A DNA stretch of 64,000 nt from positions 132,143-196,142 of the forward strand of contig CAYZYP010000001.1 in NCBI GenBank assembly GCA_964482695.1, in the 5' to 3' direction. The translations under genes and the position numbers were made by a program. A model generated the notes under the pieces. The model searched no databases and was not told the origin of the DNA. It saw only the letters and a list, made by a program, of their open reading frames with translations. Numbering within the stretch: the stretch's first letter is position 1; each line of letters opens with the position of its first letter. Positions 1 to 64,000 of the stretch are shown here, piece by piece. Source of the stretch: an uncultured Gammaproteobacteria bacterium (lineage in GTDB: Bacteria; Patescibacteriota; Patescibacteriia; Magasanikbacterales; GWA2-37-8).

Positions 1-1
1 G

Positions 2-796
2 TTATTTTTAGCCGGTATTCCATGTATTACGACTCCAAAAGTTAGTGGTGGTTGGAGTCCTTTAGAAACATGGTGGTTTAGAGTAATAAGAAGATATGTG
101 ATTCTTAAGACTCACACAATGGGTCAATACGCGCCACGAGAATATTTACGCCTTTTAGAGCCAATAGGTATTTTTACAGATAATACAACAAAGTATTTAT
201 CATTTTCTGCCGCTGCCGCAGGTGATGTTGACAAGTTATTTATTGAATATAAAATAGATTTCCATAGAGATTTGCTGATAGGTATTATTCCATCGGCCGG
301 CAATAAAATTAAACAGTGGAGCCCGCTAAATTTCGCTGCGGTCGCGGATTATTTGATTTTTAATTATGATGCGAAGATTTTTCTTGTAGGATCGCAAGCT
401 GATCGTATGGAAGCAGATGAAACAGAAAAATATATTAAAATAAAAAATAGGGTATATAATTTGGCGGGTAAGTTAAACATAGATCAGTTAAAATGTTTTA
501 TATCACATCTTAATATGTTAGTCGGGGTTGATACTGGCCCAATATATATAGCCGAAGCTTTTGGTGTGGCGACGGTAGATATTGTAGGCCCGATGGATGA
601 GAACGAACAACCGCCACGCGGTTCCTCTCATAGAATAGTAGTTTCTCCTATTCGTAAAAAGTCGGCTATTCATATCATGAATGCTCGTAGTTACGATTCT
701 GTCGAGGCCAAGAAACAAGTTGATCTAATTACTGCAGATATGGTAATATCTACGATGAGAGATCTGATGTATAACTTACATTTAGTTTTAAAATAA
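2..796 (+). CDS. Glycosyltransferase family 9 (heptosyltransferase-like), 5'-truncated at window edge
   Basis: Reading frame is open from base 2 with no stop, so the gene begins upstream of the window. C-terminal half shows GT9-like motifs (GNKIKQWSPLNFAAVADYL ... VGVDTGPIYIAEAFGVATVDIVGP). Confidence 0.6.
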   Translation, partial: LFLAGIPCITTPKVSGGWSPLETWWFRVIRRYVILKTHTMGQYAPREYLRLLEPIGIFTDNTTKYLSFSAAAAGDVDKLFIEYKIDFHRDLLIGIIPSAGNKIKQWSPLNFAAVADYLIFNYDAKIFLVGSQADRMEADETEKYIKIKNRVYNLAGKLNIDQLKCFISHLNMLVGVDTGPIYIAEAFGVATVDIVGPMDENEQPPRGSSHRIVVSPIRKKSAIHIMNARSYDSVEAKKQVDLITADMVISTMRDLMYNLHLVLK

Positions 797-807
797 TTTT
801 ATATTTT

Positions 808-1770
808 ATGATCGTTATTACAGGGGCAGCTGGGTTTATTGGTAGTTTTCTTGTTAATTACCTGAATGAGAAGAAAATAGAAGATCTAATTTTGGTTGAT
901 GATTTTACTAGACCAGATAAATTCTGTAATTTAATAGGTCGACGATATATAAAAAAAATTGAACGCGAATTTTTTTTAGATTGGTTAAATAAGAACAAGC
1001 CGATCATATCTTGCATAATGCACCTTGGAGCCAGAACAGATACTACCGAAAATAATTGGGATATTCTTGATAAATTAAATTTAAAATATAGCCAAAATCT
1101 TTGGAATTACTGTTCTTTAAATAATATACCATTTATTTATGCTTCTTCAGCTGCTACCTATGGAGCTGGAGAAATGGGGTATATTGATAACCACGATATA
1201 GTGCCATTGTTGAAGCCCCTAAATCTTTACGGGCAATCTAAAAACCTTTTTGATTTATGGGTGTTGCAACAGAGAAAATCACCGCCTTTTTGGGCGGGGT
1301 TGAAATTTTTTAATGTTTTTGGCCCCAATGAATATCACAAAGGAAGAATGGCGTCAGTTATTTTTCATGCCTATAATCAAATTGTTTCTAAAGGAAAGGT
1401 GTCTTTATTCCGCTCCCATCGTTTTGATTATAAAGATGGTGAGCAGAAGAGGGACTTTATATATGTTAAGGACGTAATAAAAGTTTGTGAATTTTTACGT
1501 CAAAACACCGACAGAATTAATTCTGGTTTATACAATGTTGGTACTGGCTTGGCCCGCACGTTTAAAGATTTAGTTTTAAGTGTTTTTATGGCTTTAAAAT
1601 TAGAGCCACATATAGTATATATAGATATGCCTATTGATATTAGAGATAAATATCAATATTTTACTCAGGCTGATATGCAAAAATTAAAAAAAGTTGGATA
1701 TAATAACAGTTTTTTTACATTAGAAAAAGGGATTGCAGAATATGTGCAGGATTATCTTGCTAAAAGATAA
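808..1770 (+). CDS. hldD: ADP-L-glycero-D-manno-heptose 6-epimerase
   Basis: N-terminal Rossmann motif MIVITGAAGFIGS, then YASSAATYG and YGQSK catalytic motifs; overall collinear with HldD/RfaD. Confidence 0.8.
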   Translation: MIVITGAAGFIGSFLVNYLNEKKIEDLILVDDFTRPDKFCNLIGRRYIKKIEREFFLDWLNKNKPIISCIMHLGARTDTTENNWDILDKLNLKYSQNLWNYCSLNNIPFIYASSAATYGAGEMGYIDNHDIVPLLKPLNLYGQSKNLFDLWVLQQRKSPPFWAGLKFFNVFGPNEYHKGRMASVIFHAYNQIVSKGKVSLFRSHRFDYKDGEQKRDFIYVKDVIKVCEFLRQNTDRINSGLYNVGTGLARTFKDLVLSVFMALKLEPHIVYIDMPIDIRDKYQYFTQADMQKLKKVGYNNSFFTLEKGIAEYVQDYLAKR

Positions 1771-1855
1771 AAGCGCTATAGTCTCGGCAGGTAAGGCATT
1801 TTTAATTATAGTGCGAAAGATGAAATTAAATTAATTAATAGTTATAATTTAAATT

Positions 1856-2791
1856 ATGTATCTGAAGTGTCCATTATGTGGTAACGCCAGCAAGGATTTG
1901 TTCTTAAACGAACTAGCCATGCGACAGTGCGTAAAATGCAGTTTGGTTTGGCGGCAGAACTTTGATTTACCAGCGGATCATTACGCTAATAAAGTAACGG
2001 ATATAGGAAGTAATAAATTAAAAGAGCGTGAGCAAAATTCTATTTTACGACTAAAACAATTTAAAAAACATGTGTTATTTGAAGATGTTTGCGATGTCGG
2101 GACGGGCGAAGGGGTATTTTTAAAAGTTTTACAAACACACGGTTGTAAGCGCTGTGTTGGTATAGAACCAAATAGGCTAATGGCAGATTTTTGGAAATTA
2201 AATAATTTACGAGTATTTAATGCTAAGAGCACAAAGGAAATAGTGGATTTAATTGAGAGAGAAAAAATAAAAGTTGTTACTTTATTTCATGTGATTGAGC
2301 ATATCCCAGATCCTGTCGATTTATTAAGTGAAATTAGAAGTGCCTTGCCTAGCGGAGGTATTGTGGTGGTGGAAACTCCAAATTTAGAAGCTTATTCCAT
2401 GAAAAAGAGTAGTTATCGACATAAATTAATATATCCAGAACATTTATTTTATTTTAATACTCACAATTTTTTGCAGATGTTTAATAAAACAGGTTTTAAT
2501 GTTGTGGCTAATGGCAAACGCGACTTTAATCAAAATTACTTAGGTATTCATGAATGTTTGTGGCGGCTCGGGTTGACTAATAATAAATTTAAAGTTAAAA
2601 ATTATTCTGGACGTTCAAATTTAATAGATGGATGTGAAAATATTAATTCCGTAGTGCCATCGGTTAATTTACGCCCGGTAGGTTTAAAGAAAAATAGTAT
2701 CCGTTTTTTAAATTTTATTCTAAGTCAGGCAGTGCAGGTTTTAGGCAGATTAGACTATCAGTGGGTTATTGCTAAAAAAATATCAACATAG
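1856..2791 (+). CDS. Class I SAM-dependent methyltransferase with N-terminal C4 zinc ribbon
   Basis: CPLCGN...CVKCSLVW zinc ribbon followed by SAM motif I VCDVGTGEGVFL; this architecture resembles sugar C-/O-methyltransferases. Confidence 0.7.
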   Translation: MYLKCPLCGNASKDLFLNELAMRQCVKCSLVWRQNFDLPADHYANKVTDIGSNKLKEREQNSILRLKQFKKHVLFEDVCDVGTGEGVFLKVLQTHGCKRCVGIEPNRLMADFWKLNNLRVFNAKSTKEIVDLIEREKIKVVTLFHVIEHIPDPVDLLSEIRSALPSGGIVVVETPNLEAYSMKKSSYRHKLIYPEHLFYFNTHNFLQMFNKTGFNVVANGKRDFNQNYLGIHECLWRLGLTNNKFKVKNYSGRSNLIDGCENINSVVPSVNLRPVGLKKNSIRFLNFILSQAVQVLGRLDYQWVIAKKIST

Positions 2792-2817
2792 ATCCCCGCA
2801 GGTTTGACCGCGAGGCT

Positions 2818-3951
2818 TTATGGTGATTGGTAAACAGACGTATAGTAAAAGGCAGTTTTATTAACATCAAACCGGCTAGCTTTTTCTAAAGCCTTTAAAG
2901 ATAATTCTTTTTTTAAATTACTGTTATTGACCAGTAATTTTATTTTTTCGTTAAAATCTTGGGGGCTATCTAATTTATAAAGCAAACCGGTGTTTTTAAT
3001 CATTTCATGATTGCCGCCAATATCCGTAGCTAATATTGACAAGCCAGCGTACAAAGCCTCTATTAGAGTAATAGACATGCCCTCGTATCTAGAAGGTAGA
3101 ACAAAAATATCAAAAGCTTTTAGATATTGGTAAGCATCTGGCATGTCGCCAACCAAGTAAACTGTATTTTTTAAATCTAGGTTGGTAATTAAATTTTCGT
3201 ATTTTTTCTTTTCAGGTCCGTTACCAATAATAACATAATTTAAATTAGGATAATCTTTTTTTAATTCAGACGCCTGTTTAATTAAAAATTCATAATTTTT
3301 TTGATAAGCCAGCCGACCAATGGAACCAATAACGAGTTTATTTTTAAAAGATGCACGCAATTTTTCTTCTAACATTATTTTAGCTTGTTCGCGTGAAAAG
3401 AAGTTTAATTCGTTTTGATCCAGCCCGTTGTAAATTACTACAGCATCGCGCGTTAAGCCAAGCTTTTGGCTTGCATAATGATTTTCATTACTAACGTATA
3501 TTTGTTTATCGATAAAATTTAATAGGATTTTAAAGATTAATTTATAAAAAATAATCTTTATTTTAGACTGAGTGTAGTTTGTATCTAGCATAGATAAACC
3601 ACGAAAGGTAAAAACAGTTTTTGGTTTATTTTTAGCTAGTTTGGCTGATAACGCCCCTAGCAAAGCATTGCTACTATTAAAATGGACAACATCAAAGTGG
3701 TTAGAATTTAAGAATTTTTTAAATTTCCAAATAAAACGTAAATTAGTAATTATGTTAAAAGTCCGGCCAAGGTCGGGAAATTTGGTGTAAGGTATTTGTT
3801 GTTTTTCTAATTTTTGTTGCAAGAATGTTCCCGAACCAAAGCCAACTGTCACATCGAGACCTTGTTCAATTAGTTTTTTGGCCAAATTAAACACCGATAC
3901 TTGCGCGCCGCCGGTCTCGCCTTTGGTAATAATAATAAGGATTTTTTTCAT
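2818..3951 (-). CDS. Glycosyltransferase family 4 (GT-B, group 1)
   Basis: C-terminal EGMSITLIEALYAGLSILATDIGGNHEMI motif (E-x7-E type) typical of GT4. Confidence 0.8.
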   Translation of the reverse strand: MKKILIIITKGETGGAQVSVFNLAKKLIEQGLDVTVGFGSGTFLQQKLEKQQIPYTKFPDLGRTFNIITNLRFIWKFKKFLNSNHFDVVHFNSSNALLGALSAKLAKNKPKTVFTFRGLSMLDTNYTQSKIKIIFYKLIFKILLNFIDKQIYVSNENHYASQKLGLTRDAVVIYNGLDQNELNFFSREQAKIMLEEKLRASFKNKLVIGSIGRLAYQKNYEFLIKQASELKKDYPNLNYVIIGNGPEKKKYENLITNLDLKNTVYLVGDMPDAYQYLKAFDIFVLPSRYEGMSITLIEALYAGLSILATDIGGNHEMIKNTGLLYKLDSPQDFNEKIKLLVNNSNLKKELSLKALEKASRFDVNKTAFYYTSVYQSP

Positions 3952-4082
3952 GATATTTTAGTATATTCTAATAAAAATAGCATAGCAGATAATGGTTAAT
4001 TTGGGAAGTTAAGCTACAAAGCATTAAACCTTGCTTTTTTTGCCTTTTTTTATTATATTATATAGGTAAATTAAGTAATTTT

Positions 4083-5048
4083 ATGATTGAAAAAAAGAAG
4101 GTTTTAGTTACCACCGTTCCTTTTGGCACAGTTTCCAAAGAGCCACTGGATTTATTAGAAAAAGAGGGGTTGGAGGTAAAAATAATAAACAGCAAAAAAA
4201 TGGCTGAGGATGAACTAATAGGCTATTTAGCCGACATTGATTATGTCGTGGCCGGCTTATCGCAATTTACCGCACGATTATTAGATCAGGCGCCAAAGCT
4301 GCGTTTAATAGCTCGGGTTGGCGTTGGTTTGGACAACATACCTTTTGTGGAAACCAAAAAAAGAGGGATTAAGGTAACGTATACACCTGATGCGCCAACT
4401 TTGGCAGTAGCCGAATTTACCATTGGCTTGGTGCTTGACTCTTTAAGGAGATTTTCTTGGATAGATCGTGATATGCGGCAAAAAGTATGGAATAAGTATA
4501 TGGGAGATCAGCTGCGCGGTAAAACTATTGGTATAATTGGCGTCGGTAGGATAGGTAAAAATGTTATAAAATTACTTCAACCTTTTGGAGTAAATATTTT
4601 AGGGAATGATTTGCCAGAAAAAGAAGACCATGATTTTGCTAAGCAATATAATTTAAAATATGTCAGCAAAGATGAATTGTACGCCCAGAGCGATGTTGTA
4701 AGTTTGCATTTATCCCGCTCACCGTCTGTTCACCATTTAATCAACAAAGAGGTTTTAGTAAAGATGAAAGACACCGCAATTTTAATTAACACTTCTCGTG
4801 GCGGGGTAGTAGACGAACAGGCATTAATTGAAGCTTTGTCAGATAACACAATTACCGGCGCTGTTTTGGATGTTTATGAAACAGAGCCTTATCAAGGTTT
4901 GTTAACAAAATTAGACAATGTTTTACTAACAGCTCATGTTGGTGCTGGCACCAAAGAATCGAGGCGACTGATGGAACTAGGCGCGGTAGAAGAAGTTGTT
5001 CGTTTTCACCGCGGTGAAAAGTTAGAAAATGAAATAGATCATAATTAA
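4083..5048 (+). CDS. D-isomer-specific 2-hydroxyacid dehydrogenase (PGDH/glycerate dehydrogenase family)
   Basis: NAD-binding GKTIGIIGVGRIGKNV; LINTSRGGVVDEQAL; catalytic HVGAGT. Confidence 0.8.
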   Translation: MIEKKKVLVTTVPFGTVSKEPLDLLEKEGLEVKIINSKKMAEDELIGYLADIDYVVAGLSQFTARLLDQAPKLRLIARVGVGLDNIPFVETKKRGIKVTYTPDAPTLAVAEFTIGLVLDSLRRFSWIDRDMRQKVWNKYMGDQLRGKTIGIIGVGRIGKNVIKLLQPFGVNILGNDLPEKEDHDFAKQYNLKYVSKDELYAQSDVVSLHLSRSPSVHHLINKEVLVKMKDTAILINTSRGGVVDEQALIEALSDNTITGAVLDVYETEPYQGLLTKLDNVLLTAHVGAGTKESRRLMELGAVEEVVRFHRGEKLENEIDHN

Positions 5049-5055
5049 AGGTCAT

Positions 5056-6285
5056 ATGCAAAATGTCATAGTAGTGGGCGTGGGGGAATATTATACAGAT
5101 ATAGTTGGGCCATCCTTGCAATTATTAGAACAAGAAGGTGTATTAAAAGTAATTTGTTTAGTAGACGTAATAGAACTAAGCAAAAAAGCAAAAAATTTTT
5201 TTTCTAAGGCAGAATTTCGTAAACGACAAGATAACCAGCCTTTAAGCGAGTTATTAAAGGATTTAAGAAACTCAGAAACAATTGTGTTGCTTGGCCATGT
5301 GAATAATTTGCACGCTAGTGATGCTAAAGATTTAACAGAAAATGGTTTTAAAGTAATGTTGGAAAAACCGTATTTTTTAAATAATAGCCAATCGAAAATA
5401 GTAAAAAATATTATAGGTAGCAATGATTTAAACCAACTGATTTTATTGGAATATTACATACAGATGAAAACTATTCCTCTTTTAATTTTAGCTGGTAAGA
5501 TAAAGAAAGACAGTTTTTATTTAACAAAACCAAATTTATTGCAAACAGAAGAAGGAATGTTAGTTTATGCAAAAAGCGTAAACGACCTCGTCGGCCAACT
5601 AAAGAAGATAATAGGTAAGCCACAAAAAGTAGTTGTGGAATTATTAGAAGGAGAAGGAAAAACAGGCAGGCTAGATCATCGTGGTGCTTATCTTAGTGAT
5701 ATAAAAATTGGCGGTGGAGTAATATTGGATTTAGGTATCCACGCATTCGCTCCTCTATTTATTCTAGAAGATTATCTAGGGGAAATAGATGTATCCTTTT
5801 TGGGTGGTTTTGTAAGGGCAGCAAAATGTAAAGAGCACATAGAGATGTGTAAAGAAAAATTTTTATTACCAGAAAATGAAGTAGCCGAAACTTGTGCCGA
5901 AATTAAAATGAATACAAAAATAGGCATACCGATTAATGTGATTGTGGGCAAATATGTTCTGCCAGACAAAAATAGAAGGCAGATAGTTATTTACGGAGAT
6001 AAAAATATGGTTAAAATGGATCTTTCTAATTGCAGTTTATCAATTATTAACAATGGAAAAGAAGAAAAAATATTAACTTTTCCTAAAAAGTCGGATTCTA
6101 AATATTATTCAGTTGTTAGAAGTGGTTTAGAAATTTCAAAAAATAATAGTCCTTTTACTTTTAATCTAAAGCAAAAAGCGTTAAAAGTCCAATCGTTTGT
6201 GTTAAACGTGCGCCATTTAGCTTACCAAACAAAGATAAACGAGTTTTTTTTGGCTGGTATAGAGCCAATAGAAATTTTTAAGTAA
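5056..6285 (+). CDS. Gfo/Idh/MocA-like oxidoreductase (putative sugar dehydrogenase)
   Basis: N-terminal Rossmann VIVVGVGEY and the family-typical EKP motif (KVMLEKP); remainder unrecognised. Confidence 0.45.
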   Translation: MQNVIVVGVGEYYTDIVGPSLQLLEQEGVLKVICLVDVIELSKKAKNFFSKAEFRKRQDNQPLSELLKDLRNSETIVLLGHVNNLHASDAKDLTENGFKVMLEKPYFLNNSQSKIVKNIIGSNDLNQLILLEYYIQMKTIPLLILAGKIKKDSFYLTKPNLLQTEEGMLVYAKSVNDLVGQLKKIIGKPQKVVVELLEGEGKTGRLDHRGAYLSDIKIGGGVILDLGIHAFAPLFILEDYLGEIDVSFLGGFVRAAKCKEHIEMCKEKFLLPENEVAETCAEIKMNTKIGIPINVIVGKYVLPDKNRRQIVIYGDKNMVKMDLSNCSLSIINNGKEEKILTFPKKSDSKYYSVVRSGLEISKNNSPFTFNLKQKALKVQSFVLNVRHLAYQTKINEFFLAGIEPIEIFK

Positions 6286-6290
6286 TAATT

Positions 6291-7292
6291 ATGATATTTA
6301 ATTTAAAACAAAATAATGATTTGTCAGAAGCAGCCATGCGTCCGCCGGCTTTGTATAAAGAATGGAAAAATATTTTAAAAAAAGAAGTCGGGGAATTATG
6401 GCAAATAACTGCTAATTTACAAAAAATAGATTGTCCAGGATGCGATAGCAAGAATAATCAAGAGATTTTTACTGTTTTTGGTGTTAGGTATAAAAAATGC
6501 GAAGACTGCGGCACTGTTTTTGCTGCTACTCGTCCAACAAGAGATAACTTAAGAGATTTTTATCATCATTCTTTGGCCGTTAAATTTTGGAAAGAGAAAA
6601 TAATCCCAGCTAGTCAAGAAAAACGCCAACAATACAGCCACAATCCTTTGTTAAGGTGGTTCTTGGATATTGTAAGAGCCCACCAAGTTAATAAAGAAAG
6701 TGTAGTAGTAGATTATCAGCCAAAATTTAATAGTATCTTTCTAAGTAGGCAAGATCTTGATTTTACCAATATAAATTTAGTTGATCCGTTGTATGTAAAC
6801 AATGATGACCAAGCGATCAAAACGTGTGATAAATTGGATAAAATTATCGATCAAGTTAGTGTATTTACCGCATTTAATGTGTTGGACAAAGAAGCCAATC
6901 CCGATGAATTTTTGCGAGAAGTATCTGACAAGTGCCAGAAAGGCGGTTTGTTTTTTTTAACTGCCAATACTATTAGCGGATTGGAATACCAAGTTCTAGG
7001 CGGGCAAGCTTCGCGTTTGGTTCCTCCAGATAGACTTAATTTATTGTCAGTAGAAGCAGTAGAGTACTTGCTAGCCAAAAATAATTTTACAGTTTTAGAT
7101 ATTAGTACGCCAGGAAAATTAGATTTAGATATTATTATTAATGAATATAAAGAAAATCCAGATATTATTTTACCGGAATTTATAAAATATATAATCAAGC
7201 ATAGAGACAAAAGTGTTTGTCGATCGCTGCAAAGTTTTTTGCAATTAAACAATCTAAGTTCATTTTTACGAGCCGTTGCTATTAAAAATTAA
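6291..7292 (+). CDS. Zinc-ribbon protein with degenerate methyltransferase-like fold
   Basis: CPGCDSK...CEDCGTVF zinc ribbon; downstream motifs resemble MTase motif I/II/III (VVVDYQPK, FNVLDKEANPDEFL, KGGLFFLT) but lack the GxGxG glycines. Confidence 0.4.
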   Translation: MIFNLKQNNDLSEAAMRPPALYKEWKNILKKEVGELWQITANLQKIDCPGCDSKNNQEIFTVFGVRYKKCEDCGTVFAATRPTRDNLRDFYHHSLAVKFWKEKIIPASQEKRQQYSHNPLLRWFLDIVRAHQVNKESVVVDYQPKFNSIFLSRQDLDFTNINLVDPLYVNNDDQAIKTCDKLDKIIDQVSVFTAFNVLDKEANPDEFLREVSDKCQKGGLFFLTANTISGLEYQVLGGQASRLVPPDRLNLLSVEAVEYLLAKNNFTVLDISTPGKLDLDIIINEYKENPDIILPEFIKYIIKHRDKSVCRSLQSFLQLNNLSSFLRAVAIKN

Positions 7293-7297
7293 TTTTT

Positions 7298-7906
7298 ATG
7301 TTAAAGAAAAATATTAAAGACCTGCGTTCCATCGATTATTTTAAAGAATATTCAAAATACATTACTCATTTATTGGCTAATTTAAATTTTCATATTATTG
7401 ATGAAGTTGCCAAGTTGATAGTTGCAACAGCAGAAAAAGGTGGCACAATTTATTTTGCTGGCAATGGCGGTAGCGCGGCCACAGCTTCTCATTTTGCGAC
7501 CGATTTTTCGCATGGTTTGGTAGGCGGTACAGGTAAATTGGTAAAAGCAGTTAATTTAGCAGATAATGTTTCTTTAATAACAGCGATTAGTAATGATAGT
7601 GGTTATGAAAATATATTTATCAATCAGCTGAATAATTTATTGGGTAAAAAGGATATTTTGGTGCTTATTTCGGCTAGCGGTAATTCGCCAAATATAGTTA
7701 AGGCAGCTGAATTTGCCAAGACAAAAAAAGCATCGACAGTGGCCTTTGTTGGTTTTGACGGTGGAAAATTAAAAGATATTTGCGATTATGTCGTGCAAAT
7801 AGAAACCAAATCAGGCGAATACGGCCCGGTAGAAGACGTCCACACAATACTTGATCATATGTTAGCTTCCTATTTAATTTTAAAGTTGCAGGGAAATAAA
7901 AATTGA
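7298..7906 (+). CDS. gmhA: SIS-domain sugar-phosphate isomerase (sedoheptulose-7-phosphate isomerase-like)
   Basis: GNGGSAATASHFATDFS and ISASGNSPN motifs; length (202 aa) fits GmhA. Confidence 0.7.
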   Translation: MLKKNIKDLRSIDYFKEYSKYITHLLANLNFHIIDEVAKLIVATAEKGGTIYFAGNGGSAATASHFATDFSHGLVGGTGKLVKAVNLADNVSLITAISNDSGYENIFINQLNNLLGKKDILVLISASGNSPNIVKAAEFAKTKKASTVAFVGFDGGKLKDICDYVVQIETKSGEYGPVEDVHTILDHMLASYLILKLQGNKN

Positions 7907-7910
7907 GTAT

Positions 7911-8669
7911 ATGTTAGCTAAAGATTTGCGAGTATATTTGACTATCGCTAAAAAAACCGCTAAACAAGCCGGAGATTTTTTAGCTAATTATACGCATAGT
8001 AATTTGCAAATTTATTACGACAAAAACAAGGATATTAAAATTAATGCAGATAAACAGAGTGAAAAAATAATTATAGATAATTTACAAAAACAAACTAATT
8101 TTTCTATTCTATCCGAAGAAGCCGGCTTGATAGTGGGGGGAAATAAGGACAATTTATGTTGGATTGTCGATCCTTTAGACGGCTCTTTAAATTTTTCTCG
8201 GCAGCTTCCTGCTAGCTGTATCTCTATAGCTTTGTGGGAGAAAAATAAGCCTATTTTAGGCGTTGTTTATGATTTTAATCGGCAAGAGATGTTTAGTGGT
8301 GTGGTAGGTCAAGGGGCTTGGTTAAATGGCTTTTTAATCACGGTTTCAACGGCCAATCAGTTAAAGAAAGCGGTGGTGGCCACTGGTTTTCCTTCTCAGA
8401 CTAACTATGATGAAAAAGCTTTGTTAGACTATGTAACTAAAGTACAAAAATTTAAAAAAGTTAGATTATTGGGCAGCGCTGCCTTGTCTTTGGCTTATAT
8501 AGCTTGCGGACGAGTAGACGCCTATATGGAAAGAGACATTATGATTTGGGATATAGCTGGTGGTGTGGCGATAGCTTTAGCCGCAGGCGGAGAGATTCAA
8601 TATATGAATAAAATTAAGAAAAATACTGTTGATATTTTGGTAACTAATTCTTTGATTAACTTTAATTAA
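7911..8669 (+). CDS. Inositol monophosphatase-family sugar phosphatase
   Basis: WIVDPLDGSLNF (DPxDGT-type) metal-binding motif and overall IMPase/SuhB layout. Confidence 0.75.
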   Translation: MLAKDLRVYLTIAKKTAKQAGDFLANYTHSNLQIYYDKNKDIKINADKQSEKIIIDNLQKQTNFSILSEEAGLIVGGNKDNLCWIVDPLDGSLNFSRQLPASCISIALWEKNKPILGVVYDFNRQEMFSGVVGQGAWLNGFLITVSTANQLKKAVVATGFPSQTNYDEKALLDYVTKVQKFKKVRLLGSAALSLAYIACGRVDAYMERDIMIWDIAGGVAIALAAGGEIQYMNKIKKNTVDILVTNSLINFN

Positions 8670-8679
8670 TATAATTTAT

Positions 8680-9444
8680 ATGAAGATTTACGGAGTGGTG
8701 CCAGCTAGGATGGAATCAAGTCGTTTTCCTGGTAAGCCCTTACATTTAATTTGTGATCGTCCCATGGTTGAACATGTTTTTTGCAGAGCAAAAATGTTTA
8801 AGTTGTGGGATGATTTAATTATAGCGACTTGCGATGAGGAAATAAAAAATTTTGCTAATAATAATAATTTTCCTGTGGTGATGACATCAAAAACACACAC
8901 ACGTTGTTTAGATAGAGTGGCCGAAGCTATTAAGAACATGGACTACGATATCCGCGGAGAAGATGTGGTAGTATGTGTTCAAGGTGATGAACCGATGCTT
9001 CATCCGGGCATGGTGCAGGCATCTATAGATCCTCTTTTGAAAGACGAGACGGTAAAATGCACAGTTTTGGCCATGCAAATTTTATCTGAAAAGCATTATT
9101 TAAGTCCAGATGTTGTAAAAATAGTTCATGATTTGCAGGGAGATGTGCTTTACACTTCGCGCAGCCCGATACCATACACAAAAAAATTCGATCCTTCTTT
9201 AGGAGCTTTTCGTATATATGGAATTTTAGCTTTTCGTTGGAGCTTTCTTCAAGAGTTTAATTCTTTGCCGGAATCGCCATTGGAGATAAAGGAGTCGTGT
9301 GATAGTAATAGGATTTTTGACCATGGTCATAAACAGAGAATGGCTCCATATCCATTTAAACCATCCTTTGCTGTGGATAAGCCAGAAGATATTTTGCTTG
9401 TTGAGCAAAATATAGTAAAAGATTCTCTGTGGGGTAAATATTAA
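8680..9444 (+). CDS. CMP-sugar synthetase (KdsB/NeuA-like cytidylyltransferase, CTP_transf_3 family)
   Basis: VVPARMESSRFPGKPL ... RPMVEHV ... VVCVQGDEPML, collinear with CMP-Kdo synthetase KdsB. Confidence 0.75.
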   Translation: MKIYGVVPARMESSRFPGKPLHLICDRPMVEHVFCRAKMFKLWDDLIIATCDEEIKNFANNNNFPVVMTSKTHTRCLDRVAEAIKNMDYDIRGEDVVVCVQGDEPMLHPGMVQASIDPLLKDETVKCTVLAMQILSEKHYLSPDVVKIVHDLQGDVLYTSRSPIPYTKKFDPSLGAFRIYGILAFRWSFLQEFNSLPESPLEIKESCDSNRIFDHGHKQRMAPYPFKPSFAVDKPEDILLVEQNIVKDSLWGKY

Positions 9445-9479
9445 AGTAAAAATTTTGGCGAGGCGTAAATATCACAACT

Positions 9480-11111
9480 ATGCCCAAGTTTAAAAAAAAT
9501 ATTTTTCTATTGTTAGAAGAAAAAAATAATTATGTATTGCAAAATATAAACAAAAAAAATTTTGCCAAGTTTTTAGTAAGAGATGATTTAGATAAAGCGT
9601 TGCTCGCGCTAAGACAAATTAATAGTTTGCAAACTAAAGAGGGCGTATCTATATACGCAACTCATTTAGCATACGGAATTTCCATCTGGAGTTTTCATCA
9701 GCAGTTATTTTTTTTGCCAGTTTTAACTGAATATATAAAGTACGAAGAGTTGATATGCTTTTTGTATAATAATAGAGATGAGTATAAAGTGATACTTCCA
9801 GCTGGCTCTAAAAAGCTAAAAATTTATTTAGAAGCCGCGGGCGTAACTGTTAAAGTTGGTCAGAATTTATTGAATATTATAAATAATTTATTAAGATGGG
9901 CGATAAAAATTACCGCATGGTTTTTTGCTTGTATAATTACTATTTTAGCGATATTAAAGTTGTGGAAAAACAAACCGGTTTTTTTAATATACACACCAGA
10001 CAAATATAACAAACAAAGCGATGGGGATTTTCGTGTTAAGGCAGTTTACGATCATTTAAGAAATAAAAAATATTCTTATCTTGAAATATTTCATACAACT
10101 TTTGGCGTTGATTTCTTTAAAAATCTATTTAAAAGGCGCCGTTTGGCGATATACTTGGATGTATTTTATTTTTTGGGTAGAGGTAGATTAGAAAAAAAAT
10201 CAGTTTTAAATCTTAAAGATTTTATCGAACCAAGCCGGTCAGTAATGCGTTTTTTATTAGAGGAACTCGAATCAAAAGTTCAGAAGAGCGAGAAACTTAT
10301 ACGGGTTTTTTTATTTTTATTTAAACACAGTTCGTTAAAAAAATTTATATCCATAGACGATCCGCGTTACACACAAGAAATTTTAGTATCTTGCAAGACT
10401 TGTGGTATTGAATCAGTAGGGTTTCAACATGGTCATTTTACCAAATATCACGTTGGTTGGTTGAATTATGGCATCCCAAAAGAATTATGTGTCGCCTTTG
10501 ACACCCTGTATGTTTGGAATGAATATTGGAAAAAAATACTAGTTAAATATAGTAGTCATTATAACGCCACTAATGTTAAAATAGGTGGTGAATTACGTCG
10601 GCCCAGTGATTTATCGTTTGGTAAAAAGATTGAGCCGAGAAATGTATCGAACCTAACAATATTAGTACCGTATGAAAGTTTGGCGCCCAAGGAAGAAATC
10701 AAGCTTTATATTGAACGTTTTAAAACAATGGGCATAAGAATTTATTTTAAAACTCGACCGGATGTGAATGTTAAAAAGCAACTACTGGAGTACGGCCTGT
10801 CTTCTTCCGAGGTAAAAATTGTCAATGTTCTAGACAGCAAAGTTTTATCAGAAATTGATGCCGCCGTAGGAGTGTACACAACATTTTTATATGAGATAAT
10901 TTTTTATGAGAAGCCGGTTTTTATTTTGGAAACAACGTCTGTCTTGGGTGATGATTTATTGGCAGAAGGTTTGGCTGTCGAGTTGGCCAAAGAATTCGAA
11001 CCAGAGTTTTTACTCCATGCAATAAATAACAATTTTAAGAGTAAAAAACAACTTGCTTGGCCACCGGCACCAAAGATACAAGATGTTTTAAATGATATTA
11101 TTAAACTATGA
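9480..11111 (+). CDS. Hypothetical membrane-anchored protein, possible polymer (capsule/teichoic-type) transferase
   Basis: Single TM helix (ITAWFFACIITILAILKLW); C-terminal region with HGHF motif; no confident family assignment. Confidence 0.35.
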   Translation: MPKFKKNIFLLLEEKNNYVLQNINKKNFAKFLVRDDLDKALLALRQINSLQTKEGVSIYATHLAYGISIWSFHQQLFFLPVLTEYIKYEELICFLYNNRDEYKVILPAGSKKLKIYLEAAGVTVKVGQNLLNIINNLLRWAIKITAWFFACIITILAILKLWKNKPVFLIYTPDKYNKQSDGDFRVKAVYDHLRNKKYSYLEIFHTTFGVDFFKNLFKRRRLAIYLDVFYFLGRGRLEKKSVLNLKDFIEPSRSVMRFLLEELESKVQKSEKLIRVFLFLFKHSSLKKFISIDDPRYTQEILVSCKTCGIESVGFQHGHFTKYHVGWLNYGIPKELCVAFDTLYVWNEYWKKILVKYSSHYNATNVKIGGELRRPSDLSFGKKIEPRNVSNLTILVPYESLAPKEEIKLYIERFKTMGIRIYFKTRPDVNVKKQLLEYGLSSSEVKIVNVLDSKVLSEIDAAVGVYTTFLYEIIFYEKPVFILETTSVLGDDLLAEGLAVELAKEFEPEFLLHAINNNFKSKKQLAWPPAPKIQDVLNDIIKL

Positions 11112-11833
11112 AAATATTTTTATCGTTTTTAGCAAAAATTAAGGCGGATGTAAAACAATTATTTGGTTATCCGCGAGTGGAATATGGAGAGAAGATGAGT
11201 GTTGATTATGAAGTATATTGGCGAAGAAGAAGGGGAAAAAAGGAAGCTTTTTTTTCATCATGGCAAAGGCAGCGAGCCGATATAACCCTAAAAATTATCG
11301 AACCCAATTCTAGAGTGATTGATTTAGGCTGTGGAGATGGGGCGACAATAAATTATTTACAGGAACATTCTCATATACATGGCATAGGTGTTGATATAAA
11401 TTTAGAGATGTTAAAAAAAGCTTCGACATTGGGTGTAAAAACAATACAAATGGATATCAATAACTTGGAGTCAATTAAAACCTTGCCAGAAGTAGATTAT
11501 ATATTAGGTTTTGAGATTATAGAGCACATGCCTTGCCCAGAAAGTTTGATTTATCATTTACTGGATAAAGCCAAAAAGGGATTAGTTTTTTCTGTACCAA
11601 ATACAGGTTATTATTCTCATAGACTTCGTTTGTTGTTTGGCAAGTTTCCGCTTCAATGGGCTGCTCATCCTGGCGAACACTTACGTTTTTGGACAGTAAA
11701 AGATATGAAATTTTGGTTAAAATCAATAGGAGTTAAATCAGCAAAGATTATTTTATACGAAGGTTTGCCAATATTAAATAAAATTTTTCCTTCTTTGTTC
11801 GCCCAGGGGATTATTGTTTATTTTAAGAAATAG
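11108..11833 (+). CDS. Class I SAM-dependent methyltransferase
   Basis: Motif I VIDLGCGDGATINYL; 4-bp start/stop overlap with the upstream gene. Confidence 0.7.
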   Translation: MKIFLSFLAKIKADVKQLFGYPRVEYGEKMSVDYEVYWRRRRGKKEAFFSSWQRQRADITLKIIEPNSRVIDLGCGDGATINYLQEHSHIHGIGVDINLEMLKKASTLGVKTIQMDINNLESIKTLPEVDYILGFEIIEHMPCPESLIYHLLDKAKKGLVFSVPNTGYYSHRLRLLFGKFPLQWAAHPGEHLRFWTVKDMKFWLKSIGVKSAKIILYEGLPILNKIFPSLFAQGIIVYFKK

Positions 11834-13109
11834 CGATAAAATCTTTTTTTGGCAAAGTATAAAATAATATAAATAAAGTTAATGAAGTCACTATCTGTGT
11901 AATTAGTTTAGTTAAGATTACTCCCCAAATACCATAAAGCGGTAATAAAATTAAAAGACATATTAAATTGGCAAGGCCATTAACAAAATTAAGATAATGC
12001 AACTGGCGTTTTTTCACATGGGCGATTAAGCTTTGAGAAAACAAAACATCTGGTAGTGATAAAAGATTAAAAATTAAGATTTGTGAAAAAATAACAGCTT
12101 GTTGATAAGCAGGGAAAAGAGTTTTATAAATTAAAGGCGCTACCAGAACATAAAAAATGATTATAGGTAGCGGTACCAAAAGAAGTTTTATTATTTTATT
12201 TTTTGCTGATAATTTGATTTCAATTAAAGATTTTTGACTTAATTTTGGCAGCAAAAGATCTTTGAGAGTTGGTTTTAAAAAATCAATTATTTGTTGGGCA
12301 GGAGTGACCGCAAAAGTGTATACAGCTAATTGTATTGGACCTAGAAAGTGGAATACCAATATTTTATCTATATTTTTTACTGTCAAACCAATGAATTTAT
12401 TAGCAGTAAGACGTTTGGCAAAATCAATGCTTTCTTTTGTTATTTTTTCTGGTCGGTCTATTTGTTTTTTGGCTAGTAAGTAAATAATTAAAGAAGTAGT
12501 AGTATTAATAGTAAAGTAAACAATAATCAGATAAAGTGGATTTTTGGTAATAAGCAAAGTAAATGTTATTGCTATAACATAAATTAAATTTTGGAATATA
12601 ATACGATAGGCTCTGGTCTTGAAGTCTCTTTTCCCCAAAAAGTAAGGGTCAGATAAATTGGCGCCTTGTTGAAGTGGCAACAAAATTGCCATTATTAAAA
12701 GTGAGATAGCCAGCAAATTGTTGCCTAGTAGGTAATAGTAAGCAGCACCAGATAATCCGGCGATAATTATGCCAAAACTCCATTTTAAAGATGTTATAAA
12801 CGCGTCCTTTAAGATTTTTGTTGATCCAGACGCCACTGTTTGAGCAACTGCATCATCTAGCCCAGTCAGAGAGAAAATACCTATGATGCCGGCAACTGAT
12901 ATTATGTACTTATATATTCCATAGGTTTCTGGCGACAATAAATTGGCATATAATATAGATAAACCAAAAGCAGAGAGTATTAAGAAGATTCTGCTAGCAG
13001 ATATCCAAAACCCACCCCTGGCCAAATAAATCATATCTGTTTTAGTGTATTTTTGGCTCCAAAGCAGTATTTTCTTGATTTTTTCCTGGGTAGTGGTAAA
13101 ATAAGGCAT
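11823..13109 (-). CDS. Polysaccharide flippase (Wzx/MOP superfamily)
   Basis: Roughly 12 predicted TM helices, MOP-type topology, embedded in glycan locus. Confidence 0.7.
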   Translation of the reverse strand: MPYFTTTQEKIKKILLWSQKYTKTDMIYLARGGFWISASRIFLILSAFGLSILYANLLSPETYGIYKYIISVAGIIGIFSLTGLDDAVAQTVASGSTKILKDAFITSLKWSFGIIIAGLSGAAYYYLLGNNLLAISLLIMAILLPLQQGANLSDPYFLGKRDFKTRAYRIIFQNLIYVIAITFTLLITKNPLYLIIVYFTINTTTSLIIYLLAKKQIDRPEKITKESIDFAKRLTANKFIGLTVKNIDKILVFHFLGPIQLAVYTFAVTPAQQIIDFLKPTLKDLLLPKLSQKSLIEIKLSAKNKIIKLLLVPLPIIIFYVLVAPLIYKTLFPAYQQAVIFSQILIFNLLSLPDVLFSQSLIAHVKKRQLHYLNFVNGLANLICLLILLPLYGIWGVILTKLITQIVTSLTLFILFYTLPKKDFIAIS

Positions 13110-13143
13110 AATCAGTTACAATTTTTAACTTTATAACTATTTT

Positions 13144-14532
13144 ATGAATGTTTTATATATTGGCGCTGGCTTTGTGGGTACTTGTTCGGCGGCTATTACG
13201 GCCGACAGTGGCCATCGTGTTTTGGTTTATGATGTAGATGAAAATAAGATAAAAAGCCTTGGTTCTGGCGATCGGGATACTATTAAAAATTGCTTGTTTG
13301 AAAACGGTTTGGGCGATCTATTGGTGCGCCACAAAGATCGTATTAATTTTACCACAGATTACACTCAAGTAGAAGCTTTTTTAGAGAAATGCGATGTTGT
13401 TTTTATGTGTTTGCCAACGCCAGAAATAGACGAAACAGGCGAGAGTGATTTAAGCTATTATTTCTCTGCCGCGGAAAGATTAGCACAAAGTTTGTTAAAA
13501 CGCAATAATAATATTCAGGAAAAATATATTGTTATTATTAATAAAAGCACCGTGCCGATAAGCATGATAGACAAAACCAAAGAAATAATGGATAAAATTG
13601 GTGTTAAAAATTATGGCGTTGTTTCTAATCCAGAATTTTTGGTAGAAGGCAAAGCTATTGAAGGCTCCATGAAGCCAAGCAGGGTAGTAGTTGGCGCGGA
13701 AAAAGAAGTTGATTTTAAAATTATGCGTAGTCTGTATCAGCGTTTTTATGACGCGCCAGGAGTGCAATATATTGAAACTAACCCGCAAGAAGCAGCTGCC
13801 GGTAAACTGTTGGCCAACTTTTATTTATTTAACAAATTAATGATTTGCTTTGATGTTATTGGACGTGTTTGCGAAACATTCCCTGATACTAAGTTTGAAA
13901 ATATTAGAAGAATATTAACTTCTGACGACAGGATTGGCAAGTGGGGATTTTATAACAGCCTATATGCTGGTGGTAGTTGTTTTATCAAAGATGCTCGTTC
14001 GTTGTCGCACCAGTTGCAAACAGCCGGCCAAGGGGCTACTATGATAAACGAAACTCATTTGGCCAACAAGAGGCAGTTAGAATTATTTTTAGCCAGAGCG
14101 GAAAAAGAAGTAAAATTTGATTGGGGAGGCAAAAAAGTTGCTTTAATAGGCCTGGCTTTCAAACGCGATACTAACGATATTCGTAATTCTTCTAGTTTGG
14201 ATACTGTGAATTTTTTAATTGAAAAGCAAGTAGGGAGAATTAATATTTACGATCCAGCTGCCATGGCTAATTTTAAGAAAGTTCATCCAGAGTCGGAACA
14301 AATTAAATATTTTGACAACGAATTTACCGCTGTTAAAGAAGCCGATATTGTGATTTTGGCCACTGATTGGCCGCAGTTTCGTGGTTTAGCAGATATAATT
14401 ATAGCTCGGCTAGAGCATAAGCCATTGATTATGGATGGTCGGCGTATTTTGCAGCACCGTTATGATATTTTACAAAATGCTGGTTTTGATATTATTGCTG
14501 TTGGGAGTCCGCTGATAAAAGGTAAATCCTAA
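13144..14532 (+). CDS. Nucleotide-sugar (UDP-glucose-type) 6-dehydrogenase
   Basis: N-terminal NAD motif IGAGFVGT; catalytic GGSCFIKD; central helix-dimerisation region. Confidence 0.8.
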   Translation: MNVLYIGAGFVGTCSAAITADSGHRVLVYDVDENKIKSLGSGDRDTIKNCLFENGLGDLLVRHKDRINFTTDYTQVEAFLEKCDVVFMCLPTPEIDETGESDLSYYFSAAERLAQSLLKRNNNIQEKYIVIINKSTVPISMIDKTKEIMDKIGVKNYGVVSNPEFLVEGKAIEGSMKPSRVVVGAEKEVDFKIMRSLYQRFYDAPGVQYIETNPQEAAAGKLLANFYLFNKLMICFDVIGRVCETFPDTKFENIRRILTSDDRIGKWGFYNSLYAGGSCFIKDARSLSHQLQTAGQGATMINETHLANKRQLELFLARAEKEVKFDWGGKKVALIGLAFKRDTNDIRNSSSLDTVNFLIEKQVGRINIYDPAAMANFKKVHPESEQIKYFDNEFTAVKEADIVILATDWPQFRGLADIIIARLEHKPLIMDGRRILQHRYDILQNAGFDIIAVGSPLIKGKS

Positions 14533-14546
14533 CAAAGCGTGTGTAA

Positions 14547-15875
14547 ATGAGTTTTTTATTAAAATATTTTATGGTGAATTTCGACAATTTACTATCAAAA
14601 AAAGAAAAAATTTGCGTAGTTGGCTTGGGATATGTTGGTTTGCCGTTAGCTGTTTTATTGGCGAAAAAATTTGCGGTTGTTGGTTTTGACATTAACAAGC
14701 AAAGAATAGAAGAATTGAAAAAAGGTATTGATAAAACAGGAGAAGTTAATGAAAGTGAATTAAAAAATACTAATATAGAATTTTCTGCAGACAGTGAAAT
14801 TATTAAAACAGCTAGTTTTATTATATTAGCTATTCCTACCCCAGTTGATAAAGATAATCGCCCTGATTTAGGTTTGGTAGAAAAAGCCACTGTCATGGTA
14901 GGGAAAAATTTGCGTCAAGGAGCTATAATCGTTTACGAATCAACTGTCTATCCAGGAGTAACAGAAGATATTTGTCTGCCAATTTTAGAAAAAGAGTCGG
15001 GGTTAAAAGGTGGTATTGATTTTAAAATTGGTTATTCGCCAGAACGAGTGAACCCTGGAGACAAAGAACATGGGATAGATAAAATAATTAAAATAGTTTC
15101 TGGCCAGGACCAAGAATCATTACAAATAATTGCCGGGGTTTATGGGGCTATTACTACTGTATACGAAGCCAGTTCTATTAAAGTGGCCGAGGCAGCCAAA
15201 GTTATTGAAAACACTCAACGTGATTTAAATATTGCCTTGATGAATGAATTATCGGTTATTTTTCATAAAATGGATATAGATACAAAAGAGGTGTTAAAAG
15301 CGGCTGGCACAAAGTGGAATTTTTTAAAATTTTATCCTGGCTTAGTAGGCGGACATTGTATTGGCGTAGATCCGTATTATTTAACTTATAAAGCAGAACA
15401 AATTGGTTACAATCCAGAGGTTATTCTAGCCGGACGCAGAATTAATGATTTTATGGGGAAATGGATAGTGGATGAATTGATTAAAAAAGCTGTCGAGCTT
15501 GGCAAAAATATTAGTAAATTAAAAGTTTTAATAGCCGGTTTTACTTTTAAAGAAAACGTACCGGATATTCGTAATTCTAAAGTTTTTGATATTTACAAAG
15601 CCTTAATTTCTCTTGGATTAAAACCTGTGGTGTATGATCCTATCGCAGACATAATAGAAACCAAGAGGGAATATGGACTTGATTTAGTTAATTCTTTGTC
15701 CAGTGAGTTGTTTGATGTTGTAGTAGTGGCAGTGTCTCACAATGAATTTAAAGATAAAAAAATAGACGATTGGAAAAAATTAATGTCTGGCCAACAATCG
15801 CTGTTGGCTGATGTTAAAGGTATATATAATTCACAAGAGGCAAGTGAATTAGGAATTGTTTATTGGAGACTGTAA
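14547..15875 (+). CDS. Nucleotide-sugar dehydrogenase (UDP-GlcNAc/ManNAc dehydrogenase-like)
   Basis: VVGLGYVGLPLAVLLA; catalytic VGGHCIGVDP typical of WbpA/TviB/WecC. Confidence 0.8.
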   Translation: MSFLLKYFMVNFDNLLSKKEKICVVGLGYVGLPLAVLLAKKFAVVGFDINKQRIEELKKGIDKTGEVNESELKNTNIEFSADSEIIKTASFIILAIPTPVDKDNRPDLGLVEKATVMVGKNLRQGAIIVYESTVYPGVTEDICLPILEKESGLKGGIDFKIGYSPERVNPGDKEHGIDKIIKIVSGQDQESLQIIAGVYGAITTVYEASSIKVAEAAKVIENTQRDLNIALMNELSVIFHKMDIDTKEVLKAAGTKWNFLKFYPGLVGGHCIGVDPYYLTYKAEQIGYNPEVILAGRRINDFMGKWIVDELIKKAVELGKNISKLKVLIAGFTFKENVPDIRNSKVFDIYKALISLGLKPVVYDPIADIIETKREYGLDLVNSLSSELFDVVVVAVSHNEFKDKKIDDWKKLMSGQQSLLADVKGIYNSQEASELGIVYWRL

Positions 15876-15908
15876 ACAAGCTAAAATTTTATATTTATAT
15901 ATAATTTT

Positions 15909-16814
15909 ATGAATTATCTTGTCACTGGTGGCGCTGGTTTTATCGGCACCAATATAGCGAAGCAGCTTTTAAAAGATGGTCACCAAGTTAGCGTTTTTGA
16001 TAATTATAGTTCTGGCGAACACAAAGGGCGTCGTCAAGAAGGCGCAGAATATATTAAAGGCGATATTCGCGAATTGACTGCTTTGCAAGAAGCAATGAAG
16101 GGTATAGACGGTGTATTTCATACTGCTGCCGTGCCTCGCATGCCTTATTCAGTAGAACATCCAGTGGAAACTAACGAGGATAATATTACCGGTACTTTAA
16201 ATGTTTTGGTAGCGGCCAGAGACGCCAAAGTTAAAAGAGTGGTATATAGCGCGTCTTCTTCTGCTTATGGCGATCAAAAAGTAACTCCTTTTGTAGAAAC
16301 AATGAAACCAAGACCAATGAGCCCATATGGTTTACAAAAATTTGTTGGCGAAGAATATGCCCGGTTATTTTATGAATTATATGGTTTAAAAACTGTTTCT
16401 TTGCGCTATTTCAATGTCTATGGTCCATACATGGATCCAGACGGAGCCTATGCTTTGGTAATTGGCAAATTTTTGAAACAGAAGTTAGCTGGCAAGCCAA
16501 TGACAGTTTGCGGTGATGGCGAGTATTATCGTGATTATACGCATGTTCAAGATATCGTACGCGCTAATATTTTGGCAATGAATAGTTCTAATGTTGGAAA
16601 AGGAGAAACTATAAATATTGGCAATGGCCGGCCATATTCTGTTAATGAACTTGTTCGATTGATAGGTGGTGAGTTTATTTTTATTGAACCCAGGCCAGGT
16701 GATCCGCGCCACACAGAAGCAGATTTTGGTTTAGCTAAAGAATTGTTGAACTGGGAACCAACTATCGCTCTGCCAGATGGGGTAGAGGAGTTAAAGAAAG
16801 AATGGAAAATTTAG
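15909..16814 (+). CDS. NAD-dependent nucleotide-sugar epimerase/dehydratase (short-chain dehydrogenase/reductase, SDR)
   Basis: VTGGAGFIGTNIAKQLL; YSASSSAYG; YGLQK (YxxxK). Confidence 0.8.
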   Translation: MNYLVTGGAGFIGTNIAKQLLKDGHQVSVFDNYSSGEHKGRRQEGAEYIKGDIRELTALQEAMKGIDGVFHTAAVPRMPYSVEHPVETNEDNITGTLNVLVAARDAKVKRVVYSASSSAYGDQKVTPFVETMKPRPMSPYGLQKFVGEEYARLFYELYGLKTVSLRYFNVYGPYMDPDGAYALVIGKFLKQKLAGKPMTVCGDGEYYRDYTHVQDIVRANILAMNSSNVGKGETINIGNGRPYSVNELVRLIGGEFIFIEPRPGDPRHTEADFGLAKELLNWEPTIALPDGVEELKKEWKI

Positions 16815-16827
16815 AAAAGTAAAGATT

Positions 16828-16861
16828 AAAAAATGCCTTGGTTAACTCCCAGGCATTTTTT
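16828..16861. terminator. Bidirectional hairpin terminator between convergent epimerase and rpmA
   Basis: AAAAAATGCCTTGG-loop-CCAGGCATTTTTT, A-tract upstream and T-tract downstream. Confidence 0.55.
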
Positions 16862-16887
16862 GTATTTTGCGATACGATTCAGTTCAA

Positions 16888-17166
16888 TTAATCTGTTAAT
16901 ACATTAACAAATTTAGAAATCTTTCTTGTTCCGTCGAAACGAGTTCTTTTGCGTTGAGTAAATTTGATTTTTCCAACTACCATTGCGTACAAAGTATCGT
17001 CTTTACCTTTTTTAACATTTTTTCCAGGATGAAATCTCGTGCCTCTTTGGCGAATTATAACCATGCCAGGTTTAACCGCTTGTCCATCGTGCATTTTAAC
17101 ACCTAGCCGTTGAGCGTTTGAATCACGACCCAACCGCGTAGAACCACCTGCTTTTTTATGTGCCAT
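16888..17166 (-). CDS. rpmA: 50S ribosomal protein L27
   Basis: [24 protein letters not shown]... matches L27 signature throughout. Confidence 0.95.
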
Positions 17167-17352
17167 ATTTATTAGTTATAAAGTTCTTAAAGTTAAAAGT
17201 ATTGATTATGGCAAAATTATAATATAAAAACATAATATTGTCAATATCTTCCAGTATCTTCTAAATGTACACGGCCAGTTGTTTTTATGTGAATTTTAAG
17301 GTATAATTCAGATATAAGGGCGTTTTACAACCTTCAACTTTATAACTTCGCT

Positions 17353-17706
17353 ATGTTTTATTCTCCGAAAATATATTTTCGTGATTGGTGGATAAATATG
17401 CCTTTGCTTGGGGTTTTGCTAATGCAGTTTTTTATCTGGTGGTATATTTTTTCCAATATTCAGCCTTCGGATGAACAAATATTTTTGCATTATAATATTA
17501 TTTTTGGTATCGATTTAGTTGGTGTTTGGTGGAAAATTTTATATTTACCGATTATTGGCGGCATTATGTTTTTATTTAATTTTTTGCTGTCTTATTTCTT
17601 TTATAACTTCGATAGATTTTTGGCCCGTTTATTAGCGGCTTGGATATTTTTGATTCATATTTTTTTGTTAGTCGCGGTAGTATTATTAGTGGGGCTTAAT
17701 ATATAA
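17353..17706 (+). CDS. Small hypothetical membrane protein
   Basis: Three hydrophobic segments; preceded by a TGn-less TATAAT element near 17301. Confidence 0.4.
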   Translation: MFYSPKIYFRDWWINMPLLGVLLMQFFIWWYIFSNIQPSDEQIFLHYNIIFGIDLVGVWWKILYLPIIGGIMFLFNFLLSYFFYNFDRFLARLLAAWIFLIHIFLLVAVVLLVGLNI

Positions 17707-17748
17707 ATTATAAAATTTTTAAATTTACTTTAAAAATCGCAATTATTT

Positions 17749-18843
17749 ATGCCAAATAGACAAGGCGTGGACCGTCTTTTTTTATCAGCCTTTTTTGTGC
17801 TTTTATTAACAGGCTTAATCATGTTGACTTCGGCCAGCGCCTCTATTGGTTATGCCCAATTTAGTGATACCTACTTTTTTATTAAAAAACAAATGTTATT
17901 TGGTTTATTGCCCGGGATAATATTATTTTATTTATGTCTAAAAATAGATTATCGTCTTTGGCAAAAATTTAGTTGGTTAGTATATTTTTTATCTCTAATA
18001 TTATTAATATTAGTTTTTATTCCGGGATTAGGCGTAATAATAAACGGCGCGCGTAGTTGGTTGGATATATTTGGTTATACTTTTCAGCCAGCTGAATTTG
18101 GTAAATTAGCAGTTGTTTTAATAATGGCTAACTTATTATCAGAACCACGTCGCGATTTAAATGATTGGAAAAATGGGCTTTTACCGGTTTTAGCTGTTAT
18201 AGCTCCAATGATTCTTTTAATAGCCGGCCAGCCGGATATTGGCACCCTGTCTATTCTGGTAGTAATGATTTTTGTTATTCTCTATTTAGCCGGTTTGCGT
18301 AAAATTTATTTAGTAATTTTAGGTTTAGTTAGTCTAATTGCTTTTGTTGGCTTACTGCTGCTAGCTCCATACCGCGTGGCTCGTTTAACCACTTTTTTAC
18401 ACCCAGAATTAGATCCTAAAGGAATTGGCTACCAAACAAATCAAGCTTTTTTAGCTATTGGTTCTGGTGGTATTTGGGGATTGGGTTTAGGGCACTCTAG
18501 ACAAAAATTTCAATATTTACCAGAAGTACACGCTGATTCAATATTCGCTATTATTGCCGAAGAAATGGGGTTTTTAGTCACCCTAGCGATTGTTTTACTA
18601 ATTACTTTTTTTGGCTTAAGAGGTTTTAAAATAGCCAAAAAAGCGCCAGATGATTTTAGTCGTTTACTAGTGTCAGGAATTATGATATGGTTTATGTGGC
18701 AATCCTGGCTTAATATCGGCGCGATGGTTGGTGTTTTTCCGCTTACTGGTGTGCCTTTGCCTTTTATTAGCCATGGTGGGTCGGCTTTAATGGTAGGGCT
18801 CATGGGGGTGGGGATAGTGGCCAGGGTGAGTAAGCAGATATAA
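17749..18843 (+). CDS. ftsW: SEDS-family cell-wall glycosyltransferase (FtsW/RodA)
   Basis: Ten TM helices; PAEFGKLAVVL and ISHGGSALM motifs characteristic of FtsW/RodA/SpoVE. Confidence 0.85.
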   Translation: MPNRQGVDRLFLSAFFVLLLTGLIMLTSASASIGYAQFSDTYFFIKKQMLFGLLPGIILFYLCLKIDYRLWQKFSWLVYFLSLILLILVFIPGLGVIINGARSWLDIFGYTFQPAEFGKLAVVLIMANLLSEPRRDLNDWKNGLLPVLAVIAPMILLIAGQPDIGTLSILVVMIFVILYLAGLRKIYLVILGLVSLIAFVGLLLLAPYRVARLTTFLHPELDPKGIGYQTNQAFLAIGSGGIWGLGLGHSRQKFQYLPEVHADSIFAIIAEEMGFLVTLAIVLLITFFGLRGFKIAKKAPDDFSRLLVSGIMIWFMWQSWLNIGAMVGVFPLTGVPLPFISHGGSALMVGLMGVGIVARVSKQI

Positions 18844-18893
18844 AGGAGGTTAAAATTTTGGCAAAGAAGCACGCGTAAATGTTATTTCTTGCA

Positions 18894-19018
18894 CCAGCGA
18901 ACACATACATCTTTTTAGGAAAAAAAGCAGTTATCCGTTTGCCTTTTTGCCTACGTTTACACTTGGCAAAAAGTTTTCCGACCACTTTTTTTCCTAAAAA
19001 GATGTATGTGTTCGCTGG
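18894..19018. repeat. Intergenic palindromic element, copy 1 (conserved core shared with 52911-53024)
   Basis: About 34-bp perfect outer inverted repeat (CCAGCGAACACATACATCTTTTTAGGAAAAAAA / rc) enclosing core AAAGCAGTTATCCGTTTGCCTTTTTGCC ... GGCAAAAAGTTTTCCGACCACTTTTTT. Confidence 0.7.
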
Positions 19019-19047
19019 TAAGTTATAAAAAGTTAGTATTTTAATTT

Positions 19048-20061
19048 ATGAATTTATTAGTTACCGGCGGAGCTGGGTTTATCGGCTCAAATTTTATCCG
19101 TTATATTTTAAAAAAATATCCAGACTACAGAGTAGTTAATTTGGATTTGTTGACTTATGCCGGAAATTTGGAAAATTTGTGCGACGTTGAAAAAAATAAA
19201 AATTATAGTTTTGTAAAGGGGGACATAGTGGATAAAGTTTTAGTAGAAAAATTAGTAAAAGATAATAATATAAATTTAATAGTAAATTTTGCGGCGGAGA
19301 GCCATGTTGATAGATCAATTATAAGTAGCGCGGATTTTTTGCGGACAAATATTTTAGGCACCCATAGTTTATTGGAAGTAGTAAAGAAGAATAGCAAAAT
19401 ACGTTTTCATCATGTTTCCACCGATGAAGTGTATGGCTCTTTGGGGCCTACAGACCGCGCGTTTAATGAAAGTACTGCATATGACCCGCGGAGCCCGTAC
19501 AGCGCTTCCAAGGCCGCCTCTGATCATTTGGTAAAAGCTTTCTATCATACTTATGATTTGCCAATAACCATATCTAATTGTTCTAATAACTACGGGCCTT
19601 ATCAATTTCCAGAAAAATTACACGGACTGTTTATTACCAATTTATTAGAAGGTAAAAAAATACCGCTTTACGGCGATGGTTTAAACGTGCGTGATTGGCT
19701 TTATGTTGAAGATCATTGTTCGGCCATAGACGTAATTATTCATCGTGGTAAAGTAGGCGAAACTTATTGTATAGGAGGTAATTGTGAAAAAACTAATATA
19801 GAAGTAGCTCGTAAGATTTTGCAGCTACTTAACAAAGACGAAAGCATGATAGAGCATGTGCGCGATAGGTTAGGCCATGATAGACGTTATGCTATAGATT
19901 CTACAAAAATTAAACAGGAGTTAGACTGGGAGCCGCAGACTAATTTTGGCAATGGCATGGAAAAAACAGTTGAGTGGTATAAAAATAACGTGGATTGGTG
20001 GAAAAAAATAAAGACAGGGGAGTATTTGGAGTATTATGAAAAACAATACAAAGAAGTATGA
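19048..20061 (+). CDS. rfbB: dTDP-glucose 4,6-dehydratase
   Basis: MNLLVTGGAGFIGSNF; YSASKAASDHLVKAFYHTY; extended SDR. Confidence 0.9.
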   Translation: MNLLVTGGAGFIGSNFIRYILKKYPDYRVVNLDLLTYAGNLENLCDVEKNKNYSFVKGDIVDKVLVEKLVKDNNINLIVNFAAESHVDRSIISSADFLRTNILGTHSLLEVVKKNSKIRFHHVSTDEVYGSLGPTDRAFNESTAYDPRSPYSASKAASDHLVKAFYHTYDLPITISNCSNNYGPYQFPEKLHGLFITNLLEGKKIPLYGDGLNVRDWLYVEDHCSAIDVIIHRGKVGETYCIGGNCEKTNIEVARKILQLLNKDESMIEHVRDRLGHDRRYAIDSTKIKQELDWEPQTNFGNGMEKTVEWYKNNVDWWKKIKTGEYLEYYEKQYKEV

Positions 20062-20900
20062 AAATATTAATAATAGGCAATGGGTATCTTGGTAATAGAT
20101 GTTTAGAAAGTTGGCCAGAGGCTGTTATGGCCGAGAAAAGAGTAAATAAAGTTGAAGATGTTTTAGAATTGTTAGAAGAGCATCAGCCAGATGTGGTTTT
20201 AAACGCCGCTGGTGTGGTTGGTAAACCAAATGTAGATTGGTGTGAAACACATCAGTTGGAAACTATTTGTGGTAATACGATTTTACCTTTGCAAGTAGCC
20301 GATGCTTGCCAGCAGAAAAATATATATTTATTGCACATGGGCACTGGCTGTGTTTTTTATGGCGCGTCGCCAGATCCAAAAGGTTGGCGCGAAAGTGATT
20401 TTGCCAACCCGCTAGCTATGTATACACGCGCTAAATACGCCGCTGATTTGGTTTTGTCTAAATTATCTAATGTCGGCATAGCTCGTATTAGAATGCCTTT
20501 GGATTACAAATCATTGCCTAGCAATTTAATAGATAAATTAACTTCTTTTAAAAGGGTTGTGGATGTAGAAAATAGTATTACAGTCGTAGAAGACATGGTT
20601 AATGTTTTTTATAAATTATTAGAAAAAAGAGCGGTGGGTATTTTTCATGTGGTTAATTCCGGTTCTATCCATCATAAGGAAATTTTGGAAATGTATAAAG
20701 AGTTGGTTGATAAGAACCATAATTGTCAGTGGATTTCCGAAGAAGAATTGGTTAATTCCGGTTTGGCCAAGAAAAAACGATCCAATAACATAATGCAATC
20801 GGAAAATTTAGAAAAATTAGGTATCAAGATGAGGTCGGTGAAAGAAGCGGCGAAAGAGGCGATGGAAAAATACGCGAAGTTAAAAAGAAGTGGGTTATGA
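20058..20900 (+). CDS. dTDP-4-dehydrorhamnose reductase-like SDR
   Basis: MKILIIGNGYLGNRC Rossmann; YTRAKYAADL (YxxxK); 4-bp overlap with rfbB start/stop (ATGA). Confidence 0.55.
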   Translation: MKILIIGNGYLGNRCLESWPEAVMAEKRVNKVEDVLELLEEHQPDVVLNAAGVVGKPNVDWCETHQLETICGNTILPLQVADACQQKNIYLLHMGTGCVFYGASPDPKGWRESDFANPLAMYTRAKYAADLVLSKLSNVGIARIRMPLDYKSLPSNLIDKLTSFKRVVDVENSITVVEDMVNVFYKLLEKRAVGIFHVVNSGSIHHKEILEMYKELVDKNHNCQWISEEELVNSGLAKKKRSNNIMQSENLEKLGIKMRSVKEAAKEAMEKYAKLKRSGL

Positions 20901-21754
20901 ATTTATCAATTATTACCGTCACTTATAACGCCCAAGATTTAATTGCCGAGCAGATACGCTCGGTTATTTTTGCTTGTCAGGGAATTGAATTTGAACAAAT
21001 TATAGTAGACAATGGTTCATCGGATGGTACTGTTGGATTAATAGAAAAAGATTTTCCTAATATTAAATTAATTAAGAATAAAGAAAATAAAGGGTTTGGT
21101 TTTGCTAATAATCAAGCAGTTAAAATAGCTGGTGGAGAATTTATTTTATTTTTAAATCCAGATACGCGATTAATGGGCGAGAGTGTTCTAAAAGAGGCTG
21201 TTAATTGGTTAGAAGCGCATAGTGAGACGGGTATAATGAGCTGTAAATTAGTAGATAACACTGGTAAAGAAAATGTGCGCGAAGGCCCACGGCGTTTCCC
21301 AAAAGTATGGGAACAAATAGCTATTATTTTAAAAATTCCTCATCTGTTTCCGCGAATATTAAGAAAGTACCATTATCAAGATATTGATTTAAATAAAATC
21401 CAAGAAGTGGATTCTGTGCGTGGTTCGTTTATGTTAATCCGTCGCGCGATTGTAAATAAACTCGGTGGACGAGTTTTTGATCCGCGTTATTTTATTTGGT
21501 TTGAAGAAGTTGATTTGTGTCGCGAAGTAAAAAAAATGGATTATAAAATAATATATAATCCCGAAATTATTTGTCTTGATTTGGTTGGGCAGACTTTTAA
21601 GAAGATGAATTTAGTGTGGCGACAAAGACAATTTACCAAAAGTATGTTACTGTACTTTCAGAAGTGGGAGCCTTGGTGGAAATGGATATGGATCGCCTTG
21701 TTTAGGCCGGTGGGGATAATGTTAGCTTGGTTTAATTCTTTAATCTTGGGATAG
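20897..21754 (+). CDS. Glycosyltransferase family 2
   Basis: LSIITVTYNA...DNGSSDGT and FANNQA/DxD-region typical of GT2; 4-bp overlap with upstream gene. Confidence 0.8.
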   Translation: MNLSIITVTYNAQDLIAEQIRSVIFACQGIEFEQIIVDNGSSDGTVGLIEKDFPNIKLIKNKENKGFGFANNQAVKIAGGEFILFLNPDTRLMGESVLKEAVNWLEAHSETGIMSCKLVDNTGKENVREGPRRFPKVWEQIAIILKIPHLFPRILRKYHYQDIDLNKIQEVDSVRGSFMLIRRAIVNKLGGRVFDPRYFIWFEEVDLCREVKKMDYKIIYNPEIICLDLVGQTFKKMNLVWRQRQFTKSMLLYFQKWEPWWKWIWIALFRPVGIMLAWFNSLILG

Positions 21755-21759
21755 TTTTT

Positions 21760-22809
21760 ATGAAATTATCAATAAATCTTGTCACTTACAATGGCGCGAA
21801 ATATATCCCTTATCTTTTCGCATCTTTAAAAAAGCAGACTTTTCAAGATTGGGGACTTTTGGTGTTAGATAATAATTCGCGGGATAAGACAATTGAACTA
21901 ATTAAGAAAGAATTGAATAATTTTGATGTTCAGCATCAGATTATTGAAAATAAAGAAAATATCGGTTTCGCCGGTGGACACAACAAATTATATAGTCTTT
22001 CTAAAACAGATTATTTTTTAATTTTAAATCAGGATATTTTTTTAGAACCCGATTGTTTAGAGAAAATGGTGAAATTTTTAGATGAAAATAGCGAGACAGC
22101 GGCAGTGGCGCCAAGGCTCATGAATTGGAATGCCGGGTTAAATGGAGCAAAACCAAATTTTACTAATATTGTTGATAGTTTGGGATTGAAAGTATTAAGA
22201 AATAGGCGAGTGATGGATAAGTATTCGCAAAAAAGGTGGGAAGATATTAAAGGAAAGTTAAATTTATCGTATCATACTGAAAATGGCGCGATGAAAGTAT
22301 TTGGGTTGAGCGGCGCGCTGGCTATTTATCGGCGAAATATTTTAGAAAAAATTGAATTGGCGCCAGAGAAAATTTTTGACGAAAATTATACTTCTTACAA
22401 AGAAGACGTAGATCTGGCTTTTCGTTTACAAAACACTGGATATGATTCGCGCGTATTATTGGATGTTATTGCTTTTCATAGCCGTTCGGCTGGCACACCA
22501 GAAAAGACGCATGATAATGTCGCGATTTCTAACAAGCGCCAACAATCAGCTTTGGTAAAGTATTATAGTTATAAAAATCATCTGGCTACTTTATATAAAA
22601 ATGAATATTGGCAGAATTTTTTGTTAGATAGCCCGTGGATTTTGTGGTATGAATTAAAGAAGTTTATTTATTTTTTGTTATTTGATAGGCCAATTTTGGG
22701 CGGTTTAAAAGAATTGTGGCAAAATAGGAAAAAATTAAAACAACAAAGGCGCCAAATAAAAAGTTTAAGAAAGGTTGATTGGCAAGACACAAGAAGCTGG
22801 TGGCGGTAA
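21760..22809 (+). CDS. Glycosyltransferase family 2
   Basis: LSINLVTYNGAKYI...LDNNSRDKT ... LNQDIFLEPD motifs. Confidence 0.8.
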   Translation: MKLSINLVTYNGAKYIPYLFASLKKQTFQDWGLLVLDNNSRDKTIELIKKELNNFDVQHQIIENKENIGFAGGHNKLYSLSKTDYFLILNQDIFLEPDCLEKMVKFLDENSETAAVAPRLMNWNAGLNGAKPNFTNIVDSLGLKVLRNRRVMDKYSQKRWEDIKGKLNLSYHTENGAMKVFGLSGALAIYRRNILEKIELAPEKIFDENYTSYKEDVDLAFRLQNTGYDSRVLLDVIAFHSRSAGTPEKTHDNVAISNKRQQSALVKYYSYKNHLATLYKNEYWQNFLLDSPWILWYELKKFIYFLLFDRPILGGLKELWQNRKKLKQQRRQIKSLRKVDWQDTRSWWR

Positions 22810-22871
22810 AGAAAAAAGTCTCTTTAGAAGAGGCTTTTTTTTATTAATTATTGTTTTAGAGTTATCCTATA

Positions 22872-23534
22872 TTAGGATGAAAGTTTTTTTGCGGTAGTTA
22901 CCAAGCTCCACGAATCAAATCTTTTTTTGTTTGTTTTGTAAGGAAAAAGAAAGTGAGTATAAATGTAATTTTTAATATTTAATCCATGTTTAGCTAGTAA
23001 TTCATTCAAGTCGTGATAATTAATTTTTACAACATGAGGATTTTCAAAGCGGAATCTTAAAATATTGTATATTAATTGAACCAGAGAACAATCGCCTCTA
23101 AGACGTTCTTGTGGCACGGCAATAATAAGCGTTCCATTGTCAGTCATTAATTTTTTAAGATTTAAAATAAATTTGTCTCTGTCTTTCACATGTTCTAAAA
23201 CATGCGAAAGTATGATAACGTCAAATTTTTCTTTATTAAAAAAATTGTCATTGATATCGTAGAAGGTAAAATTTTGGTATTTTTTTCTAGCGTATTTTAA
23301 CGCGAACTGATTAATGTCGGCGCCGCAGAGTGTAAATTTTTTTGTGGGGTATTTTTTATTTATCATTCTAAGTAGATAAGCGGTATTACAGCCATAATCA
23401 AGAATACGGATGCTTTGTTCATTTTTGAGTTGTTCACAAATAAAGTTTAATTCAGTGCTTCTGTAATATAATATTGTTCTAGCTAAAAATCCAGTTGTTC
23501 TAGTGATTAAAGTATAAGATAAACCGTATTTCAT
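22872..23534 (-). CDS. Class I SAM-dependent methyltransferase
   Basis: Motif I ILDYGCNTAYLL; post-I/II motifs DVIILSHVLEHV. Confidence 0.7.
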   Translation of the reverse strand: MKYGLSYTLITRTTGFLARTILYYRSTELNFICEQLKNEQSIRILDYGCNTAYLLRMINKKYPTKKFTLCGADINQFALKYARKKYQNFTFYDINDNFFNKEKFDVIILSHVLEHVKDRDKFILNLKKLMTDNGTLIIAVPQERLRGDCSLVQLIYNILRFRFENPHVVKINYHDLNELLAKHGLNIKNYIYTHFLFPYKTNKKRFDSWSLVTTAKKLSS

Positions 23535-23661
23535 AGATTTTTTGTATATATTTAAAACGCGTAAATATTAGTTTAATATATTATATCATTAAAGTTTAAT
23601 TATTTTAAAACGCGAACAGAACAAGTACATTTTCTATACGTAAATTTCGTTTTTTAAATAG

Positions 23662-23710
23662 TTGACTTTTTCCTCTTTTTTAGCTAAAATAGCCCAAATT
23701 AGCTATTTTA
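23662..23710 (+). promoter_or_regulatory. Sigma70-like promoter with operator-like inverted repeat upstream of GT2 gene 23760
   Basis: TTGACT(23662-23667)-17 nt-TAAAAT(23685-23690); inverted repeat TAAAATAGC...GCTATTTTA overlaps the -10 element. Confidence 0.45.
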
Positions 23711-23759
23711 AGTAAAATTTATTGTATAGGTTTTAAGTAAAACAGTCAAGGTTAATTTT

Positions 23760-24590
23760 ATGCATGATATAAACACTATTATTGTAAATTATAAAAGCAA
23801 AGAAGAAATTTTGCGCTGTTTGCGTTCTTTGTTTTCTGATGTAAAAAATTCCGATTTTAGTATCCACGTCACTATAATTGACAACGCCTCTGACGACGGT
23901 GTAGATTTGGCGGTTTTAAAACAACACCCAGACGCCAAATTAAAAATTATTAAACATAAGAAGAATTTAGGTTTTGGCAAAGCGCAAAATTCCGGGATAA
24001 AAGGTCTAGACGCTAAATACCATTTCGTGCTTAATCCTGATACTTTTTTTCCGGAAAACCAAGAAGTTTTGCGCAAATTGTATAATTTCATGGAAGCCAA
24101 CACGCGAGTGGGTATAGTCGCGCCAAAAATTATCCATCCAGATGGCAATTTACAAAATTCTTGTTATCGGTTTCCTAAATTTTTACAGCCAGTTTACAGT
24201 CGTACTAAATTAGGCACTATTGGCCAAGGCAAAAAAACAGCTGATTATTATTTTATGCGTGATTTTGATCATAATGAAACTTTGCCAGTAGACTGGGTAA
24301 TGGGCGCAGCCATGTTTGTTCGGCAAAAAGCGATTGATGAAGTTGGTCTATTTGACGAACGTTTTTGGATGTATGCCGAAGATAGCGACTGGTGCCGTCG
24401 AATGTGGGAAAAAAGTTGGCTGGTATATTATCTTCATGACGCGGTTATTCATCACGAACACCGCCGCGATTCGGCCAAAATACAAGGTATTTTTAAAGCA
24501 CTCATTAAAAACAAGTTAGCGCGGACGCATTTGATGAGTTGGTTAAAATATATGTGGAAGTGGCGCAAGACGCATAAATATTATGTCTAA
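23760..24590 (+). CDS. Glycosyltransferase family 2
   Basis: IIVNYKSKEEIL...IIDNASDDG...FVLNPDT motifs. Confidence 0.8.
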   Translation: MHDINTIIVNYKSKEEILRCLRSLFSDVKNSDFSIHVTIIDNASDDGVDLAVLKQHPDAKLKIIKHKKNLGFGKAQNSGIKGLDAKYHFVLNPDTFFPENQEVLRKLYNFMEANTRVGIVAPKIIHPDGNLQNSCYRFPKFLQPVYSRTKLGTIGQGKKTADYYFMRDFDHNETLPVDWVMGAAMFVRQKAIDEVGLFDERFWMYAEDSDWCRRMWEKSWLVYYLHDAVIHHEHRRDSAKIQGIFKALIKNKLARTHLMSWLKYMWKWRKTHKYYV

Positions 24591-24601
24591 AGTTTAGTTT
24601 A

Positions 24602-24735
24602 CTGTCATCCCGAAGGAGCGTCACAGCGACTGAGGGATCTCTGTCTCAAATCAACAACGGTTTTATTTACGCAGTGAAGTGAGAGAGTACCCTTTATTGT
24701 GACAGAGATTCCTCGCCTTTGGCTCGGAATGACAA
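24602..24735. repeat. ORF-less inverted-repeat element (MITE-like) of the TTGTCATYCYGAG family
   Basis: Left arm CTGTCATCCCGAAGGAGCG...GAGGGATCTCTGTCTC; right arm GTGACAGAGATTCCTCGCC...GGCTCGGAATGACAA (imperfect reverse complement). Confidence 0.6.
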
Positions 24736-24744
24736 TTGTCTTCT

Positions 24745-25833
24745 ATGTTTAGTAAAAAATTGGCTTTGATTTATCTTTCTTATCATCCCGATCATTATCT
24801 GGATAATTTTATCAGTGGCTTGAAAAATATAGATTATCCAAAAGAAAGTTTAACAGTAGTGGTCGTTGACCAAATTCATCCAGATTTTGGCTCTTCGGAA
24901 AGTGTTTTAAAAGAAAAATTATTACCAATTGCTAACGTAGAAATACCGCCAGTTGTTATCTTGCCTCAAGAAAAAAACTTAGGTTTTGCCGGCGGCAATA
25001 ACATCGGTATTAAATGGGCATTAGACAATGGCTTTGATTATGTTTTTTTACATAATCAAGATGGTTTTGTAGAAAAAGATACAATTTTTAAATTAATTAC
25101 AGTAATGGAGAATGACAAAACAATCGGCGTGGCGCAAGCGTTGATTTTGCTTCACCCAGAAAATAATTTGATAAATAGCGCTGGCAATTGTTTCCATTAT
25201 TTAGGTTTTGGTTATAGCGGCGATTATCGAGTAGAAAAAAATAGTTTTAATCTCAGAGAAACAACAAACGTTGGGTATGCCAGTGGCGCGGCTATGATGT
25301 TGCGGTCGGATTTACTTGAAAAATTTGGTTTATTAGACGAAGATTTTGTTTCTTATCACGAGGATTTGGAATATTGTTTGCGTTTAAAGTCGGTTGGTTA
25401 TCGCGCAGTGTTAGTACCAACCGCTATTTTTTATCATCAATATAATTTTGGTAAAAACAAAGACAAATATTATTTAATGGAACGCAACCGCTATGGTTTG
25501 ATGTTGATGTACTTTAAATGGCCGACTTTGATTTTATTATTGCCAATGGCTCTAGTGGTTGAATCAGGCCTCTTGCTATTTGCCTTAAAAAGTGGTTGGA
25601 TAAAAGATAAGTTAATGGCCTATAGTTATTGGTTGCAATATAAAAATTGGCAAAAATGGCTTAATAAACGGCAAAAAATACAAACGCAGAGAGTAAAAAG
25701 TGATAAAGAAATATTAAAGTTCGCGGTTAGTAAGATAGAGTTTGAAGATATTGATAATTGGTTATTAAAATATTTAGGCAATCCGATAATGAAAATTTAT
25801 TGGATAATAACGAAAATATTAATTTGGTGGTGA
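24745..25833 (+). CDS. Glycosyltransferase family 2 with C-terminal membrane segments
   Basis: GT2 motifs (LPQEKNLGFAGGNNIG, DxD region HNQDG); start moved to first in-frame ATG, just after the repeat element. Confidence 0.75.
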   Translation: MFSKKLALIYLSYHPDHYLDNFISGLKNIDYPKESLTVVVVDQIHPDFGSSESVLKEKLLPIANVEIPPVVILPQEKNLGFAGGNNIGIKWALDNGFDYVFLHNQDGFVEKDTIFKLITVMENDKTIGVAQALILLHPENNLINSAGNCFHYLGFGYSGDYRVEKNSFNLRETTNVGYASGAAMMLRSDLLEKFGLLDEDFVSYHEDLEYCLRLKSVGYRAVLVPTAIFYHQYNFGKNKDKYYLMERNRYGLMLMYFKWPTLILLLPMALVVESGLLLFALKSGWIKDKLMAYSYWLQYKNWQKWLNKRQKIQTQRVKSDKEILKFAVSKIEFEDIDNWLLKYLGNPIMKIYWIITKILIWW

Positions 25834-25843
25834 TATTTTATCA

Positions 25844-26220
25844 TTGTCATCCCGAGCCGCAGCGAGGGATCTCTGTCTCAATTATTTATGATTAAAAGGA
25901 GGAACCATAATTATTATGTTTATATAATGGCCAGTGTAAGTTTTATAATGTATATAGGTGTTACTAATAATTTAATTAGAAGAGCAGAAGAGCACAAACA
26001 AGAAATATTAGATGGTTTTAGTAAAAAATATAAAACAAAAAAATTAGTTTATTATGAATGGTTTATTAATATCAATGATGCCATTAGAAGAGAAAAAGAA
26101 TTAAAAGGTTGGCGTAGGGAAAAGAAGATAAATTTAATTAGAAGCGCTAATCCTCGGTGGGAAGATTTGTACAAAGAGTTGATTGAGACAGAGATCCCTC
26201 GCTGCGGCTCGGGATGACAG
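25844..26220. mobile_element. Compact GIY-YIG element bounded by perfect 35-bp terminal inverted repeats
   Basis: Left end TTGTCATCCCGAGCCGCAGCGAGGGATCTCTGTCTC (25844-25879); its exact reverse complement at 26185-26220; the enclosed ORF ends inside the right repeat. Confidence 0.6.
25888..26217 (+). CDS. GIY-YIG nuclease-superfamily protein
   Basis: YYVYIMAS...MYIGVTNNLIRRAEEHK matches the GIY-YIG core (Y-VYIL ... YIG-T-NL-RR--EH). Confidence 0.8.
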   Translation: MIKRRNHNYYVYIMASVSFIMYIGVTNNLIRRAEEHKQEILDGFSKKYKTKKLVYYEWFININDAIRREKELKGWRREKKINLIRSANPRWEDLYKELIETEIPRCGSG

Positions 26221-26269
26221 TATGAATGTGTCTTATGAATGAGACAAACGCATTTTAATTTAATGATGT

Positions 26270-27310
26270 ATGTCAAAAATAACCAAAGCAATTTTAACCG
26301 GTGGTGGCAGGGCGACAAGGTTGCGGCCGATTACTACAACAATAAACAAACACCTTATCCCGTTGGCGAACAAACCAATGATTTTTCACGCTATTGAAAA
26401 AGTGGTTAAAGCCGGTGTTAAAGAAATTTTTATTAATATTAATCCAGGAGAAACTGAACTGCAAAAGCAAGTTGGCGATGGTAGTCGGTGGGGTGTAAAA
26501 ATAGTGTTTTTTGAGCAAGAAGGCGGGCCACAAGGCATCGCGCACGTTGTGAGTCGTGCACAGAAATTTATTGGCAATGACCCGTTCATGTTTTATCTAT
26601 CTGATAATATTATTCTAGCTGATTTAAATGAAATGGTGCAGAAATTTGTCTCTGGTAGTTATGATTGTATGTTGGCCTTTGCCAAAGTATTAGATCCAGA
26701 AAGATTTGGCGTGCCCTTTTTTGATGATCAAGGGAAATTGATTGATGTGGTAGAAAAACCGCTCCAACCACCGAATAATTTGGCGGTTACTGGTATTTAT
26801 TTATATGGCCAAGGCGTATTTTTTGAAGCATATGATAATATTAAAAAAAGTGATCGCGGTGAATACGAAATTTCTAGTATTCACTCCTACTTTCTTAAAA
26901 AAGGTTTGCCGGTTGGTTATCAAGAGATTACCGGTTGGTGGAAAGACACCGGCAAGCCAGATGATTTACTAATAGCTAATGGGCTACTTATGGATCAATT
27001 AGAATTTCCAAAAGACGGCTATTTGATTGGTGAAAAAACACAGATTATTGGTAATACAAAAGTTTTTGGGCCAGCTATTATTGGTAAAAATTGTCAGTTA
27101 GAAAATTGTCAAATTGGTCAACATGTTAGTTTGGGCGATAATTGTGTTTTTAAAAATGTATCTATCAAAAATTCATTAATATTTAATGATTGTGTTTTAG
27201 ACGGCAGTTATAGTATAGAGGATAGTATTATTGGCAAAGGTTCGCGAGTAAAGAAAAACGATGGCCAACTTCACCGACTAATTTTAGGAGACAATACAGT
27301 GGTAGAATGA
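26270..27310 (+). CDS. rfbA: Glucose-1-phosphate thymidylyltransferase-like nucleotidyltransferase (long form with beta-helix C-terminus)
   Basis: AILTGGGRATRLRPITTTINKHLIP nucleotidyltransferase signature; C-terminal hexapeptide-repeat region. Confidence 0.75.
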   Translation: MSKITKAILTGGGRATRLRPITTTINKHLIPLANKPMIFHAIEKVVKAGVKEIFININPGETELQKQVGDGSRWGVKIVFFEQEGGPQGIAHVVSRAQKFIGNDPFMFYLSDNIILADLNEMVQKFVSGSYDCMLAFAKVLDPERFGVPFFDDQGKLIDVVEKPLQPPNNLAVTGIYLYGQGVFFEAYDNIKKSDRGEYEISSIHSYFLKKGLPVGYQEITGWWKDTGKPDDLLIANGLLMDQLEFPKDGYLIGEKTQIIGNTKVFGPAIIGKNCQLENCQIGQHVSLGDNCVFKNVSIKNSLIFNDCVLDGSYSIEDSIIGKGSRVKKNDGQLHRLILGDNTVVE

Positions 27311-27476
27311 ATTAGTAAACAGAATCATTGCTAATTTTATAAATAAGCTGTATAATATTAGCAGAGGATACAACGAATCGCGCTTAGTACCAATGAATTA
27401 CATAAATAAAATAGTGTCATTCACGAAGTCGAAAGCGCATTCGTAGTATCTGCGTTTAAAAAATTAATCATATTTT

Positions 27477-27827
27477 ATGGAAGAAAACAAACAAACAGTT
27501 GCTCCACAAGAGCCAAAGGCCGAGGAGCCAAAAAAGATTGATCAAAAAAATACCGCTATGGCGGTGGTAGCATATATTTTATTCTTTGTGCCACTCTTAA
27601 CAGAAGCTAAAAACGATCCGTTTGTAAAATATCATGTTAAGCAAGGTTTGGTAGTATTTTTAATTGGCATCGCGGTGGCAGTACTCAGCCCGTTTATTTG
27701 GATGATCAGCTGGCTTTTACAGCTTGGTTTGTTAGTTTTGGTGGTATTAGGAATTGTGAACGCTTTAAACGGCAAACAAGAACCATTGCCGGTAGTTGGC
27801 GGTTTAGCAGAGAAGTTTAAATTTTAG
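27477..27827 (+). CDS. Small membrane protein (DUF4870-like)
   Basis: AYILFFVPLL...NDPFVKYHVKQGLVVFLIG pattern; 2-3 TM helices. Confidence 0.5.
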   Translation: MEENKQTVAPQEPKAEEPKKIDQKNTAMAVVAYILFFVPLLTEAKNDPFVKYHVKQGLVVFLIGIAVAVLSPFIWMISWLLQLGLLVLVVLGIVNALNGKQEPLPVVGGLAEKFKF

Positions 27828-27842
27828 ATTAAAGAAAAATAT

Positions 27843-27875
27843 AAAAAAGACGCCTATAAATTAGGCGTCTTTTTG
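27843..27875. terminator. Bidirectional rho-independent terminator
   Basis: AAGACGCCT-ataaatt-AGGCGTCTT followed by TTTT; A-tract on the other side. Confidence 0.6.
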
Positions 27876-27890
27876 AGTATTAATATTTTT

Positions 27891-29135
27891 TTAGAGATTA
27901 GGGTATAATGGAAATTTTTTCGTTAGTTCTATTACTTGTTGTTTAATACGGGCAAGTTTTTGTTCGTCTTGAAAATTTAAAATTGCTTCGTCAATCCAAC
28001 CGGCGATGATTTTCATTTCTGCTTCTTTCATACCGCGGGTGGTAAGAGCCGGTGTTCCCAAACGAATTCCAGAAGGATCCATTGGCGAACGCGGATCGTC
28101 GGGAATCATATTTTTATTAACAGTTATACCGGCTTTATCCAAAGCGATTTGTGCCTGCTTGCCACTAACTCCTTTGGGTGTTACGTCCATCAATATTAAA
28201 TGATTGTCAGTGCCGCCAAAACAAAGTTTGTAGCCACGCGTTTTAAATTCATCTTCTAGCGCCTTGGCGTTCTTTTTTATTTGTTTAGCGTATTCTTTAA
28301 ATTCTGGGAGCATCGCTTCTTTGAAAGCAACAGCTTTGGCCGCGATATTATTTTCGTGCGGCCCGCCCTGGAAGCCGGGAAAGACTGATTTGTCTATTTG
28401 TTTGGCCCATTTTTCTTTGCACATAATCATGCCGCCTCTTGGCCCGCGCAATGTTTTGTGCGTAGTTGTTGTTACGACGTCAAAAATCGGCACTGGATTA
28501 TTCATTTCACCAGCAGCTATTAGCCCGGCAATATGAGCAATGTCGGCCATGGTAATAGCGTTTACTTCGTTGGCAATAGTTTGAATTATGGCATAATCAA
28601 TCTCTCGCGAATAAGCAGAATAGCCAACTAGAATTATTTTTGGCTTATGTTCTATAGCCATTTGACGCAAATTTTCATAATCAATCTCACCCTGAGCGGT
28701 TGTTTTGTAGCGGATAAATTTAAAAATTTTTGTCATGTATGTCACCGGATGTCCGTGAGTTAAATGTCCGCCATGAGATAAATCCATGCCCAGTACCGTG
28801 TCGCCAGGTTCAAGCAAAGCAAAATACACCGCGATGTTAGCCGGAGCTCCAGATAATGGTTGAACATTAACATGCTCGGCGCCAAATAATTGTTTTGCCC
28901 GATCTATGGCCGCTTTTTCCACTTCATCAATAAATTCACAACCACCATAATAACGTCGGCCAACATAGCCTTCTGAATATTTATTGGTTAAAACCGAGCC
29001 CAAAGTTTCTAACACCGCCGGAGATACAAAATTTTCCGAAGGAATCATCTCTAGCCCTTCTTCTTGACGTTTAAGTTCATTTTTAATGGCCTGTTTGATT
29101 TCCGGATCAAATTGAGCCAATGTTTGTTTGTTCAT
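27891..29135 (-). CDS. glyA: Serine hydroxymethyltransferase
   Basis: Full-length collinear SHMT ([28 protein letters not shown] ... PLP-lysine region [11 protein letters not shown]). Confidence 0.95.
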
Positions 29136-29197
29136 AATAAAAAAAGATAGAGAATAAAAAATAATTATTTTAATTATATATTAAAACTTAGATCATA

Positions 29198-29590
29198 TTA
29201 TTTTTTTAAATCTTTAATTACTTCATAAACATTCTCCGCGCATCCCGCTGGCAAATTATTTATATCAAACCAATTCCATTCAACCACATCCGCGCCCGGT
29301 TTAATTTCACCGATTCTTTTTGCTAAATAATGAACCAACACATAAATTTTGTCGTTTTTGCGCGTTAGCAAAGTTCTTAATGGCTTTATTATGTCTATTT
29401 TAATTCCCATTTCCTCTTTTACTTCCCGCCGACAAGTTTCTTCTAAACTAGCATCAAAATCTTCTACTCTGCCTCCAGGAAATAGCCATGGAGTAACGCC
29501 GTAATCTTTTTGTTCTTTATTGAGTAAAACTTTGTTATTTTCAATAATCACTGACCCGGAGGCAATAATGATTTCTGGTTTTTGAGGCAT
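29198..29590 (-). CDS. NUDIX hydrolase
   Basis: Nudix box GGRVEDFDASLEETCRREVKEEMGI. Confidence 0.85.
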   Translation of the reverse strand: MPQKPEIIIASGSVIIENNKVLLNKEQKDYGVTPWLFPGGRVEDFDASLEETCRREVKEEMGIKIDIIKPLRTLLTRKNDKIYVLVHYLAKRIGEIKPGADVVEWNWFDINNLPAGCAENVYEVIKDLKK

Positions 29591-29651
29591 ATTTAATATA
29601 CTTACAAGTGGATTTATGGTATCATAATTTTAATCAATTAACAAATTCATT

Positions 29652-30548
29652 ATGTCTTGGGTATTTTTGGCTATTTTGTCGCATTTTTTTTGGGCTATAG
29701 GTGATATCGGGAATAAATACTTCGTCGAGCATAGGGTTAAAAATCCTTATGTTTATTTGGTTTGGTTTACTATTACTGGCGTAATTGTTTTACTAGCTAT
29801 TCCATTTATTAATTTTTACATACCTCCAATAAATATTTTGTTATATCTAACGCTTGCCAGCGCGTTGTATTTTTTTGGCGGTTTGCCATATATTAAAGCC
29901 ATGCAAATGGAAGAGCCGACCAGAATTAGTGTTTGGTGGAGTTTAATACCTGTTTTTAGTTTAATTATTGGCTGGATATTTTTGGGAGAAATATTTACCC
30001 AATCACAAATAGTTGCCTTTAGTTTGTTGGTTTTAGGAGCTTTTATAGTTTCCGCTCACGCGCGAGGCAAAAAATTGATATTTTCTAAAGCTGTTTGGTA
30101 TATGGTAATTGCTTGTTTAGCTTTTGCTTTGTACGCGATTATATTTCGTTATTGTATGAGGTTTACTTCATTTACCAATGGTTTTGTTTGGACGCATTTG
30201 ATTATGTTTGTTTTTTCTTTTACATTATTTATTCAAAAGAAATTTCGTTTGGATTTTAGTTATGAGATTAAGCGCGCCAATACTGGTTTATTATTTTTAA
30301 TATTGATTTTGGCTACCGTGGCTCACATGGGCGCTTTTTTTAATCAATGGGCTCTGTCTTTGGGATCGGCCGCTTTGGTGTTTGCTTTTGAAGGCTTTCA
30401 GGTTTTATTTGTTTTTATTATCGCTAGTTTGTTATCTATATTTTTGCCGAGTATAATTAAAGAAGAGTTAGACAAACGAAATTTAATTTTAAAAATATTA
30501 GCTTTAATACTCATGATCGCGGGGATTTTAGTCTTGGCTTTTAATTGA
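29652..30548 (+). CDS. EamA/DMT-family membrane transporter
   Basis: Ten TM helices in two 5-helix repeats. Confidence 0.7.
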   Translation: MSWVFLAILSHFFWAIGDIGNKYFVEHRVKNPYVYLVWFTITGVIVLLAIPFINFYIPPINILLYLTLASALYFFGGLPYIKAMQMEEPTRISVWWSLIPVFSLIIGWIFLGEIFTQSQIVAFSLLVLGAFIVSAHARGKKLIFSKAVWYMVIACLAFALYAIIFRYCMRFTSFTNGFVWTHLIMFVFSFTLFIQKKFRLDFSYEIKRANTGLLFLILILATVAHMGAFFNQWALSLGSAALVFAFEGFQVLFVFIIASLLSIFLPSIIKEELDKRNLILKILALILMIAGILVLAFN

Positions 30549-30566
30549 AATTCATATAAAAAGAAC

Positions 30567-30600
30567 GAACCCCGGGCGGCGATAGGTCCGTTCCGGGGTT
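30567..30600 (-). terminator. Rho-independent terminator for minus-strand mini-gene
   Basis: On minus strand: AACCCCGG-loop-CCGGGGTT followed by CGUUCUUUUUAU; overlaps stop codon of 30601-30768. Confidence 0.6.
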
Positions 30601-30768
30601 TCATAATAATCCCTCCTCTTTGTGGGCGTCGACGATCAACCGGATCGCCGACCGAAAAAAGATCACTACGTAAGCGCCAAGCAAAAGCCATGGCATGGCT
30701 CGCTCGGCGCCGACCACGCTACAGCAGACAAAGTCTGCCACAGCTTGAAAAAAGAAAAACCAATACAT
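30601..30768 (-). CDS. 55-aa hydrophobic peptide, GC-rich codon usage
   Basis: ATG at 30768 preceded by AGGAGG with 5-nt spacer; MYWFFFFQAVADFVCCSVVGAER...; G/C-ending codons unlike neighbours. Confidence 0.5.
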   Translation of the reverse strand: MYWFFFFQAVADFVCCSVVGAERAMPWLLLGAYVVIFFRSAIRLIVDAHKEEGLL

Positions 30769-30790
30769 GTTGCCTCCTTGTCTGATGTTT

Positions 30791-30819
30791 TGTATATCAA
30801 GAATAATAAGTTGTGTCAA
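30791..30819 (-). promoter_or_regulatory. Sigma70-like promoter of the mini-gene
   Basis: Minus strand TTGACA (30814-30819) - 17 nt - TATACA (30791-30796). Confidence 0.4.
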
Positions 30820-30868
30820 TTATCTTATCGGCTTGATTTAATTTTAGTTAAGTGGTTAAATACTTAAT

Positions 30869-31675
30869 ATGCAAACAAAATTTGTCATTAAAAACGGCCA
30901 ACTAATCCCAACCGAGCAGGCTGGTGTTTCGGTTTATAGTAAAGCGCTATTTTTTGATTTTTGCGTTTATTCTAATATAAAAGTGATGGCTGGAAAAATG
31001 TTTTTGCCGGAATTAGAAATAGAAAAATTATTTGAATCAGCCAATGTCTTGGGAATTGAGTTTAAACATAACAGTGAAGAAGTATTGGCTTGGGCGCGAC
31101 TACTTATACAAGAAAATGATCTAAAAGACGCCTTAATTCGCCTACTACTTGTGGGGCAAGAACAAGATCGCGAGGCCGAATTATTTATGTTCGCGGTTGG
31201 CTTAACTTATTATCCAGATAAATATTATAAAGAAGGGGTAAAACTCATTACCTATCATGGCGAGCGGTTTATGCCTCAGGTAAAATCCAAAAATTTGCTG
31301 ATGAGTTATTTAGCGTATAACGAAGCGCACAAAGCCGGCGCTTTGGATGCCTTGTTGATTGATAATGATGGAAATATCCGCGAGGGCACGCGTAGTAGTT
31401 TTTTTGTCATAAAAAATAATATTTTAATTACGCCCCCGGCTAAAAAAGTTTTAGGTGGTTTAACTAAAAAAATAATCTTGGAAATAGCACCCAAGATTTT
31501 GACTGTTAGAGAAGAAGATATTGCTTTAAAAAATATTACTAAGTATGACGAGTATTTTATTTCCGCCACTACCATGAAGATTATGCCAGTGAGTTGGATT
31601 GATAGCGCGCGAGTTTCGAGTGGTGCTAATGAAAAAACTAAACAATTAATGAAGTTGTTCAAAGAAAAGTATTAG
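30869..31675 (+). CDS. Class IV aminotransferase (branched-chain / D-amino-acid aminotransferase family)
   Basis: Fold-type IV motifs incl. EGTRSSFFVIKNNILITPP and PLP-lysine region. Confidence 0.75.
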   Translation: MQTKFVIKNGQLIPTEQAGVSVYSKALFFDFCVYSNIKVMAGKMFLPELEIEKLFESANVLGIEFKHNSEEVLAWARLLIQENDLKDALIRLLLVGQEQDREAELFMFAVGLTYYPDKYYKEGVKLITYHGERFMPQVKSKNLLMSYLAYNEAHKAGALDALLIDNDGNIREGTRSSFFVIKNNILITPPAKKVLGGLTKKIILEIAPKILTVREEDIALKNITKYDEYFISATTMKIMPVSWIDSARVSSGANEKTKQLMKLFKEKY

Positions 31676-33261
31676 AATTTTTTCACCATATATCCATTTT
31701 CCAGCTTGTATCCCAACTTCCGATAATACCCCCTTACGCCTATGCCGGAAATAACCGCTAATTTGGTTATTTTCTTTTTCTGACAAATTTTTTCCGCTTC
31801 GGCTAATAATTTTTTACCCATTCCTTTGTGCTGGCTATTTTTCTTTCCTTGTTTTCCAATGCCTATAAGCTGTCCATAGGTATGGAGTTCGCGGATAAAA
31901 GCGGGGTATTCTTTTTTTGGTGACAAACGTAGACGGCAAAAGGCATAGACAATATTTCTGTTCGCGTCTTCACAACTTAAGAAATACTCAGTGCCATTGT
32001 TGGCTTGGTATTTGTCGGTGAACAGTTTAATTTTAGATTTTAAATTGTAGATGGCAGATTTGTCTACATGTCCGACTTCGCGGCATCTTAAACAATTACA
32101 CCTTGTTTCTTCTTTTTTCATCTCGGCTTGAATAACTTGGCGCAAGTTAGTGACTTTGTTGCCAGCTTGAACGTGGTGGCCTGGGATATCGCGAATTAGA
32201 CGTGAGATGCGCACATAGCGAGGGATTTTGGTTTTAAATTTTTTAATTATTTCTATTAATTTTTTATCACTGTATGGTTTGTACTTGCCTTTTTTAAACC
32301 AACTAAATAATTCGGAATTTTTAATTACCGTGCAAGGATAAATTTTTATCATGTCTGGTCGATAGTCGGAATTATCAAAAATTTCCAGCATCATTTTTAA
32401 ATCTTTTGTAGGAGTTGAACCAGGCAGCTGTGGCATTAAATGATAATCAACTTTAAAACCGTAGTTTTTTAGCAGTGCGGTTGCTTTTTTTACCGCTTCG
32501 CTATCATGCCCGCGTTTGATAAGTTTAAGAATTTTATCATCAGTAGTCTGTACTCCCAACTCTACTCGCGTACAACCAAACTCACGCATTACATGGATAT
32601 TTTGTTCATTAATAAAATCCGGGCGCGTTTCCAATGTCAGCCCGATGATGCGATGTTTGGCGGTTTCATTTTTTATTTGGATTTTATTTAAGTATTTTTT
32701 TAGTTTTGTTATTGTTCCCCCCTTTTTTTCAGTATTTGTTTTATTGGCCGCTTCAAAACACCTGCTAATAAACCAATATTGATAATCCTGCATGTAAGCG
32801 TTCCAAGTGCCACCTTTAACGATTAGTTCAATTTTGTCGGTCGGGTGGCCATTTTGTTCCAAAGATATTATTCGTTGTTTAACTTGCTCATAAGGATCAA
32901 AATCTAACATCAAAGCGCGAGCGGCCGCTGGTTCGTCGGCAATATAGCTTTTGGGCATTTGCTTTTCGTCTGGGCAATAAATACATTTGCCAGGGCAGGG
33001 GAATGGCTTGGTCAGTACTGTAATAATTGCCACGCCAGACAGAGTGCGCACTGCTCTTTTAGTAAGTAATCTTTCTAGCGCCAGGTTCTTTTTTAGCTTG
33101 TTTTTAGCTACTAATTCATGGTATAATTTAAGCAGTTCTTTTTTGGTGGGAATGTGGTTAAAATCAGGGAGAGAACGCAAAAATTGCCGTTTAATATTTT
33201 CTAATTCATCAGCGGTTTTTGGGAATTTTTTGATTATTAATGTTAGTAAATCAGTTAACAT
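31672..33261 (-). CDS. elp3: Elp3-like radical SAM + GNAT acetyltransferase (tRNA wobble-uridine modification homologue)
   Basis: Radical-SAM cysteine triad CPGKCIYCP; C-terminal GNAT region (GIGKQGKKNSQHKGMGKKLL); 4-bp overlap with upstream aminotransferase end. Confidence 0.8.
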   Translation of the reverse strand: MLTDLLTLIIKKFPKTADELENIKRQFLRSLPDFNHIPTKKELLKLYHELVAKNKLKKNLALERLLTKRAVRTLSGVAIITVLTKPFPCPGKCIYCPDEKQMPKSYIADEPAAARALMLDFDPYEQVKQRIISLEQNGHPTDKIELIVKGGTWNAYMQDYQYWFISRCFEAANKTNTEKKGGTITKLKKYLNKIQIKNETAKHRIIGLTLETRPDFINEQNIHVMREFGCTRVELGVQTTDDKILKLIKRGHDSEAVKKATALLKNYGFKVDYHLMPQLPGSTPTKDLKMMLEIFDNSDYRPDMIKIYPCTVIKNSELFSWFKKGKYKPYSDKKLIEIIKKFKTKIPRYVRISRLIRDIPGHHVQAGNKVTNLRQVIQAEMKKEETRCNCLRCREVGHVDKSAIYNLKSKIKLFTDKYQANNGTEYFLSCEDANRNIVYAFCRLRLSPKKEYPAFIRELHTYGQLIGIGKQGKKNSQHKGMGKKLLAEAEKICQKKKITKLAVISGIGVRGYYRKLGYKLENGYMVKKF

Positions 33262-33335
33262 ATCTAGAATTTATACACGTGTAAATAATTCGCGTAGCGC
33301 CAGGTTATTATATATTAATTCATTATTTTTGCAAT

Positions 33336-33623
33336 ATGAACAGACGTTTATTTGGAGAGGAATTAAAAACGCAGAAGGTCGCGCAAACGGAAATATTGTC
33401 CGGATATTACGAAAATATAATTAAGTATGTCAGGGATAATATGAGTTTTGCAGACCAACAACGTGGATTGACCGATGAAGAGATAGTTGGGATAGGAGAC
33501 GATGGGACTTTGCAGGTAAAAGTTAAATTGTCAGGGAATACTAGCAATCTTGATGAAATGATTTCCTTGCACAGGGCGCATCTTGACTCTTTGAAGAAAA
33601 AACAAGGCGGTGTCGTTAATTAA
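33336..33623 (+). CDS. Hypothetical 95-aa protein
   Basis: ORF only; no SD; not recognised. Confidence 0.3.
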   Translation: MNRRLFGEELKTQKVAQTEILSGYYENIIKYVRDNMSFADQQRGLTDEEIVGIGDDGTLQVKVKLSGNTSNLDEMISLHRAHLDSLKKKQGGVVN

Positions 33624-33628
33624 AAAAT

Positions 33629-34333
33629 ATGACTCACGCGATTATTAAGAAAACCCGCGATGATTATAATAAGATCGCCAAGCATTTTTCTGATACTCGT
33701 AATTGGGTGTGGCCGGAGTTAAAACAAATTAAAGATCTAATAAAGGACGGGCAGAATATATTAGATTGGGGGTGTGGCAATAGCCAGTTCTTAACATTTT
33801 TGAAAGAAAAAAAAATTAAATACCACGGTTTAGATATTAGCAAAGAGTTGCTTAAATTGGCGCGTAAAAAATGGAAAGCTTTGGTTAAAGAAGGTAAGGC
33901 AAAATTTTATTGTACAGGAAGTAGAGAAAAAAAATTTCCAGCTGATTTTTTTGACTTGGTTTTTATGATAGCTTCTTTTCATCATTTGCCAGACGAAAAA
34001 AGTAGATTAGATTTATTAAAAAAGATTTACCATGAAATGAGAAAAAAAGGTCATTTAGTAATTACTGTTTGGAATTTGGAAAGTGATTGGGCTAAAAAGA
34101 AATTAAAGTTGGATTTTAAAAAAATAGGGGAGAACGAATATCTTATTCCTTGGAAAAACAATAAAGGAGAGATAGAGACAGAAAGATATTATCATCATTT
34201 TTCTAAACAAGAGCTAGGTGATTTGCTAAAAATAACCGGGTTTAAAGTTAAAAGCTTAGATTATTTTAATCAAAACACCTTTTCTAAAGACAAAAAAAAC
34301 AGCCGGAATTTGGTGGCCGTGGCTGTAAAATAA
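33629..34333 (+). CDS. Class I SAM-dependent methyltransferase
   Basis: Motif I ILDWGCGNSQFL; DLVFMIASFHHL. Confidence 0.75.
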   Translation: MTHAIIKKTRDDYNKIAKHFSDTRNWVWPELKQIKDLIKDGQNILDWGCGNSQFLTFLKEKKIKYHGLDISKELLKLARKKWKALVKEGKAKFYCTGSREKKFPADFFDLVFMIASFHHLPDEKSRLDLLKKIYHEMRKKGHLVITVWNLESDWAKKKLKLDFKKIGENEYLIPWKNNKGEIETERYYHHFSKQELGDLLKITGFKVKSLDYFNQNTFSKDKKNSRNLVAVAVK

Positions 34334-34346
34334 ATTTTAATTATTT

Positions 34347-34438
34347 TTGTCATTTCGAGCGAAGCGAGAAATCTCTGTCTCAATTACTGATTTTAAATAT
34401 ATCGAGACAGAGATCCCTCACTGCGGTTCGGGATGACA
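34347..34438. repeat. ORF-less inverted-repeat element (MITE-like), same family as GIY-YIG element ends
   Basis: TTGTCATTTCGAGCGAAGCGAGAAATCTCTGTCTC ... GAGACAGAGATCCCTCACTGCGGTTCGGGATGACA with only a 17-nt spacer. Confidence 0.65.
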
Positions 34439-34468
34439 TTGATTGGGATTTAAAATTTAAGATTTGCT

Positions 34469-35692
34469 ATGCGTATTCTCCAAGCTCACAAATATTTCTA
34501 TCGTCGCGCCGGAGCGGAAGCGGTTTTATTGGATACCATAATCGGGCTGAAAGCGCGCGGGCACGAGGTGGTGGAATTTTCGGTTGCTAACACAAAAAAT
34601 TTACCTTCGGAATATTCTTCGTATTTTATAAACATTGAGCCGGAACTAACTGGCATTAAATACAGCGCTTTTACTTCGTGGAAGATTTTTAAGCATTTAA
34701 TTAGTTCTAAAGAAGTTGATGCCAAATTAAGCGCGTTAGTAATGGCCGCCGAACCGCAAGTGGCTCATTTGCATAATGTTTCGCGACAGATGTCGGCTAC
34801 TACTTTTATTACTTTAAAAAAATTAAAAATTCCTATTATCATGACTGTGCACGATGTTCAACCAATGTGTCCTAACCACCGCATGATTACAAAGCATGAA
34901 TTGTGTGAACGTTGCTTTTGCCACAAATATTATAACTGCGCTTTACACAAATGCATTGACAATTCACGAGCCAAAAGTTTGGCCGGAATGATAGAAGCCT
35001 ATTACTATTACTTGCGTCGAGTTTGGAGCTTAGTAGATATATTTATTTGCCCCAGCCAGTTTATGTTGGATAAAATGACAGAATGGGGTTTTCCTAAAAG
35101 TAAATTGCGTTTAGCGCGCAATCCACAAACTGTGCCAGCAGATTGCCCGCCATTGGGTAAAAAAATCGTTTATTTGGGTCGTTTGCACGAAGAAAAAGGT
35201 ATTAGGGTGTTTATGAACGCTATCAGGCAGTTGCGCCAGTATCAAGTAGTTGTTGCTGGTGATGGCCCGGACGAAGAATTAGTAGAAAGAAATATTCGTC
35301 AGTATGGTTTAAATAACGTTGAATTAATTGGCCGGGTACAGGGCGAAAAGTGGCGCGAAGCAATGCTTCAGGCCAAAGTAGTGGTGGTGCCATCGATGTT
35401 TTACGAAAATTGTTCAATGACTGTTTTAGAAGCTTTGTCTTATGGACGTATTGTGGTGGCCGCGGATAGAGGTGGAAATAGTGAACTAATTACCAATGGT
35501 GAAACCGGCTTTTTGGCAGAAGCGGAAAATAGCGATTCGTTTGTTACTTTTATTCGTGAAGCAATGGAATTAAAAAGTGAAGAGGCGCAGGAAATTGCTA
35601 ACAATGGGCGCAGGTTGGTAATGGATAATCACAATGTGGACGGGTATTTTAAGAAGTTGGAAGAGGTATATGAAGAAGTTGTAAAATTATAA
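34469..35692 (+). CDS. Glycosyltransferase family 4
   Basis: GT-B fold; ENCSMTVLEALSYGRIVVAADRGGNSELI (E-x7-E). Confidence 0.8.
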   Translation: MRILQAHKYFYRRAGAEAVLLDTIIGLKARGHEVVEFSVANTKNLPSEYSSYFINIEPELTGIKYSAFTSWKIFKHLISSKEVDAKLSALVMAAEPQVAHLHNVSRQMSATTFITLKKLKIPIIMTVHDVQPMCPNHRMITKHELCERCFCHKYYNCALHKCIDNSRAKSLAGMIEAYYYYLRRVWSLVDIFICPSQFMLDKMTEWGFPKSKLRLARNPQTVPADCPPLGKKIVYLGRLHEEKGIRVFMNAIRQLRQYQVVVAGDGPDEELVERNIRQYGLNNVELIGRVQGEKWREAMLQAKVVVVPSMFYENCSMTVLEALSYGRIVVAADRGGNSELITNGETGFLAEAENSDSFVTFIREAMELKSEEAQEIANNGRRLVMDNHNVDGYFKKLEEVYEEVVKL

Positions 35693-36858
35693 ATTTTTAA
35701 AGTCTGTTTGGTAATATCTTGCCAATTATAATTTTTTTCCACTAAAACTTTATTTTCTTCACCAGCTTGTTCTAAGAGAGCTGGTTTTTTTATTAGTTCA
35801 ATAATTTTTTCAGCCAAAGAAGCAATACTGGCGTTATTAAACCAAAATTGATCGTCGGTAATAATTTCTTTGTGTTCGGAGATGTCGGAAACCAAGACCG
35901 GGCGAGCATGGGACATGGCTTGCAAGACAGTTATTGGTAGCCCCTCGTTTTCTGAAGGATGGACAAACAAAGCAGTATTAGCATAAAGTTCTTCTAACGT
36001 TTGGCCGCTTTGCCAGTCGGTAAAAATAATACTATTATCGCCCTTGGCGATATTTTTTAGGTCATTTAAATAATTATCGGTAAAATTAGAACCGCCAACA
36101 ATAACTAATTTGTAGTCTTGTAAAAGTTGGGGACATTGTTGACGAACAAATTGCCAAGCGGTGAGTAAATAATGCGCTCCTTTGTGCTTAACAAGTCGAG
36201 AGACCATGAGTAAGTATTTGTTTGATTGCAAATTCCATTTCTCTTCTATGACCCCTCCTACAGTCCCCCTTTTTAAGGGGAGGATAGAAAAGTTTGGTGT
36301 TCTAACACCGTTTGGAATGTAGGTGGTTTGTTTTTTGTATTCATTTAAATAATAGCTTTGCAATGTTTTGGAAACAACAATTGTTTGGTGAGCAAATTTT
36401 ATAGCTGTCCATTCGCCTAGGCGCAACATTAAGCGCGCCAGCCAGTTCCATTTTTGATGATAACGATCTAAACAATGAGAAGTGGTAATTACTTTGGCGC
36501 TTGGCAAAAAAATACGAGGGATAAAACTTAACAAAGACGGACCAACACCATGATAATGAATAATATCCGGTTTTTGAAATAAGGCGTGGATGGTAGAAGT
36601 TAAAGTGTGGGTGATAGCGTCTAAATGTTTGGTGCGCAAGCTAGGAGTATAAATTATTTTTATACCATTAATTTTAGTAATATTTTTTGGGCTATACCAT
36701 TTACGAGCGTAAACCAAAATATCATGGCCGTTTTTTGCCAATTCTGTTGCCAGCTCTTCTACGTGGCGCTCTATGCCGCCATAAATAGCCGGGATTCCTT
36801 TTTGTCCAAGCATGATAATTTTCATGTTTTTTGTGCTTAAAACAGGCAACAATAGCAC
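35629..36858 (-). CDS. Glycosyltransferase family 4 carrying an in-frame GC-rich hairpin insertion
   Basis: GT4 motifs (NEGLPITVLQAMSHARPVLVSDISEHKEII); insertion encodes ...LPLKRGTVGGVIE... at 36250-36290. Confidence 0.75.
   Translation of the reverse strand: MLLLPVLSTKNMKIIMLGQKGIPAIYGGIERHVEELATELAKNGHDILVYARKWYSPKNITKINGIKIIYTPSLRTKHLDAITHTLTSTIHALFQKPDIIHYHGVGPSLLSFIPRIFLPSAKVITTSHCLDRYHQKWNWLARLMLRLGEWTAIKFAHQTIVVSKTLQSYYLNEYKKQTTYIPNGVRTPNFSILPLKRGTVGGVIEEKWNLQSNKYLLMVSRLVKHKGAHYLLTAWQFVRQQCPQLLQDYKLVIVGGSNFTDNYLNDLKNIAKGDNSIIFTDWQSGQTLEELYANTALFVHPSENEGLPITVLQAMSHARPVLVSDISEHKEIITDDQFWFNNASIASLAEKIIELIKKPALLEQAGEENKVLVEKNYNWQDITKQTLKIYNFTTSSYTSSNFLKYPSTL
36250..36290. repeat. GC-rich hairpin mini-element (CCCCTTtttAAGGGGAGGATAG), in-frame in GT4 gene
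   Basis: 6-bp stem CCCCTT/AAGGGG with 3-nt loop; the same motif occurs at 39041-39062 and 38356-38372. Confidence 0.5.
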
Positions 36859-36870
36859 ATCCTAGCCTTT

Positions 36871-36915
36871 TTGTCAAGGGTGGGGTTGACAAGTTTGGCT
36901 AAAATATGCTATTAT
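36871..36915 (+). promoter_or_regulatory. Sigma70-like promoter with overlapping operator-like inverted repeat
   Basis: TTGTCAAgggtggggTTGACAA inverted repeat; TTGACA (36886-36891) - 18 nt - TATTAT (36910-36915). Confidence 0.5.
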
Positions 36916-36971
36916 TCGCCACAAGTTTTCTATCTCTAACCGTTTTTTCTTGGAAAGGAAGAGGAAAAAGA

Positions 36972-37175
36972 ATGTCGAGACCGACGACAAGAGAACGAGA
37001 CCACCTCGATCTGGAACTGGCTCAGCTAGAAGATCTCCGGGCAAATGATTTTACTTTGCCTCCAGATCTTGATCTGGACGAAGTGCTCGGCAAAGAAGGT
37101 TTCAAAGGATTTACCTTAGGACAGGCTGGGTTGCTCACCTGCAAGCCCAAGCCGTCGCGGCGGCTGCGTTCCTAG
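36972..37175 (+). CDS. 67-aa hypothetical protein, foreign (GC-rich) codon usage
   Basis: GAGGA SD 6 nt before ATG; MSRPTTRERDHLDLELAQLEDL...; CTG/GAC/CTC codons dominate. Confidence 0.4.
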   Translation: MSRPTTRERDHLDLELAQLEDLRANDFTLPPDLDLDEVLGKEGFKGFTLGQAGLLTCKPKPSRRLRS

Positions 37176-37187
37176 GTGGATCCAAAA

Positions 37188-37252
37188 CCCATACCGCTCG
37201 TGCGCTTCTTGGCCCTTTCGAGGGCTGACTTGCGTCGGGCGGTATGGGGTTG
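37188..37252 (+). other. Long GC-rich nested hairpin (terminator or structured RNA)
   Basis: 10-bp outer stem CCCATACCGC/GCGGTATGGG enclosing GCCCTttcgAGGGC; followed by UUGUUCGUUCU. Confidence 0.35.
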
Positions 37253-37492
37253 TTCGTTCTGCCTCGCATGCCGTAGCTTTGCGAAGCGAAACGAAGGCAT
37301 GTGGATAACTCTGTTTGACTATGCTGTAACAGTATGATAGTTTAAGAATAATATATTAAGACTTTATGAATTTTAATTTACATACAACCCCAACCTGGAC
37401 AAAGCGTACTATTTTGGTAAAACGCTATTTTGGTTTTTGGGGTGAGGTGTGTAAAATTAAAAAATAAAAAGTTTACAAAATAAATAAACACA

Positions 37493-37530
37493 ATCACCCT
37501 GAAGGCCAATAGAGCGTCAGGGTGATTTTT
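37493..37530. terminator. Rho-independent terminator (bidirectional)
   Basis: ATCACCCTGA-14 nt loop-TCAGGGTGAT + TTTTT; A/T-rich tract also on the opposite side. Confidence 0.65.
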
Positions 37531-37602
37531 AAACCACAAATTTTTACACGAATTAACACAAATATGGAATTTAATTCGTGATTAGTGTAAATTTGTGGTT
37601 CG
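37531..37602. promoter_or_regulatory. Long imperfect palindrome (operator / cruciform candidate)
   Basis: AACCACAAATTT...GAATTAA / TTAATTC...AAATTTGTGGTT arms (12 + 7 bp matches) around an 11-nt centre. Confidence 0.35.
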
Positions 37603-37719
37603 TTCTTTACAAAAAAGTGTTTAGCCAGAGGAAAAGATTTTAAAAAATGTTTTTCTTTGGCTGGGCAGTTGAGTCTAGCATTTCAGGTCGGCACAAAGCC
37701 GGCCATCAAGGAGCGAATC

Positions 37720-37893
37720 ATGGAAACCACCGAAAACACCCCCCAGACCACCAACCAGTCACCTCGCCCTGTATTGGACGCTCACCACGAGCGGGTGATA
37801 CTTCTCTTCGGAAAGAAGAAAGTGTCCCACCAGCTCAAGGTGGATCCGTACACAGGTGAGGTGCTGGAGGTTCCGGCCTTTCTTCTGCGCTGA
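37720..37893 (+). CDS. 57-aa hypothetical protein, GC-rich codon usage
   Basis: AAGGAG SD 6 nt before ATG; METTENTPQTTNQSPRPVLDAHHERVILLFGKKKVSHQLKVDPYTGEVLEV... Confidence 0.4.
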   Translation: METTENTPQTTNQSPRPVLDAHHERVILLFGKKKVSHQLKVDPYTGEVLEVPAFLLR

Positions 37894-38059
37894 GCAGAGG
37901 AAGCCGGCCACGTGGTCTGGGCAACGGCGCGCAAAACATCGTGCGCCGTCCCATTAGAGAATATAATTAGATTGTTAGTTTATATTCTGTAATGGCGCCA
38001 GGAACTTTGTATGTTCGTGGCAAAAAATAATAAAAATTGCCGAGAAAGGAGAAAAAAAC

Positions 38060-38212
38060 TTGGCAAAAGAGAAATGCAAAGTCTGCCCGCATTGCGGGCA
38101 ACAGTTCAAAAAGAAGCATGGGAACAGGTGCCCAGTTTGCGGCCGATGTCGTTATGACAAAACCGGTTGCAAAAACGGAGTTTCGGCTTCAAGCTCAAAA
38201 AAGGAGAAGTAA
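38060..38212 (+). CDS. 50-aa Cys-rich zinc-ribbon peptide (TTG start)
   Basis: AGGAG 8 nt upstream of TTG; translation LAKEKCKVCPHCGQQFKKKHGNRCPVCGRCRYDKTGCKNG... (CxxCxxC-x11-CxxCxxC); stop immediately before a 12-bp hairpin terminator. Confidence 0.45.
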   Translation: MAKEKCKVCPHCGQQFKKKHGNRCPVCGRCRYDKTGCKNGVSASSSKKEK

Positions 38213-38217
38213 AAAAT

Positions 38218-38246
38218 CCACCCCGACACCAAACGTGTCGGGGTGG
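38218..38246. terminator. Hairpin terminator
   Basis: CCACCCCGACAC-caaac-GTGTCGGGGTGG; A6 tract upstream gives a U-tract on the minus strand. Confidence 0.6.
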
Positions 38247-38337
38247 TACGAACTTCCTTTATATGATATTTTGTAAAAACAAAGTAATTTTTTGGTTTTA
38301 AAAATGTTTAAAATATGGTATAATAATTTCGTTTTAG

Positions 38338-38400
38338 ACTCCTCCTTAATCCCCCCCCCTCTGTAAGGGGAGAAGAGTGTATTCCTAATGCTGTACTCTT
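38338..38400. repeat. GC-rich hairpin mini-element in 5'-UTR of membrane-protein gene
   Basis: CCCCT-ctgta-AGGGGAG plus AAGAGT...ACTCTT stem, downstream of extended -10 TGgTATAAT (38316-38324). Confidence 0.45.
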
Positions 38401-38417
38401 ATTAAGAGAAGAAAAAT

Positions 38418-39389
38418 ATGTATTTATTTATAGCCATACTCGGTTACATTTTTCTCGCTGTTGTCAACATTTTTGATAAATTTATCCTTACCAAAGCGAT
38501 CCCCAAGCCAATTGTGGTTGTTTTTTATTCCACGGCTTTGATATTTCCAATATTTTTATTAGTACCTTTTGGCGCCGGTTATCTGGGAAATTGGCTATCT
38601 TATGTAATTGCCGCTGTGGGGGGTGTATTTTTCGGCCTTGCTTTGTGGGCCATGTTTATTGGTTTTCAAAAAAGCGAAATAAGCCACGCCGGGCCGCTTG
38701 TTGGCGCCACAACGCCATTTTTTGTTTTATTTTTAAGCCAGCTATTTTTAAAAGAACAATTAACAAGTTATCAGATCGTTGGCATTATTATCTTAATAAT
38801 TGGCTCGTTGATTATCTCTGTTGAAAAAAGCAAAGATCATAATGGCTGGCATAGCGGCATGTTGTGGTTAATTCTCGCCGGTTTATTATATGCCGTTTCT
38901 CATGTTGCTTCTAAATATATTTATGACATTTATGGTTTTTATAGCGGCCTGGTTTGGACGCGTGGGTTTATGGGATTGTTTGGGATACTACTATTAGTTT
39001 GGCCAGAGGTGAGACGAGAAATATTTAAGATAAAAAATCCTCCCCTTACTAAGGGGAGGATAGGGAGGGGTCTGGCAGAAGAGACCTCCCCCTCCCCCCT
39101 CCTTGCTAAGGAGGGGACGACGAAAATCAGGCAATTCATCCTTGTTTTCTCTAGCCGTCTATTAGGCGTCATTGGTACGCTTTTAATTCAGTACGCTATT
39201 GCCATTGGCAGTGTAACAATTGTCAACGCGTTAGTTGGTGTTCAGTTTGCTTTTTTAATTATTATAGTAGCTTTGCTTTCAAAATTTTTGCCTAAACTAT
39301 TTAAAGAAGACTATAATAAAGGGGAAATGGCGTGGGAATTGGTGGCAGTAGTAGTTATCGCGGTTGGGCTGACAATGGTTATAACATAG
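38418..39389 (+). CDS. EamA/DMT-like membrane protein carrying an in-frame 28-aa hairpin-element insertion
   Basis: Ten hydrophobic helices; the low-complexity insert KNPPLTKGRIGRGLAEETSPSPLLAKEGTT is encoded by the 39038-39122 element. Confidence 0.65.
   Translation: MYLFIAILGYIFLAVVNIFDKFILTKAIPKPIVVVFYSTALIFPIFLLVPFGAGYLGNWLSYVIAAVGGVFFGLALWAMFIGFQKSEISHAGPLVGATTPFFVLFLSQLFLKEQLTSYQIVGIIILIIGSLIISVEKSKDHNGWHSGMLWLILAGLLYAVSHVASKYIYDIYGFYSGLVWTRGFMGLFGILLLVWPEVRREIFKIKNPPLTKGRIGRGLAEETSPSPLLAKEGTTKIRQFILVFSSRLLGVIGTLLIQYAIAIGSVTIVNALVGVQFAFLIIIVALLSKFLPKLFKEDYNKGEMAWELVAVVVIAVGLTMVIT
39038..39122. repeat. Composite GC-rich hairpin element (three CCCCT...AGGGG hairpins), in-frame in coding sequence
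   Basis: TCCCCTTActAAGGGGAGGATAG; GGGGTCT...AGACCTCCCC; CCCCTCCTTgcTAAGGAGGGG. Confidence 0.55.
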
Positions 39390-39469
39390 AAGCGTGTGAA
39401 AATATTTTTTATCACGGCCAATAGCAGTATATACTGCTATTGGCCAAATGGCGTAAAAAATAATAATTT

Positions 39470-40462
39470 ATGTCTAAAAAAATAATTTTTTTATTTATTA
39501 TTATAGCATTAATAGTGCTTTCATTTTTTATTTTTATGTCATTTCATACCAAGCCGAATAAAGAGATGATTTTTGGCACTAGTTTTAGCCCAGCATACGC
39601 GCGCTACTTAGGTCTTGACGCTGGCCAAGTTTATAAAACAATTCTAGATGATTGGCAATTTAAGTATCTTCGCTTGTCGGCGCAATGGGATACGATTGAA
39701 AAGAAAAAAGGCGAATATGATTTCAGTGATTTAGATTGGTATATGAACGAAGCGGCCAAACGCAAAGCCAAAGTAACTTTGGTTGTTGGCCGTAAAACTC
39801 CCCGTTGGCCAGAATGCCATTTGCCGGATTGGGCAAAAAAAGTAACATACCAAGAATATCGGCCAGCATTGCTTAATTTTATGAAGGTGGCGGTGGAAAG
39901 ATACAAAAACCATTCAGCTTTAGAAATTTGGCAGGTAGAAAACGAACCTTTTTTACCGTTTGGTTTATGCAAAATAATTAGCCAAGAAGATTTAAAAGAA
40001 GAAATTGATTTAGTAAAAAAATTAGACAGTACGCGTCAACTTATTGTTACCGACAGTGGCGAACTTAGCACTTGGCGCAAAACAGCCAAGGCCACGGATT
40101 TATTTGGCACTACCATGTACCGCGTTGTTTGGAACAAATACATTGGTTATTTTAGCTATAATTGGTTGCCAGCATTTTTTTATCGCGCTAAGCTACTGAT
40201 ACTTGGCCGTAGCGTTGAAACAGCTTATATTGTAGAATTGCAAGCAGAGCCATGGATGCCTAATCGCGAATTAACCGCATTACCGTTGACAGAACAATTT
40301 AAATCAATGGATATAATCCATTTAAAAAATAATGTTATTTATGCCCAGCGTACAGGTATGCCGCGCGCTTATCTATGGGGCGCGGAATGGTGGTATTGGA
40401 TAAAAGAAAAGCAGAACAGAAGCGAATTTGTTGATTATATTAAAACATTGAAGAAAGATTGA
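39470..40462 (+). CDS. Secreted/anchored glycoside hydrolase (clan GH-A-like)
   Basis: N-terminal signal anchor; WQVENEPF (NEP acid/base motif); not assigned to a family. Confidence 0.5.
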   Translation: MSKKIIFLFIIIALIVLSFFIFMSFHTKPNKEMIFGTSFSPAYARYLGLDAGQVYKTILDDWQFKYLRLSAQWDTIEKKKGEYDFSDLDWYMNEAAKRKAKVTLVVGRKTPRWPECHLPDWAKKVTYQEYRPALLNFMKVAVERYKNHSALEIWQVENEPFLPFGLCKIISQEDLKEEIDLVKKLDSTRQLIVTDSGELSTWRKTAKATDLFGTTMYRVVWNKYIGYFSYNWLPAFFYRAKLLILGRSVETAYIVELQAEPWMPNRELTALPLTEQFKSMDIIHLKNNVIYAQRTGMPRAYLWGAEWWYWIKEKQNRSEFVDYIKTLKKD

Positions 40463-40495
40463 CGACACATATCAAGAAATTTAATAAAAAAGAGT

Positions 40496-41134
40496 TTGTT
40501 ATTAAAAAATAATTTATATAAAATTATGAATATAGATTTTACTAATGTTTTTAAACATTACGCTCCTAGAACGCATGAAAAAATGCAGGAAGTATTAATG
40601 GATCCCCAAGGCAAAGGCCCAGCGATTCATTATTATATGGTTCGCGGCGGAGCAGATCAAAGAAATATCACTATTTGGGAACCAGGCTTGGTAAGTGGCG
40701 AATATATTAAAACATACGGGCATTACCATGTTGGTGAGTTAAACGAAACTTATTGGTTTATTTTTGGTCAAGGCATAGCTTTGATGCAAAAATTAGCAGT
40801 TGATAGGGCAGGAAAAATGATTGCCGGAGAGGTAGAAGAATTTAAAGCTATTCCTGTTATTCAAGGAGAGAAATTATTTATTCCTTCTAATTATGGTCAT
40901 TTAGTGGTAAACACAGGAAAAACTTATTTTGTAACCGCGGATGATAGCCCAGTTGATTTTAACGAAAAAGATGAAGCGAGTTTGCCAGGCCATGCTGACT
41001 ATGAACTAGTAAAGAAGATGCGAGGGTTTGCTTATTACGTTGTGGAATACAATGGGAAACCCGCTTTAAAGAGAAATTTTCGATATAAGAATATTAAGAA
41101 AGAAGAACTTAATAATTTACCCGTAATAGAGTAG
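40496..41134 (+). CDS. Cupin-type glucose-6-phosphate isomerase-like protein (archaeal-type PGI), putative
   Basis: TYGHYHVGELNETYWFIFGQG metal-binding cupin motif as in cupin PGIs. Confidence 0.45.
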   Translation: MLLKNNLYKIMNIDFTNVFKHYAPRTHEKMQEVLMDPQGKGPAIHYYMVRGGADQRNITIWEPGLVSGEYIKTYGHYHVGELNETYWFIFGQGIALMQKLAVDRAGKMIAGEVEEFKAIPVIQGEKLFIPSNYGHLVVNTGKTYFVTADDSPVDFNEKDEASLPGHADYELVKKMRGFAYYVVEYNGKPALKRNFRYKNIKKEELNNLPVIE

Positions 41135-41167
41135 TAAATTGGAACATATTAAATAATCAATAAAGTT

Positions 41168-41605
41168 ATGAGTAAGCCAGCAGAATTTGACAAAAGTAAA
41201 TTTATTAACTCACCATTTGTATTAAAGATAATAAAACCATGGGGGCATGAGTTAATTTTTACTCAGGAAAGTTTGCCTTATACTGGAAAAATTTTGCATA
41301 TTAAAGCTGGCAAACGTTTAAGTTTACAAATTCATGACGCAAAACAGGAAAGCTGTTTTTTGATAAGTGGGCGTTGTGATTTAATAGTTGAGAATACAAA
41401 AGGGGTTTTGGAAACTGTAGAATTAAAATCAGAGAGTGGCTATACTATAAAAATAGGCCAAAAACATAGATACCAGGCTATAACAGATTGCGATATATTT
41501 GAAGTTTCTACTCCTGAAGTAGGAATAACGTATAGAATTGAAGATGATTATAATCGCCCGGACGAAACACCAGAACTTAGAGATTGTGCGCGCCAAGGGA
41601 TTTGA
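41168..41605 (+). CDS. Cupin-domain protein
   Basis: GKRLSLQIHDAKQESCFLISG (G-x5-HxH-x3-E-x6-G); 3' end overlaps tRNA-Val by about 18 nt. Confidence 0.5.
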   Translation: MSKPAEFDKSKFINSPFVLKIIKPWGHELIFTQESLPYTGKILHIKAGKRLSLQIHDAKQESCFLISGRCDLIVENTKGVLETVELKSESGYTIKIGQKHRYQAITDCDIFEVSTPEVGITYRIEDDYNRPDETPELRDCARQGI

Positions 41606-41660
41606 ACCCCTGGCCTTCTCGGTGTAAACGAGACGCTCTAACCAGCTGAGCTAGGCGCGC
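41587..41660 (-). tRNA. tRNA-Val (anticodon TAC)
   Basis: Cloverleaf GCGCGCC-TA-GCTCAGCTGGTTAGAGC-G-TCTCG-TTTACAC-CGAGA-AGGCC-AGGGG-TTCAAAT-CCCTT-GGCGCGC-A; no encoded CCA. Confidence 0.85.
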
Positions 41661-41712
41661 GAGTGATTAATATAATAAAGAAAAAAGAAAAAAAAGTCAA
41701 TATTAGAATTGT

Positions 41713-42903
41713 ATGTTTTTTAAAAATGATCATTTAAAAGAACGTTTTCCTTTGGTTCAGTACCAAGGTATTTTTCGTCGGCAGATCAATGTTTTAGAGG
41801 GGGTAGCTTTAATAGTTAGCTCCACAATAGGCGCTGGTGTTTTGAGTTTGCCCTATGCTATAGCAAGAGTGGGCGTTGTAGTTGGTTTGGCTTATATAAT
41901 TGGTATAGGAATGTTAATGATGGGCTTAAATTTGTTGGTAGGCGAGATAGCTGTGCGAACACAGGGAAATATGCAATTTGTAGGTTTAGCTAGAAAATAT
42001 TTAGGCCCTTTTGGCCAATGGCTAATGACAGTTATTGTTTATGTCGTAGTTGTTGGCGTGATGGTTATATATATGATTGGCGAGGGCAGAGTATTGGCGC
42101 AATTTTTTGGTGGTTCGGAATTTATTTGGTCTATTGTTTTTTTCTGTTTTGGCAGTATTTTTATCTATTTGGGTTTAAAAACAGTAAAATTGCTGGATTT
42201 TATTTTAAGTTTGTTAGTTTTGGCTGTTATTTTACTTATTACCAGCTTTATTTTACCACATGCGCAGATTGTCAATTATCAATATAATAATTTAGCTAGT
42301 TTATTTCTTCCTTATGGCATTGTTTTATTTGCTTATAGTGGGATGTCTTCGGTATTAGAAGCTCATAGTTTATTAGCTAATCACAAACAAACATTTAAAA
42401 AAGTTATTATTATTTCTGGCATAATAGTAATGTTGGCTTACGGCTTGTTTACCTTTGCTGTTTTAGGAGCTACCGGGCAAAATACTACTGAAATTGCTAC
42501 CATTGGTTTGGGTAAAGAAATTGGGCCAATTATGACTGTTTTGGGTAATATTTTTTCTTTGTTAGTGTTAGCCACTGGTTTTTTAATGGTTGGTTTGTCT
42601 ACCAAAGATTCTTTGTGTTGGGATTATAAATTATCTTCTGGCACGGCTACGGCGCTGGTTTGTGGATTGCCCTTGTTGGTTTTTTTGTTAGGGTTGAGAC
42701 AGTTTGTAATGGTGATAGATATAATTGGTGGTGTGTTTTTAAGCTTAGAGATGATTATTATTTTGCTTATTTATTGGCGTGCTAAAGAAAAAGGTGATTT
42801 AAAGCCAGGTAGGTACAGATTGCATCATACGGTGATTTTGATGATGTTATTAGCGCTTGCCTTATCTATAGGGGCGGTGTATAGTATAGTAAAATTATTT
42901 TAA
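41713..42903 (+). CDS. Amino-acid permease (APC/aromatic amino acid transporter-like)
   Basis: 11-12 TM helices; N-terminal VSSTIGAGVLSLPYA motif. Confidence 0.65.
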   Translation: MFFKNDHLKERFPLVQYQGIFRRQINVLEGVALIVSSTIGAGVLSLPYAIARVGVVVGLAYIIGIGMLMMGLNLLVGEIAVRTQGNMQFVGLARKYLGPFGQWLMTVIVYVVVVGVMVIYMIGEGRVLAQFFGGSEFIWSIVFFCFGSIFIYLGLKTVKLLDFILSLLVLAVILLITSFILPHAQIVNYQYNNLASLFLPYGIVLFAYSGMSSVLEAHSLLANHKQTFKKVIIISGIIVMLAYGLFTFAVLGATGQNTTEIATIGLGKEIGPIMTVLGNIFSLLVLATGFLMVGLSTKDSLCWDYKLSSGTATALVCGLPLLVFLLGLRQFVMVIDIIGGVFLSLEMIIILLIYWRAKEKGDLKPGRYRLHHTVILMMLLALALSIGAVYSIVKLF

Positions 42904-43064
42904 GAAAATGGTGTTTGTTGTTGGCTGGTCGTATCGTTTGAAAATGGTCGATCAAGCGATTACTTGTCAAAAACTTCCTTCTATCTTCTTTAATGTTCTT
43001 TTAACCCTGAATTAATCCATTTTTAGAAAAATTAAGTAAAATTTTTAATAAATATATTATTAAT

Positions 43065-44207
43065 ATGGACAAATATCTTTTTACTTCGGAATCTGTTACC
43101 GAAGGGCATCCAGATAAAATTTGTGATCAAATTTCTGATTCAGTATTAGACGCGTTATTAGAACAAGATAAAAATTCACACGTGGCAGTGGAGTGTTTTA
43201 CTACCACTGGCTTGGTAATAGTCGGCGGTGAAGTAACTACCAACGGCTATGTTGACGTGCAGAAAATAGTTCGTCAGGTGTTAGATGATATTGGTTATAC
43301 AGATCCAGCGTATGGCATAGACGCTGAGCATGCTGGTGTGTTAGTTTCTATTCACGAACAATCATTGGATATCGCGCAAGGTGTGAGTAAGCTTTCTATT
43401 GAACAGCAAGGAGCTGGCGATCAAGGTTTGATGTTTGGCTATGCCTGCGACGAAACACCAGAACTTATGCCTTTGCCAATACTGTTAGCTCACAAATTGG
43501 CGCAAAGATTAGCGGAAGTACGCAAGAAAAAAATCTTGCCGTATCTGCGCCCTGATGGCAAATCACAGGTAGCGGTAGAATATGTTAATAATAAACCAAC
43601 GCGTTTACATAATGTAGTAATTGCCGCTCAACACGACGATAATACAACTTTGGAACAATTACGCGCTGATATTTTGGAACAAGTGATTAAACCGGTTTGT
43701 GGAAAATATCTAGATGAAAAAACAGAGTATCATATTAATATGACCGGTCGGTTTGTGGTTGGCGGCCCGCAGGGTGATACAGGTTTAACAGGCAGGAAAA
43801 TTATTGTTGATACTTATGGCGGTATGGGCCGGCATGGTGGTGGCTGTTTTTCTGGCAAAGATCCTTCTAAAGTAGACCGTTCTGGCGCTTATATGGCTCG
43901 TTATGTAGCCAAAAATATTGTCGCTGCAGGCCTAGCCGAAAAATGTGAATTGCAATTAGCTTATGTAATAGGCCGAGCCGAGCCAACCAGTATTAATATA
44001 AATACTTTTGGCACTGGCAAAGTTAGTGACGAAAAATTAGTAGAAATTATAAGCCAAGTTTTTGATTTTAGACCTGGCAAGATAATTGAACATTTGGATT
44101 TACTTAAACCTGTTTATCGCGCCACAGCCGCTTATGGCCATTTTGGCCGACCGGAATTTAGTTGGGAGAAGACGGATAAAGCAGAAGAGTTGAAAAAGTT
44201 GGTATAA
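43065..44207 (+). CDS. metK: S-adenosylmethionine synthetase
   Basis: [19 protein letters not shown] and [16 protein letters not shown] signatures. Confidence 0.95.
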
Positions 44208-44224
44208 AAGTAGTTTAAAAAAAT

Positions 44225-45964
44225 TTACAAACTAATTAAATATCCTTTCTCGCTTCCCTTGTCATTTTTTTGCAGAATATTATTCACGCCGCTTTGTTTA
44301 AAATTAAATTTTTTACTAGTAAATTCATCGGTGGCAGAAAAGTAGAGTTCGTTTGTTAATTGTAGTTTTTGGCCAACTTGGCTAGCTGTTGGTGTTACAG
44401 CCACTTCAAAATAAATACCAGTATGGCTGTTGGCCGGTAAATTATAGTAATTCCAAGTAATAGAACGATCGTTAGAGTTGTATTTAATTGGTTGGCCAAT
44501 AGTTACACTATCTTTGCCTGTCAGTTCTATCCCATTTGGCAGACTGGTTTTAAAAAAAGCGTCTTTTAAAGGATTAGAGGTATTGTTGATTTGAGCAAAG
44601 ACCCAATATTTAGTAGTTTGGCCAACAACAGGCGGTAATGGCCCGCGCCCCAATTGATCACCAGAGCTGGTGTAATATCTGGCTTCGTTGTAAAAATTAA
44701 TTTGTGTAACCAAAGGCAGTCGATCTTTACTACCTTCTTGGCTAAATTTTTGGCTATTAACAGAGTTTAACGATGCTTCTATAACAGGGGTTAATTCTAG
44801 ATAAACTTTTTCATTCTGCCCCAAATTAAAATTATTATTAAGATATAAATTAATTTTGAATTGATCACCGCTGTTTGGTTTGCCGTCGCTTAATTTTGTG
44901 CGGCTAGAACTGTCTATTACCAAAGTATTTTGTTCTACCTTGGCATTGTTATTTAAAGCAGTTAAATACCAATTAACAGCTTGTGGGTAATTGGCTTTTA
45001 ATTTTAGTCGTAGGTTATTTACTTGAAAATTACTTTTATTCTGCCAGCTTAATTCAACAGGTATTATTTGCCCGCCATCGGCAAAAGAAGTACCTACTGG
45101 GAAACTAGCGCTAGAAATAATATTCGGCGAGATAATTGTTATTTCTTGTTCGCTTGGTTGTTGGGTTATAACTTGATTGTTAATCAAAATTCGCGGCGTG
45201 ACGAGAATTTTTAGCTTGCCGGATTGTTGAGTAGGAATAAATTCACCATTAATAGTTTTTGTTGCTTTAGGCTGCAAAGAAAACTTTTTTAAGTTATTAG
45301 GTATTATTTTGTTTGACAAGTTATCTGTAAGATTTATTTCTTTTATCTCGTTGGTAGAGTTGTTGGTTAAACTATAAACAAATTTTAAAGTTTGGTTAGG
45401 AAAGGTAGACGAAGAAATAGCAAGTTTGCCTTGTAAAACACTTTCGGAAAATTTGGCAAGAAGATGACTCAATTTTTGTTCTCGGAGATTTGTTTCTTCT
45501 GGTTGGTAAGTAAGATTGGCAGTAATTTTTTCTTCTTTGTTTGCTTCTGCCCAAAACCAACCATAAATTTCTTTTTGCCCTTTGGCCCCTGGTAAAATTT
45601 CTATTGGTTGCGTAAAAATAGATTCGGATGTAAAAATAGATTCAGGAGTGCGTGTTTTATCTATTATAAACCCGGCAGGCAAATGAGCAGAGAGAATAAC
45701 TTTTGCTAATTTAATTTTACTGTTATTGGTATAATTAATGGTTAATTTTATTTCTTCACCGCTTTTTATTCTATCGGTACCCAAAGAAATGTTTAGGTCT
45801 ATTAATTCTGTTATACCCGGCTTCCAGAAAAAGAAAAATAAACTAGCGCTAAACATAACAGTGGCTAAGCCTAAAAGCGCTAAATCAAAAACAAATAATT
45901 TTTTAGCATGGCGATAAACACCATGATAGCGAAGATGAAAATGACGATGAAGAAGGTTGTACAT
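44225..45964 (-). CDS. Large membrane-anchored extracellular beta-rich protein
   Basis: N-terminal TM helix then repetitive N/T/S-rich beta-strand segments. Confidence 0.45.
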   Translation of the reverse strand: MYNLLHRHFHLRYHGVYRHAKKLFVFDLALLGLATVMFSASLFFFFWKPGITELIDLNISLGTDRIKSGEEIKLTINYTNNSKIKLAKVILSAHLPAGFIIDKTRTPESIFTSESIFTQPIEILPGAKGQKEIYGWFWAEANKEEKITANLTYQPEETNLREQKLSHLLAKFSESVLQGKLAISSSTFPNQTLKFVYSLTNNSTNEIKEINLTDNLSNKIIPNNLKKFSLQPKATKTINGEFIPTQQSGKLKILVTPRILINNQVITQQPSEQEITIISPNIISSASFPVGTSFADGGQIIPVELSWQNKSNFQVNNLRLKLKANYPQAVNWYLTALNNNAKVEQNTLVIDSSSRTKLSDGKPNSGDQFKINLYLNNNFNLGQNEKVYLELTPVIEASLNSVNSQKFSQEGSKDRLPLVTQINFYNEARYYTSSGDQLGRGPLPPVVGQTTKYWVFAQINNTSNPLKDAFFKTSLPNGIELTGKDSVTIGQPIKYNSNDRSITWNYYNLPANSHTGIYFEVAVTPTASQVGQKLQLTNELYFSATDEFTSKKFNFKQSGVNNILQKNDKGSEKGYLISL

Positions 45965-46029
45965 AAAAGAAAACGCTTGCTAGTATTATAGCAAGCGGGG
46001 GAGAGAAGTGCAAATTAAAAACTCTATAT

Positions 46030-46395
46030 TTAGGTTTTTGAATTTTTAATAGTTTTTGGATGTGGGGAATAAAGCGGATTTTTTATTTTCCATTTTTCTA
46101 CAAATTGACCGATACCTTTTTTAGCTAATTTATTTTTTATAGTAGTTCTTTTTTGCGACCATTTAACCAAACTTTCAAAATTAATTTTATATCTATCAGC
46201 AACAATAATATATGTTATTTCTTGATTAGCCAGAGCGCGTCTAATAGTCTGCGAAGTAACACCAAACAGCCTAGCCGCTTCTGATACAGATACTCTAATC
46301 ATTTCTTTTGCTTCTGGCGTGTCTTTTTGATTTGAGTTAGTAGTTTGTTGGATAATTAGTGGTTGATCCATATTTGTATAGGATAGTCTAGACAA
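46030..46395 (-). CDS. Excisionase/MerR-like HTH DNA-binding protein
   Basis: VSVSEAARLFGVTSQTIRRAL helix-turn-helix. Confidence 0.55.
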   Translation of the reverse strand: MSRLSYTNMDQPLIIQQTTNSNQKDTPEAKEMIRVSVSEAARLFGVTSQTIRRALANQEITYIIVADRYKINFESLVKWSQKRTTIKNKLAKKGIGQFVEKWKIKNPLYSPHPKTIKNSKT

Positions 46396-46461
46396 ATACT
46401 AACATATAATGTGGATAAAGTCAATACCGCTTAGTTATATTACATGATAAACTTTAAAAAC

Positions 46462-46581
46462 TTTTAACTTTATAACTATTTTGTATAGGCTTGTGTATAC
46501 AAATTTTATAAAAATAAGCTAAAATTAGGTAATTAAATTAGATATAAAATTGTATAGGCTTGTGTATACAAATTTTATAAA
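46462..46581. promoter_or_regulatory. Two 32-nt perfect direct repeats (69-bp period), each containing an inverted repeat
   Basis: TTGTATAGGCTTGTGTATACAAATTTTATAAA at 46481-46512 and 46550-46581; internal TTGTATA...TATACAA palindrome; lies in the divergent region between the HTH gene and the ECF sigma gene. Confidence 0.55.
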
Positions 46582-46612
46582 TTTTAAATTTAAATTCTAA
46601 ATTGACACGGAG

Positions 46613-46686
46613 TGTCATCCCCGCGTAAGCGGGGATTCAGTTAGTAAAATAGTATGGGCTGGATTCCCGCTTACGCGGGAATGATA
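46613..46686. repeat. Degenerate member of the TGTCATCC inverted-repeat family (paired hairpins)
   Basis: GTCATCCCCGCGTAAGCGGGGATTC ... GATTCCCGCTTACGCGGGAATGATA. Confidence 0.45.
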
Positions 46687-46717
46687 TATTAACATTTAGT
46701 ATTTTTTCATTAAAACG

Positions 46718-46746
46718 TTGACTTCCCACTACTATTTTGCTATAAT
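46718..46746 (+). promoter_or_regulatory. Consensus sigma70-type promoter of ECF sigma operon
   Basis: TTGACT-17 nt-TATAAT. Confidence 0.6.
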
Positions 46747-46833
46747 CCGTGCTATTATCATGAATAACACCGTTGATGTTAAGTGAGGGGTGTAACATTT
46801 TGGTGTTTTTTTCGTCTACATTAATATAACGAC

Positions 46834-47433
46834 ATGGCAAGCAAAATAAAACAAAAAATATTACTGTTCCGCTTGCAATCAAAACCAGACCCAGAAGCCT
46901 ACGCCGAGCTATATGATTTATACGTCAAACAAATTTATCGTTTTGTTTATTTTAAAGTTTCTAGTCACGAAGAAGCAGAAGATATAACATCAGAGATTTT
47001 TTTAAAAGCATGGCGTTATATAAATAACAATGCCAATAAAAGAATAAATAGTTTTAGCGGATTACTTTATAGATTAGCTCGAAACGCGATTGTAGATTTA
47101 TATAGGCAAAAAGCAAAGCGACCAGAGGTAAGTTTTACAGAAAATTTAAATAAAGAAAAATTTATTACTGGAAGTGAAAAACAAAACAATAATGAAATAA
47201 AAAAAGCAATAGGCGATGAAGGTAAATGGCAAAAAGATTTAGAAACTAAAATAGAGACAGAAAGATTGTTAAAAACTTTACAGAGATTAAAACACGAATA
47301 TAAAGAAATAATTACTTTGCGTTTTGTGGATGAATTAGAGATGAATGAAATCGCGGAAATAACCGGTAAAGGCAAGGTAGCGGTGAGAGTGATGTTACAC
47401 AGGGCGTTAAAAAGGTTAAAAGCTTTACAATAA
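46834..47433 (+). CDS. ECF-subfamily RNA polymerase sigma factor
   Basis: Region 2 (YDLYVKQIYRFVYFKV...EDITSEIFLKAW) and region 4 HTH (LRFVDELEMNEIAEITGKGKVAVRVMLHRALKRLK). Confidence 0.85.
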   Translation: MASKIKQKILLFRLQSKPDPEAYAELYDLYVKQIYRFVYFKVSSHEEAEDITSEIFLKAWRYINNNANKRINSFSGLLYRLARNAIVDLYRQKAKRPEVSFTENLNKEKFITGSEKQNNNEIKKAIGDEGKWQKDLETKIETERLLKTLQRLKHEYKEIITLRFVDELEMNEIAEITGKGKVAVRVMLHRALKRLKALQ

Positions 47434-47438
47434 AAACT

Positions 47439-48800
47439 TTGCTAAAATACATATTTATGAATGAGCTTAAAAACGGATTAAAAAGATTAAGACATGGGGC
47501 GATAAATCCCAGAGAAGAATGGTTGACAAAAAACCGTGATTTTTTGTTGTCTCAAATTAAGAACACTGTAGCTCCGAGAGAAGAAGAAAAATTCAATTTA
47601 GATAAAGTTTGGTTAGCGATGAGTATTTTATTGCCTCGCAATTTTGTTTATGGCGTAGTCCGCCCCTTGGCAGTAGTGTTTTTAATTTTTGTCGTTGGTT
47701 CAAGCGGTTGGATAGCCACAGTGGCCGCGTCTCAAGATTCTTTGCCCGGCGAATGGCTTTATCCGGCTAAAAGAGTCACAGAGAAAACCCAGGTAGCGGC
47801 CGCTACTGTGGTTGGTGATAAAAAGACAGAAACAAACTTGCGAGTAGAATTTGCCAAACGCCGCGCGGTGGAAACAAAAAAATTGGTGGTTAGCCAAGAG
47901 CCGGAAAAAATCAAAAAAGCGCCAAGAGTGGTAGAAGATTTAAAACAAGAAATAAAACAGGTGAACGCCAATTTAGAAGAAATTAAAAAAGAATCAACCG
48001 CAAGCAATAACGTGTCGGCAGAAGCGGTAAAAAATATTAATAAAGAAACCGAACAAATTAAAACTATTTTACAAGAAGTTAAAACTGGCCTTATAGCGGC
48101 AAGTTCAAGTGAAAAAAATACTTTATTAGCGGATAATGTGGCGCAGGCAAAAGGCTTGGCAAAAGAAACCGCTATTAAAGCCGTAGAAGTTTTGGTTGGT
48201 AAGCATTTACAAGGTGATAATACTGTTACTAACGAAGACGTAAAAGAAGCTATAAATAATCAGGTAAAATCTGTGCAAGCCGAAGTTGTTGTTAATAAAA
48301 TAGATATGGCGAAGGTAGAAAAAGCCGTAGAAGCGGCTGTTAAAAAAGAAGATCAACAACAAAGCAAAGACAGCAAAACAAACGTTGAAAGCAAAATTGA
48401 CGATAAGTTAACCAAAATAGAAGAAGTAGCCAAACAAACCAAAGAAGCAGTTACCAAAGTACAAGAAGTGGCGCAGAGTGTGGATAAAAAAACTACTGAA
48501 ACAGAAAATTTATTATCAAAAAATGATCTGGCCCAAGCTGTAAAAGTGGTGCGCGAAGCAAGCGAAGCCACCAATACAGTAGAGAAAGTAGCCGGAGAAA
48601 CAATGAAAGCTTTGCAAACTGCCGCGCCAGCTGTAATAGCCAAAATAGTTGGCATGAGTGTTCCTACAACTACCGTGACCGGCACAGTTGATGATGTCGC
48701 AAAAATTAACACGAGTACTGTTTCTAGTTCTACGTCTGGTATTAAGACAGCTACCACAACAGCAATAGAGGCTAAAAAAGTAGAAGTAAAAAATAATTAA
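47439..48800 (+). CDS. Putative anti-sigma factor (single TM, extracytoplasmic coiled-coil domain)
   Basis: Short cytoplasmic N-terminus, TM helix AVVFLIFVVGSSGWIATVAA, long K/E-rich coiled-coil ectodomain; position next to ECF sigma. Confidence 0.5.
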   Translation: MLKYIFMNELKNGLKRLRHGAINPREEWLTKNRDFLLSQIKNTVAPREEEKFNLDKVWLAMSILLPRNFVYGVVRPLAVVFLIFVVGSSGWIATVAASQDSLPGEWLYPAKRVTEKTQVAAATVVGDKKTETNLRVEFAKRRAVETKKLVVSQEPEKIKKAPRVVEDLKQEIKQVNANLEEIKKESTASNNVSAEAVKNINKETEQIKTILQEVKTGLIAASSSEKNTLLADNVAQAKGLAKETAIKAVEVLVGKHLQGDNTVTNEDVKEAINNQVKSVQAEVVVNKIDMAKVEKAVEAAVKKEDQQQSKDSKTNVESKIDDKLTKIEEVAKQTKEAVTKVQEVAQSVDKKTTETENLLSKNDLAQAVKVVREASEATNTVEKVAGETMKALQTAAPAVIAKIVGMSVPTTTVTGTVDDVAKINTSTVSSSTSGIKTATTTAIEAKKVEVKNN

Positions 48801-49081
48801 AATTAAAAAGATTCTCTTTCCTAAATGTGGATAGAAAAAGTGAATTTGTATCTATTTTAGGAGAGGGAAAAGTTAATAATTTGTCTCTTGCCAATTTGGT
48901 GGGGGAAAGCGGCCATGGCCAAAAGGTCGAGGGCTCCATAAGGAGTTCGCCAAGCCATTGTAACCTTGCTGAAGTTAATTGTTAAATTAACAAAAGCGGG
49001 TACACATGCCTAGCCGACTGACTTTTAAGCGGTTTACACTGTTTAAAACGCGCAGTTGACAAAGGTAATTAATTTATAATT

Positions 49082-52000
49082 ATGTCCGATATATACAAAA
49101 TGACAAAGAAAGTCTTTACCGTCGGCGTAGTAGTAACCACAATTTTGTGGTCATTGGGCGCGGCAGTATTGGTGCCAACCGTGGCAAACGCGGCTGACGC
49201 TTCCTGCCCAACCTTAAAAGCTGGCGACAACGTCAAGGTAGACGATGTCACCAAGCCTGCTATCTACTCTGTTGGTGCAGACATGAAAGTCTATTATTAC
49301 CCAACTGGCGATGAATTCAAGAGTTGGAATACCGATGAAAAATACGCTGGTTACTATACAAAAGTAACTCAGACATGTTTTGATAGTTTAGCATTACCAT
49401 CTACTTATCCAGGTGGCGTAAACTATCGCGCTGGTTCATACTTAGTTAAACGCGGTTCATCTGACAAATTGTATGTGGTCATGCCAAACAACACCAAGAA
49501 AGAAATTACCGTGGCCGCTGCCAAGATTTTGTATGGTACTAGCTATACTGTAAAAACAGTCGGTGATGCTTTCTGGCCAAACTACGTCACAACTGCCACT
49601 GGCACGATTGACGTAAATTCCAGCGGTATCATCAATCCACAAGAAGGTCAATTCGTAAAAGTAGGTACTGTGACCTATTATGTTGATTCCAATAGCACTT
49701 TGAAAGAAGTTGATTCTGCTGGCCTAACTGCCAATAGAGTTAAAACTGCTTTTGTCCGCATTTTGGATTCAAAGTATATCACTGGTATGACAATCTCGTC
49801 CGCCAAGATTAGCGCCGAGGTTACGACAATGACTGATAGGACACAGGGAGCTGGTGGAAGTGTTGTAGTAACTCCTCCAGTAACAGGCACAGGCACCTTG
49901 TCTGTTAGCTTGTCTGCTACCACCCCAACCGGCGGTAGTATCGCGACTGGCGCGAATGCCAACATGTTAGGTCTTACCTTAACAGCTGGCTCAACAGCCG
50001 TAAAAATAAAGAAAATTGCTGTTACCCAATATGGCTTGTCTGATACCAACGACTTGGAAAATTTAAAAGTCGTTGATGAAACAGGCTTGTTAATAGGCAA
50101 TTTGGTAAGCGCTGTCAATAGCGTTCGCCAAGCTGTATTTACTTTCCCAACACCAATAGATATTGCTGCCAATGGCACCAAGACCTATTATGTGCGCGCT
50201 GGTATTAATTCTACCAACGGCACAACCGGCAATACCGTTATTTTGGGTGTTGCCGCTGCTACTGATGTTACCTTGGATTCCGGTACTGTAAGTGGTACTT
50301 ATCCAATTAAAGGTAATACCTTTAGTATCGTAGCTACTACAGTTGGCTCTGTATCTGTAACAAACGATGGCAGTGTAACAGACACTACCCCAGATGCTGG
50401 TGATACCAATGTAGTATTAAATAAATTCAAAGTTACCGCTGGTTCTACCGAAGATGTTACAATAGAAGACATGACTTTCTTGGAATCTGGCACAGCTTCT
50501 ATTAGTGACTATTCAAATTTAGAGTTATGGGATGTTGTCGCGGCCAAATCATTGGGTGAAATTTCCACCTGGAATGCCGAAGGCAAAGCTCATTTCAAGA
50601 ATCTAAATATCAAAGTAGAAAAAGGTAAATCTTATCGCTTTGAATTACGCACCGACGTATTAAGCGGCTCTGGTTTAACTATGAACGCCGACTTAGTAGA
50701 CGGCAGTGATGTACTCATGGGCGTAAAAGGCAATAGTTTTGCTTTCTACTTAACACCAAGCGTAACAGGCTCTTGGACAGGTAAAGGCGGAAGCGGTGCT
50801 ACCGTAACAGACCAAACAATTAACAGTGGCAGTCTAAATGTAAGTGTTTCTTCCAAATCTCCGGCAGCTGGCAATGTTTCCGCTGGCGATGATATTTTGG
50901 TAGGCGCTTTCAGCTTTGAAGCCAGAGGTGAACAAGTGTTGGTAACTAATTTAGTTGTCAACTTTGATCTCACTACCATGCTTTATAGCGAAGTTACCGC
51001 TGTTAAAGTAAAAGATAGTGCTGGCAGTATAGTTGCTGGTCCAGTAGACGCTGCTACCGTATCGGGTGGTGGTGAAGTTACTTTTTCTGATAGTTTTATA
51101 GTACCAATTGGCCAGAACGATTATTACGTTTATGCCACAATTTCAACAAATGTTAGTGCTGGCGATATAATCCAGACTGATATTGATGCGGCCGGTGATA
51201 TTACCTGCAAAGGTTATTCAACAGGCACATCTATTACTCCAACCGTAAGTAGTGCGGCTGCTGCCAGTTTGACAGTTAGCTCAGCTGCTTTACAAGCTGT
51301 TACATTAACCACCCCAGCGCTGCGTGATATTGCTCCTGGCGTCCAAGATATGGTCTGGATGACTGGTGCTTTGCGCGCTTCTAACTCTGGCGAGGATATC
51401 GTGGTTACAACCGTTGTATTAGAAGATACTTTGGGTGATGCGGGTGATAATGCCAATGATATAGACAACGTAGAAATTTGGGCAGACTTAACCAATGATA
51501 GTTCAACTCGCGGTGATGTCTATGAAACAAAAGTGTCTAACACCGAACAGTTTGTTGATTCAGCTGCTACCGACGAAACTTTGTCTTTCACTTTGTCTTC
51601 GGCTATTACTGTGCCAAAGAACGGTGAAATAAAGATAGCTGTTCTTGCGGATTTAGCCGCTGGCGCCACAGCCACTGATACCCATACTATTAGTTTTGAT
51701 ACTGATAGTGGTGATGTATCTGGTTATGGCAAGTCTACAGGAATAACAGCTAATGCTACACCAACTGGCGCTGGTCAGACAATGACTGTTGCCGCCAATG
51801 GCACCTTAACATTAACTGTTGATGGATCTTCTCCATCTGCCAAATTAGTTTATGGTGGCCAAACCGATGTTGAATTAGCTATATTCCGTTTAGCTGCTAA
51901 CAACGTAGAAAATCTTGATGTTGATAGCATTAAGATTACCGATGACGGCAGTGATAATGCTGTTGCCACATATAAATTCTATGTCGGCACTACATTATTA

Positions 52001-52750
52001 GGTACAATTTCTGGTGGTGCGACAGCCGAAATTTTCTTGGCTGATAACACCGTTTATGTACCGGCTAACGACAATATCAAGGTAACCGTAAAAGGTGACA
52101 TGTCTACTGTTGATGGTTCAACTGTTGCCAATGGCAATACCGCAGTAGTTACTGTGGCTGCCGCTGGTGATATTGATACCACCGGAAAGTCATCTGGCGC
52201 GGCTGTTGATAGCACACAGACTAGTGTAGATGCTGCTATCCACACCTTATATAACGCTTATCCAAGCGTAGCGTTCGCCAACGATACACCAGGCGGCACA
52301 TTGATTCCAAATGCCAATTTATTGGTAGCCAAAATCAATATTACCGCTAATGGTAATGATGATATTACATTCCAGAACGGTGATGGCAGCAGCTTATTGT
52401 TGCAAGTAGCCGCTTCTAGAGGCGATGCTTCGGGTGGTACTGATGATTTAATCATCAAAGACAAGAATGGCAACACTTTGTGTTCCACTTCCACCTATAG
52501 CTTTGTAACCACAACCGAATGGACTTGCGACTTCTCTACCAATTCGTTAACAGTCGCCAAAGGCACGACAGAGGTTATCTATGTCTATGCCGATACTGCC
52601 AGTTTTGAAGACAGTGGTGATTCTATCCAGATTTGGTTAGATGATACTGCTGGCGACATTGATTGGGGTATTAACGGTTCTGGTTCGTTCAACAAGGGCG
52701 ATATCATTTTCCGTGGTGATAAATACGGTGGCGCTTTCAGCAAGGCCTAA
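49082..52750 (+). CDS. 1222-aa secreted T/G/S/V-rich cell-surface protein (S-layer/adhesin-like)
   Basis: Signal peptide ending VANA-AD; long repetitive beta-rich segments; no LPXTG. Confidence 0.55.
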   Translation: MSDIYKMTKKVFTVGVVVTTILWSLGAAVLVPTVANAADASCPTLKAGDNVKVDDVTKPAIYSVGADMKVYYYPTGDEFKSWNTDEKYAGYYTKVTQTCFDSLALPSTYPGGVNYRAGSYLVKRGSSDKLYVVMPNNTKKEITVAAAKILYGTSYTVKTVGDAFWPNYVTTATGTIDVNSSGIINPQEGQFVKVGTVTYYVDSNSTLKEVDSAGLTANRVKTAFVRILDSKYITGMTISSAKISAEVTTMTDRTQGAGGSVVVTPPVTGTGTLSVSLSATTPTGGSIATGANANMLGLTLTAGSTAVKIKKIAVTQYGLSDTNDLENLKVVDETGLLIGNLVSAVNSVRQAVFTFPTPIDIAANGTKTYYVRAGINSTNGTTGNTVILGVAAATDVTLDSGTVSGTYPIKGNTFSIVATTVGSVSVTNDGSVTDTTPDAGDTNVVLNKFKVTAGSTEDVTIEDMTFLESGTASISDYSNLELWDVVAAKSLGEISTWNAEGKAHFKNLNIKVEKGKSYRFELRTDVLSGSGLTMNADLVDGSDVLMGVKGNSFAFYLTPSVTGSWTGKGGSGATVTDQTINSGSLNVSVSSKSPAAGNVSAGDDILVGAFSFEARGEQVLVTNLVVNFDLTTMLYSEVTAVKVKDSAGSIVAGPVDAATVSGGGEVTFSDSFIVPIGQNDYYVYATISTNVSAGDIIQTDIDAAGDITCKGYSTGTSITPTVSSAAAASLTVSSAALQAVTLTTPALRDIAPGVQDMVWMTGALRASNSGEDIVVTTVVLEDTLGDAGDNANDIDNVEIWADLTNDSSTRGDVYETKVSNTEQFVDSAATDETLSFTLSSAITVPKNGEIKIAVLADLAAGATATDTHTISFDTDSGDVSGYGKSTGITANATPTGAGQTMTVAANGTLTLTVDGSSPSAKLVYGGQTDVELAIFRLAANNVENLDVDSIKITDDGSDNAVATYKFYVGTTLLGTISGGATAEIFLADNTVYVPANDNIKVTVKGDMSTVDGSTVANGNTAVVTVAAAGDIDTTGKSSGAAVDSTQTSVDAAIHTLYNAYPSVAFANDTPGGTLIPNANLLVAKINITANGNDDITFQNGDGSSLLLQVAASRGDASGGTDDLIIKDKNGNTLCSTSTYSFVTTTEWTCDFSTNSLTVAKGTTEVIYVYADTASFEDSGDSIQIWLDDTAGDIDWGINGSGSFNKGDIIFRGDKYGGAFSKA

Positions 52751-52910
52751 TCATAGGTTTTGCTAATGCTGGCAGGGTTAACCTGTTTAGCACCGTAAGG
52801 ACAGGACATGTCCTGTCCTACAACCAACAAGCACCTCTCGCGCAAGCGGGGGGTGTTTTGTTTTTTTGCTTTGACAGTTAGAGGATTTTAGTTTAAAATA
52901 ACATCAAGTA

Positions 52911-53024
52911 TTAGTGGCAAATACATATTTTTTTATAAAAAAGCAGTTATCCGTTTGCCTTTTTGCCTTTCGGCAAAAAGTTTTCCGACTACTTTTTTAT
53001 AAAAAAATATGTATTTGCCACTAA
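52911..53024. repeat. Intergenic palindromic element, copy 2
   Basis: 32-bp perfect outer inverted repeat TTAGTGGCAAATACATATTTTTTTATAAAAAA / rc enclosing the same core as copy 1 with a shorter inner loop (GCCTTTTTGCC-tttc-GGCAAAAAG). Confidence 0.7.
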
Positions 53025-53058
53025 TATAAAGCGTAAATTTTTTTTATTAATATTTTTT

Positions 53059-53748
53059 ATGGAACAAGATGAATTAGAAGTAAATTTGCAATCAAATAAA
53101 ACACCGGAAATAAAAAAGAAGAAATATTGGTGGTATATTTTGCTGGTTGTTATTTTGTTAATTGTTGGTGGTTGTTTGGTGTTGGTGAAATACAAAGTAT
53201 TAAATATTGGAATACTTAATATTAAAAAGATAGGCGAAATTATAAAGCCGGACAAACAAGCAGATACTATTTTGAAAATAGATTCTAGCGAAGTGGCAAA
53301 AGTAGATACCAGTAAATGGCGTGATTTCGTTTACGAATATTTTGGCTATAAATTAAAAGTGCCGAACAATGTTATGGTTGGTGGCTCTACAGATTACAAT
53401 GCCACTTCTAGTTTAAGGCAAGGAGACAAAAAATATAGTTTAGCTGTAAGCAGATCAGATGAATATTATATTTATTTTTTCCCAGAAGGCGGTTTTAGTT
53501 ATGCTAATAAGCAATTATATAAAACTCCCATAAAATCATATAGTTCCAAAATAAATTCAAAGCCTGTTACTGTTAACCAATATGATGATGAAAATATTCA
53601 TATAATTTTTGACAATTACCATGGCTTTGTGATTAGAGTCTTTGTTGACAAAGATAAACAAGAATACTGGCCAGTGGTAGAAAAGATTTTGCAACTAGCT
53701 GATTTAACAGATAACATTCCGGCAATTACAACTAGCACAAAGAAATAA
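53059..53748 (+). CDS. Hypothetical membrane-anchored protein
   Basis: Start placed at first ATG after the palindromic element; one TM helix (WWYILLVVILLIVGGCLVLV). Confidence 0.45.
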   Translation: MEQDELEVNLQSNKTPEIKKKKYWWYILLVVILLIVGGCLVLVKYKVLNIGILNIKKIGEIIKPDKQADTILKIDSSEVAKVDTSKWRDFVYEYFGYKLKVPNNVMVGGSTDYNATSSLRQGDKKYSLAVSRSDEYYIYFFPEGGFSYANKQLYKTPIKSYSSKINSKPVTVNQYDDENIHIIFDNYHGFVIRVFVDKDKQEYWPVVEKILQLADLTDNIPAITTSTKK

Positions 53749-53751
53749 TAT

Positions 53752-54198
53752 ATGCGTTGTCCGGTTTGCAAACACAAGGATACCAGCGTAATTGATACTC
53801 GCCCTACCGAAGATGGTTTTTCTATCCGCCGTCGCAGGCAATGTGATAAATGCCATTATCGTTTCTCTACCATAGAGGACATAGAACTTTTGGACATAAT
53901 TGTTGTGAAAAGAGACGGTGTTAGAGAAAGTTATATGCGAGAAAAAATAGAAAACGGCATAAAAAGATCGCTTACCAAACGCCCATATACCCAAGACAAT
54001 TTTCATCGTTTAGTGCATAATATAGAGCGTGATATTCAGAAAAAGAAAGAGCGGGAAATTTCTAGCAATGAGGTGGGGGATATAATAATGAAGCATTTAA
54101 AGATTTTTGATAAGGTGGCCTACATTCGTTTTGCTAGTGTGTATCGGGATTTTAGAGATGTGGAATCATTTAAAAAAGAAATTGGGAAAATAAAATAA
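53752..54198 (+). CDS. nrdR: Transcriptional repressor NrdR
   Basis: MRCPVCKHKDTSVIDTRPTEDGFSIRRRRQCDKCHYRFSTIE zinc ribbon plus ATP-cone. Confidence 0.9.
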   Translation: MRCPVCKHKDTSVIDTRPTEDGFSIRRRRQCDKCHYRFSTIEDIELLDIIVVKRDGVRESYMREKIENGIKRSLTKRPYTQDNFHRLVHNIERDIQKKKEREISSNEVGDIIMKHLKIFDKVAYIRFASVYRDFRDVESFKKEIGKIK

Positions 54199-54220
54199 TT
54201 TTTAGTATATATTTCAGCAT

Positions 54221-54658
54221 TTGTTAACAATGAAGTATATGTTTAAACACAAAAATCATTCCGCGCCAAAAGAAGAAAAGCCGATAGAAGAAACAGGCGT
54301 GGAGAGCGAGGTAAAAATTAAAGAGAATAGGCAAGTAGATTTGGGATCTATTAAGGAACTCATGGAAAAGAATTTGAAATGGTCGCAGATTATTTATGAG
54401 CAGAATAGAAAGATAAATCATAAATTGATGTGGGCGGCGATTTTTTCGTGGTTTCGACTGCTAGTTATTTTGGTGCCATTGGCATTGGCAATTTGGTTTT
54501 TACCGTCTTTGATGAAAGATGTTTGGAAACAGTATGGCGATTTATTAGGTATTTCCAGTAGCAGTACCACCACTCAAAAGAGTTCTTTGGAAAGTTTGCT
54601 CAAAATGTTTAATTTATCACCAGCGCAACAGGGCCAGATAAAGGGACTTGTGAAGTAA
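54221..54658 (+). CDS. Hypothetical membrane protein
   Basis: One TM helix; not recognised. Confidence 0.4.
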   Translation: MLTMKYMFKHKNHSAPKEEKPIEETGVESEVKIKENRQVDLGSIKELMEKNLKWSQIIYEQNRKINHKLMWAAIFSWFRLLVILVPLALAIWFLPSLMKDVWKQYGDLLGISSSSTTTQKSSLESLLKMFNLSPAQQGQIKGLVK

Positions 54659-54684
54659 TATCCCTTGGCGTGACGTGTAAACAA
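54653..54684 (+). promoter_or_regulatory. Conserved 32-nt upstream motif (copy 1, before pyk)
   Basis: AAGTAATATCCCTTGGCGTGACGTGTAAACAA; 29/32 identical to 62362-62393. Confidence 0.35.
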
Positions 54685-54696
54685 TGTTACAAGAGT

Positions 54697-56136
54697 ATGT
54701 TTAAATACACAAAAATTGGAGTGACTATTGGGCCTTCTTGCCAAGAGGTTGAGATTTTAGTTAACATGGTAAAAGCTGGCATGAATTTTGCGCGATTGAA
54801 TTTCTCTCATGGCGATTACGATAGCCATAAAAAAATGATAGAAAATATCAGAAAGGTAGAAAAAATTACTGGCGAGCCAATAGCTATTATGCAAGACTTG
54901 CACGGCCCTAAAATACGTTTGGGGATTCTGCCTGGGGTGGGGGTTAAAATAGAAAAAGATAAAGAAGTGGTTTTGAATACTGCTATAAAAAATTATACTG
55001 CTCGTGAATTGCCAATTGACTGCGAAGTATTGCACCAGTTTTTAAATAAAAAAGAGCGGGTGCTAATAGACGATGGCCGCATGGAATTGGTGATAAAAAA
55101 AATAGAAGGCGCTAAAATTATTTGTCAGGTAATAGAAGGTGGCGTGCTTTATTCGCATAAAGGTTTGAATTTGCCGGACAGTAAATTAAATATTAGCCCT
55201 TTGGGCGAAAAAGATAAAGAAGATATAAAATTTGGCATTAAAAATGGAGTTGACACGATAGCGATGTCTTTTGTTACTTGCGCTAAAGATATTTTGGATT
55301 TGCGTTTTTTGATTAAACAATGCGAGCAAGAATTAAAAATTGCTAACGCGCGGCCAATTCAAATTTTTGCTAAGATAGAAAGGCACGAAGCAGTTGACAA
55401 TATCAAAGAAATTTTGGAAGCGACTGATGGTATTATTGTCGCGAGAGGAGATTTGGGGCTAGAAATGCCGGCGGCCGAAGTGCCGTTGGCGCAAAAAATG
55501 ATTATAGATATTTCTAATGCCGCGGCCAAACCAGTGATTGTTGCCACGCAAATGCTTGATTCTATGCGTGTTAATCGCCGGCCGACTCGCGCCGAGGTTA
55601 GCGATGTGGCTAACGCGGTTATAGATCATTCAGACGCGTTACTCTTAACCAACGAAACAGCCACCGGAGACTTTCCATTGTTGGTAGTAGAAACAATGAC
55701 TAATATTATTTTAGCCACCGAAAAATCTGTTTACGACGACACTTCGTTGCCATCTATTCGTAAAAAAGGCACGGCAGTAGATACCGCTATCACAGAGTTG
55801 TCGCGCGTTTTAGCCGAAGAAGTTAGCGCCAAATTAATATTAGCGGCCTCTATAACCGGCGAAACAGGCCGGCTTATTAGCCATGTTCGTCCTCTGTTGC
55901 CAATTTTAGTGGCAACCAGCGATCAGAAAGTTTGGCGGCAATTAAACATAACTTGGGGAGTAAAACCGTTTCAATTAGAACCTTGTCATTCTATAGAAGA
56001 ATTAGTGGAACGATCTATTATGTATATCAAAAAAAATAAAATAGCCAAGAAAAATGATTTAATGATTGTCGTAGCCGGCGAGCCTGTTGGCCAAGCGGGC
56101 AAGGTGAACTTGGTGGAAGTAAGAGAGATAAATTAA
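54697..56136 (+). CDS. pyk: Pyruvate kinase
   Basis: MFKYTKIGVTIGPSC...NFSHGDYDSH...; start moved to in-frame ATG (track GTG start at 54670 lies inside conserved motif). Confidence 0.9.
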   Translation: MFKYTKIGVTIGPSCQEVEILVNMVKAGMNFARLNFSHGDYDSHKKMIENIRKVEKITGEPIAIMQDLHGPKIRLGILPGVGVKIEKDKEVVLNTAIKNYTARELPIDCEVLHQFLNKKERVLIDDGRMELVIKKIEGAKIICQVIEGGVLYSHKGLNLPDSKLNISPLGEKDKEDIKFGIKNGVDTIAMSFVTCAKDILDLRFLIKQCEQELKIANARPIQIFAKIERHEAVDNIKEILEATDGIIVARGDLGLEMPAAEVPLAQKMIIDISNAAAKPVIVATQMLDSMRVNRRPTRAEVSDVANAVIDHSDALLLTNETATGDFPLLVVETMTNIILATEKSVYDDTSLPSIRKKGTAVDTAITELSRVLAEEVSAKLILAASITGETGRLISHVRPLLPILVATSDQKVWRQLNITWGVKPFQLEPCHSIEELVERSIMYIKKNKIAKKNDLMIVVAGEPVGQAGKVNLVEVREIN

Positions 56137-56139
56137 AAT

Positions 56140-56166
56140 ATAGGGGCGGGGTAATCCCGCCCCTAT
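56140..56166. terminator. Bidirectional hairpin terminator
   Basis: ATAGGGGCGGG-gtaat-CCCGCCCCTAT (11-bp perfect stem) with flanking A/T tracts. Confidence 0.6.
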
Positions 56167-56172
56167 AAAATT

Positions 56173-56823
56173 TTATACCGCCAGACTAACCCTCGATGGT
56201 GTTGGGGAGGAAGTTTTAGAAGGCGAAGAAGGCAGTGGCCGGTTGCCAAGTTTGTTGGCGCTAGTAAAGCGATTGGAAGAGGTGTTTAGTTTATTAGCGT
56301 TAGAAAATGATTTATTTAAAGAACGATTAAAAGTTTCACCAGCGGCATGGTATTTTTGCACCGACGTTTGCGCGTTGGTATTTAATTTATTAGCGCTAGA
56401 AATACCTTGCGCCTGTTCTATATCTTTGCCTTGCTCTATAAAACGTTCAATTCTGTCACTGGCAGTAGTGGTATTGTGGCCAAAATGAGCGATCATTTTT
56501 TTAACTGTGTTTTTTACTAATGTATTATTAGCAATTTCTTTATCTTCTGCCATTATTTTTCTGAAAACTATTTTTTGTTCATTGGTGTTTAAACCGCCGC
56601 TTCTAATTTTTCTTTTAATGAAATCCTTGTCAAATATTTTGGTAATAGCGCCAACGTGTTCTTTGAGAGGATGCAAAACATTTGAGCCGCTATTGGTTAG
56701 GTGGTGTAAAGAGGTTGCTAAATTACTGCTTCTTGGACCAGCGCCAGCTTTGGCTGTAAATTTATGAAAGTCTTGAGGCAGGCCGTGGATAGAATGGGCA
56801 GAAGCAGTAGGTTTGTTAAACAT
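56173..56823 (-). CDS. Hypothetical S/N/T-rich protein with short tandem repeats
   Basis: Repeats SSANKLNT / SNANKLNT / TSANKLGN near the C-terminus. Confidence 0.4.
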   Translation of the reverse strand: MFNKPTASAHSIHGLPQDFHKFTAKAGAGPRSSNLATSLHHLTNSGSNVLHPLKEHVGAITKIFDKDFIKRKIRSGGLNTNEQKIVFRKIMAEDKEIANNTLVKNTVKKMIAHFGHNTTTASDRIERFIEQGKDIEQAQGISSANKLNTNAQTSVQKYHAAGETFNRSLNKSFSNANKLNTSSNRFTSANKLGNRPLPSSPSKTSSPTPSRVSLAV

Positions 56824-56844
56824 AAATTAAAATTTTAAAATTAG

Positions 56845-56917
56845 TCGGGCTGGCGGGACTTGAACCCGCGGCCTCATGGTCCCGAACCATGCGCGCTACC
56901 AACTGCGCTACAACCCG
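56845..56917 (-). tRNA. tRNA-Pro (anticodon CGG)
   Basis: CGGGTTG-TA-GCGCAGTTGGTAGCGC-G-CATGG-TTCGGGA-CCATG-AGGCC-GCGGG-TTCAAGT-CCCGC-CAGCCCG-A. Confidence 0.85.
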
Positions 56918-57010
56918 TTTATGGCATAATAACACCTTTTTTAGCGCTTTTCAAGAGGGGAATGGTGTGATATAATTAGCGTAGTTAAAACTTATAGTCA
57001 GTTTTTTCAC

Positions 57011-57163
57011 TTGTCATTCTGAGCAAAGCGCCCGCCTACCATCGCCTTCGGCTCAGGCCGATGGCGGGCAGGAAGAATCCCTTTCTGTTAAAGGCAGACT
57101 TGCCTCTGACGGAAACATCAAAAAAAGGATCCTTCGGTCGCTAGTGCTCCCTCAGGATGACAA
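57011..57163. repeat. GC-rich structured insertion with TTGTCATTCTGAGC...CTCAGGATGACAA termini
   Basis: Same terminal motif family as the GIY-YIG element; interior has nested hairpin GCCCGCC-ta-CCATCG-14 nt-CGATGG-CGGGC. Confidence 0.5.
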
Positions 57164-57178
57164 ACAATTTTTAATTTT

Positions 57179-58210
57179 ATGAATCTAAAAGCCTATTTCA
57201 AACAAGCCATTAAACAAGAAGCTTCTGATTTGCATTTGGTTGGCGATGAATTGCCAATGATTAGAATAGAAGGTGAACTAAAAGAATTAGAAAGCAAAAA
57301 ATTAAATAATAGCGAATTAAAGACGGCAATAATGGGTTTGTTGTCTAAAGAACAGCAAAAAAAATACGAAGAAGAAATGGAGTTAGATTTTAGTTACGAG
57401 GTAGACAGCACGCGTTTCCGCGTTAATTTACATCAACAAAACGAAAATATAGGTTTAAGCGCCAGATTAGTACCCCAAGAGGTGCCATCGCCAGAAGATT
57501 TAGGCTTTGTACCTTCTTTGATAGATTTAACAAAAACTTTAGATGGTTTAGTTTTGGTAACTGGTCCAACAGGCTGCGGCAAATCTACTACCATAGCTTC
57601 TATAATAGAAGAAATTAATAAAACTCGTAGAGCCCATATTATTACAGTAGAAGACCCCATAGAATTTGTTTTTACCGATAAAAAAAGTTTGATTGAACAA
57701 AGAGAAATTGGCACTGATACCAAATCTTTTGCCAGCGCTTTAAAACATGTTTTACGCCAAGACCCAAACGTAATTTTTGTTGGTGAAATGCGCGACCCAG
57801 AAACAATTGCCACCGTGCTGACAGCGGCGGAAACAGGACATTTGGTATTTTCTACTCTGCATACGCCTAGCGCGGCCGAAGCGGTAGAGCGCATTGTTGA
57901 TGTTTTTGAAGGTTCGCGTCAAAAACAAGTTTTAATTCAGTTATCAACAGTATTAAGGGCTGTTGTAGCTCAACAGCTTTTGCCGTCTAAAGACGGTGGG
58001 CGAGTAGCTGCCAGAGAAATTTTAGTTAATACCCCGGCGGTCGCTAATTTAATACGTGAAAATAGTATCACCCAAATCAAATCAGCTATTCAAACCGGCG
58101 CCAAAGAAGGCATGATCACTATGGAAAATTCGGTTAAACAATTACTAAAAGATGGCTGGATAACAGAAGATATAGCTGACAGAAGAACAGGGAGAGTGAA
58201 GAAAGTATAA
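57179..58210 (+). CDS. pilT: Type IV pilus retraction ATPase PilT
   Basis: Walker A GPTGCGKSTT; GEMRD; AHLVFSTLHT. Confidence 0.9.
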   Translation: MNLKAYFKQAIKQEASDLHLVGDELPMIRIEGELKELESKKLNNSELKTAIMGLLSKEQQKKYEEEMELDFSYEVDSTRFRVNLHQQNENIGLSARLVPQEVPSPEDLGFVPSLIDLTKTLDGLVLVTGPTGCGKSTTIASIIEEINKTRRAHIITVEDPIEFVFTDKKSLIEQREIGTDTKSFASALKHVLRQDPNVIFVGEMRDPETIATVLTAAETGHLVFSTLHTPSAAEAVERIVDVFEGSRQKQVLIQLSTVLRAVVAQQLLPSKDGGRVAAREILVNTPAVANLIRENSITQIKSAIQTGAKEGMITMENSVKQLLKDGWITEDIADRRTGRVKKV

Positions 58211-58282
58211 AAGAGTTTTTAACAAAGAAGTCCGCTAACGAGTTGTAAAAAAATTGGACTTTTGATTTTATAGAAACGTACT

Positions 58283-59767
58283 GTGGATTTATTAAAAATT
58301 TTTATTGTAATAACTAAATTAGCTAAAAAAGAAAAAACCCCTGTCTATATTGTCGGCGGTTATGTTAGAGATTTGTTAAGAGGCGTTAAAAATAGCAAAG
58401 ATATTGATTTTGTTGTAGAAGGCAGCGGGATAGAATTCGCGGAAAAATTTGATCAAGAGGTGAAAAAAATTGGCAGACTAATAACTTTTTTGGAATTTGA
58501 TACCGCCAGATATCTTTTTTTAGACAGTAACGATAAAATTTTATTAGAATTAGAATTTGCTGGGGCTAGAAAAGAAGAATATAATAAAAATTCACGCAAA
58601 CCAAAAGTAGAAAAAACAACCCTAGAACAAGATTTATCGCGCAGAGATTTTACGGTAAATGCGATGGCCATAGATGTCGTAAAATATCAAAAACATATAA
58701 GTATAAAAAGAAATGATGATAGAAAAATAAATAAAAGAATTTTTATTGATCCTTTTGACGGGCAGAATGATTTAAAAGAGGGTGTCTTGCGCACCCCACT
58801 TGATCCAGATAAGACATTTTTAGACGATCCTTTGCGCATGATGCGCGCTATTCGCTTCGCTGGCCAGCTGAATTTGTCGGTCGCGCCACATACTTTGGAA
58901 GCGATTTATCGCAATCGTCAAAGATTAAAAATCGTTTCCGCCGAACGAATACAAGAAGAATTGTTTAAAATGTTGGCTTGCCAAAAGCCGTCAATCTGCT
59001 TTACTTTGATGTTTCAAACTCATTTACTGGACGCGGTTTTACCAGAAGTGGCAAGACTTGACGGTGTAGAAGAAATATATGGCCACCAACATAAAAATAA
59101 TTTAGTGCATACTTTTAAAGTGGTTGATAATATTGCCGAAAGGACAGAAAAGACAGAATTGCGATTGGCCGGACTTCTGCATGATATTGGAAAATATACT
59201 ACCAAAAAGTTTATTCCACGAATTGGTTGGACTTTTTATCAACACGAACATGTTGGCAGAAAATTAGTTTATGAAATTGGCAAGCGCTTGCGTTTTGCCA
59301 ATGATAAAATTTCTTACCTGGCCAAAATAGTGCGTTGGCACCAACAGCCGATTAGTTTAATGGACGAGGGTATAACCGACTCAGCTGTTCGCCGCTTAAT
59401 TGTTAATTTAGGCGAAGAATTAGAAGATTTGCTAATTTTGGGAGTGAGTGATATAACAACAGGTAATCCATATAAATTAAAGAAACGGCAAGAAAATTAC
59501 GTTCGTCTACGAAAAAGGATAACAGAAGTAATTGAAAAAGATAAATTGCGCGCTTTTCAATCGCCAGTGCGCGGAGAAGAAATAATAAAAGAGTGCGGCC
59601 TAAAACCAGGGCCAACAGTTGGTAAGATAAAAGAAGCGATAGAAGAAGCTATTTTAGATGGGAAAATCCCCAACGAATATGAGGCGGCAAAAAAGTACCT
59701 TGGTAAAATTAAAGGACAGTATTTGAACAAGGCAGCTGATTGGGAAATCTTAAATCTTAAATTTTAA
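58283..59767 (+). CDS. cca: tRNA nucleotidyltransferase (CCA-adding enzyme) with HD domain
   Basis: GGYVRDLLRG...DIDF...RDFTVNAMA; HD motif LLHDIGK. Confidence 0.85.
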   Translation: MDLLKIFIVITKLAKKEKTPVYIVGGYVRDLLRGVKNSKDIDFVVEGSGIEFAEKFDQEVKKIGRLITFLEFDTARYLFLDSNDKILLELEFAGARKEEYNKNSRKPKVEKTTLEQDLSRRDFTVNAMAIDVVKYQKHISIKRNDDRKINKRIFIDPFDGQNDLKEGVLRTPLDPDKTFLDDPLRMMRAIRFAGQLNLSVAPHTLEAIYRNRQRLKIVSAERIQEELFKMLACQKPSICFTLMFQTHLLDAVLPEVARLDGVEEIYGHQHKNNLVHTFKVVDNIAERTEKTELRLAGLLHDIGKYTTKKFIPRIGWTFYQHEHVGRKLVYEIGKRLRFANDKISYLAKIVRWHQQPISLMDEGITDSAVRRLIVNLGEELEDLLILGVSDITTGNPYKLKKRQENYVRLRKRITEVIEKDKLRAFQSPVRGEEIIKECGLKPGPTVGKIKEAIEEAILDGKIPNEYEAAKKYLGKIKGQYLNKAADWEILNLKF

Positions 59768-59774
59768 ATTATTT

Positions 59775-61541
59775 ATGTCTATTTTTAAACGTAAATCATT
59801 CTATATTATTATCGTTATTATTTTGTTGGCTGTTAGCGGTTATGTTTACACTCGGTATAAAAAAGCAAACAAACCAATTGAATACGAAACAGTTAAAGTT
59901 TTGAAAGGAGATTTGACTAGCACAGTGGACGCTACCGGTAAAATTCAATCAACAAGCGATTTATCTTTGCGTTTTGAAACCGCAGGAACTTTGGAAACAA
60001 TAAAAATAAAAGAAGGTGATAAAGTAAAATCCGGAGATTTATTGGCAAATTTGAATTTAGCCGAATTAAACGCGGCCGTAGCGCAAGCACAAGCTAATTT
60101 AAATAAACAGTTAGCTGGTTCTACAAGCGAAGAATTGTCTTCTTTGAGAGCTGCCATGGAAAACGCCAAAGCTGCTTTGGATAAAGCCAGCGCAGACGCT
60201 TCTAGCACAATAAATACGGCCGAGTCGGCGGTGGAAACAGCTAAAAATAATCTAAAACTAGCCGAAGGCGGTGACAGTAGTAAAATAGTTAGCAATGAAT
60301 ACCAGACCGCGGTTGCTCTACTCCAAAAAATATCTTCTATTTTAGACGACGCCTTAATTCAATCAGATAATATTTTAGGTGTTGACAACACTATAGTTAA
60401 CGACGGTTTTGAAGAATATTTATCTACACAAGATACTGCTAAATTAAACGCAGCCAAAAATTATTTTCCTTACGCCAAAGAAGCCAAAAAGAAAGCTAAT
60501 GACTTAATTTTGCCGCTGACAACTTTAAGCGTTCAAGCTGACGTTGACAAAGCCCTTAACGAAACCGAAACAGCCTTGTCTAAAATGAATCAACTATTGG
60601 TTTATACAGCCGATGTTTTAAATTATACGCCGCCAGTTGGCGCTTTAAGCGCCGCGGCGCTTGATACCAAAAAAACTACTATTACCACTTCTCGTTCTTC
60701 TGTAACTACACAATATTCATCTGTCATAGCGCAAAAACAGGCTATTGCTACCGCTAAAAATAGTTATAATAATTATTTAATCGCGTATAATAAGGCGTTA
60801 AATGATTTAGCAACAGCCAAAAATCAGACAGCTGCCAGTATAAAAGTTTATGAAGCTGCTTATAATCAAGCCACGGCTAATTACAAAAATAAATTAAATC
60901 CGCCGCGCGAAGTAGATGTGGCTTATTATCGAGCCGCTTTGGCGCAGGTAATAGCTAATCGCGACAAAGCAGTTTTGAAAGCGCCGATGGATGGCACAAT
61001 AACAAAAGTTAACAAGAAAAAAGGTGAATATGTTTCTATTGCCGACACGATGTTAGAAATGGTGGCACCGCATTATGAAATTCAGGTGGATATACCAGAA
61101 ACAGATGTTTCCAAAATTAATCTTAACAATGATGTTGATTTTACATTAGACGCTTTTGGAGATGATTTAAAATTTAAGGGTAAGATAATAACCATAGATC
61201 CTCAGTCAACAGAAATACAAGATGTGGTTTATTATAAAGTAAAGATTTCCATTGACGCTAGTTCAACCATAAAATACACCAAAGATAAACAAATAAAACC
61301 AGGCATGACAGCTAATGCGACCATTAACACAGACAAGACCGGTGTTTTAAAAGGAGTATTGTATGTTCCTTTGCGAACAGTTTTAAATAAAAATGGCAAT
61401 AAATATGTTCGTGTTCTTCTTGAAAATAATCAGTTGAAAGAAATAAACGTCGTATTAGGATTAAAGGCCGACAACGGCATGGTGGTAATAAGTAGTGGGT
61501 TAAAAGAGGGAGATGTGGTGGTAGTAAGTGAAAAAAAATAA
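59775..61541 (+). CDS. HlyD/MacA-like periplasmic adaptor with long coiled-coil
   Basis: N-terminal TM anchor, biotinyl-like lobes (GDKVKSGDLLANL / ADTMLEMVAP), 300-aa coiled-coil. Confidence 0.7.
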   Translation: MSIFKRKSFYIIIVIILLAVSGYVYTRYKKANKPIEYETVKVLKGDLTSTVDATGKIQSTSDLSLRFETAGTLETIKIKEGDKVKSGDLLANLNLAELNAAVAQAQANLNKQLAGSTSEELSSLRAAMENAKAALDKASADASSTINTAESAVETAKNNLKLAEGGDSSKIVSNEYQTAVALLQKISSILDDALIQSDNILGVDNTIVNDGFEEYLSTQDTAKLNAAKNYFPYAKEAKKKANDLILPLTTLSVQADVDKALNETETALSKMNQLLVYTADVLNYTPPVGALSAAALDTKKTTITTSRSSVTTQYSSVIAQKQAIATAKNSYNNYLIAYNKALNDLATAKNQTAASIKVYEAAYNQATANYKNKLNPPREVDVAYYRAALAQVIANRDKAVLKAPMDGTITKVNKKKGEYVSIADTMLEMVAPHYEIQVDIPETDVSKINLNNDVDFTLDAFGDDLKFKGKIITIDPQSTEIQDVVYYKVKISIDASSTIKYTKDKQIKPGMTANATINTDKTGVLKGVLYVPLRTVLNKNGNKYVRVLLENNQLKEINVVLGLKADNGMVVISSGLKEGDVVVVSEKK

Positions 61542-62268
61542 CCGTATGCCTTTAATAGAAATTAAAAATTTAATTAGGGATTATCAAAACGAAGAGGTGA
61601 TAACTCATGTTTTATGCGGGTTGACTTTTGATATAGAAAAGGGTGAATTTGTTTCTATTATGGGGCCGAGCGGATCTGGCAAGTCAACTTTAATGCATAT
61701 TTTAGGCTTTTTAGATACTCTAACTTCTGGGCAATATAATTTTGGCGGTCAAGATGTTAGCAGTTTAACAGACGATGAATTAGCAGAAATGCGTCGCGCG
61801 AAAGTTGGTTTTATTTTTCAAGCTTTTAATTTGTTGGCGCGTTCTTCTGTTTTGGAAAATGTAATGTTGCCAATGTTTTATTCTAAAATTTCTCCAACCA
61901 AAAGAGAACAAAAAGCCAAAGCTGTGCTAGAAGCGGTTGGTTTGTCTCATAGATTGGCGTACACGCCAAACAAATTATCTGGCGGTGAAAAGCAGCGGGT
62001 AGCTATCGCGCGCGCTTTGGTAAATGATCCAGATATTATCTTTGCCGACGAACCAACAGGCAATTTGGATTCAAAATCTGGTTTGCAAGTAATGAAAATA
62101 TTGCAAAAATTAAACGATGAAGGGCGTACGATTATTTTAGTAACACACGAAAAATATACTGCCGAACACGCTAAGCGTATTTTGCAGATAAAAGACGGGT
62201 TGTTAGTAGGCGATTTCGCGGTGAAAAATAGACTGGTGGCGGAGAACAATGGAGAGTTGATAAAATAA
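61528..62268 (+). CDS. ABC transporter ATP-binding protein (MacB/LolD-type)
   Basis: Walker A GPSGSGKST; signature LSGGEKQRVAIARAL; Walker B IIFADEPTGNLD. Confidence 0.9.
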   Translation: MKKNNRMPLIEIKNLIRDYQNEEVITHVLCGLTFDIEKGEFVSIMGPSGSGKSTLMHILGFLDTLTSGQYNFGGQDVSSLTDDELAEMRRAKVGFIFQAFNLLARSSVLENVMLPMFYSKISPTKREQKAKAVLEAVGLSHRLAYTPNKLSGGEKQRVAIARALVNDPDIIFADEPTGNLDSKSGLQVMKILQKLNDEGRTIILVTHEKYTAEHAKRILQIKDGLLVGDFAVKNRLVAENNGELIK

Positions 62269-62361
62269 TTTAGCATAAAGTTTGCTAAAATGTTACGCAT
62301 GGCGCCAAAGGATATGACTTTTTGGATCGTCCCGCCAAGGCGGGATAGCCCGTCGCCCAAA

Positions 62362-62393
62362 AAGTAATATTCTTTGGCGTGACGTGGAAACAA
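62362..62393 (+). promoter_or_regulatory. Conserved 32-nt upstream motif (copy 2, before FtsX-type permease)
   Basis: AAGTAATATTCTTTGGCGTGACGTGGAAACAA. Confidence 0.35.
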
Positions 62394-62408
62394 CAGTAAA
62401 TTAAATTT

Positions 62409-63644
62409 ATGAATTTTTTAGAGAATGTTTACAACACATGGCATGTTCTTGGCCGCAATAAAGCGCGGTCGTTTTTAACAATGCTCGGTGTTATAATAGG
62501 CGTAATGTCTGTTATTATTATAATGTCAGTCGGGGCAGGGGCGCAGAGTTTGATTCTTAATCAGATAAAAAGCATGGGCTCTGATTTGATTGGCGTTTTG
62601 CCTGGCAAATCCGACGAAAGCGGTCCGCCAGCATCGGCTATGGGGATTTTAATAACCTCGCTTAAGTACAAAGATGTCCAAGAATTGGTTAAGGGATACG
62701 CGCCAATTATAGCAGGCGCTGGTTATGTACGCGGCACTGATACAGTAGCTTGGGGATTTAATAAAGTAGATACTAATTTTGTTGGCACTAACGCTGATTA
62801 TATAAATGTAGAAAATGGAAAGGTGGAAAAAGGCCGTTTTTTTACATTAGCCGACGAAAACAGCAGTGCGCCAGTGGCTGTTTTGGGTAGTCAGGTAGTA
62901 AAAGATTTGTTTAATGGTTTAGATCCTATTGGCCAAAAAATTAAAATTAAAAAAACTAATTTTTTAGTTATTGGCACTATAGAAGAAAGAGGAGTGAGCG
63001 GTTTTCAAAATCAAGATAATCAAATTTTTGTGCCCATCACCACAGCGCAAAAGTTGTTATTGGGCATAGATTATATTAGCTTCGCTCGTCTAAAAGTTGA
63101 CCGTCCAGAGAATATAGATAAAAGCATGGAATATATTACCGCTCGTTTGCGTGAATTGCATAATATAGATAAGCCAGAAAACGATGATTTCTCGGTACGT
63201 TCTATGGCTCAGGGATTAGAAGTTTTTACCAATATTACCAATGCTTTAAGAGTATTTTTGGCTGCTATTGCCAGCATTGCGCTTGTTGTCGGCGGTATCG
63301 GCATTATGAATATTATGTTAGCGGCTGTGCGCGAGAGAACGAGAGAAATTGGTTTGCGCAAAGCTGTTGGCGCTAAAAATAAAAATATAATTGGTCAATT
63401 TTTAATAGAAACAGTTATCATTACTTTTATTGGCGGTTTAATAGGTATTATTTTAGGCGTGCTTATTACAATTATGGTTGCCAAAATAGCGCAGAGCATT
63501 GGTTATTCGTGGGATTTAATTATCTCGTTGCCATCTATATTTCTGGCGGTTGTTGTTTCTATTTCTATAGGCTTGATTTTTGGCATAATGCCAGCCCTCC
63601 GCGCTAGCCGATTGGATCCAATAGAAGCATTAAGGCACGAATAA
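62409..63644 (+). CDS. ABC transporter permease, FtsX/MacB type
   Basis: N-terminal TM, large periplasmic domain, C-terminal 3-TM FtsX module. Confidence 0.85.
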   Translation: MNFLENVYNTWHVLGRNKARSFLTMLGVIIGVMSVIIIMSVGAGAQSLILNQIKSMGSDLIGVLPGKSDESGPPASAMGILITSLKYKDVQELVKGYAPIIAGAGYVRGTDTVAWGFNKVDTNFVGTNADYINVENGKVEKGRFFTLADENSSAPVAVLGSQVVKDLFNGLDPIGQKIKIKKTNFLVIGTIEERGVSGFQNQDNQIFVPITTAQKLLLGIDYISFARLKVDRPENIDKSMEYITARLRELHNIDKPENDDFSVRSMAQGLEVFTNITNALRVFLAAIASIALVVGGIGIMNIMLAAVRERTREIGLRKAVGAKNKNIIGQFLIETVIITFIGGLIGIILGVLITIMVAKIAQSIGYSWDLIISLPSIFLAVVVSISIGLIFGIMPALRASRLDPIEALRHE

Positions 63645-63645
63645 T

Positions 63646-64000
63646 ATGCGTTTTACAAATTTACATTTTGCTATTTCAGCTTTAAAAGTGCAAAAAATGC
63701 GTTCTATTTTAACTATTCTTGGTATTAGTATTGGCATCGCGATTGTCATCGCGATAATGTCGGCCGGGCGTGGTTTAGATCGTTATTTAGCTAGTCAGTT
63801 AGAAGTATTTGGTTCGGATATGGTTTGGATAGAAGTAAAAGTGCCAAGTGTTAAAAAAACTTCTAATGAAAATGCTATTGGCCAGGCTACTGGTATTACT
63901 ATTACTACCATGAAAAACAAGGACGTAGAATCTGTTAATAAACATAATAATATTGTCGCGGCCTATAGCTGGCTCATGGGGCAAGAAGTGGTGAGTTATC
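63646..64000 (+). CDS. Second FtsX/MacB-type permease, 3'-truncated by window edge
   Basis: ATG 2 nt after the previous stop; MRFTNLHFAISALKVQKMRSILTILGISIGIAIVIAIMSAG typical N-terminal TM of the MacB periplasmic core domain (PCD); not in ORF track because no stop is reached. Confidence 0.6.
   Translation, partial: MRFTNLHFAISALKVQKMRSILTILGISIGIAIVIAIMSAGRGLDRYLASQLEVFGSDMVWIEVKVPSVKKTSNENAIGQATGITITTMKNKDVESVNKHNNIVAAYSWLMGQEVVSY

Follow-up and report, generated by a model that had tools for sequence, protein, structure and literature searches.

The stretch of DNA analysed here, referred to below as the window, is 64 kb long and carries two copies of a non-coding hairpin of about 120 bases, which lie 34 kb apart and both have their cores on the + strand. 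A preliminary description of this DNA had placed a palindromic element at each of these sites, and both were confirmed. Copy 1 occupies positions 18893–19019 (127 nt, + strand) within the 204-nt spacer between an FtsW/RodA-family gene (17749–18843) and rfbB (19048–20061), which encodes dTDP-glucose 4,6-dehydratase and is followed by rfbD and glycosyltransferase genes. Copy 2 occupies positions 52909–53026 (118 nt, + strand) in the 5' UTR of an operon that begins with a gene for a 229-aa membrane protein and continues with nrdR and the gene for pyruvate kinase. The gene context given earlier also held for copy 1, and the large gene ahead of copy 2, previously taken to encode a surface protein, is a 1222-aa ORF (49082–52750) that has no Pfam match. 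All of the genes flanking the two copies lie on the + strand, and the cores are oriented alike relative to them, with the end of the hairpin 28 nt before the rfbB ATG at 19048 in copy 1 and 32 nt before the ATG at 53059 in copy 2. Homologues of the flanking proteins are named as Candidatus Magasanikbacteria, Moranbacteria, and other Patescibacteria, and the contigs are from groundwater metagenomes. Both element sequences recur in several independent assemblies of the same organism and are therefore not assembly artefacts; in one short-k assembly the contig ends within the left arm, which a palindrome would be expected to cause, and the orientation of the core is identical across five independent assemblies.

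Two further features lie between the 1222-aa ORF and copy 2, namely the intrinsic terminator of that gene (52829–52858, + strand) and a promoter-like sequence, TTGACA-17-TAAAAT (52871–52899, + strand; 11 of 12 consensus matches), whose −10 hexamer is followed 9–11 nt later by the start of the palindrome. If this promoter is used as predicted, the copy 2 hairpin would start only a few nucleotides from the 5' end of its mRNA. Both hexamers and their spacing are kept in a relative that lacks the element, so the promoter belongs to the host locus and was rejected as a part of the element. Upstream of copy 1, the sequence TTGGCA-12-TAAATG was considered as a promoter and was rejected on its spacing, and the scan found no promoter-like site there. 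From the promoter and the operon context, we infer that both copies are transcribed through.

Both copies are built from the same layers, which run from the outside inwards as a perfect arm, an asymmetric segment, a 9-bp inner stem, and an apical loop, and they are the two longest inverted repeats of the window. In copy 1, the left arm (18893–18927, 35 nt) is 100% complementary to the right arm (18985–19019), from which it is separated by 57 nt. These 57 nt form the asymmetric core (18928–18984), which reads CAGTTATCCGTTTGC, inner stem, apical loop, and then TTTTCCGACCA, with the inner stem at 18943–18951/18965–18973 and the apical loop at 18952–18964. The arms of copy 2 (52909–52943 and 52992–53026) are likewise perfect complements and can be extended with one mismatch to 52909–52947/52988–53026, that is, 39 nt with 97% complementarity separated by 40 nt. 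Its core (52944–52991) has the copy 1 core sequence except for a T at 52989 and a shorter apical loop (52968–52971), which caps an inner stem at 52959–52967/52972–52980. The perfect arm of each copy ends in T5–7/N2–3/A6–7/G, the asymmetric segment consists of CAGTTATCCGTTTGC on the left and TTTTCCGAC[C/T]A on the right, and the inner stem is CTTTTTGCC/GGCAAAAAG. The apical loop measures 13 nt in copy 1 (TACGTTTACACTT) versus 4 nt in copy 2 (TTTC). A direct 8-mer repeat, GTT[A/T]TCCG (GTTATCCG ... GTTTTCCG), is present within the core with a spacing of 43 or 34 nt, and the 7-mer TTTTCCG is also found in the ftsW–rfbB spacers of two relatives. The bases of the stems are ACCAGCG/CGCTGGT and TATTAGTGG/CCACTAATA, and the complete stems are followed by TAAGTTAT and TATAAAGC. 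No tandem arrays, whether CRISPR or TIGR-like, were found.

The element is A+T-rich (27–38% GC) and is predicted to fold far more stably than shuffled sequence, with z-scores in both copies of −12 to −16 for RNA and −12 to −13 for DNA. Predicted fold energies favour the minus strand (−76.5 and −64.4 kcal/mol for the two copies) over the plus strand (−67.0 and −58.6 kcal/mol). On the plus strand, the core helix contains C-A mismatches and pyrimidine-rich loops and folds more poorly than the antisense strand, on which the helix of the core is continuous, includes G-U pairs, and has a purine-rich 5×5 internal loop (GAAAA/GCAAA).

Comparison of the two copies showed that, apart from the apical loop, a single base among the 45 aligned in the cores differs, the C/T site at 18982/52989, which was also the one variable core position in the preliminary description. 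An ungapped alignment of the arms gives 20 identities in 35 positions, all of them in the inner part (20 of 26) and none in the outermost 9. The outer arms had been described as completely different in sequence, which does not hold for the inner 26 bp; these are 77% identical between the copies (CA[C/A]ATACAT[C/A]TTTTT....AAAAAAG), leaving just the outermost 9 bp without relationship when no gaps are allowed. Homology of the inner arms is clear, since 20,000 random 26-mers drawn from the window included no match as good. The description of the arms as self-complementary in each copy stood in full: the 35-nt arms are perfect, and all 15 differences between the copies are mirrored on the opposite arm, with no one-sided changes, no mismatches, and no G-U pairs. 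Counted by position, the core differs far less than the arms (1 of 45 versus 15 of 35; Fisher p = 6e-6), a contrast that could reflect selection on an RNA or protein site rather than recent copying. The differences in the inner arms can also be counted as events, of which there are about three, namely two C/A changes and one AGGA/TTAT block that turns the T-run/A-run of copy 2 into a perfect mini-palindrome. Set against one substitution and one loop indel in the core, this event count leaves the contrast between core and arms weak.

The outermost 9 bp can be read in two ways, and the strength of the contrast depends on which is adopted. If they are not homologous, the shared unit is about 100–109 bp long and each copy has its own 9-bp inverted extension. 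If they are homologous, an alignment with a 1-nt gap gives 6 of 10 shared positions, the other 4 being transitions (p about 0.04), and the arms then show at least eight mirrored events, with the core clearly more constrained than the arms. The absence of G-U pairs among the approximately 70 arm pairs is unusual for an RNA helix evolving via G-U intermediates and is what would be expected of a DNA palindrome homogenised by template switching. Template switching is documented to homogenise the arms of inverted repeats and has been put forward as the process by which these repeats stay perfect in bacteria (PMC5941160, PMC8604942). Perfect palindromes with short spacers are approximately six-fold enriched in the window (19 sites versus 3.1 in shuffles), which points to processes that generate or preserve palindromes being active in it. 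Among these sites are zero-spacer palindromes of 30 nt (39416–39445) and 22 nt (52798–52819) in other non-coding stretches. Solo arms, which would be empty palindromes of the same family, were not found within the window. The covariation of the arms had earlier been taken to argue for a functional structured RNA or a protein-recognised DNA site. The common origin of the copies and the compensation of their arms stand, but a selected RNA structure or protein site is not established by covariation, which is weakened as evidence of a selected structure by there being only two sequences and about three inner-arm events, by the G-U-free arms, and by the copies being insertions.

The status of the copies as insertions comes from comparison with related genomes. 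The gene order L27/FtsW/RfbB/RfbD is conserved in four relatives, the FtsW proteins of which are 68–73% identical, and the ftsW–rfbB spacer measures 9, 4, and 4 nt in relatives L021, L041, and L042, respectively, and 70 nt in L022, as against 204 nt here. The L022 spacer carries an imperfect hairpin of its own that contains G-U pairs. In the closest available relative by RfbB (88% aa and 87% nt identity), neither a hairpin nor any similarity was found in the 92 nt upstream of rfbB. For copy 2, the close relative L043 (nrdR 85% identical at the nucleotide and 96.6% at the amino acid level) has both the terminator and the TTGACA-17-TAAAAT promoter with hardly a base altered, and the distance from the −10 hexamer to the ATG is about 60 nt without a hairpin, versus 159 nt in the window. 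The element was absent from both sites in all of the relatives examined, and by this comparison both copies are lineage-specific insertions, an empty site being here the absence of the element and not a base-precise junction, as the spacers of the relatives are too diverged to align. No significant homology of the arms to these spacers was found. The absence of the insertions from relatives makes duplicated or mobile DNA the first reading to be considered.

Searches for further copies, run with nhmmer and with a covariance model of the two known ones, revealed no third in approximately 75 kb of this genome (the window and about 11 kb more) or in approximately 60 kb from relatives. Each half-core, 29 nt on the left and 27 nt on the right, has two occurrences in the window, both on the + strand, and allowing 3 mismatches adds none; 0 would be expected by chance. 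Across 185,579 species-representative genomes, the exact bipartite core gave only chance matches in unrelated coding DNA, a search that would miss diverged cores. The same query against metagenome contigs also gave only chance matches and is a weak test, as the collection missed even known source contigs. Half-core scans of viral contigs returned chance matches only, and blastn against phage and plasmid collections returned nothing. The collections scanned thus give no evidence of a wider mobile family, and in literature searches no comparable element turned up for Candidate Phyla Radiation (CPR) bacteria. A scan of the window ORFs with lengths of about 90 aa or more, a set that excludes the small ORFs at 36.9–38.4 kb, found no transposase, integrase, reverse transcriptase, HUH/Y1 enzyme, or recombinase.

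Several simpler identities were tried and rejected. At the gathering score, Rfam searches of the window, with 6S, SRP, and Y RNAs, ribozymes, and riboswitches among the families covered, returned only two tRNAs, and in E-value mode the only matches were to long hairpins of the miRNA-precursor type, at no more than 45 bits against thresholds of 71–245. A fragment of tRNA or tmRNA was rejected, and no match of the core to a tRNA or other known RNA, which would have counted against the preliminary description, was found. Copy 1 contains a 49-codon ORF (18879–19028), but copy 2 lacks a start codon in that frame and meets a stop immediately behind the core, and a small protein was rejected.

Among the functional explanations, a selected, cis-acting RNA on the sense strand is possible, if somewhat improbable. 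The hairpin would regulate how stable the downstream mRNA is, or how it is processed or translated, with conserved internal loops that bind a protein and an outer helix that needs only to pair. Both copies are sense-oriented inside transcription units and end at a similar distance from the next start codon, copy 2 lies at the extreme 5' end of the transcript expected from a promoter that is conserved in a relative, and protein-binding hairpins typically combine an invariant core, arms whose changes compensate one another, and an apical loop free to vary; the imperfect, G-U-containing hairpin between ftsW and rfbB in L022 also fits. Yet there are only two sequences, the arms lack G-U pairs, the sense core folds worse than its antisense, and the downstream operons share no common theme (rfb sugar genes as against a membrane protein, nrdR, and pyruvate kinase), and the element is absent from every relative examined and has no Rfam match. 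The strand preference of the fold would fit a minus-strand small RNA gene antisense to the flanking genes, and the variable core position, which changes G-U to A-U on the minus strand and an A-C mismatch to A-U on the plus strand, is consistent with such a gene. This reading is nonetheless very doubtful. The only promoter-like match on the minus strand, at copy 2, is 9/12 and within shuffle expectation, none is found at copy 1, no convincing minus-strand terminator is seen, a perfect duplex of at least 35 bp is atypical of a stable bacterial small RNA, and there is no Rfam match. Selection could act instead on DNA, with a cruciform, or a duplex bound by a host protein that reads the core, regulating the adjacent promoter or operon. 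Strictly Watson–Crick arms would fit such DNA symmetry, as would the AT-rich tracts on both sides of the core, the direct 8-mers (with TTTTCCG in the spacers of two relatives), and the position of copy 2 next to a promoter. A DNA site is decidedly unlikely, however, as arms that are unlike between copies cannot both be read as a specific sequence by one dimeric protein, there is no candidate regulator in the vicinity, copy 1 has no recognisable adjacent promoter, and the spacing of the 8-mers differs by 9 bp between the copies.

Two more familiar structures were weighed against the same evidence. Long perfect inverted repeats around an asymmetric segment, upstream of a polysaccharide operon and a membrane-protein gene, are what an inverton would present, in which a recombinase flips the core and so varies the downstream surface-related genes. 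The segment that could be flipped is only 40–57 bp long and lacks any promoter-like site, none of the scanned window ORFs was found to encode a recombinase, the inverted repeats differ in sequence between the two loci, and the core has the same orientation in all five assemblies, a weak test because it used assemblies and not raw reads; an inverton is accordingly highly improbable. A duplicated and unusually long intrinsic terminator, possibly bidirectional, can scarcely be credited, even though the hairpin is intergenic and A7/T7 tracts flank its core. The T tracts are taken up in base pairs of the long stem, neither strand shows a T-run beyond the complete stem, and the scan calls no terminator at either element. 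A terminator at either position would silence the downstream genes; copy 1 sits at an operon junction that is only 4–9 nt in three relatives, and the separate, conserved terminator and promoter upstream of copy 2 mean that the element is not needed there to terminate transcription. The earlier argument that these are not simply duplicated terminators was thus borne out.

Among known repeat families, the closest likeness is to the MITE-like elements Correia/NEMIS of Neisseria, ERIC/IRU of enterobacteria, and RPE of Rickettsia, which are 100–170 bp long, non-coding, and A+T-rich, have ends that pair into a long stem-loop, lie in spacers inside transcription units, and show filled and empty sites among related genomes. 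Filled and empty sites were also found here, without base-precise junctions. Unlike these families, the present element has only two known copies and shows no sequence similarity to them, and no related insertion sequence is known; its 35-bp perfect arms vary around an invariant centre, where those families show the reverse or uniform conservation. Its termini are the least conserved part, the outermost 9 bp having no position in common between the copies when aligned without gaps, and by inspection neither copy is flanked by a direct repeat, TA or other, that could be a target-site duplication, the copy-specific flanking bases being inverted rather than direct. As conserved termini and a target-site duplication are both missing, the element falls outside every known family and is best described as a MITE-like variant. 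Integron attC sites and REP/REPIN sequences are also palindromes recognised as hairpins, with structure in part more conserved than sequence, and REPINs show compensation in their arms. In attC sites, the stem base (R''/R' boxes) is conserved and the centre varies, whereas here the centre is the conserved part, the R'' (RYYYAAC) and R' (GTTRRRY) boxes are absent from the stem base, and no integrase was found in the checked ORFs. REP sequences are G+C-rich palindromes of 20–40 bp that carry a GTAG/CGTC tag and occur in many copies, whereas the present element is A+T-rich, has two copies, and lacks a terminal tag, and neither a RAYT gene nor a Y1 transposase was found among the checked window ORFs.

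Two other comparisons concern the stem itself. RNase III hairpins (phage T7 R1.1-type and the rnc and pnp leaders) and ompA-type 5' stem-loops similarly combine a long duplex, an asymmetric internal loop, and a short-stem cap, and likewise lie at mRNA 5' ends or between cistrons, where they are read through and do not terminate transcription. Such sites differ from the element described here in that they are not repeated insertions and have shorter, imperfect stems. The duplex required by RNase III-type enzymes, at least about 20 bp, is exceeded in the predicted structures, which have 35–39 bp. Quasipalindrome correction by template switching accounts for the mirrored differences, for the absence of G-T/G-U pairs, and possibly for the outer 9 bp, with no need for selection on pairing (PMC5941160, PMC8604942). 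It is a mutational process and not an element, and it leaves unexplained both the presence of the core at two loci and the persistence of that core as a non-palindromic sequence.

The reading favoured here, to which we assign a tentative probability of about 45%, is a low-copy, lineage-specific, MITE-like palindromic insertion that is co-transcribed with its flanking genes as a long hairpin. The near-identical cores and 77% identical inner arms show that the two copies have a common origin; the mechanism of mobility and the effect as RNA are what we infer beyond that. The element would have been copied into two transcribed spacers of a Magasanikbacteria-like lineage after its split from the nearest sampled relatives, and it would have been moved or copied as DNA by a trans-acting factor encoded outside the checked window ORFs of at least about 90 aa. 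Its strictly Watson–Crick arms may be kept perfect mainly at the DNA level, with intrastrand template switching copying a change in one arm onto the other, a process that could in addition lengthen the palindrome into flanks peculiar to each copy. Another possible source of the copy-specific outer arms is that the element landed in the middle of short palindromes that were already there. The core, asymmetric and nearly invariant, would be the sequence-specific part, recognised by a putative binding or mobilising protein. Where the element is read through, a 35–39-bp hairpin would result in the mRNA, at the 5' end for copy 2 and between ftsW and rfbB for copy 1. This hairpin probably acts as a determinant of double-stranded RNA processing or stability, as a substrate of the RNase III type, and any such effect on the host mRNA may be a by-product of the insertion or a later co-option. 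MITE-like repeats are known to give long stem-loops in transcripts, Correia elements being proposed RNase III substrates and ERIC affecting the stability of flanking mRNA (PMC2229807). Counted against this reading are the presence of only two known copies in about 75 kb of the genome and the position of the least conserved sequence at the inverted-repeat termini, the opposite of what is seen in a terminal inverted repeat bound by a transposase.

A more novel interpretation, which appears rather unlikely, is that the two copies represent a new class of CPR hairpin, in which an invariant internal-loop module of about 45 nt is carried on a long stem that is free in sequence and always paired, and which would serve as an enzyme site or a regulatory RNA. 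In one form of this proposal, a hairpin-specific enzyme would insert the element at the centres of palindromes, which would give copy-specific inverted flanks and no direct target duplications. In the other, the module would be a protein-binding regulatory RNA placed at the 5' ends of mRNAs.

Should the element prove to be only a low-copy palindromic insertion, it would be a minor addition to the catalogue of small bacterial repeats. The case also cautions against taking compensated changes in a DNA palindrome as sufficient proof of a selected RNA structure. If it is the way the element inserts that gives each copy its own inverted flanks, the mode of insertion would be unlike classical transposition. 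If the core is a recognition module, it would mark a new interaction between protein and nucleic acid in a very poorly studied group of bacteria. The two copies also offer a concrete case of a compact, symbiont-type genome that tolerates a 35-bp perfect hairpin both at the predicted start of an mRNA and inside an operon.

Copy 1 of the hairpin element (18893-19019) lies in the spacer between ftsW and rfbB. The 7-mer TTTTCCG, found within 18973-18981 in the right half of the copy 1 core, is also present in two relatives in the spacer between these genes. In L022 the motif lies within the spacer at 1938-2007 (relatives are numbered in their own coordinates) in the context GTGTTTTCCGCTGG, and in L044 within the spacer at 1-92 in the context TTATTTTCCGCTAGCG. 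The L022 spacer also contains an imperfect hairpin of its own with G-U pairs (1949-1982). The sharing of TTTTCCG across these spacers may reflect chance or an ancestral motif of the spacer. L021, a third relative compared at this locus (GCA_900089805.1), encodes an intein domain in gyrB (1134-3728) and, in the region 7685-8650, an rve-family integrase whose gene is followed by a 30-nt near-palindrome (8588-8650).

Small ORFs were also observed around copy 1 (region 18844-19028). The sequence AGGAGG is found immediately 3' of the ftsW stop codon and is followed by a mini-ORF of 6 codons with a TTG start, which is overlapped, as TAAATG, by an ORF of 49 codons that spans the entire hairpin and stops 20 nt upstream of rfbB. 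This longer ORF is not conserved in copy 2 (52909-53026).

A perfect 22-nt palindrome with zero spacer, AGGACAGGACA|TGTCCTGTCCT, can be seen at 52798-52819, where it falls in the non-coding sequence 3' of the 1222-aa ORF and precedes copy 2 by about 90 nt. Comparison with L043, a close relative, showed that this palindrome and about 50 nt of surrounding sequence are missing there. L043 contains tandem ACGAAATTT-type repeats 3' of nrdR (1660-1743), which are absent from the corresponding place in the window. A second perfect palindrome with zero spacer, of 30 nt (GGCCAATAGCAGTAT|ATACTGCTATTGGCC), is found at 39416-39445 with co-directional genes on either side and no T-run after it. A repeat region is also located at 46470-46684, 5' of genes that encode an ECF sigma factor, a DUF5667 protein and the 1222-aa ORF. 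It consists of two copies of a direct repeat of about 35 nt (TTGTATAGGCTTGTGTATACAAATTTTATAAA), after which an inverted pair of G+C-rich hairpins occurs at 46615-46684.

Among the glycosyltransferase genes, a stand-alone GIY-YIG nuclease-domain gene of 89 aa was noted at 25948-26217, for which no link to the hairpin element was found. Further along, a 1.5-kb stretch (36859-38417) that separates a GT4 glycosyltransferase gene from an EamA transporter gene contains no ORF of at least 90 aa and gave no Rfam match at E <= 0.1. A long imperfect hairpin, CCACAAATTT...AAATTTGTGG, lies inside it at 37533-37600. This hairpin has an asymmetric bulge as well as an inner stem, ACGAATTAA/TTAATTCGT, and is not similar in sequence to the element present as copies 1 and 2. 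Only small ORFs (89, 78 and 50 aa) are present in this stretch, with a CxxC-rich, zinc-ribbon-like 50-aa peptide encoded at 38060-38212, and two patches reach 53-58% G+C against a background of about 36%. The stretch may represent a foreign islet, an unknown structured RNA or gene remnants.

Follow-up and report, generated by a model that had tools for sequence, protein, structure and literature searches.

A 375-bp unit in the window (the whole 64,000-nucleotide stretch of DNA that was analysed) resembles a REPtron, and we judge it probable, at roughly 0.6, that it is a REPtron-like element in which a putative structure-selective GIY-YIG nuclease takes the place of the RAYT tyrosine transposase. 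The unit consists of a small GIY-YIG gene between two inverted hairpin arms. ORF-less pairs of such arms are found elsewhere in the window, and tagged hairpins accompany homologous GIY-YIG genes in several phyla.

Anatomy of the unit and its relatives in the window

A repeat search identified two inverted arms of 38 nt that are 100% complementary, with 299 nt between them; a match to the arm appeared in 0 of 100 shuffles. The original prediction had described a 377-bp unit with perfect 35-bp terminal inverted repeats. The perfection of the repeats was borne out, but their length is 38 nt and the unit measures 375 bp (25845-26219), because position 26220 is G and the T at 25844 therefore falls outside the repeat. 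The unit is composed of the following features.

25845-25882, + strand: left arm, TGTC-tagged REP hairpin module, perfect inverted repeat (covariance model R1, 44.6 bits, E = 1.6e-9)
25888-26217, + strand: gene for a predicted 109-aa minimal GIY-YIG nuclease of the Slx1/UPF0213 lineage (Pfam PF01541, E = 3.7e-11)
26182-26219, - strand: right arm, inverted copy of the left-arm REP module (R1, 44.6 bits)

The left arm reads TGTC-AT-CCC-GA-GC-CGCA-GC-GA-GGG-AT-CTCTGTC and is followed by a CTCAAT extension common to the right arm. It nearly touches the start codon of the GIY-YIG gene, and the right arm overlaps the stop codon. Codons 99-109 and the stop are encoded within the right arm, the TGA being supplied by its terminal ATGACA. 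The coordinates thus agree with the earlier description of a 109-aa GIY-YIG protein between inverted arms whose last 11 codons and stop lie inside the right repeat. The gene is promoter-less and was seen once in the 64-kb window. Upstream of the unit lies a GT2 glycosyltransferase gene (24736-25833) and downstream, at 26270-27310, a gene for a sugar-phosphate nucleotidyltransferase of 346 aa that carries a hexapeptide C-domain. The predicted placement between a GT2 gene and rfbA is therefore correct, the latter being rfbA-like and longer than classical RmlA.

The ORF-less relatives that had been proposed elsewhere in the window were also found.

24603-24734: ORF-less head-to-head dimer, arms 24603-24645 (+) and 24701-24734 (-) (covariance model R1 scan)
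34348-34438: ORF-less head-to-head dimer, arms 34348-34379 (+) and 34406-34438 (-) (covariance model R1 scan)
46613-46684: head-to-head dimer of a sister family (classic CGTC-1-like REP), TGTC-ATCCCCGC-GTAA-GCGGGGAT-TCAG
57040-57163: probable decayed dimer, recognisable arm 57127-57162 (-) (R1 18 bits, E = 0.02, relaxed scan)

The inner ends of the 34348-34438 dimer (CTCAAT and ATCGAG) are those of the GIY unit, and its left arm carries compensatory stem changes, with TTC/GAA replacing CCC/GGG. As single-stranded DNA this dimer folds at -18.3 kcal/mol (z = -4.3). The 24603-24734 dimer is an insertion in the 5' end of the GT2 gene whose start is now at 24736. A GTTTAGT repeat (about 7 nt) near this dimer lies off its ends and was not counted as a target-site duplication.

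Hairpin structure of the arms

The CGTC REP superfamily (Di Nocera, De Gregorio & Rocco 2013, BMC Genomics 14:522; PMC3733652) includes dRS3 of Neisseria, RPE-4 and RPE-6 of Rickettsia, and repeats of S. meliloti and A. lipoferum. Its members carry a CGTC (often TGTC) tag, a stem starting with complementary AT and a short tail, and they form head-to-head dimers (PMC3733652). When the criteria for this superfamily were applied (tag CGTC, or TGTC/CCTC; stem of 8-9 bp; loop of 4-5 nt), the 46613-46684 dimer, with its 8-bp stem and 4-nt loop, fitted the definition exactly. Judged by their sequence, the arms of the unit appear to be a variant of the same superfamily. Like CGTC REPs, the window arms show an unpaired 5' tag, an A-T stem start, a short tail, head-to-head pairing, intergenic location and a distribution over multiple phyla. 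In the main window arm, unlike in CGTC REPs, the stem is interrupted (5 bp, then the tandem G·A mismatch, then 2 bp) and the conserved tail (CTCTGTC) is longer, in some cases with additional helices inserted, and arms occur in Patescibacteria and many other phyla unlisted in the survey (PMC3733652). The "terminal inverted repeats" of the original prediction are thus inverted, but they are REP-type hairpin modules rather than the TIRs of a transposon.

The general form of the arm module is TGTC-AT-stem...stem-AT-CTCTGTC. The TGTC tag was invariant in all the strong arms of the window, and a CGTC tag was found in the units of S. meliloti, Azospirillum, Neisseria and Aeromonas. At the untagged end, the tail is CTC(TGTC) in the main arm type and CCAG/TCAG in the sister type. 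The stem has nine positions, two of which are occupied by the conserved G·A/A·G mismatch, with A-T/T-A invariant at positions 1-2; the loop has 3-4 nt or contains insertions. Among 46 distinct 32-nt arms, stem pairing amounted to 97.2%, compared with 83.9% in shuffles (0 of 500 shuffles reached 97.2%), and double compensatory changes were observed at all five variable pairs. The swaps between CG and UA occurred with almost no G·U intermediates, which fits a hairpin needed in DNA, on either strand. With nearest-neighbour DNA parameters a single arm was weak (-1.9 to -4.3 kcal/mol) and no better than shuffles. The case for the hairpin stands on covariation, not on thermodynamics.

Arm statistics were obtained from 365 arms in 828 kb of arm-sampled loci. 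Head-to-head pairs outnumbered tail-to-tail pairs (123 versus 14), and 26% of the arm midpoints fell inside ORFs, compared with an ORF base coverage of 81.5% (p = 3e-117). Most arms were far from any GIY gene, with one cognate GIY gene in the 828 kb. With a single arm match among the 2.9 million viral contigs searched, the element is not phage-borne. An Rfam 15 search of the window at gathering thresholds returned only two tRNAs, and one of 24500-26400 at E ≤ 5 returned nothing meaningful.

Inverted termini with small, MITE-like ORF-less copies, and GC-rich hairpins in an AT-rich genome, are what would be expected of an ordinary MITE or insertion sequence with TIRs and a DDE transposase, or of an intrinsic-terminator motif. 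This reading is effectively refuted. No transposase is enclosed by the arms, and no adjoining direct repeats were found at 15 element boundaries (0/15), so that the target-site duplications looked for at copy boundaries did not materialise and the earlier claim of an element without a conventional transposase is upheld. Moreover, pairs covary within each arm, for which a simple TIR would have no need. A scan for intrinsic terminators over 24400-26500 detected no terminator-like site at any arm, the hairpin being followed by CTCTGTC with no T-tract; a terminator or promoter reading of the arms is not supported by the scan. The original prediction had named as its counterpart a ubiquitous terminator motif, found irrespective of GIY-YIG genes and showing no insertion polymorphism. 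The arms do prove ubiquitous, and most lack a GIY gene next to them, but they are not terminators, they are insertion-polymorphic and they flank GIY-YIG genes across phyla.

A standalone GIY-YIG protein of the Slx1 lineage

The protein matched PF01541 with 43.6 bits (cut-off 22.6) over profile positions 1-78 of 78. The GIY-YIG domain core corresponds to residues 8-98, and the arm-encoded residues 99-109 are not conserved. We found 557 homologues, and the family comprises 11,784 clusters at 50% identity. The exact 109-aa sequence was absent from the records searched, and the protein had no match in NCBIfam or PADLOC. One locus found through a 96-aa version of the protein (L006) was left out as a chimeric metagenome contig with joints at window positions 25905 and 28936. 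In alignments of 20 and 59 sequences, the catalytic-type residues Y10/Y12 (YVY), Y22, G24, R32, H36 and E69 were invariant or nearly so. N88 was nearly invariant in both and may or may not be equivalent to the Asn of UvrC and I-TevI. A C-terminal Asn is said, in work of Dunin-Horkawicz from 2006, to be typical of the UvrC+ GIY-YIG lineage. The ratio dN/dS of the gene was 0.1-0.3, which indicates purifying selection.

An AF2 model of the protein (pLDDT 85.8) contained strands at residues 9-15, 21-26 and 52-59 plus helices, giving the alpha/beta GIY-YIG fold with a three-stranded sheet, and a disordered tail. Foldseek returned GIY-YIG structures only (1zg2, E = 4e-4; Slx1 entries, probability about 1.0; UvrC, E > 2), and phmmer matched 1zg2 (E = 0.004) and 1ywl. 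On this basis, the protein is predicted to be a standalone minimal domain, closer to UPF0213/Slx1 than to the GIY-YIG domains of UvrC or homing endonucleases. Its best matches (1zg2, 1ywl and Slx1), its standalone nature and the retained Y, Y, G, R, H and E are shared with Slx1, At-HIGLE and UPF0213 (YhbQ-like) proteins. Unlike Slx1, it has neither a RING domain nor an Slx4 partner, is embedded in repeats and is insertion-polymorphic. To our knowledge, prokaryotic UPF0213/YhbQ/Slx1-like proteins have no known function, though structures were solved in 2005. Previously, prokaryotic Slx1/UPF0213 members were described as mostly vertically inherited, with functions that are unknown or lie in repair (PMC1564403). 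A standalone enzyme of the Slx1 lineage acts as a homodimer in resolving Holliday junctions and cruciforms (PMC9071465).

The overlap of gene and arm is not peculiar to the window. Homologues run into the equivalent arm in other frames, yielding tails such as ...DRDPS..GMT and ..RSG, and the C-terminal extension is translated arm in at least 46 of 104 extended family representatives.

Insertion polymorphism and recent sharing of the unit

In at least seven relatives, the GT2 stop codon abuts the nucleotidyltransferase start codon, and these are the empty sites that the original prediction had proposed to look for. The metagenome scan with the GT2 protein gave only relatives with 44-58% identity, which are too distant for exact insertion boundaries, though good for empty sites. 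A lineage of about 85% identity (L001/L167) has the GIY unit at the same site as the window and lacks both dimers. In L001, where the 24603-24734 dimer is missing, the ATG of GT2b overlaps the stop codon of GT2a. In L167, where the 34348-34438 dimer is missing, 4 nt separate the methyltransferase stop codon from the next start codon. Between this lineage and the window, dS was 0.105 for the GIY gene and 1.04 for the adjacent gene. Identity across the unit is 98% in lineages with a dS of about 1 for the flanking genes, and a tract of high identity continues for about 40 nt and about 80 nt past the arms. The unit has been shared recently between diverged lineages. A comparable insertion occurs between sufB and sufC of A. 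lipoferum 4B and is missing in relatives with 95-97% identical flanks; this interval has been occupied repeatedly, in Azospirillum 4B and in Shinella. The unit occupies a syntenic position in L002 and L003, and some copies are therefore inherited vertically. Empty sites, dimer polymorphism and low dS support the earlier proposal of a selfish element that was active recently and is organised around a GIY-YIG nuclease, the mobility probably being conferred by that nuclease.

The low dS and the identity tract of 40-80 nt into both flanks, which resembles co-conversion, the occupation of one site in two diverged lineages and the repeated landing at sufB/sufC could also be produced by a free-standing homing endonuclease that recognises specific empty sites and spreads through double-strand-break repair, with the arms incidental. 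The unit shares with I-TevI and Seg enzymes a GIY-YIG domain, insertion between conserved genes, low divergence and the co-conversion-like tract. We regard this explanation as very improbable. In contrast to I-TevI and Seg proteins (about 250 aa), which have linker and DNA-binding domains, the 109-aa window protein amounts to a catalytic domain of about 95 aa, a single domain at residues 8-98 with no NUMOD, zinc finger or HTH module, and it is not located in introns or phages. Closely related GIY proteins are found in many unrelated contexts (dnaN/recF, gltA/lpxB, GT2/NTP and RM/DISARM), and homing would leave hundreds of ORF-less dimers and the conserved hairpin unexplained.

Tagged hairpins beside GIY-YIG genes across phyla

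Tagged hairpins were located immediately beside homologous Slx1-lineage GIY-YIG genes, mostly bracketing them, in 8 of 8 metagenomic contexts and 9 of 11 cultured hosts.

Metagenomic loci: window and L001
Metagenomic loci: L002 and L003 (Magasanikbacteria)
Metagenomic loci: L136/L138
Metagenomic loci: L154-157 (Rhodospirillaceae, dnaN/recF interval)
Metagenomic loci: L158-163 (Parcubacteria)
Metagenomic locus: L164 (Ignavibacteriales)
Metagenomic locus: L018 (Verrucomicrobiia)
Cultured hosts: Planktothrix, S. meliloti, Azospirillum lipoferum 4B, N. gonorrhoeae (dRS3 array), Aeromonas, Spirosoma, Rhizobium CIAT894, Novosphingobium and Sphingobium

The GIY homologues of Photobacterium and R. tumorigenes, the other two of the 11 cultured hosts, had no obvious arms. 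A bracket in which the right arm overlaps the stop codon recurs in at least six phyla. In L018 the arms are in direct orientation, and in Neisseria and Azospirillum the GIY gene lies between whole dimers, not within a split dimer. Arms of the type of the 46613-46684 dimer also flank GIY-YIG genes in Azospirillum, Aeromonas and Neisseria. Sequence comparison suggests that the arm class follows the protein subfamily, not the host: the Rhodospirillaceae locus L154 has a GA-type TGTC arm and a protein 57% identical to that of the window, and Azospirillum, of the same order, has the CGTC-1 arm type and a protein of 46% identity. In a second GIY subfamily (L002, L003 and L090), the arm type was inconsistent across loci.

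An enzyme of another kind (IS200/RAYT-like or IS110/Piv-like) or replication slippage might spread the hairpins, with the GIY gene merely sharing a repeat-prone spot. Recombinases of the Piv/IS110 type from Nf prophages target the dRS3 repeats of Neisseria, which counts for this view, as do the many arms with no adjacent GIY gene and the few inverted arm pairs that enclose other small ORFs (one HicA-like, one HTH-like). Nevertheless, we consider such a coincidence distinctly unlikely. The stop-overlapping bracket extends over at least six phyla, arm type tracks protein subfamily across host boundaries, and gene and arms are inserted or missing together. An internally deleted intermediate also exists, in S. 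meliloti, where a copy consisting of left arm, 3' gene fragment and right arm adjoins an intact GIY gene. Finally, no class of transposase turned up with CGTC REPs in the published survey (PMC3733652).

Domestication offers another explanation, namely that the repeats work for the host, for example by stabilising mRNA or structuring the chromosome, and that the nuclease processes their hairpins or cruciforms to the benefit of the host, which maintains the system. Purifying selection, a single gene copy per replicon in most hosts, the synteny of L002 and L003, the persistence of the unit in streamlined Patescibacteria genomes and the strongly intergenic arms are all compatible with this, and RAYTs themselves have been argued to be domesticated. 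A host function of this sort seems unlikely, however, for a unit that is 98% identical between lineages with flank dS of about 1 and for dimers whose presence differs between close lineages, one of them having landed in the 5' end of a gene. In addition, the distribution of protein subfamily together with arm type across phyla implies horizontal spread.

Comparison with REPtrons and proposed mechanism

The architecture of the unit is REPtron-like, though the unit is not itself a REPtron. In REPtrons and REPIN-RAYT systems, as here, a low-copy enzyme gene lies between inverted tagged hairpins, and there are many ORF-less intergenic head-to-head doublets, a covarying hairpin and no target-site duplication. 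The differences concern the enzyme, which is an HUH/Y1 transposase in REPtrons and a GIY-YIG hydrolase here, the tag (GTAG versus (C/T)GTC) and the distribution, enzyme subfamily and repeat type both being cross-phylum in the present case. The enclosed protein is GIY-YIG only, with no IS200/IS605-like HUH tyrosine transposase, and no covalent DNA intermediate would accordingly be formed.

We prefer the REPtron-like reading, and in the mechanism that we infer, from nuclease activity and action on hairpins to the cut position and the route of copies to new sites, the hairpin (a 5-bp AT-YYY stem, a tandem G·A mismatch, a 2-bp inner stem and a small loop) would be the recognition structure of the nuclease. 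It would form in DNA, either single-stranded or as a cruciform extruded by head-to-head dimers. Analogy with Slx1 and At-HIGLE suggests that the nuclease would cleave branched or hairpin DNA and would probably do so as a dimer. We know of no strand transfer by a GIY-YIG hydrolase and of no way in which it could integrate DNA, so copying would be finished by host replication and repair; for the same reason, this step is speculative. Copies may arrive at new intergenic sites or at sites with a dimer already present. The ORF-less dimers may be internal-deletion derivatives that are moved or kept in trans, in a role like that of REPINs for RAYT.

The CGTC REPs were reported to "apparently lack a dedicated transposase" and to be perhaps heading for extinction (PMC3733652). 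That paper reports no enzyme, whereas a GIY-YIG gene adjoins the repeats here and in several of its hosts. It is conceivable, at slightly less than even odds, that Slx1-lineage GIY-YIG nucleases are the missing dedicated enzymes of the whole CGTC/TGTC REP superfamily, which takes in Neisseria dRS3/NIME, the palindromes of rhizobia and Azospirillum and possibly the RPEs of Rickettsia. Searches of the full text of open-access papers and preprints returned no account of a link between GIY-YIG proteins and CGTC-tagged REPs.

Neisseria, rhizobia, Azospirillum, Rickettsia and Wolbachia are among the bacteria that carry many CGTC-tagged palindromic repeats. For the enzyme that mobilises them, the present analysis provides a testable candidate, a nuclease family of about 11,800 clusters at 50% identity with repeats beside its genes in many phyla, and the link would suggest a function for the orphan prokaryotic UPF0213/YhbQ/Slx1-like proteins. 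If the wider proposal for the superfamily is true, these nucleases would define a new class of prokaryotic mobile element that encodes nothing but a structure-selective, hydrolytic nuclease for hairpins or cruciforms, and would add a route of DNA mobility needing neither transposase nor recombinase. Such elements have been recently active in the streamlined genomes of Patescibacteria, with insertions into operons and even gene starts.

Architecture of the GIY unit and arm copies in the window

The GIY unit (25845-26219), a GIY-YIG gene bracketed by two inverted arms, lies between a GT2 glycosyltransferase gene (GT2b) and a gene for a 346-aa nucleotidyltransferase (NTP). The genome has a GC content of about 36%, and the closest relatives of the window genes are found in Magasanikbacteria and other Patescibacteria. 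A repeat search confirmed the perfect inverted termini of the original prediction, which proved slightly longer than proposed (38 nt instead of 35): the arms at 25845-25882 and 26182-26219 show 100% complementarity and are spaced by 299 nt. No arm matches occurred in 100 dinucleotide-preserving shuffles. The predicted 109-aa ORF was likewise recovered (25888-26217), with its last 11 codons (99-109) and TGA stop within the right arm. Its homologues share the N-terminus NHNYYVYIM; therefore, the start codon is the ATG at 25888, 5 nt from the left arm. The protein covers the whole Pfam GIY-YIG profile (E = 3.7e-11).

A covariance model trained on 46 distinct 32-nt arms found six strong arms in the window, forming three inverted pairs. 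Two further dimers were also present.

24603-24734: ORF-less dimer, strong arms at 24603 and 24701
25845-26219: GIY unit, strong arms at 25845 and 26187
34348-34438: ORF-less dimer, strong arms at 34348 and 34406
46613-46684: sister-type head-to-head dimer, TGTC-ATCCCCGC-GTAA-GCGGGGAT-TCAG, classic CGTC-1-like, intergenic
57040-57163: probable decayed dimer, of which a single arm can still be made out (57127-57162, minus strand; weak covariance-model match), between a tRNA gene (56845-56917) and a gene starting at 57179

Two AT-rich inverted repeats are unrelated to the arms: 18893-19019 (35-nt arms, 100% complementarity, 57-nt spacer) and 52909-53026 (39-nt arms, 97% complementarity, 40-nt spacer).

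Arms as DNA hairpins

The arm consensus is TGTC-AT-YYY-GA-[inner stem and loop]-GA-RRR-AT-CTCTGTC. Across the 46 distinct arms, 97.2% of cells are paired versus 83.9% in shuffles (0 of 500 reached the observed value), and double compensatory changes occur at all five variable stem pairs. In columns 7/23, for instance, CG and UA each occur in 23 arms. Since G·U intermediates are almost lacking and a tandem G·A mismatch is conserved, the sequences point to a hairpin selected as a DNA structure, usable on either strand. Single arms fold as weak hairpins, and a dimer reaches -18.3 kcal/mol (z = -4.3). At 24580-24608 (minus strand), an arm terminus (ATGACA) followed 17 nt on by CATAAT gives an outward-facing 10/12 match to a sigma-70 promoter; arm termini might, by this prediction, supply -35 boxes.

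No Rfam family matched the arms. CGTC-tagged REPs, whose defining features include short tails and predominant head-to-head dimers, have been described in hosts such as A. lipoferum, S. meliloti, Neisseria (dRS3) and Rickettsia (RPE-4 and RPE-6) (Di Nocera et al. 2013, PMC3733652). The 46613 dimer agrees exactly with the definition of CGTC-1 REPs. The other window arms belong to a TGTC variant whose stem is interrupted. The arm family is an already published repeat family, described as an orphan that seems to have no transposase of its own. No paper linking GIY-YIG proteins to CGTC or TGTC repeats was found in open-access full text, including preprints; an earlier description may exist elsewhere.

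Distribution of the arms

The arm family is very widespread. A scan of 185,579 species genomes returned at least 118 matching stretches, and the listed matches included Gammaproteobacteria, Verrucomicrobia, Chloroflexi, Clostridia, Bacteroidia, Patescibacteria, Helicobacter and others. Arms were essentially absent from viral contigs. A relaxed search over 828 kb of listed arm-bearing loci found 365 arms, with 123 head-to-head versus 14 tail-to-tail pairs and a modal head-to-head stem-to-stem gap of 28 nt. Only 26% of these arms lie inside ORFs, which make up 81.5% of bases (p = 3e-117). The same 828 kb, sampled by arms, held one cognate GIY gene, adjoining arms; such an excess of arms is the ratio expected of a REP/RAYT-like system. 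It is very unlikely that the arms are termini of a DDE MITE, or terminators. Inverted ends would suit the former, but no target-site duplications were found at 15 element boundaries; the terminator reading was rejected on a negative terminator scan of 24400-26500.

Half-arm tandem "stutters" were also seen, in which an outer half-arm plus 10-20 nt of outside flank stands in 2-3 copies beside a complete arm.

L001: 1806-1860
L168: 1190-1240 and 1955-2040
L018: 1000-1090
L164: 2880-2930 and 3310-3360

Their breakpoints are in the hairpin apex, and they may be footprints of sites of DNA breakage and re-synthesis.

Association of the GIY-YIG gene with arms across phyla

The GIY-YIG gene is tied to tagged repeats across phyla. 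Arms directly adjoin it in every examined metagenomic context sampled via the protein: a syntenic relative (L001), Magasanikbacteria (L002, L003), the GT2a-GT2b junction of L136/L138, Rhodospirillaceae between dnaN and recF (L154-157), Parcubacteria (L158-163), Ignavibacteriales (L164) and, in direct orientation, Verrucomicrobiia (L018). The same holds for 9 of 11 cultured hosts examined: Planktothrix agardhii, S. meliloti (L169; between gltA and lpxB, the latter downstream on the opposite strand), Azospirillum lipoferum 4B (L170; between sufB and sufC), N. gonorrhoeae (within a dRS3 array), Aeromonas caviae, Spirosoma, Rhizobium CIAT894, Novosphingobium and Sphingobium. Photobacterium and R. 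tumorigenes showed no obvious arms beside the gene. No GIY gene lies near the 46613 dimer within the window; in Azospirillum, Aeromonas and Neisseria, repeats of its type are found on either side of GIY-YIG genes. The protein family comprises 11,784 clusters at 50% identity (E <= 1e-3).

An unlikely rival reading is that the gene is a mere passenger between arms. A few inverted arm pairs do surround small ORFs of other kinds, among them a HicA-like ORF of 86 aa and an XRE-HTH-like ORF of 96 aa, at L107 1461-2146 and L019 4574-5270; these could reflect cargo capture, or a gene flanked by two separate elements. On the other side, arm class tracks protein subfamily and not host: a Rhodospirillaceae MAG has a GA-type arm and a GIY protein 57% identical to that of the window, and Azospirillum, of the same order, has a CGTC-1-type arm and a 46% identical protein. 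Translated arms also form the ends, or starts, of many family proteins (...DRDPS..GMT, ..RSG, VILSAAKNL, ILRFAQND). Between lineages, stem sequences vary but the tag and bracket are kept. A sequence-specific homing endonuclease would be another unlikely rival.

Conserved operons with high expression repeatedly carry a GIY unit between two of their genes (L170, Shinella sp. PSBB067 1538453-1540038, L154, L169), and the unit is co-oriented with both flanking genes where checked (window, L154, L170, Shinella). In Magasanikbacteria, a second, shorter GIY-YIG subfamily (MYYVYILEC...; L002 10378-10626, L003 9620-9862, L090 4399-4647) is directly 3' of the first GIY unit and 5' of a PIF1-like helicase gene, in conserved synteny.

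Empty sites and recent movement

The order GT2a-GT2b-NTP is kept in relatives of 44-58% identity, and in at least seven the GT2b stop is 0-25 nt from the NTP start, leaving the site empty. In L126 this junction is occupied by an ORF-less dimer, and L136/L138 carry a GIY unit at the GT2a-GT2b junction; these insertions are independent. A lineage about 85% identical to the window, represented by L001 and L167 of a single JGI sample, has the GIY unit and lacks both ORF-less dimers; the 24603 dimer lies within the region that is the GT2b 5' end in L001. The element is 98.1% identical between window and L001 and its flanks 83-90%, the high-identity tract running from about 25806 to about 26300. dS is 0.105 for the GIY gene and 1.04 for the adjacent nucleotidyltransferase gene. 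Therefore, the GIY unit became common to both lineages far later than the host genes diverged. A JGI 3300009296 contig (L006) was discarded as chimeric: its 100% window match covers only 25905-28936, with unrelated or 75%-identical sequence joined at both ends.

Polymorphism extends to cultured hosts. At sufB-sufC, A. lipoferum 4B carries a [dimer-GIY-dimer] block that A. ramasamyi, A. oryzae, strain B510 and A. brasilense lack; their flanking sequences are 90-97% identical. The sufB-sufC interval of Shinella also contains a GIY gene, and insertions at this junction occur in two different families; in Sphingomonas parapaucimobilis the junction is taken by a gene for DUF559 (Vsr-like nuclease). 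Beside an intact unit, S. meliloti carries one with an internal deletion (left arm, 3' gene fragment, right arm), indicating a route by which full units can yield dimers.

The protein and a proposed REPtron-like system

Conserved residues are Y10/Y12, Y22, G24, R32, H36, E69, K73, W75 and R77, and family-wide dN/dS values lie at 0.1-0.3. AF2 gave a confident model (pLDDT 85.8) apart from the tail encoded by the arm. In structure comparison this model matched UPF0213 BH0048 best, followed by Slx1, and UvrC much more weakly. Prokaryotic Slx1-like proteins were described as minimal, mostly vertically inherited and of unknown function, with repeats unmentioned (Dunin-Horkawicz et al. 2006, PMC1564403). 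A domesticated caretaker is an unlikely rival reading: the purifying selection on the gene would suit it, and the insertion polymorphism speaks against it. At-HIGLE, a standalone enzyme of the Slx1 lineage, is a homodimer that resolves Holliday junctions and cruciforms (PMC9071465).

Taken together, the results are best read as a REPtron-like system with a structure-selective GIY-YIG nuclease in place of the RAYT. The data establish the unit's architecture, the arm covariation, the association of gene and arms, the polymorphism and the recent sharing. The nuclease would recognise the arm hairpin and cleave at a site there. Since strand transfer is impossible for a hydrolase, any move must be finished by host repair or replication, which would provide the copying route. 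In one attractive variant, the gene-bearing copy would home into sites already holding dimers.

Follow-up and report, generated by a model that had tools for sequence, protein, structure and literature searches.

A small, probably horizontally acquired islet of putative GC-rich mini-genes at a glycosyltransferase-transporter junction in a groundwater CPR bacterium

The window, by which we mean the whole stretch of 64,000 nucleotides that was analysed, is a groundwater CPR (Magasanikbacteria-like) contig with a GC content of 36.1% (200-nt windows: mean 0.361, sd 0.058). Between the second of its two GT4 genes (glycosyltransferases) and a transporter gene of the EamA family we found an islet of about 1.4 kb (36860-38270). 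Small horizontally acquired islets are an ordinary kind of feature, and this one shows some unusual details. The explanation that we favour, with about an even chance of being right, is that foreign small-gene cassettes gathered in a hypervariable intergenic hotspot and formed a lineage-specific mosaic. In that case the native AT-rich backbone, which comprises a divergent promoter, then a DnaA box with a promoter, a 33-aa ORF and a terminator, would have been interrupted, and then trailed, by three GC-rich foreign blocks, each of them a putative miniature expression unit with a ribosome-binding site, an ORF of 50-67 aa and one or more very stable stem-loops on the 3' or 5' side. The blocks would most likely come from higher-GC organisms or elements that use Shine-Dalgarno (SD) initiation and were probably fixed via illegitimate recombination at a site where sister lineages have folD or other inserts. 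Acquisition by insertion was demonstrated for block 1, and composition suggests the same for blocks 2 and 3.

The islet is real DNA and not an assembly artefact, because the same sequence was present in five contigs from separate assemblies (by ENA, Logan and JGI) of different samples; it was identical in L001, L002, L003 and L040, and in L039 for the right half only. Its two GC peaks, 0.59 at 37121-37320 and 0.595 at 37741-37940, are the top two values in the 64 kb. The GC3 of ORF1, ORF2 and ORF3 was 0.52, 0.70 and 0.54, compared with 0.31 in native genes (sd 0.07, equal-length windows), and the z scores of their synonymous-codon likelihood relative to native genes were -5.0, -6.1 and -4.1. 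The sliding-window comparison with native genes thus found the islet atypical in both GC and codons, with the GC maxima of the window and codons 4-6 standard deviations off native, which bears out an earlier note, made from the letters of this DNA, that had described a GC-rich segment with foreign codon usage. The three small ORFs (67, 57 and 50 aa), the promoter, the hairpins and the palindrome were also present where that note had placed them, and each structure that it had named (a GC hairpin, a terminator, a palindrome and a 12-bp hairpin) was recovered.

The left end of the islet is a divergent promoter region (36849..36915, both strands) with two TTGACA -35 boxes back to back. The plus-strand promoter, TTGACA-18-TATTAT at 36886-36915, faces ORF1 and scored 11/12, and the minus-strand promoter within the same region, TTGACA-17-TATTGT, serves the GT4 gene. 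The inverted repeat TTGTCAAgggtggggTTGACAA that had been reported over the promoter does exist as sequence, but it is really the two back-to-back -35 boxes. In L017, the closest relative (73% GT4 identity), the promoter region was 75% conserved and its plus-strand hexamers were degenerate (TTGCTA / GATTTT).

Block 1 (36945..37293, +) is an indel of about 350 bp that consists of ORF1 and its 3' hairpins. ORF1 (36972-37175, +) encodes an orphan of 67 aa with an acidic, helical N-terminus and a basic C-terminus, and its AF2 model reached a pLDDT of 69. Three consecutive RNA hairpins lie on the plus strand in 37110..37304: the first (37110-37180) spans the ORF1 stop codon, the second (37183-37252) is a nested GC stem of -44 kcal/mol with GTTCGTTCT directly after it, and the third is at 37264-37304. 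Because of G·U pairs, the block 1 hairpins were more stable on the plus than on the minus strand (-44.2 vs -33.6 and -31.6 vs -25.3 kcal/mol), and the fold of 37100-37310 had a z of -5.6 against shuffles. We also observed that the block starts at its own ribosome-binding site and ends in hairpins. Global alignment showed that block 1 is missing from L017, in which the two flanks were 75% and 91% conserved with about 30 bp between them; the more distant relative L005 likewise had no counterpart of it. Neither a TIR nor a TSD was visible at the block boundaries.

Behind block 1 comes an AT-rich spacer (37296..37530, +), which is native backbone conserved in relatives. It contains a perfect DnaA box (37300-37308) conserved in relatives and a promoter TTGACT-17-TAGTTT (37315-37344, +). 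Further on are an ORF of 33 aa (37366-37467, +), whose codon usage is native, and a terminator predicted to be strong (37492-37527, +). Identity to L017 was 91% over 37296-37339, the start of the 33-aa ORF was conserved as well, and the backbone segment CATGTGGATAA was found in L005 too. The mosaic look with host-like AT-rich spacers, to which the earlier note had pointed, was genuine. Next to the spacer is an AT-rich near-perfect palindrome (37532..37600) with CGTTCTTTAC directly after it. The motif GTTCGTTCT recurs 3' of hairpins at 37252, 37598 and 30562(-), and short GC-rich palindromes CCCCTTnnnnAAGGGGAGG cluster around the islet locus only, some of them inside the flanking genes. An origin of replication was considered and rejected despite the perfect conserved box, since GC skew was positive throughout the 64 kb and the DnaA boxes were unclustered.

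The 5' leader of ORF2 (37615..37704, +) has two hairpins, one of 18 bp that includes five G·U pairs (37615-37670) and a small GC-rich one (37686-37704); the larger leader hairpin (37612-37672) folded at -27.4 kcal/mol on the plus strand vs -8.5 on the minus strand. ORF2 (37720-37893, +, 57 aa) follows an AAGGAG at 37708-37713 with a spacing of 6 nt. Its GC per codon position was 0.64/0.36/0.69, and single-sequence AF2 predicted a three-stranded beta meander over residues 21-57 with a pLDDT of 81-91. A branched rod-like RNA structure of about 180 nt (37742-37921, +) lies over most of ORF2, and its fold (37735-37925) had -101.6 kcal/mol and a z of -8.5; it is followed by two further hairpins, first a GC one (37924-37949, +) and then an AT one (37951-37995, +). 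The whole region 37610-38010(+) reached a z of -11.3 against shuffles, and the window-wide structure scan gave a mean z of -3.6 in the islet vs -0.66 (sd 2.0) elsewhere. Block 2 also has five overlapping ORFs of at least 39 aa in different frames.

ORF3 (38060-38212, +, 50 aa) starts with TTG, 8 nt behind an AAGGAG at 38046-38051. Its product reads as a basic zinc ribbon with a net charge of +11 and two CPxCG knuckles, CPHCG (residues 9-13) and CPVCG (residues 24-28), in line with the pattern of such ribbons, in which two CxxC or CPxCG knuckles about 10-20 residues apart make up a four-Cys zinc site; no specific family could be assigned, and the resemblance to the FmdE, S27ae, L37ae and rubrerythrin ribbons was generic and sub-threshold. 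After ORF3 is a perfect 12-bp GC hairpin (38218..38246). Its A-run lies upstream and its T-run belongs to the minus-strand side, which disqualifies it as a canonical plus-strand terminator for ORF3, although it had been taken for a terminator before. No promoter was evident for ORF2 or ORF3, and a convincing minus-strand promoter-terminator unit was not present in the islet.

The translation signals set the islet apart as well. None of the 40 native genes had an SD 5-mer upstream, and ORF2 and ORF3 both had AAGGAG. Apart from ORF2 and ORF3, the 64 kb had just one more free-standing ORF led by an SD, likewise GC-rich, at 30768(-); two SD-led ORFs on one strand were seen in 3% of local shuffles. 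A good SD had been claimed for each islet ORF, and this holds for ORF2 and ORF3 but not for ORF1, which has a mere purine tract containing GAGG. The anti-SD motif is reported missing in a Parcubacteria subgroup (PMC9297842). If the present host also lacks SD pairing, the islet ORFs may go untranslated. The third SD-led ORF belongs to a second islet (30550-30800), where it encodes a hydrophobic peptide (hydropathy 2.05) of 55 aa with toxin-like character (30601-30768(-)).

Searches of 5.8 billion proteins, of phage, plasmid and IMG/VR collections, and of Pfam, PHROG, PADLOC, NCBIfam and PDB sequences returned no credible homologue of any ORF, and a word-indexed search of the 5.8 G proteins with ORF1-3 returned only the queries themselves. 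HMMER against 1.84 G representatives matched ORF2 to just two Ig-like repeat proteins, and we distrusted these matches because their scores sum over 5-6 repeats; a single repeat gave 25 bits and 12/36 identities. Foldseek found no match for the ORF2 model in the PDB. The HMM and structure searches thus named no specific family or fold, and the three peptides are as unrecognisable as the earlier note had held, the generic zinc-ribbon similarity of ORF3 being the one likeness. At the gathering threshold Rfam reported only two tRNAs in the whole window, both outside the islet, and up to E 10 it assigned no family to the islet, where the best sub-threshold model was a terminator-like PyrR with 30 bits vs a threshold of 54. 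We also looked for 6S RNA, retron msd, omega-RNA and riboswitches; no model matched, and reverse transcriptase and TnpB were absent. The collections searched yielded neither a donor sequence nor a homologue of an ORF or a block, so foreign origin is argued entirely from composition and signals.

Comparison with relatives indicated how variable this junction is. Thirteen relatives had the order GT4-folD-EamA with the islet absent. In the window folD and any remnant of it were missing, and tblastn with the FolD proteins of four relatives found no folD pseudogene in the AT-rich spacers. Almost all lineages examined had a different content here (folD, palindromes, other GC-rich patches). In L005 the same junction was occupied by a series of SD-led mini-ORFs with a GC of 0.64-0.71 that is not homologous to the islet, and AT-rich spacers and terminators lay between these ORFs. 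Only the promoter and DnaA-box segments of the two islets aligned, and weakly so, and their ORFs were unrelated, so we rejected homology between them. A strictly empty site was found for block 1 in L017, and elsewhere folD or other inserts took its place. None of the relatives examined had the same segment at this locus, and none of the peptides matched a housekeeping protein. The proposal of a horizontally acquired cassette is therefore supported by atypical composition, codons and SD, by orphan ORFs and by absence from relatives, with block 1 empty in L017; its donor was not found in the collections searched.

The islet could not be assigned to a mobile module, as had been suggested. Pfam families were reviewed for all genes called between roughly 10 kb before and 11 kb after the islet, and no integrase or transposase was among them within ~8-10 kb; terminal repeats and target duplications were absent. 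We found no second copy of the GC-rich blocks in the 64-kb window or in 36 related loci. With neither a TIR nor a TSD visible at the block 1 boundaries either, the locus does not look like a MITE or small non-autonomous transposon, which would show TIR, TSD and multiple copies in the genome. Horizontal transfer and genomic islands are documented in groundwater Patescibacteria, and the islet resembles their ORFan islets (PMC12455944) in atypical GC and codons, orphans, presence/absence differences and a lineage-variable junction. It differs from them in being only 1.4 kb long, in the absence of an integrase, a tRNA and repeat boundaries, in its division into three GC-rich blocks with native sequence in between, and in having SD on islet ORFs and none on the genome's own genes.

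A phage moron is an autonomous promoter-gene-terminator unit between resident genes within a prophage, often with deviant GC. The compact promoter/RBS-ORF-stem-loop unit of ORF1, its deviant composition, its place between unrelated genes and the absence of block 1 in L017 are all moron-like, but there is no prophage, phage gene nearby, or PHROG or phage-genome similarity, and the promoters of ORF2 and ORF3 are not evident. Type I toxin-antitoxin systems combine a small hydrophobic membrane toxin with an overlapping or adjacent antisense RNA. They share with the islet small ORFs, heavily folded mRNAs and strong SD, and the 55-aa peptide of the second islet is hydrophobic; ORF1-3 in contrast are hydrophilic (GRAVY -0.5 to -1.2, maximum 19-residue hydropathy ≤0.47), with no recognisable antisense RNA gene and no family match. 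Nothing points to the toxin or regulator function that the earlier note had floated for the ORFs.

If the foreign-cassette explanation is right, the plus strand would be transcribed, ORF1 from the TTGACA-18-TATTAT promoter, and ORF1-3 may be translated in this host. The stem-loops would act as terminators and also as barriers against RNA decay. The products would be small accessory or selfish proteins without a role in glycan synthesis, and the ORF3 zinc ribbon would probably bind nucleic acid.

Few mRNAs would be folded as extremely as the ORF2 region, and a non-coding RNA fits this structure equally well. We weighed the alternative that the GC-rich blocks are novel structured non-coding RNA genes, with the ORFs as mere by-products and the RNAs as regulators, decoys or processing substrates, and we consider it unlikely overall. 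GC-rich intergenic regions of AT-rich genomes are a classic hiding place for structured RNAs, and the islet is similar to these in its long intergenic region, its GC far above background, its very negative fold z scores (the region around ORF2 and the 180-nt rod above all) and its strand specificity by G·U pairs, which is strongest in the ORF2 leader hairpin. ORFs of 50-80 codons arise easily in sequence of 57-60% GC, those found here have no protein homologues, and block 2 is open in several frames. In addition, a candidate hammerhead ribozyme of type III was detected in the analogous L005 islet, with 35.1 bits (E 2.8e-5) where the gathering score is 48.5. A hammerhead has the conserved core CUGAUGA ... 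GAAA, three helices and a UH cleavage site, but this core pattern was absent from the window and Rfam gave no hammerhead match up to E 10. The literature searched yielded nothing specific on islets of this kind, nor on CPR hammerheads. Against the RNA alternative also stand the complete lack of Rfam matches even at E = 10 and the fact that no relative conserves the blocks, with block 1 absent from L017. Coding is favoured by AAGGAG at the correct start-codon distance, seen in the 64 kb at islet ORFs only, by the codon-position periodicity and confident beta fold of ORF2 and by the CPxCG knuckles of ORF3; these SD-led ORFs, with their periodicity and zinc-ribbon motif, overlap the RNA structures.

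Equally doubtful is the alternative that the islet is non-functional debris left after the loss of folD, a mixture of foreign fragments and palindromes that is unexpressed, unselected and heading for deletion. All the ORFs are orphans, the junction varies from lineage to lineage, the CCCCTTnnnnAAGGGGAGG palindromes gather only around this locus and even enter the flanking genes, and the SD signals are possibly unreadable in this host; moreover, the variant contig L039 (JGI, short) departs from the window inside the islet, at 37627 within the ORF2 leader hairpin. However, 1.4 kb of junk would be costly in a streamlined CPR genome, and the ORFs, the SD sites and the near-consensus promoter are intact, the promoter being better than its L017 counterpart. 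The strand-specific, G·U-containing helices suggest selection at the RNA level, and an identical sequence recurred in several samples.

We give a low probability, below that of either alternative above, to the idea that the GT4-EamA junction of this CPR clade is a dedicated capture site for GC-rich, hairpin-armoured, SD-led micro-genes in organisms whose own genes lack SD. It draws on the unrelated arrays in two lineages and on the candidate hammerhead ribozyme in one of them.

Less probable still is an array of site-specific cassettes, of the integron or CALIN type or of a new analogous type, in which promoterless cassettes would have been captured serially behind a resident promoter. As in integron arrays and CALINs, there are small, mostly orphan ORFs with imperfect hairpins behind one strong promoter, the ORF-hairpin pairing occurs three times, and the composition is unlike the host. 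Block 1 opens at a ribosome-binding site and closes in hairpins, GTTCGTTCT stands 3' of three hairpins, and the junction is filled by a parallel array in L005. An attC site is an imperfect hairpin between two cores, R'' (RYYYAAC) and R' (GTTRRRY), at a distance of 50-150 nt, and a CALIN can do without IntI, a tyrosine-recombinase integrase. When both strands of 36800-38450 were scanned with regular expressions, each had a single isolated core and neither had a pair; an integrase or other recombinase was absent within ~8-10 kb, the hairpins were mutually non-homologous, and the shared short motif was a post-hoc observation. Finally, an assembly chimera, in which GC-rich reads of another organism were joined into a CPR contig, might be read from the abrupt change of composition and from L039, in which a fragment of an unrelated aaRS gene is attached to the islet's right half, but it is hardly credible, as ENA, Logan and JGI assemblies of different runs (contigs of 5-35 kb and longer) had the same arrangement and the blocks sit between conserved native segments.

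The finding alone opens no new mechanism. A capture site, if true, would mean either a cassette system of a new kind that works without an integrase, or genes adapted to translation in a different cell, which could be the episymbiont's bacterial host or its mobile elements. CPR bacteria have tiny, streamlined genomes, and the non-native DNA that they retain is therefore informative on gene exchange with their neighbours. The islet is a clean and compact example, in which three independent signals (GC, codon usage and SD) separate foreign from native mini-genes and a sister lineage has another set at this junction. Expressed ORFs would enlarge the poorly known pool of CPR small proteins; without expression, the locus would be a record of the entry of foreign DNA into CPR genomes and of its persistence there. 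The SD contrast may also serve as a marker of recent imports in SD-less lineages.

Quantitative analysis of composition showed that the GC content of the window was 36.1% (200-nt windows, mean 0.361, sd 0.058), and the top two GC peaks of all 64 kb, 0.59 (37121-37320) and 0.595 (37741-37940), were both in the islet (36860-38270), with stretches of about 30% GC between them. The three small ORFs described in the earlier note were all found: ORF1 (67 aa, 36972-37175 +), ORF2 (57 aa, 37720-37893 +) and ORF3 (50 aa, 38060-38212 +, TTG start). Their GC3 was 0.52, 0.70 and 0.54, respectively, against 0.31 in native genes (n = 47), and values as high occurred in <1% of equal-length native windows; in synonymous-codon likelihood they fell short of native windows by 5.0, 6.1 and 4.1 sd. 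These comparisons bore out the GC-rich islet with foreign codon usage. A 33-aa ORF (MNFNLHTTPTW..., 37366-37467) in the AT-rich spacer (37296-37530) resembled native genes in its codon usage, had a promoter and a strong terminator to itself, and could be a genuine native small gene.

Shine-Dalgarno (SD) signals gave a second contrast. An SD 5-mer was within reach of the start codon in 0 of 40 native genes (window 1-64000), and only three free-standing ORFs in all 64 kb had AGGAG or GGAGG at 4-10 nt, which were ORF2, ORF3 and a 55-aa hydrophobic ORF of a second islet at 30550-30800 (-). The islet ORFs are thus equipped with a translation signal that goes unused in the host's own genes. A good SD had been claimed for each ORF, which holds for ORF2 and ORF3 but not for ORF1, whose ribosome-binding site is weak and purine-rich. 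The anti-SD motif is missing in a subgroup of Parcubacteria according to a survey (PMC9297842), and Magasanikbacteria fall within Parcubacteria 1, a group named there (PMC9297842). SD-based initiation appears not to be used by the window's organism, which fits that report. The SD contrast is evidence for foreign origin that is independent of composition, and the SD signals show that the islet ORFs were shaped as genes somewhere. The second islet is found immediately downstream of another EamA gene. With a GC content of 0.52-0.55, it has an AAGGAGG SD, is densely packed with hairpins (z -5.5) and carries a terminator whose end is GGTTCGTTCT; its ORF (30601-30768 (-)) has foreign codon usage and one TM-like segment, and the whole resembles a type I toxin gene.

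The TTGACA-18-TATTAT promoter and every hairpin previously named in the islet were found. The promoter does have the inverted repeat, but this is really two back-to-back -35 boxes, for the GT4 gene and ORF1, and the supposed terminator after ORF3 has its 12-bp hairpin but the T-run is on the minus-strand side. Compared with dinucleotide shuffles, z was -11.3 for 37610-38010, -5.6 for 37100-37310 and -8.5 for a 190-nt branched rod over ORF2, and a whole-window fold scan gave a mean z of -3.6 in the islet vs -0.66 elsewhere. The islet helices are much more stable on the + strand because G·U pairs are used (37612-37672, -27.4 kcal/mol on + vs -8.5 on -; 37180-37256, -44.2 vs -33.6 kcal/mol). We also saw, post hoc, that the 9-mer GTTCGTTCT has four sites (37252, 37598, 30562(-), 600(-)), each directly 3' of a hairpin closing AACC/GGTT, and that the 13-mer GGTTGTTCGTTCT is common to 37248 and 604(-), the latter inside a GT9 gene.

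Such extreme structure, the G·U-using helices that are far stabler on the + strand and the overlap of several open frames within block 2 (the GC-rich part with ORF2) would suit novel structured RNAs in which the ORFs are incidental, but no Rfam family matches the islet, and we consider this reading improbable. Coding is favoured by the SD-start geometry, the GC of ORF2 by codon position (0.64/0.36/0.69), ORF3's pair of CPxCG zinc knuckles and its net charge of +11, and a confident beta meander at ORF2 residues 21-57 (single-sequence AlphaFold). The two readings are compatible if the transcripts are heavily folded mRNAs. It is likewise rather unlikely that the islet is unexpressed debris.

A search of 5.8 billion proteins with ORF1-3 returned only self-matches. 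Full HMMER on 1.84 billion representatives added just two Ig-like repeat proteins for ORF2, which were rejected as homologues, their scores being sums over 5-6 repeats. Viral contigs, phage and plasmid genomes, Pfam, PHROGs, PADLOC, NCBIfam, PDB sequences and Foldseek gave no specific match for the islet ORFs. The peptides were thus as unrecognisable to protein, HMM-family and structure searches as first described, and by these searches ORF1-3 are all orphans.

The locus was then compared with 35 others that surround relatives of its GT4 gene; these relatives are Magasanikbacteria/Patescibacteria MAGs. Two convergent GT4 glycosyltransferase genes lie left of the islet, and an EamA-family transporter, a glycoside-hydrolase-like gene and sugar isomerase genes lie to the right. 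In 13 relatives (57-63% GT4 identity), the order was GT4-GT4-folD-EamA-hydrolase, composition was ordinary and the islet was absent; folD carriers at this junction (window 36858-38418) include L006, L008, L009, L011, L020 and L021. No folD was found in the 64-kb window, and no remnant in the islet. The sequence of the closest relative, L017 (73% identity), extends just 351 bp upstream of its GT4 gene, but within these it keeps the divergent promoter at 75% and, about 30 bp further, a match to window 37296-37339 (91%), after which comes the start of the 33-aa ORF (MNNFIHAIRPIW...); this start is possibly kept in L005 as well. The window's approximately 350 bp between these parts, with the ribosome-binding site, ORF1 and hairpins, is missing from L017, which means that block 1 (36945-37293) is a discrete indel; insertion in the window's lineage is more parsimonious, because L005 also lacks block 1. 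In L005 (62% identity, 45% GC), the GT4 and EamA genes are 2 kb apart with a mosaic of their own between them: three small ORFs with SD sites and 64-71% GC, AT-rich spacers with terminators, and a conserved CATGTGGATAA box, which is also kept in L017. The L005 and window ORFs are unrelated to each other; two lineages have independently accumulated GC-rich, SD-led mini-ORFs at the junction. The L005 islet also holds a candidate type III hammerhead ribozyme (L005:4739-4803 (-)) with all core nucleotides (CUGAUGA, GAAA, UC cleavage site) and perfect stems I-III (35.1 bits, E 2.8e-5, below the Rfam gathering score of 48.5).

Other relatives had palindromes, a GC-rich patch or different genes at the junction, which is therefore hypervariable in this clade. 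Differing inserts lie upstream of the same GT4 gene in L033 (4410-4660 and 4700-4950) and L017 (240-350), including a 250-nt GC-rich patch of L033 without an Rfam match, and long AT-rich palindromes of TCCGAAT/ATTCGGA units occur in both. At this junction, yet another insert of foreign composition is an 881-aa ORF of about 65% GC directly upstream of the GT4 gene (L013:3122-5767, L032:2122-4767), in a Patescibacteria contig of 50% GC. Thus the empty-site comparison found folD or other inserts in relatives, and L017 without block 1.

Other elements were also found. Short GC-rich palindromes CCCCTTnnnnAAGGGGAGG (36265-36283, 38352-38373, 39039-39059, 39096-39116; 9 pattern matches vs 0.28 expected) are confined to the surroundings of this locus; one is inserted in frame into the GT4 gene, in its inter-domain linker, and two inside the EamA gene encode PPLTKGRIGRG.../SPLLAKEG. 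A perfect DnaA box (TTATCCACA on the minus strand, 37300-37308; also 9372, 46410 and 48479) lies just upstream of the conserved promoter of the 33-aa ORF, and a replication origin there was rejected by GC skew. Intergenic repeats comprise a palindromic element of about 110 bp (18902-19010 and 52918-53017, 85-88% identical), whose copy at about 52900-53050 has the strongest structure of the whole window (z -25), and a REP-like GC-rich palindrome GAGATCCCTCGCTGCGGCTCGGGATGACA (24696-24733, 26182-26219, 34401-34438), with similar elements in L005.

No recombinase was found within about 8-10 kb of the islet. The boundaries of block 1 showed neither terminal repeats nor target duplications, and none of the blocks recurred elsewhere in the window or in the related loci. 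The mobile module proposed in the earlier note was not borne out, nor was a toxin/regulator module. Capture by an integron-like system is very unlikely, given the lack of a recombinase within that distance and of attC-like cores. Assembly artefact can practically be dismissed, since ENA, Logan and JGI assemblies of different runs agree exactly on the islet sequence, which is therefore not a chimera. Identical copies of the flanking EamA gene were also found on PRJNA292723 groundwater metagenome contigs and in Logan and JGI assemblies. A 1.9-kb JGI contig, L039 (Ga0103682_10071504), equals the window from 37627 rightwards, minus 46 bp in EamA (38741-38786), while its left part (1-293) encodes an aminoacyl-tRNA synthetase C-terminus (anticodon-binding domain) with a His-rich tail. 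Its breakpoint is inside the 5' hairpin of block 2, and it is either a real rearrangement/structural variant or a chimera at the shared hairpin.

Foreign origin and mosaic structure are well supported. The leading explanation, which we hold at about even odds, is that foreign small-gene cassettes from higher-GC, SD-using donors were imported into a recombination-prone intergenic hotspot, where folD would have been lost. The cassettes would be transcribed on the + strand, with stable stem-loops that may protect or terminate the transcripts; their products would be small proteins of an accessory or selfish kind, among them a putative basic zinc ribbon. Small horizontally acquired islets are already known for Patescibacteria (PMC12455944), and the islet is of this kind; its unusual features are the SD contrast, the dense RNA structure and a parallel array carried by a sister lineage.
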